Shown: piece after piece, positions 1 to 11,044 of the stretch
How positions within the stretch are numbered: the first letter of the stretch is position 1
Layout of the letters: every line of letters starts with the position of its first letter
The notes under the pieces: model-generated
What the model was told of the DNA's origin: nothing
What the model saw: only the letters and a program-made list of their open reading frames with translations
Database searches by the model: none
Translations under genes and position numbers: made by a program
Source: an uncultured archaeon
GTDB taxonomy: Archaea; Asgardarchaeota; Hermodarchaeia; Hermodarchaeales; Hermodarchaeaceae
DNA length: 11,044 nucleotides
Assembly: GCA_964347045.1 (NCBI GenBank)
Contig: CAYFXC010000034.1
Coordinates: 1 to 11,044 of the forward strand
Direction: 5' to 3'

Positions 1-83
1 CCGTGAAATATCTTTAATTTAACAGCATGTGAGTATAGTTACATTTTGTGACCACACAAAGTGAGCCCAAAAGGTGAGTCCGC

Positions 84-93
84 CTTATATAAG
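84..93 (+). promoter_or_regulatory. Putative archaeal TATA box (CTTATATAAG)
   Basis: TTATATAA at 85-92 in non-coding DNA, followed by a GGTGA SD-like motif at 115-119 and an ATG at 128. A palindrome TTTGTG-ACCA-CACAAA lies upstream at 45-60. Confidence 0.5.
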
Positions 94-127
94 CCGAAGT
101 CACTAGCCTGATTCGGTGACATAAATA

Positions 128-217
128 ATGAACAAATACAATAAGCATGAAGGCACGACCAAGGGTCATGGGCGCAATCATTACCAACACCTTGTCTGGT
201 TTACTTGTCGTAACTAG
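128..217 (+). CDS. Possible 29-aa small protein (MNKYNKHEGTTKGHGRNHYQHLVWFTCRN)
   Basis: ATG at 128 with GGTGA 8 nt upstream (the same SD is used by genes at 3472 and 9879); TAG at 215-217. No recognised family. Confidence 0.25.
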   Translation: MNKYNKHEGTTKGHGRNHYQHLVWFTCRN

Positions 218-240
218 CGAGAGCGCCTAGTAACCTTGCA

Positions 241-306
241 CGTGCCCAAAATTGCTGGGGTTCGGGCGATTGGGCACGGCTCCTCCCTCTTCTCTTTTTC
301 CCCTTT
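241..306 (+). terminator. Hairpin plus pyrimidine-rich terminator
   Basis: 9-bp stem CGTGCCCAA/TTGGGCACG (241-249/270-278) followed by CTCCTCCCTCTTCTCTTTTTCCCCTTT. Confidence 0.5.
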
Positions 307-367
307 GTATCCAAAATTTCTGAAAAATATTTTGTGACTTTTAGGTGTTGGAGCGATTAGTTAAAAC

Positions 368-589
368 CTAATGGGACCTCTTTTTTTGTTTGACGGGTTT
401 AGGGATTACTCTAGGGCTAAAGGGTCCTGGTATACAGGCAAATCCTTGGGAGGTTCGATCATGGAGAATGAAATTAGAATCCTGTGTCTGATCATCTTGG
501 GCAGATAGTATTTCGTTTCGTTCTTTAAGCCATTCGGCCCAGGTTTGTTTTGAATTCGCTTCAGTTTTCTTTAATTTCTGTTTGCCCAT
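368..589 (-). CDS. Hypothetical small protein (73 aa)
   Basis: ATG-started ORF filling otherwise empty space, divergent from the GNAT gene, with Lys-rich termini. No recognised motif. Confidence 0.5.
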   Translation of the reverse strand: MGKQKLKKTEANSKQTWAEWLKERNEILSAQDDQTQDSNFILHDRTSQGFACIPGPFSPRVIPKPVKQKKRSH

Positions 590-668
590 GAATATTCCCT
601 ATATAATAAGTAGAAACAGAGAAAGATAAACGCTCTTATGAAGACCGATTAAAGAAAGGGTAATGTGA

Positions 669-1289
669 TTGTCGATGTATGCCAATTATGAGTCGTGTTC
701 TCTTTGCGAGAACCAAGCCGAATTTTCTTGTTTCAAATGTGGCAAACTTATTTGTGGAAATGATGCAAGGATTCGCGTCGTTTGTACTAGTTGTTATATT
801 CCCAAAAAATGTGAATACAAAATTCATCAGGCATTCAGCGAGGATGTCGAAACCATTGAAGAGATGGTTAAGCTCTTTTGGGGAGACCCTAAACAACTTA
901 TGTTCAATCAAAGCTTCATAGTCACTGAATACCCCGCAATCGTGGTAAAAAATAACGGAAAGCTTGTTGGATTCATTTCATATACCCCATTTGACGATGA
1001 CGCGGTTCTCATCCTCGCATTAGGCATTCTTCCTCAGTTCCAAGGTTGTGGAATTGGAAAAGAGCTTGTAGCCCATATCGAAAAGATTGCACAAAAACAA
1101 GGACACCAGCGTCTTCTTGTCGTAACGACGAATGATAATCTACCTGCTCTTGCCTTCTACCAGCGAATTGGATTCCAGTTGTACGAAGTGGTTCCTAATG
1201 TTGTAGCTCAAAAATTAGGAGGTCTGTATCCAGGGATTGCAGATATTCCTATTCGTGATGAGCTCAGATTACAGAAGCGTGTCCGCTAG
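669..1289 (+). CDS. GNAT family N-acetyltransferase with N-terminal Cys-rich zinc-finger-like domain
   Basis: Acetyl-CoA-binding motif A (ILPQFQGCGIGKEL) and motif B (TTNDNLPALAFYQRIGF), C-terminal IPIRDEL. N-terminal CSLC..CFKC..IC..CTSC. Start may be ATG 675. Confidence 0.85.
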   Translation: MSMYANYESCSLCENQAEFSCFKCGKLICGNDARIRVVCTSCYIPKKCEYKIHQAFSEDVETIEEMVKLFWGDPKQLMFNQSFIVTEYPAIVVKNNGKLVGFISYTPFDDDAVLILALGILPQFQGCGIGKELVAHIEKIAQKQGHQRLLVVTTNDNLPALAFYQRIGFQLYEVVPNVVAQKLGGLYPGIADIPIRDELRLQKRVR

Positions 1290-1298
1290 CTTCTGGTT

Positions 1299-1922
1299 TT
1301 AGGTTTGATGTGGCTTCCAGGGTACTCCATATTTCCCATCAAAAGCAATTTCTTCTAAGGGTTTTCGTGGTCGAGCTGAAGGATTTTCATCAGGAACCCC
1401 AAGAGCTACTAATACTATAATATCCGCGTTCTCCGGGATTTCTAGCTCCGATTTGACTAGTTGGATAAATTCAGCAGACCGCGATTCATATGAAGCAACC
1501 CAACAGCTCCCATAACCTAGTGCGGTCGCAGCGAGAACTAGATGATCGGTTGCTATCATAGGGTCTTGTAGATGCCATCGAGCAAGGTTCCCGGGGCAAC
1601 AGCTGCTTTGTTTTTCTCCTAATACCACGATGATAGCGTTCGCATTGGCAATAAACCGTTGTTGTGCGGGCTGGCCTAAGAGCGCTATTGTTTGAGGATC
1701 TTTCACAACGATGAAGCGCCATGATTGACTGTTATTTGTGGATGGGGCTAATCGGGCGGCTTGAAGGATTTTTTGTAAATCAGAATCAGGAATTTTATCG
1801 GATTTGTATCGTCGGATGCTGCGTCGTTTTTGGATTACTTGAAAGAAATCATTGGCAGTTTGATGGAGTACAGTGGAGTTAGATTTTGGTAAATTCGGTT
1901 CATCAGTTTCTATTTTTGTCAT
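1299..1922 (-). CDS. Nitroreductase family (FMN-dependent) protein
   Basis: RRSIRRY, ARLAPSTNNSQSWRFIVV, LAATALGYGSCWV and RPRKPLEE motifs. ATG 1922 preferred; TTG 1931 is possible. Confidence 0.9.
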   Translation of the reverse strand: MTKIETDEPNLPKSNSTVLHQTANDFFQVIQKRRSIRRYKSDKIPDSDLQKILQAARLAPSTNNSQSWRFIVVKDPQTIALLGQPAQQRFIANANAIIVVLGEKQSSCCPGNLARWHLQDPMIATDHLVLAATALGYGSCWVASYESRSAEFIQLVKSELEIPENADIIVLVALGVPDENPSARPRKPLEEIAFDGKYGVPWKPHQT

Positions 1923-1967
1923 ATGTACCAATCCTTTTTTTCATGTGTGCGTTCAGGATATTCTCTT

Positions 1968-2069
1968 CTACCTTCGACTGAGTAAAACAGATTTAGCGAA
2001 TACTTTTCCATTGTCTGATATTCGAGCATTCGGACAACAAAGTTTGATCCATTTCTTATTATTTGCCAA
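1968..2069 (-). CDS. Putative 33-aa Cys-Cys peptide (MANNKKWIKLCCPNARISDNGKVFAKSVLLSRR)
   Basis: TTG at 2069 with GAGGT SD 8 nt upstream (2082-2078), directly downstream of the operator cluster and TATA box and upstream of the nitroreductase. Shares the CCP motif with its neighbours. Confidence 0.4.
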   Translation of the reverse strand: MANNKKWIKLCCPNARISDNGKVFAKSVLLSRR

Positions 2070-2087
2070 TTTTATCGACCTCACATT

Positions 2088-2148
2088 TATTGGATGTCCG
2101 ATATAGCGTATTGGACACCCGATATTTAAATGTATCGGGCACCCAATA
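2088..2148. promoter_or_regulatory. Three palindromic operators (TATYGG-N4-CCRATA) around a TATA box; promoter for the CC peptide and nitroreductase
   Basis: TATTGGATGTCCGATA 2088-2103, TATTGGACACCCGATA 2109-2124, TATCGGGCACCCAATA 2133-2148. Minus-strand TTTAAATA at 2130-2123 lies between sites 2 and 3. Confidence 0.75.
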
Positions 2149-2183
2149 TTTTTTGGTCTCTTCCCACACCCGTCACGGAACAT

Positions 2184-2223
2184 GAAAAATCAGAAAAGAA
2201 CGCCCTCAAAGCCACTGCGGCGA
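2184..2223 (-). terminator. Putative padR terminator
   Basis: On the minus strand right after the padR stop: a weak CGCC..GGCG stem followed by TTCTTTTCTGATTTTTC. Confidence 0.4.
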
Positions 2224-2562
2224 TTAGGGAGGCTGGCTAGTGTTGATGATTTCATGAAAAACTTTGTAGAAATAGCGCGTGGCTATATCGAGTCCGACTC
2301 GTCCTTCCTCGGTAAGCGTATAGACAACTTGGCGACCCCGTTTTTCTCCACTTATCAAGTTCTTTTGGGTGAGCTCTTTTAGTGCTGGATAAATCGTTCC
2401 AGGTGAAGGCTTGGTTCCTCGTCGGAGCCCGATTTGTTCCGCAAGCTCTTGACCATTCATGGATTTTTTGCCAAGCTCCCAAAGGATCTGGAAGGAGAGC
2501 ATACCGCGCATATCACAACAGTCCGGGGGGCAGCATTCTTCGGTTTCAGTTTGTTCTGGCAT
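2224..2562 (-). CDS. PadR family transcriptional regulator with N-terminal CCPPDCC motif
   Basis: Winged-helix PadR signature (ILWEL..M.GQEL..PSPGTIYPALKEL..GRQVVYTLTEEGR); two vicinal Cys pairs near the N-terminus. Confidence 0.9.
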   Translation of the reverse strand: MPEQTETEECCPPDCCDMRGMLSFQILWELGKKSMNGQELAEQIGLRRGTKPSPGTIYPALKELTQKNLISGEKRGRQVVYTLTEEGRVGLDIATRYFYKVFHEIINTSQPP

Positions 2563-2568
2563 GGTATT

Positions 2569-2636
2569 TATTGGGCACCCGATACATTTAAATGTGTCCG
2601 TTTTCTAATAACCACAAACATATTGGACAACCAATA
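2569..2636. promoter_or_regulatory. Divergent padR/arsM promoter region with two palindromic operators and a palindromic TATA box
   Basis: TATTGGGCACCCGATA 2569-2584, CATTTAAATG 2585-2594, TATTGGACAACCAATA 2621-2636. Confidence 0.75.
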
Positions 2637-2679
2637 TATTTGGTGGAACGAATTGACAGAAACTAAACGCGTAACCGAA

Positions 2680-3393
2680 ATGAATGATGAAGAAATCAAA
2701 GCAGAAGTACGAAAAGCCTATTCTAAAGTAGCCCAACCCACCGGCTCATGTTGTGGACCAGCCACTAGGAACACTTATGCGAAATCCCTAGGATATTCGG
2801 TTGATGATCTTCCCGAATCGGTAACGGAATCTTTTGCTGGATGTGGAAACCCCACGGCTCTCGCAAGCCTAAAAGAAGGCGAAATTGTGTTGGATTTAGG
2901 AAGCGGTGCCGGATTAGACGTATTCATGGCAGCTCGTCAAGTTGGACCAACTGGTCATGTGATTGGCGTCGACATGACACCCGCCATGATTGAAAAGGCG
3001 AAAGATAACGCAGAGAAACTTGGCGTAACCAATGTTGAATTCCGATTTGGTGATATTGAAGAGCTCCCCGTTGACAATGACTCTGTTGATGTTATCATTA
3101 GTAATTGTGTCATCAATCTAGCCCCAGATAAAGGCAAGGTATTCCGAGAGTCCTTCCGAGTACTTCATCCTGGTGGACGAATGTTAATCTCCGATATTGT
3201 CTTAGAAGCGTCCTTGCCTCAAGAAACTCGAGAGGCAGTAGCTTCGTACACCGGCTGCCTTGGTGGGGCAATTCTCAAAGAAGAGTATCTTCAACTCATT
3301 CATGACGCCGGATTTACCGATGTACGAATTGTTAGTGAAGCCCCGTTCAATATTGCTACGAGCGCAAAGATTGAAGCTTTCAAACCCAAATAG
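2680..3393 (+). CDS. arsM: Arsenite S-adenosylmethionine methyltransferase
   Basis: ArsM Cys motifs SCCG, GCGNP, ISNCVINL and GCLGGA; SAM motif VLDLGSGAGLD; GVDMT. Start is ATG 2680 or TTG 2653 (GGTGGA SD); the ORF-track start at 2434 overlaps padR. Confidence 0.92.
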   Translation: MNDEEIKAEVRKAYSKVAQPTGSCCGPATRNTYAKSLGYSVDDLPESVTESFAGCGNPTALASLKEGEIVLDLGSGAGLDVFMAARQVGPTGHVIGVDMTPAMIEKAKDNAEKLGVTNVEFRFGDIEELPVDNDSVDVIISNCVINLAPDKGKVFRESFRVLHPGGRMLISDIVLEASLPQETREAVASYTGCLGGAILKEEYLQLIHDAGFTDVRIVSEAPFNIATSAKIEAFKPK

Positions 3394-3471
3394 AGAATTT
3401 ACCAATAATCCACGTTTTCTACTCATTATTACCATAAGCCCCCGCCGATTCAATACAAGGTGATTAAACTC

Positions 3472-4029
3472 ATGAATGATCAAAGGCAACGAAAGGAAGT
3501 CTTTGAGAAGAACATGTTTAGCCCCCTTCCCATCGCTTTGGTTGGGGCTCTCGTCAACAACGTTCCTAATTATCTTGTAATTGGATATATGTGCCCCTTT
3601 GATTTTGGACGATACCTATTCTTCAGTTTGTATAAGAAACGACACACCCGTATCGGCATTCACGAACACCAAACTTTTAGCGTGAATGTGCCTTCCGAGA
3701 ACCTTATCAAAGAGGTTGCAATCTGTGGTAGCAAATCCGGACGGGACATCGATAAGAGTGTTCTTTTCGACACGTTTTATGGGGAGCTAAAAACTGCACC
3801 TATGATTCAGCAATGCCCCATCAATATCGAATGTGAAATTGCAGAAATCTTGGATTATGAACAAAACGACGGCATAATTGGCCGCGTAGTCAAATCCTAC
3901 GTCAACCCAGAATGTCTCACGGATGGAAAACTAGACATGCGAAAAGTTCATCCCATTATCTGGACAACTGGAGGAGACTTCAACTATTACCAGCTCGGGA
4001 ATCGTATTCCCCAAGAAGAAGAGACATGA
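3472..4029 (+). CDS. Flavin reductase family protein (flavoredoxin-like)
   Basis: PLPIALVG..N, FSVNVPS, CGSKSGRDIDK, APMIQQCPINIEC and IGRVV motifs of the FMN split-barrel family. AGGTGA SD upstream of ATG 3472. Confidence 0.88.
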   Translation: MNDQRQRKEVFEKNMFSPLPIALVGALVNNVPNYLVIGYMCPFDFGRYLFFSLYKKRHTRIGIHEHQTFSVNVPSENLIKEVAICGSKSGRDIDKSVLFDTFYGELKTAPMIQQCPINIECEIAEILDYEQNDGIIGRVVKSYVNPECLTDGKLDMRKVHPIIWTTGGDFNYYQLGNRIPQEEET

Positions 4030-4170
4030 TCGGTTCCATTCCATGAAAGTAGGAGAAAACAGAGTAGAGCCATACAACAAGGACTTCCTACTATTTTTCA
4101 AGAAATATTTGCTACATGAACTAAACAAAATTGCTTAAAGGAAGAAGCCACGTAAAATTGCCAACGGGTT

Positions 4171-4788
4171 ATGCGTTTGACGATTACACGTAACGGTTGG
4201 TTATTCCTTCTTGGTGCCTTGCTCCTCTATGTCCTTATTGGAATTCTAGCTCTCTTCACCACCTATTCGGATCCATTGAATTTTGTGATTCGACTCTGTG
4301 CCTTGTACGGCTTTGTTTCACTCGCGATTGCAACTGCAATGACACCGTTTCTTAAAGAAATCACTCAAGCGTTTGGTCGACCCTTTCTCCGAATCCATCA
4401 CCTATTCGCCATCTTTGGCATTATCTTTGCCACCTTGCATCCCGTCTTCTATGCCATCTTGCAAATGGATTTAACTGTATTTTTTCCGCGGTTTGATTCC
4501 TGGATTATCTTCTGGGAACTCGCGGGGCGCCCCGCCCTCTACATCCTCTACGTTGCCGCTGTCGCTGGGTTACTTCGATTGATGATTCCAAAATACTGGC
4601 GCTACTTCCATTGGCTCATGTATGTTGTCCTCACCTTTGTCATCGTCCACGGTAACCTGATTGGCACTGACTTCCAGAACCTTAGCATCCTCTTCACTTT
4701 GAATATTCTTTACATAATTGCTATTACCGCATTCTTCCTAAAGCGGTATCAAACCTTTCAGCGCCAAAAACGGCAAGAAAAAAATTAG
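4171..4788 (+). CDS. Ferric-reductase-like transmembrane (heme b) protein
   Basis: About 6 hydrophobic helices with paired His (RIHH..TLHP; FHWLMY..IVHG) spaced as in ferric reductase/MsrQ-type cytochrome b domains. Confidence 0.75.
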   Translation: MRLTITRNGWLFLLGALLLYVLIGILALFTTYSDPLNFVIRLCALYGFVSLAIATAMTPFLKEITQAFGRPFLRIHHLFAIFGIIFATLHPVFYAILQMDLTVFFPRFDSWIIFWELAGRPALYILYVAAVAGLLRLMIPKYWRYFHWLMYVVLTFVIVHGNLIGTDFQNLSILFTLNILYIIAITAFFLKRYQTFQRQKRQEKN

Positions 4789-4932
4789 CGGAATCGAAAA
4801 AGCCGCAGAGAGTATTATTGTACCCATTACCAAATTGCATAACAAACTGAATAATGAGATTTAAAACGATTGAAGTCTCTCGAATGATTCGAATCTCATC
4901 CAATTTCAAATGCACTACTAATATTCACAGTT

Positions 4933-5400
4933 TTAAGTACTGGCAGCTTCCCGCCATCGATAAGCGTATTTTTGGGTTTCTTCATAGAGATATTCAAAAT
5001 TGTTCATATACTCGGAAAAACCAAGTTCTTTGCGCAAGTCGCGGATTATAGGCCAGAGCTTCTCCCATCGTTGGTATACAACAAACAATTCATATACAAG
5101 ATCGACATCGAGGAGTTTTTTCTTTAATAGCATCCCCATGGCTTCGAAAAAAGCGACAACCGAGCGGAATACAATATGCATCGGGTGCTCACCGGGGTAC
5201 GGGCCATACTTGTCTTTAAACTCCGAATAGTCTTTGACATTAAGCATGATGACTTTGATATCTGCTTCTTGGAATTCTGTTGACATGAACGGGGCATACA
5301 AGCGCATGATGAGGGCTGTTTTTCGCATTAGGGCTTGATTGCGGTGATCATTCAGATAATAAATCACAGCTCCAACTAGACCAATTGAAGCAACAGTCAT
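4933..5400 (-). CDS. DUF4760-like membrane-anchored hypothetical protein; 5' end possibly frameshifted
   Basis: N-terminal hydrophobic helix, then LIMRLY..STEFQEA, FFEAMGMLLKKKLLD and NFEYLY motifs recalled from archaeal DUF4760-type proteins. An upstream MVDVQ-like start lies in another frame (5438). Confidence 0.7.
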   Translation of the reverse strand: MTVASIGLVGAVIYYLNDHRNQALMRKTALIMRLYAPFMSTEFQEADIKVIMLNVKDYSEFKDKYGPYPGEHPMHIVFRSVVAFFEAMGMLLKKKLLDVDLVYELFVVYQRWEKLWPIIRDLRKELGFSEYMNNFEYLYEETQKYAYRWREAAST

Positions 5401-5521
5401 CGACGCATACGCAACCGTTCAACCTGCACATCCACCACCACGTGCATAATCTGCCACGAAGTGTATCGTAAATGAATATGCAAACAAACTCAAACCAATG
5501 TGGCAGCTTTTGCTTCTAATT

Positions 5522-6199
5522 TTAGCCTAGATGGTTAACGAATACTGCATTCATTGTTATGACAAGAGTATCAAGGGCTGTTCCTGGTTCTAAGAGAATA
5601 CCATTCATCCAATTTTCATCACGCGAAATGAAGTTCGAATCGAACGGGTTTACTGTGTCCGGAACGCCCGAATAAGTACCATTCAAGAACATAATGTGCC
5701 CTTCGGGACTTTGAATTGTGAAGAGCTGTATCCACGTACCATCTGTGTAAAGGATGTCTAGCCCAAAACCAATGGAGTACATTAGATCTGAAATAGAGTC
5801 CAATGATGGCGTGGTTGCAGCAAGACCTGTATAGATTGCATCGTTGATACTTACAACTTCAGCAACAGTAGTGAGGAAATGCTCTTCATAGAACGTGATA
5901 TTGCCGGGTCCAAGTGAATCATTAAGAAATGTGGCAGATACAATCCAAGCCCCAGTGAAATTTGATACAAAGAGGGCTGCCATTAATTCGGGATACACGA
6001 TGTCGCTGGAATTACCTAAAATCTGGACAGCCAAGATATTGGAAGCTTTGGCTTCCATGAATGTGGAAAGGCTAGTTCCAGATACCCCATCATCGTTAGA
6101 AGGATTGGGGGCAAAGAGACTAAAAAGATAGGGAGCCGCAAAAAGGACTCCGATCACAAGGGGAATAATCAACAGACCTATCCATTTCCTGTTTATCAT
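5522..6199 (-). CDS. Membrane-anchored or secreted hypothetical protein
   Basis: Basic residues followed by a single N-terminal TM helix, then an acidic S/T/N-rich domain with five N-x-S/T sequons (NSS, NFT, NDS, NIT, NGT). ATG 6199 follows GGGGTGG; GTG 6205 is an alternative start. Confidence 0.75.
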   Translation of the reverse strand: MINRKWIGLLIIPLVIGVLFAAPYLFSLFAPNPSNDDGVSGTSLSTFMEAKASNILAVQILGNSSDIVYPELMAALFVSNFTGAWIVSATFLNDSLGPGNITFYEEHFLTTVAEVVSINDAIYTGLAATTPSLDSISDLMYSIGFGLDILYTDGTWIQLFTIQSPEGHIMFLNGTYSGVPDTVNPFDSNFISRDENWMNGILLEPGTALDTLVITMNAVFVNHLG

Positions 6200-6397
6200 A
6201 ACCACCCCAAATTTTATTGATAATCCTATAATCGGCTGAAATATTATCCTATGGATTAGAACACCAAGAAGTTCGATTTACTCTCATTTAATGACAACCA
6301 TGTGGGCAACGCAAAGTAACTATTTACTCGATTATCACGGAGTAGGATAGTAAAGCAAAAATCAAGGAAAAAGCAACTAATGCCTAGAGGGACCATC

Positions 6398-6838
6398 ATG
6401 AAATCTACAAAAGATGTGTTAAAAATTGGTGATTTTTGGGAAGAACCGGTGCAGTTCAAATTAACTATCCTCAATGATGGAAATTGTCGTGCGGGTCACC
6501 AATCAGGAGATACTTTTGTATTTTCTTGGAACACCCCAGAAGGAATTTGCTCAGAAAGTTTCATTGGCATGTATCCCATCCTTCAGTCACTTAGAGTTAT
6601 GGGAGATATGCGCGAACTTGGAAGCCCCGAACGAAACACACGAATCTACAATTGCCCATCACGGGTTATCCAGTTCCAGATTAACGCACTTTACCGTTGT
6701 AACCTCTGCGGAAGCACCTTGAAAATTAAAGAGAATGGAACCATCGGGCATAGACTTGAAAACAAGGCAGAAAAGATCCACCTGCGCGTATGCAATAACT
6801 GCTATAAAATGCATCAGGGAAAGACTCTCACTTGGTAA
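6398..6838 (+). CDS. TIGR04076-like protein with C-terminal Zn-ribbon
   Basis: GNCRAGH..GD.F..TPEGIC..YP..G..CP pattern typical of TIGR04076 proteins, plus C-terminal CNLC..CNNC. ATG 6398 follows GAGGG; 6380 is an alternative start. Confidence 0.7.
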   Translation: MKSTKDVLKIGDFWEEPVQFKLTILNDGNCRAGHQSGDTFVFSWNTPEGICSESFIGMYPILQSLRVMGDMRELGSPERNTRIYNCPSRVIQFQINALYRCNLCGSTLKIKENGTIGHRLENKAEKIHLRVCNNCYKMHQGKTLTW

Positions 6839-6909
6839 CTATTTCTCTTTGTCTTGATGGATGATAAGGTACCATCTCATTGATTTGATGTGACGAGAAA
6901 ATGCGGAAT

Positions 6910-7848
6910 TTAAAGTGAAAAGAGGTGGGTTGCAGCTTTGCCTAAGATGATTTCAAGTTCTTCATCAGAAAATGTGACATTGCCTACGGAATTGATATTT
7001 CTGATAGCCTCAATCCATTCGGTTAAGGGCATGATAACGTTAAGTAAGACGCCATCAGAGCCAAATAGTACTCGCCAAGGACCTAGCGTGTCAATCGCAA
7101 AGCGTAAGACGCTTGCCACGTACGAAGGATCATGTTGATATACACCCTGCCATCCGGAAAAGTCCACGTACATGTTTGGTTTCATGGATGCTAAATCTAG
7201 GGCTTGTCGCCACCAACCATGCCCAATATGAGCCACCACAATTTTCAGTTCAGGAAAATCCGCCGCAACGGTGTCAATGTATTTAGGTTCCGAGTATTTC
7301 GCCGCCATGGGCGGAGGCTGATTTCCTGAGTGAAAAACGACTGGAACCTTTAATTCCTGTGCCTTCTTGTAGAGTGGATAACACACAGGGTCATCAGGAT
7401 AGAAGCGTGCTGAAGGATGGATTTTGAGCCCCTTCATATTCCATTTCGTTATGCCTTTTTCGAAGGCAGAAACACTCTTCTTGCGACGTGGATCAATTCC
7501 AAACAACGAGTACAATCTGCCTTCATGATTCTTTGTTACCTCTACATAGATTTCGTTTTTCTTCACGATATCATAAGCCCCGGTGATTCCAGAGGTCTCG
7601 AACCAGTACCAGTAGTCAAGGGGAAGCAGAATTGTTTTCTCGATTTTCGCTTCGTCCATCAATTGAACTAATTTTTCTCCTGTTTTATCCTCTAGAGCAG
7701 GCAGTTGTATTTGCAGAAGTTGTTCGGCATCCATAGGTTCAGGTGTATTCTTAGAAAACCGTCGGGCACCAACTCGTGCGGCGCCCTTCAAAAAGTCCAT
7801 AGGAAGTGAGTTATCCCAATACAAATGATAATGTGCATCAACAGTCAT
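6910..7848 (-). CDS. Amidohydrolase_2 family metal-dependent hydrolase
   Basis: VDAHYH, KGLKIHP, PVVFHSG, IVVAHIG, MYVDFS and RVLFGSD TIM-barrel motifs; GAGGT SD. Confidence 0.92.
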   Translation of the reverse strand: MTVDAHYHLYWDNSLPMDFLKGAARVGARRFSKNTPEPMDAEQLLQIQLPALEDKTGEKLVQLMDEAKIEKTILLPLDYWYWFETSGITGAYDIVKKNEIYVEVTKNHEGRLYSLFGIDPRRKKSVSAFEKGITKWNMKGLKIHPSARFYPDDPVCYPLYKKAQELKVPVVFHSGNQPPPMAAKYSEPKYIDTVAADFPELKIVVAHIGHGWWRQALDLASMKPNMYVDFSGWQGVYQHDPSYVASVLRFAIDTLGPWRVLFGSDGVLLNVIMPLTEWIEAIRNINSVGNVTFSDEELEIILGKAATHLFSL

Positions 7849-7975
7849 TCTAGAACCTCGATTCTCGTATACTCATATTCAACTTAACACTTTCTGAAAC
7901 TTTAACTCAATAATCATACCAGCCATAGAATGTTTCCAAAGGCTCAAATTCGACTATTACCTTAGAAAAGATTGT

Positions 7976-9046
7976 ATGAATCTTGATGTCTCGAAAGTAA
8001 AGGAAAACCCCTGCATTCGAGAAGCGCTTCTCTTTGAACAATTGGCGAGAAAAAAAGTGCAATGCGGTGTTTGCAAACGCCGTTGTATCATTGCACAGGG
8101 CAAACGCGGGTATTGCCAAGCTCGAATAAATATCGGGGGGCGGTTGTACGTGCTCACATACGGGGATATTAGTTCGATGAGCGTGAACCCCATTGAAAAG
8201 AAACCCTTGTACCATTTCTTTCCAGGAACACGGGCCTTAACAATTGGGAGTTGGGGTTGCAATTTTGCATGCGTTTGGTGTCAAAATTGGAGCATCAGTA
8301 AACGTGCACCAGACCCGCACCACGCTAACTATCTTTCACCTGAAGAGTTTGTTAACACAATCGAGCAACGGAATTGTCAGGGAACGAGTTTTTCTTTCAA
8401 TGAGCCCACCACCGGCTTTCTAGAATATTCATTGGATGTCATGCCCCGCGCTCGTGCCCGCGGATTCTACAATACTTATGTCACCAACGGCTACATGAGC
8501 GATGAATCACTGAGATGGTTACGCGCTGGTGGACTCGATGCCATGAACATCGATATTAAAGGTTGCCACACTGCAGTCCGTAAATACTGTGGTGTGGATG
8601 TGGAAAAAGTTTGGCAGACAGCCCAGCAAGCCGTAGATTTGGGAATCTGGGTGGAAATCACCACTTTGGTGATTCCAGGGGTAAATGATACCACTCACTG
8701 CCTGTCGCGCATAGCCAAGCGGATTCATAAGGATTTGGGTGTTGATGTACCATGGCATGTCAGTGCCTTTCACCCTGACTATCGCGCCACAGAATATGGA
8801 CTATCGACGTCCACTCCTTTACCAACACTTGAAAAGGCACATACCATTGGGAAAAAAGCCGGTCTAAACTTTGTTTATATAGGTAACGTGCTCGGACACC
8901 CAGCAGAACACAGCTACTGTAAAACCTGTAACGCCCAACTCATCAGACGAGTAGGTTATGATATCCTCTTAACACACTTGTCCAAAGATAGCACCTGTAC
9001 CCAATGTGAAACAGCGAATCCTTTTCAATTATTAGTCAAATCCTAA
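7976..9046 (+). CDS. amrS: AmmeMemoRadiSam system radical SAM enzyme
   Basis: N-terminal CGVC..C..G.C..R.N, PIEKKPLYHFFPG, radical SAM GCNFACVWCQNW, EITTLVIPGVND, PWHVSAFHPDY, FVYIGNV and C-terminal CxxC pairs. Confidence 0.92.
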   Translation: MNLDVSKVKENPCIREALLFEQLARKKVQCGVCKRRCIIAQGKRGYCQARINIGGRLYVLTYGDISSMSVNPIEKKPLYHFFPGTRALTIGSWGCNFACVWCQNWSISKRAPDPHHANYLSPEEFVNTIEQRNCQGTSFSFNEPTTGFLEYSLDVMPRARARGFYNTYVTNGYMSDESLRWLRAGGLDAMNIDIKGCHTAVRKYCGVDVEKVWQTAQQAVDLGIWVEITTLVIPGVNDTTHCLSRIAKRIHKDLGVDVPWHVSAFHPDYRATEYGLSTSTPLPTLEKAHTIGKKAGLNFVYIGNVLGHPAEHSYCKTCNAQLIRRVGYDILLTHLSKDSTCTQCETANPFQLLVKS

Positions 9047-9202
9047 ATGAATCTAATCCGAGTCTTAAATTGCCAAATTAACAAATCTCAGATGATTAGG
9101 AAGCTCGATTCGCATTGCCTCTTGCCCATTCACAATCAGCAAGAAAATAAAAAATGGAGTAGTGGGTGGGATCATTGAATTTGACGTCAGTTATTAGATT
9201 AG

Positions 9203-9475
9203 TTAGGCTTTTTCTTCTTCGGCGATGATTCCTGCAATGAGAATTAGAATACCACCAATGGAAAAGAGGGTTAGTACTCCAATGATGATCAAGCCAACTC
9301 GATGGGAGCCAGGATCGTCGCGCCACATTATCGGGAAGATTCCAAGAAGTAGCGCAACAATTCCCAAGGGAATAAGGATGATGGTAAAGAAGAGCACAAC
9401 TGCAATGATTATACCACCGATGAGGTTGAGGATACCACCCACTAAAGCCAATGTTCCTGCCGTTTCATTAGACAT
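9203..9475 (-). CDS. Small hydrophobic membrane protein (90 aa)
   Basis: Several strongly hydrophobic segments ending in IGGILILIAGII, with an acidic tail. Confidence 0.75.
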   Translation of the reverse strand: MSNETAGTLALVGGILNLIGGIIIAVVLFFTIILIPLGIVALLLGIFPIMWRDDPGSHRVGLIIIGVLTLFSIGGILILIAGIIAEEEKA

Positions 9476-9696
9476 ATTCTTTCACTTCAACTAATTCAAA
9501 GAGTGAATCAACCCGGTATGGGTCTTGAGAGGAAGATAGAAGTCTTGGCTAATAAGCTTTAGCAAGTCACTCCCCAACGTACAACCCAGAACTAATACAA
9601 TAACCCAAGAAGTTCTGAATCACATGCGTTGTTTTCCCGAGATTATTTAACACGTTAATCCGCATCGCCAAATACCCGCGCATGATTGAAGCCCCA

Positions 9697-9879
9697 TCAA
9701 GGCTTGGGTCCAGCTAGATTAGGAAAATACACCGCTTTCCGTGTAATCTCCACAGAACAGGTCCCAGTTTCACGACACCAATCTTCACAATCCTGCGCTG
9801 TTTCCTGATCCAAATACCCTAACCCACACACTTCACAAACGAAAACTACTTGCCCCTTTATCATCTTCTTCTTCACCAT
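9697..9879 (-). CDS. Small Cys-rich zinc-finger protein (60 aa)
   Basis: CEVCG..CEDWC..C pattern of small archaeal zinc-finger proteins; GGTGA SD 5 nt before the ATG. Confidence 0.8.
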   Translation of the reverse strand: MVKKKMIKGQVVFVCEVCGLGYLDQETAQDCEDWCRETGTCSVEITRKAVYFPNLAGPKP

Positions 9880-10201
9880 TCACATCACCCAACGAACAGA
9901 ACCAACAACTTCACCTCGCACTATAAATAAAATCGTAACAAACGAAACCAACAACCGGTCCCGAACCAACTAGCAGACTAATTACTTAAGCGGAGCCAAA
10001 GACCTTGTTCAACTATTGTTAGTCTGTATCGAAAAGAAAAATGTATAAATCCTAAGAGAGGAGAAACTTTTGTACAAAATCGCTCCGAATATGTTCTATT
10101 CTTCATATTCCACCAAGGTTCAGTTGCTTTCACTAGATCTTTGATATATCTGAGGAGCGGTTTCCATCGTAAAGGTATATTTAGAAAGAAGAGAGGATAA
10201 A

Positions 10202-10537
10202 TTGGAGTTAACGTATTTGACCAAAAAAACACCTCGTTCTCTGGCTAAGAATAAGACTCAAGTACCATTCACTGCGGATCTTCAAGAAGTCAAAGCAGAC
10301 TGGGAGATTTTTGTAATTCCTGACCGGTGCAAGGGCTGTGAAATCTGTGTATATTTCTGCCCCCGCGAAATTTTGGAAGAGGATAAGGAAACGCTGAATG
10401 TCAAAGGTTATCACCCTCCGCGTTTGAAACCAGGGGCATCAACAACGGAATGTGCTGGTTGTTTATTCTGCCAATTAATCTGCCCAGAATTCGCCATCTT
10501 CATTCAAGAAGCCAAGGAGGATACTTCCAAAGGATGA
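10202..10537 (+). CDS. korD: 2x[4Fe-4S] ferredoxin, 2-oxoacid:ferredoxin oxidoreductase delta subunit
   Basis: CKGCEICVYFCP and CAGCLFCQLICPEFAI, N.KGYHPP linker; ATGA overlap with korA. Start may be TTG 10217. Confidence 0.85.
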   Translation: MELTYLTKKTPRSLAKNKTQVPFTADLQEVKADWEIFVIPDRCKGCEICVYFCPREILEEDKETLNVKGYHPPRLKPGASTTECAGCLFCQLICPEFAIFIQEAKEDTSKG

Positions 10538-11044
10538 CAGCTATTGTAGATCACGTAAGGACAGGCAAGCATTTCTGGGCGGGAAATATTGCCATAGCCG
10601 AGGGCTGTATAGCCGCAGGGTGTCAATATTTTGCAGGCTATCCTATTACTCCCTCCTCCGAAATAGCAGAACACATGGCTCAGCGACTTCCAGAAGTGGG
10701 AGGAACCTTTGTTCAATTTGAAGATGAATTAGGCTCGATTACTTCAGTTTTAGGCGCGTCTTGGACGGGAGTTCGAAGTATGACTGCCACTAGTGGCCCG
10801 GGTATGTCGCTAATGATGGAAACCATTGGTTTAGCCGCTATGACTGAAACGCCCTGTGTGATCGTGAATGTTCAACGAGGAGGGCCCAGTACAGGTCTGC
10901 CCACGCTGGTAGGTCAACAAGATGTCATGCAAGCGAAATATGGGAGCCATGGTGACTATGAGATTATTGCTCTATCCCCAGATAGTGTACAAGAAGCTTT
11001 TGAACTATCGATAGACGCCTTTAACTTGGCAGATCAATACCGCA
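10534..11044 (+). CDS. korA: 2-oxoacid:ferredoxin oxidoreductase alpha subunit (partial, runs off the window)
   Basis: Manual translation: MTAIVDH..GNIAIAEGCIAAGCQYFAGYPITPSSEIAE..QFEDELGS..MTATSGPG..VQRGGPSTGLPT. Missing from the ORF track because there is no stop in the window. Confidence 0.93.
   Translation, partial: MTAIVDHVRTGKHFWAGNIAIAEGCIAAGCQYFAGYPITPSSEIAEHMAQRLPEVGGTFVQFEDELGSITSVLGASWTGVRSMTATSGPGMSLMMETIGLAAMTETPCVIVNVQRGGPSTGLPTLVGQQDVMQAKYGSHGDYEIIALSPDSVQEAFELSIDAFNLADQYR

Follow-up and report, generated by a model that had tools for sequence, protein, structure and literature searches.

The padR-arsM locus and its predicted operators

The window, that is the whole stretch of 11,044 nucleotides analysed here (contig CAYFXC010000034.1 of assembly GCA_964347045.1, from an uncultured archaeon of the Hermodarchaeaceae), contains arsM divergent from a gene for a PadR-family protein with the sequence EECCPPDCCDM, as the initial annotation had reported. 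The features of the locus are the following (operators and TATA-like boxes are given without strand):

1299-1922, minus strand: nitroreductase-family FMN enzyme (PF00881) with a vicinal SCCPGN motif, last gene of an operator-controlled unit
1968-2069, minus strand: small Cys-peptide ORF MANNKKWIKLCCPNARISDNGKVFAKSVLLSRR, 33 codons, TTG start
2078-2082, minus strand: Shine-Dalgarno-like GAGGT before the peptide ORF; the (G)GAGGT column is conserved in the genus alignment
2088-2103: predicted operator O5, TATTGGATGTCCGATA, over the expected start site of the peptide-nitroreductase transcript
2109-2124: predicted operator O4, TATTGGACACCCGATA, adjoining the TATA box
2124-2131: putative TATA-like box ATTTAAAT of the peptide-nitroreductase unit, between O4 and O3
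2133-2148: predicted operator O3, TATCGGGCACCCAATA
2224-2562, minus strand: padR, predicted 112-aa single-domain subfamily-2 PadR winged-helix repressor (PF03551)
2509-2541, minus strand: codons of the EECCPPDCCDM cysteine tag, residues 8-18 with Cys10, 11, 15 and 16, the proposed metalloid-binding site
2569-2584: predicted operator O1, TATTGGGCACCCGATA, 7-22 nt 5' of the padR ATG, with the TATA box on its other side
2586-2593: TATA-like box ATTTAAAT of padR, ~27 nt 5' of the padR ATG, putative and read from the sequence
2621-2636: predicted operator O2, TATTGGACAACCAATA, overlapping a ATATATTT box at 2634-2641, ~42 nt 5' of the arsM ATG
2680-3393, plus strand: arsM, short 237-aa As(III) S-adenosylmethionine methyltransferase, divergent from padR (NF008823)
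3460-4029, probable ATG at 3472, plus strand: gene for a flavoredoxin-like FMN protein (PF01613)

The padR product is a subfamily-2 member of the PadR family (PF03551). It scored 44.9 bits against this model (cut-off 27, residues 27-91), whereas the ArsR/SmtB model NF033788 gave 28.7 bits, under its cut-off of 55; PadR was the top Pfam family. Its top PDB matches are PadR proteins of 110-127 aa, and the closest solved structures are 5DYM, 3ELK, 4ESB, RosR and Rv3488. In the AF2 model, residues 1-16 with the tag are disordered and are followed by helices 18-32, 37-48 and 54-66, a wing at 70-83 and a helix at 85-109. This predicted architecture corresponds to a single ~110-aa domain that ends in a dimerisation helix; a second domain is absent. 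Cys10, 11, 15 and 16 are the only cysteines of the protein.

The arsM product reached 312 bits on NF008823 (cut-off 263), and its closest solved relatives are the arsenite methyltransferases 5EVJ and 4FR0. It has the motifs SCCG, AGCGNP, SNCVINL and TGCLGG, which align with 5EVJ, and all four conserved cysteines (N-terminal Cys, GCGNP, SNCV and GC(L)) are kept. The flavoredoxin-like product (PF01613, 54.6 bits; flavoredoxin 3BNK, E = 1.2e-33) is encoded by a gene that lacks a separate operator at this locus and probably shares a transcript with arsM. For the nitroreductase, PF00881 gave 91.9 bits and PDB entry 3G14 was matched at E = 1e-34 with profile A2; the SCCPGN loop is missing from its solved relatives. 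An alternative TTG start of this gene lies at 1931. All regulon products except the flavoredoxin carry a vicinal Cys pair, which reads CCG in ArsM and CCP in the other three, PadR, nitroreductase and peptide. A GNAT gene at 669-1289 was rejected as a regulon member: its synteny is limited to the genus, it has no operator, and its ArsN2 score is 34.6 against a cut-off of 125.

The small Cys peptide of the initial annotation proved to be a conserved ORF with a CCP motif, of 33 and not 71 aa. In the 71-aa reading (ORF 1968-2183) the first 38 codons are three operators in translation, and conserved coding is confined to the last 33 codons. The same artefact, seen as 'IGHPI/IGCPI', recurs in over-extended N-termini of database PadR entries. 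The short ORF is open over 32-33 codons in 10 of 10 genus members, and the genus alignment has a Shine-Dalgarno-like GAGGT and an ATG or TTG at constant spacing. Pairwise differences per codon position were 0.31, 0.26 and 0.52, and the other two frames contain 13 and 19 stops. CCP is invariant in the eight members that were aligned; in another two of the genus its place is taken by two cysteines that are not adjacent. Prediction of a complex between the nitroreductase dimer and the peptide gave a score of 0.02 versus a mark of 0.32, which speaks neither for nor against such a complex.

Five copies of a 16-bp palindrome, TATYGG-N4-CCRATA, start at 2088, 2109, 2133, 2569 and 2621. They span 550 bp, where 0.10 copies are expected from shuffled sequence, and flank two TTTAAAT boxes. 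The palindromes described earlier as identical at the padR, arsM and nitroreductase promoters are present, but the 16-mers share a consensus only. A 25-nt block of TATA box and operator is 92% alike between one promoter and the other, and the TATA-like box at 2124-2131 is invariant across the genus alignment. Since the TATA-like box of padR lies so close to its ATG, the sequence suggests a leaderless padR mRNA. The placement of the operators relative to the TTTAAAT boxes and start codons fits archaeal repression. The whole 2.58-Mb genome contains only one further copy of the palindrome (contig C12, position 5128); it sits between two convergent 3' ends, and we therefore treat this sixth copy as chance rather than as a regulatory site. 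Lone operator-like sites in other genomes were seen inside a gene (L106), between tandem metabolic genes (L105) and 5' of a TFB gene (L104).

Occurrence of the tagged PadR, its operator and the regulon

Beyond the gene content of the locus, comparison across archaea revealed a conserved tag, a non-random and conserved operator and a conserved regulon. The tagged PadR is present in at least 573 species genomes. Among the best 80 archaeal species, tagged padR is divergent from and adjacent to arsM in 74, with the pairing found in Asgard archaea, Bathyarchaeia, Methanosuratincola and Nitrososphaeria; arsM is not adjacent in 5 of the 80 loci. The remaining neighbours are unrelated housekeeping genes and the flanks are otherwise not conserved, which argues that the pairing is not mere synteny. 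The expected enrichment near ars genes was thus borne out for arsM; acr3, arsC and arsP are all missing from the padR-arsM neighbourhoods of the compared loci. Likewise, no genes for peroxidase, thioredoxin or quinone reductase were found among the conserved neighbours. All four Cys motifs are kept in 64 of 82 ArsM-cluster neighbours. In Asgard genomes with a tagged PadR, arsM is nearly always there as well (54 of 55), and about half of the arsM-bearing Asgard genomes are without the tagged PadR.

The Cys pairs, on which the initial annotation had built its proposal, are conserved. In alignment A1, C11, P12, P13, C15, C16, D17, M18, R19 and G20 are invariant and C10 is nearly so. The search recovered more than 1000 PadR homologues; of the 120 listed, almost all have a CCDMRG-type tag. 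Some clades have three tag cysteines only (CxxCPPDCC), and one of the listed homologues has only two. A plasmid search with the PadR protein returned generic wHTH matches, none of them tagged.

The operator is present in 69 of the 74 padR-arsM intergenic regions, most of which also contain a second one. Its core, ATYGG-N4-CCRAT, occurs in 149 copies in 931 kb of padR loci versus about 3.6 expected. Nearly all of these sit just 5' of padR, and in most of the 80 loci an operator occupies the same fixed position relative to padR as O1.

Regulon genes at unlinked loci were also accompanied by operators. In the complete Thorarchaeote chromosome CP070761.1, an operator pair lies 5' of a 61%-identical nitroreductase at a second locus, and a single operator lies directly 5' of a 70%-identical flavoredoxin at a third. 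In another family, operator, nitroreductase and flavoredoxin follow one another as an operon, and elsewhere the nitroreductase is divergent from tagged padR. In two genomes examined (L134 and L135), padR is apart from arsM and operators are still found 5' of arsM. In the Hodarchaeota examined, the tagged PadR is paired with a nitroreductase, and arsM, without an operator, lies behind a different cysteine-rich regulator. Nitroreductase orthologues were identified in 23 of 201 Asgard genomes; an operator lies within 220 nt 5' of the gene in 17 of the 20 with upstream DNA, and the CC motif is preserved in 16 of 18 aligned orthologues. The proposed inclusion of nitroreductase and flavoredoxin in the regulon holds in that the operator is kept before them even when they are unlinked, but only for part of the Asgard lineages.

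A genome-wide search with PF01022 gave 14 ArsR-type matches, none of them on the padR-arsM contig, in agreement with the earlier statement that the window has no ArsR/SmtB gene. None of the 14 proteins has a Cys pair, and 10 are without any cysteine, which leaves this genome with no canonical sensor. Neither ArsC nor a thioredoxin step for arsenic handling was found in this genome; Asgard archaea have been reported to be without arsC. A second arsM is located behind a TetR gene, and of acr3 only the last ~21 codons are present, at the end of contig C42.

Proposed arsenical sensing and alternative explanations

On balance we favour a model, held with some reserve, in which the tagged PadR is an As(III)-type-responsive repressor of the padR, arsM(-flavoredoxin) and peptide-nitroreductase units. 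PadR is very likely the protein that binds the palindrome, we infer repression as the direction of regulation, and the effector is likely As(III) or MAs(III). Because the arsM regulon would be under a PadR-type repressor with a four-cysteine tag, the archaeon probably senses arsenic without the usual ArsR protein. A winged-helix PadR dimer would bind TATYGG-N4-CCRATA, the half-sites of which are one helical turn apart. As the palindromes overlap or adjoin the TATA boxes and start sites in the two promoter regions, bound PadR would block transcription of padR, of arsM, probably together with the flavoredoxin gene, and of the peptide with the nitroreductase. The sensor would be the disordered N-terminal CCPPDCC directly before helix 1, three thiolates of which could take a trivalent arsenical, As(III) or perhaps MAs(III) or Sb(III). 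The arsenical-bound tag may then order against the DNA-binding domain or across the dimer, so that PadR would leave the DNA and the regulon would be induced. The tagged PadR would thereby fill the role of ArsR in most ars/arsM operons. ArsR, ArsD and ArsM bind As(III) via vicinal cysteines and S3 sites; since the tag is disordered in the AF2 model, an S3 site in PadR is without geometric support.

Several observations count against this model: nitroreductase and flavin reductase genes are typical of thiol/electrophile stress regulons and RosR is among the nearest structures; there are the 5 of 80 loci without adjacent arsM, the Hodarchaeota pairing, the second arsM behind TetR and the arsM genomes that have no tagged PadR; and the neighbourhoods are without acr3, arsC and arsP. 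With the same repressor and operators, the tag could instead be a thiol redox, electrophile or sulfur (S0/polysulfide) switch or a soft-metal (Hg, Cd, Cu) sensor, ArsM being one member of a general thiol-stress/detoxification regulon. Bacterial quinone/electrophile regulons (YodB, MhqR, NemR) classically include nitroreductase and flavin reductase genes, archaeal SurR is a CxxC switch responding to S0, and RosR is itself a PadR-like archaeal oxidative-stress regulator; the Hodarchaeota, where the partner is a nitroreductase and not arsM, and the loci without adjacent arsM point the same way. General stress is, however, hard to square with a 74 of 80 pairing with an enzyme that retains all As(III)-binding cysteines and with the near-constant co-occurrence of arsM in PadR-bearing Asgard genomes. 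Moreover, disulfides between vicinal cysteines are strained, such pairs being better suited to metalloid chelation, and the conserved neighbours are devoid of the peroxidase, thioredoxin and quinone reductase genes mentioned above. We consider a thiol-stress regulon rather unlikely.

Less probable still is that a metal with a structural or cofactor role sits in the tag, either Zn or an Fe-S cluster common to both subunits of the dimer, and that the effector is an organic ligand in the dimer pocket, as in LmrR/PadR, for instance an arsenical, methylated or aromatic, or a nitro compound that the regulon enzymes convert. Characterised subfamily-2 PadR proteins such as LmrR do take hydrophobic ligands at the dimer interface, a nitroreductase is part of the regulon, and with four cysteines each monomer has enough ligands for Zn or a cluster. 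Against this, the tag is predicted to be disordered, with no folded knuckle, PadR has no further cysteine to complete a cluster site, and the tags with three or two cysteines are more readily reconciled with S3/S2 metalloid sites than with a structural Cys4 site. That another factor binds the palindromes, or that they are a repeat with no role in regulation, with the padR-arsM adjacency as inherited synteny and no regulatory link, is very improbable: the lone operator-like sites 5' of the TFB gene and in a few apparently irrelevant places would agree with it, but the operator stays with padR in different phyla, always equally far from the padR start, is also found with regulon genes at unlinked loci and is a palindrome with the one-turn spacing of a site for a wHTH dimer, in flanks that are otherwise not conserved.

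Returning to the As(III)-responsive PadR, a wider reading appears unlikely at present, namely that an undescribed thiol relay for arsenicals, dependent on flavin, is made up of the nitroreductase with its SCCPGN cysteines, the flavoredoxin and the CCP micro-protein of 33 aa, with PadR as the master switch of an ancient anaerobic arsenic pathway over several archaeal phyla. Such a relay could act as a reductase of As(V) or its methylated forms, restore the ArsM thiols from the disulfide or pass As(III) to ArsM, and would replace the ArsC and thioredoxin steps. The three co-regulated products are concrete candidates for the missing reductive arsenic steps in ArsC-less archaea. arsM underlies microbial arsenic methylation in anoxic sediments and paddy soils. 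If the model is true, it provides a defined sensor and a defined 16-bp operator for arsM in at least 573 species of archaea, among them Asgard archaea, Bathyarchaeia and Methanosuratincola, and a further example of a winged-helix scaffold that acquired an As(III) site independently, here in the form of a portable tag at the N-terminus; the small repressor and its operator would also be a ready-made part for an arsenic biosensor.

Comparison with known regulators

The tagged PadR resembles ArsR/SmtB proteins (R773 ArsR, AfArsR, CgArsR and the MAs(III)-selective SpArsR) as a presumed homodimeric, autoregulated winged-helix repressor at an ars/arsM promoter; the thiolate site, presumably S3 (or S2), is formed by clustered or vicinal cysteines of independent origin at different places of the fold. 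It differs in belonging to another wHTH family, in having its cysteines in an N-terminal extension and in its operator. MerR/MerA offers an analogy only, a soft-metal sensor together with a flavin enzyme whose CC pair can take up the toxic ion; the folds are unrelated and there is no evidence for metal or metalloid reduction here. With the solved subfamily-2 PadR proteins LmrR, BC4206 (4ESB), TA0346 (3ELK), Rv3488 (5ZHC) and RosR (6QFD) it shares the size of ~110 aa, helix 1, the wHTH and the long C-terminal dimerisation helix. All of these bind palindromic operators, and they respond to drugs, phenolics, Cd/Zn (Rv3488) or oxidative stress. The CCPPDCC tag, in contrast, is in none of those aligned.

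The initial annotation regarded the module as not described. This holds for the tagged archaeal PadR family, which was not found described in the literature on PadR and arsenic in archaea, but not for the principle: PadRars of Azospirillum halopraeferens Au 4 is a bacterial PadR-family repressor of As(III)/Sb(III) type (Zhang, Wu, Tang, Chen, Rosen, Zhao 2022, Environ Microbiol 24:5139, doi 10.1111/1462-2920.16147; cited in PMC11566425 and PMC12817078), with the operator CCTTGA-N11-TCAAGG (as quoted in PMC12817078). PadRars, a PadR-family repressor and not an ArsR, acts on a trivalent-metalloid resistance operon through an inverted repeat, which is the concept proposed for the tagged PadR. The host is bacterial in one case and archaeal in the other, an efflux or oxidation operon stands against arsM with flavoenzymes as the target, and the operators differ. 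CCTTGA-N11-TCAAGG had only three matches here, each with two mismatches and all in coding regions, and none in 1932-2223 or 2563-2679. PadRars is reportedly a longer protein with its sensing cysteines within the wHTH or after it, whereas the only four cysteines of the tagged PadR form an N-terminal tag on 112 aa. As to the control of arsenic/antimony resistance genes that is expected of a PadRars-type regulator, the tagged PadR has arsM divergent from it in 74 of 80 species. The concept of a PadR arsenic repressor is thus already published for a bacterium, and what is new here is the archaeal variant, with its own cysteine site, operator and regulon.

Genes and operators of the locus

The window spans all 11 kb of contig C34, one of 83 contigs in an 89% complete Asgard archaeal MAG totalling 2.58 Mb; homologue searches returned its closest database proteins from Hermodarchaeota, Hodarchaeota and Thorarchaeota MAGs. 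The following features were assigned:

1299-1922, minus strand: nitroreductase (PF00881)
1968-2069, minus strand: micro-protein ORF, the window copy of a conserved ORF
2078-2082: SD-like GAGGT, conserved, downstream of operator O5, with a TTG or ATG start next to it
2088, 2109, 2133, 2569 and 2621: five copies of a 16-bp palindromic operator, of which TATTGGGCACCCGATA is one form, the candidate PadR site
2124-2131: ATTTAAAT of the second promoter, flanked by O4 and O3
second promoter, minus strand: O5, over the expected start site
2224-2562, minus strand: padR (PF03551)
7-22 nt upstream of the padR ATG: O1
2586-2593: TATA-like box ATTTAAAT of the padR promoter, next after O1
about 42 nt before the arsM ATG: O2, overlapping the ATATATTT box
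2680-3393, plus strand: arsM (NF008823, 312 bits against a cut-off of 263)
3460/3472-4029, plus strand: flavoredoxin-like gene (PF01613; nearest solved relative 3BNK, E = 1e-33)

The operator palindromes proposed in the initial annotation are real: the window holds five matches to the pattern TATYGG-N4-CCRATA, where shuffled sequences predicted 0.10, and the whole genome six, the sixth copy lying between two convergent gene ends. They had been called identical; the five sites in fact differ, but share a clear consensus. Their half-sites are one helical turn apart, as is expected of a winged-helix dimer, and the two promoter regions share a 25-nt block of TATA box and operator that is 92% alike. 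The position of the box at 2586-2593 suggests that the padR mRNA is leaderless, with O1 over the start site.

A small Cys peptide of 71 aa had also been proposed. That ORF runs through the operators, and its upstream part was therefore rejected as non-coding. What stands is a shorter ORF of 32-33 codons, open in 10/10 members of the genus and found in this genus only, with a CCP motif invariant in all eight aligned members. Differences by codon position amounted to 0.31/0.26/0.52, and the other two frames contained 13 and 19 stops. We regard 1968-2069 as a genuine micro-protein gene.

ArsM kept all of the motifs SCCG, GCGNP, SNCV and GC(L), and its top solved relatives are arsenite methyltransferases. 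The AF2 model of the 112-aa PadR (pLDDT 83.8) corresponds to a subfamily-2 PadR, in which a disordered segment (residues 1-16) is followed by helix 1, a wHTH with wing and a long C-terminal helix. The N-terminus, MPEQTETEECCPPDCCDMRG, holds all four cysteines of the protein (Cys10, Cys11, Cys15 and Cys16) and is referred to here as the tag. Among solved structures, the closest are those of small PadR proteins such as TA0346, BC4206, Rv3488 and haloarchaeal RosR; the tag was present in none of the aligned solved PadR proteins shown.

Several other genes of the window were noted. The gene at 669-1289 (plus strand), for a GNAT acetyltransferase that starts with a Cys-rich zinc ribbon of B-box-like type, is convergent to the nitroreductase, which it adjoins in several genus members at 62-67% identity; no operator accompanies it, and it resembles ArsN2 weakly, far under the cut-off. 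Downstream lie a Cys-rich protein of the TIGR04076 family (6380-6838, plus strand), a gene of which family comes after the flavoredoxin in two related loci (L016 and L017), and a radical SAM enzyme of the AmmeMemoRadiSam system (7976-9046, plus strand).

Conservation of the padR-arsM pair and of the regulon

More than 1000 homologues of the tagged PadR were found, with the tag in almost all of the 120 listed, and a scan with a single genome for each species gave relatives in at least 573 of them, spanning Asgard archaea, Bathyarchaeia, Methanosuratincola, Hadarchaeota and Nitrososphaeria. The cysteine pairs are conserved: when 21 diverse members were aligned, C11, P12, P13, C15, C16, D17, M18, R19 and G20 were invariant and C10 nearly so, and some clades carry the variants CxxCPPDCC or CCPEIPNCC. 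Neighbourhoods were counted for the best 80 loci of these at least 573 species. The association with ars genes anticipated in the initial annotation was found for arsM, which is divergent from and immediately upstream of padR in 74 of the 80; it did not extend to acr3, arsC or arsP, none of which was seen around padR in these neighbourhoods. Every other neighbour cluster occurred in at most 17 loci, the annotated ones being unrelated lineage-specific genes (e.g. TBP, an aspartyl protease or AspRS), and tblastn of the 80 loci with the window's own proteins revealed no further widely shared neighbour. It is thus padR and arsM, as a pair, that form the conserved module.

The operator is conserved with it. 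Its core, ATYGG-N4-CCRAT, was found 149 times in 931 kb of loci against about 3.6 expected, nearly always 60-180 nt upstream of the aligned padR segment, and at least one copy, usually two, was present in 69 of the 74 padR-arsM intergenic regions. The 'IGHPI' N-terminal extensions of database PadR entries are translated operator and thus artefacts.

The regulon is wider than this pair and is conserved without linkage. Operators also precede the nitroreductase in close relatives (L011-L018). Searching the complete Thorarchaeote chromosome CP070761.1 for the pattern gave the padR-arsM site pair and two more placements, namely a second pair directly before a nitroreductase (61% identical to that of the window, SCCPGN motif shared) and a lone site directly before a flavoredoxin (70% identical). 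Of 201 Asgard genomes sampled, 23 carried nitroreductase orthologues, with an operator within 220 nt upstream in 17 of the 20 that had upstream DNA. One family has the order operator, then nitroreductase, then flavoredoxin; among the sampled Hodarchaeota the nitroreductase is divergent from padR; and where arsM is not beside padR, two of the genomes checked (L134 and L135) still had operators upstream of arsM. Gene order is shuffled and the cis-element retained; of the computational arguments for co-regulation and a common function, this is the strongest. Shared control of arsM and the nitroreductase, as originally proposed, is strongly supported, since the operators follow the genes to unlinked loci.

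Three isolated cases were also recorded. On CP070761.1 a lone perfect operator, ATTGGACATCCAAT (L104:3938), precedes a TTTAAAT box by about 30 nt in front of a transcription factor B gene; either coincidence or a connection with general transcription could account for it. In a genome of a Thorarchaeota family (G042:C47:17592-17879) a tagged-PadR match is inside a 267-aa open frame, and the genome as a whole yielded no arsM hit; a gene fusion or faulty assembly could explain this. A Thermoproteota single-cell genome encodes an untagged PadR paralogue (L044:9533-9829, plus strand) 1.2 kb downstream of the tagged padR, with its own two operator copies just upstream and an adjoining DsrE-like gene.

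Proposed effector and other arsenic genes of the genome

PadR is very probably the protein bound to the palindromes and the repressor of padR itself, of arsM with the flavoredoxin gene, and of the peptide-nitroreductase unit. A trivalent arsenical (or antimony) would be the effector, sensed at the tag cysteines. ArsR, ArsD and ArsM bind As(III) by S3 chemistry, which the flexible tag, with three invariant cysteines and one nearly invariant, would fit. The main alternative is that the tag is a switch responding to thiol redox state, electrophiles or soft metals; consistent with this are the flavoenzymes among the regulon members, the precedent of RosR, and the different cysteine-rich, AbrB-like protein that arsM follows in Hodarchaeota. 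The near-obligate partnership with arsM points to arsenic or antimony. The observations behind the initial reading of this PadR as a metalloid sensor are confirmed, and the reading itself is supported in part, strongly for the regulon and by inference for the effector.

As initially noted, the window lacks ArsR: contig C34 carries no HTH_5 gene. Elsewhere the genome has 14, ten of them cysteine-free, and none of the 14 proteins has a cysteine pair. ArsC of either type was not found, in agreement with a published survey in which arsC was lacking from Asgard lineages (PMC10060404). Because the genome is incomplete (89%), the absences of ArsC and of a Cys-pair ArsR are provisional. Of an acr3 arsenite efflux gene the assembly retains just the final ~21 codons, at a contig end (C42, 5927-5989, minus strand); the remainder and the promoter are unassembled.

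A second arsM of this genome, on contig C50 (L138:1878-3146, minus strand; 352 bits on NF008823), encodes 422 aa with an extra C-terminal domain. It is directly behind a TetR-family gene (L138:3153-3773, minus strand) whose product has a CECPREVC motif, and the strict PadR operator pattern had no match on C50. In a Hodarchaeota-like genome (G058) a 99-aa protein, AbrB/SpoVT-like by eye and with the vicinal pairs SSCC and VCC, precedes arsM (L131:1175-1474, plus strand), where the PadR operator is absent. This protein is a second candidate for a non-ArsR cysteine-pair regulator of arsM.

Comparison with known systems

In archaea without ArsC, the nitroreductase with its Cys pair, the flavoredoxin and the CCP peptide may form a flavin-dependent arsenical reductase or relay. 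The module had been thought undescribed. This holds for the archaeal tagged-PadR family, for which our literature search found no published description, but not for the principle of a PadR metalloid repressor: as described in citing papers (PMC11566425, PMC12817078), PadRars of Azospirillum halopraeferens is a PadR-family repressor that controls a trivalent-metalloid operon in a bacterium (Zhang et al. 2022, doi 10.1111/1462-2920.16147). Compared by these descriptions, the two would share the concept of a PadR-family repressor of metalloid genes. The PadRars operator, quoted in PMC12817078 as CCTTGA-N11-TCAAGG, is absent from the promoters studied here. The archaeal family differs in its operator (TATYGG-N4-CCRATA), in its candidate sensing site, the N-terminal tag of a 112-aa protein, in a regulon of arsM, flavoenzymes and a micro-protein, and in its archaeal distribution.
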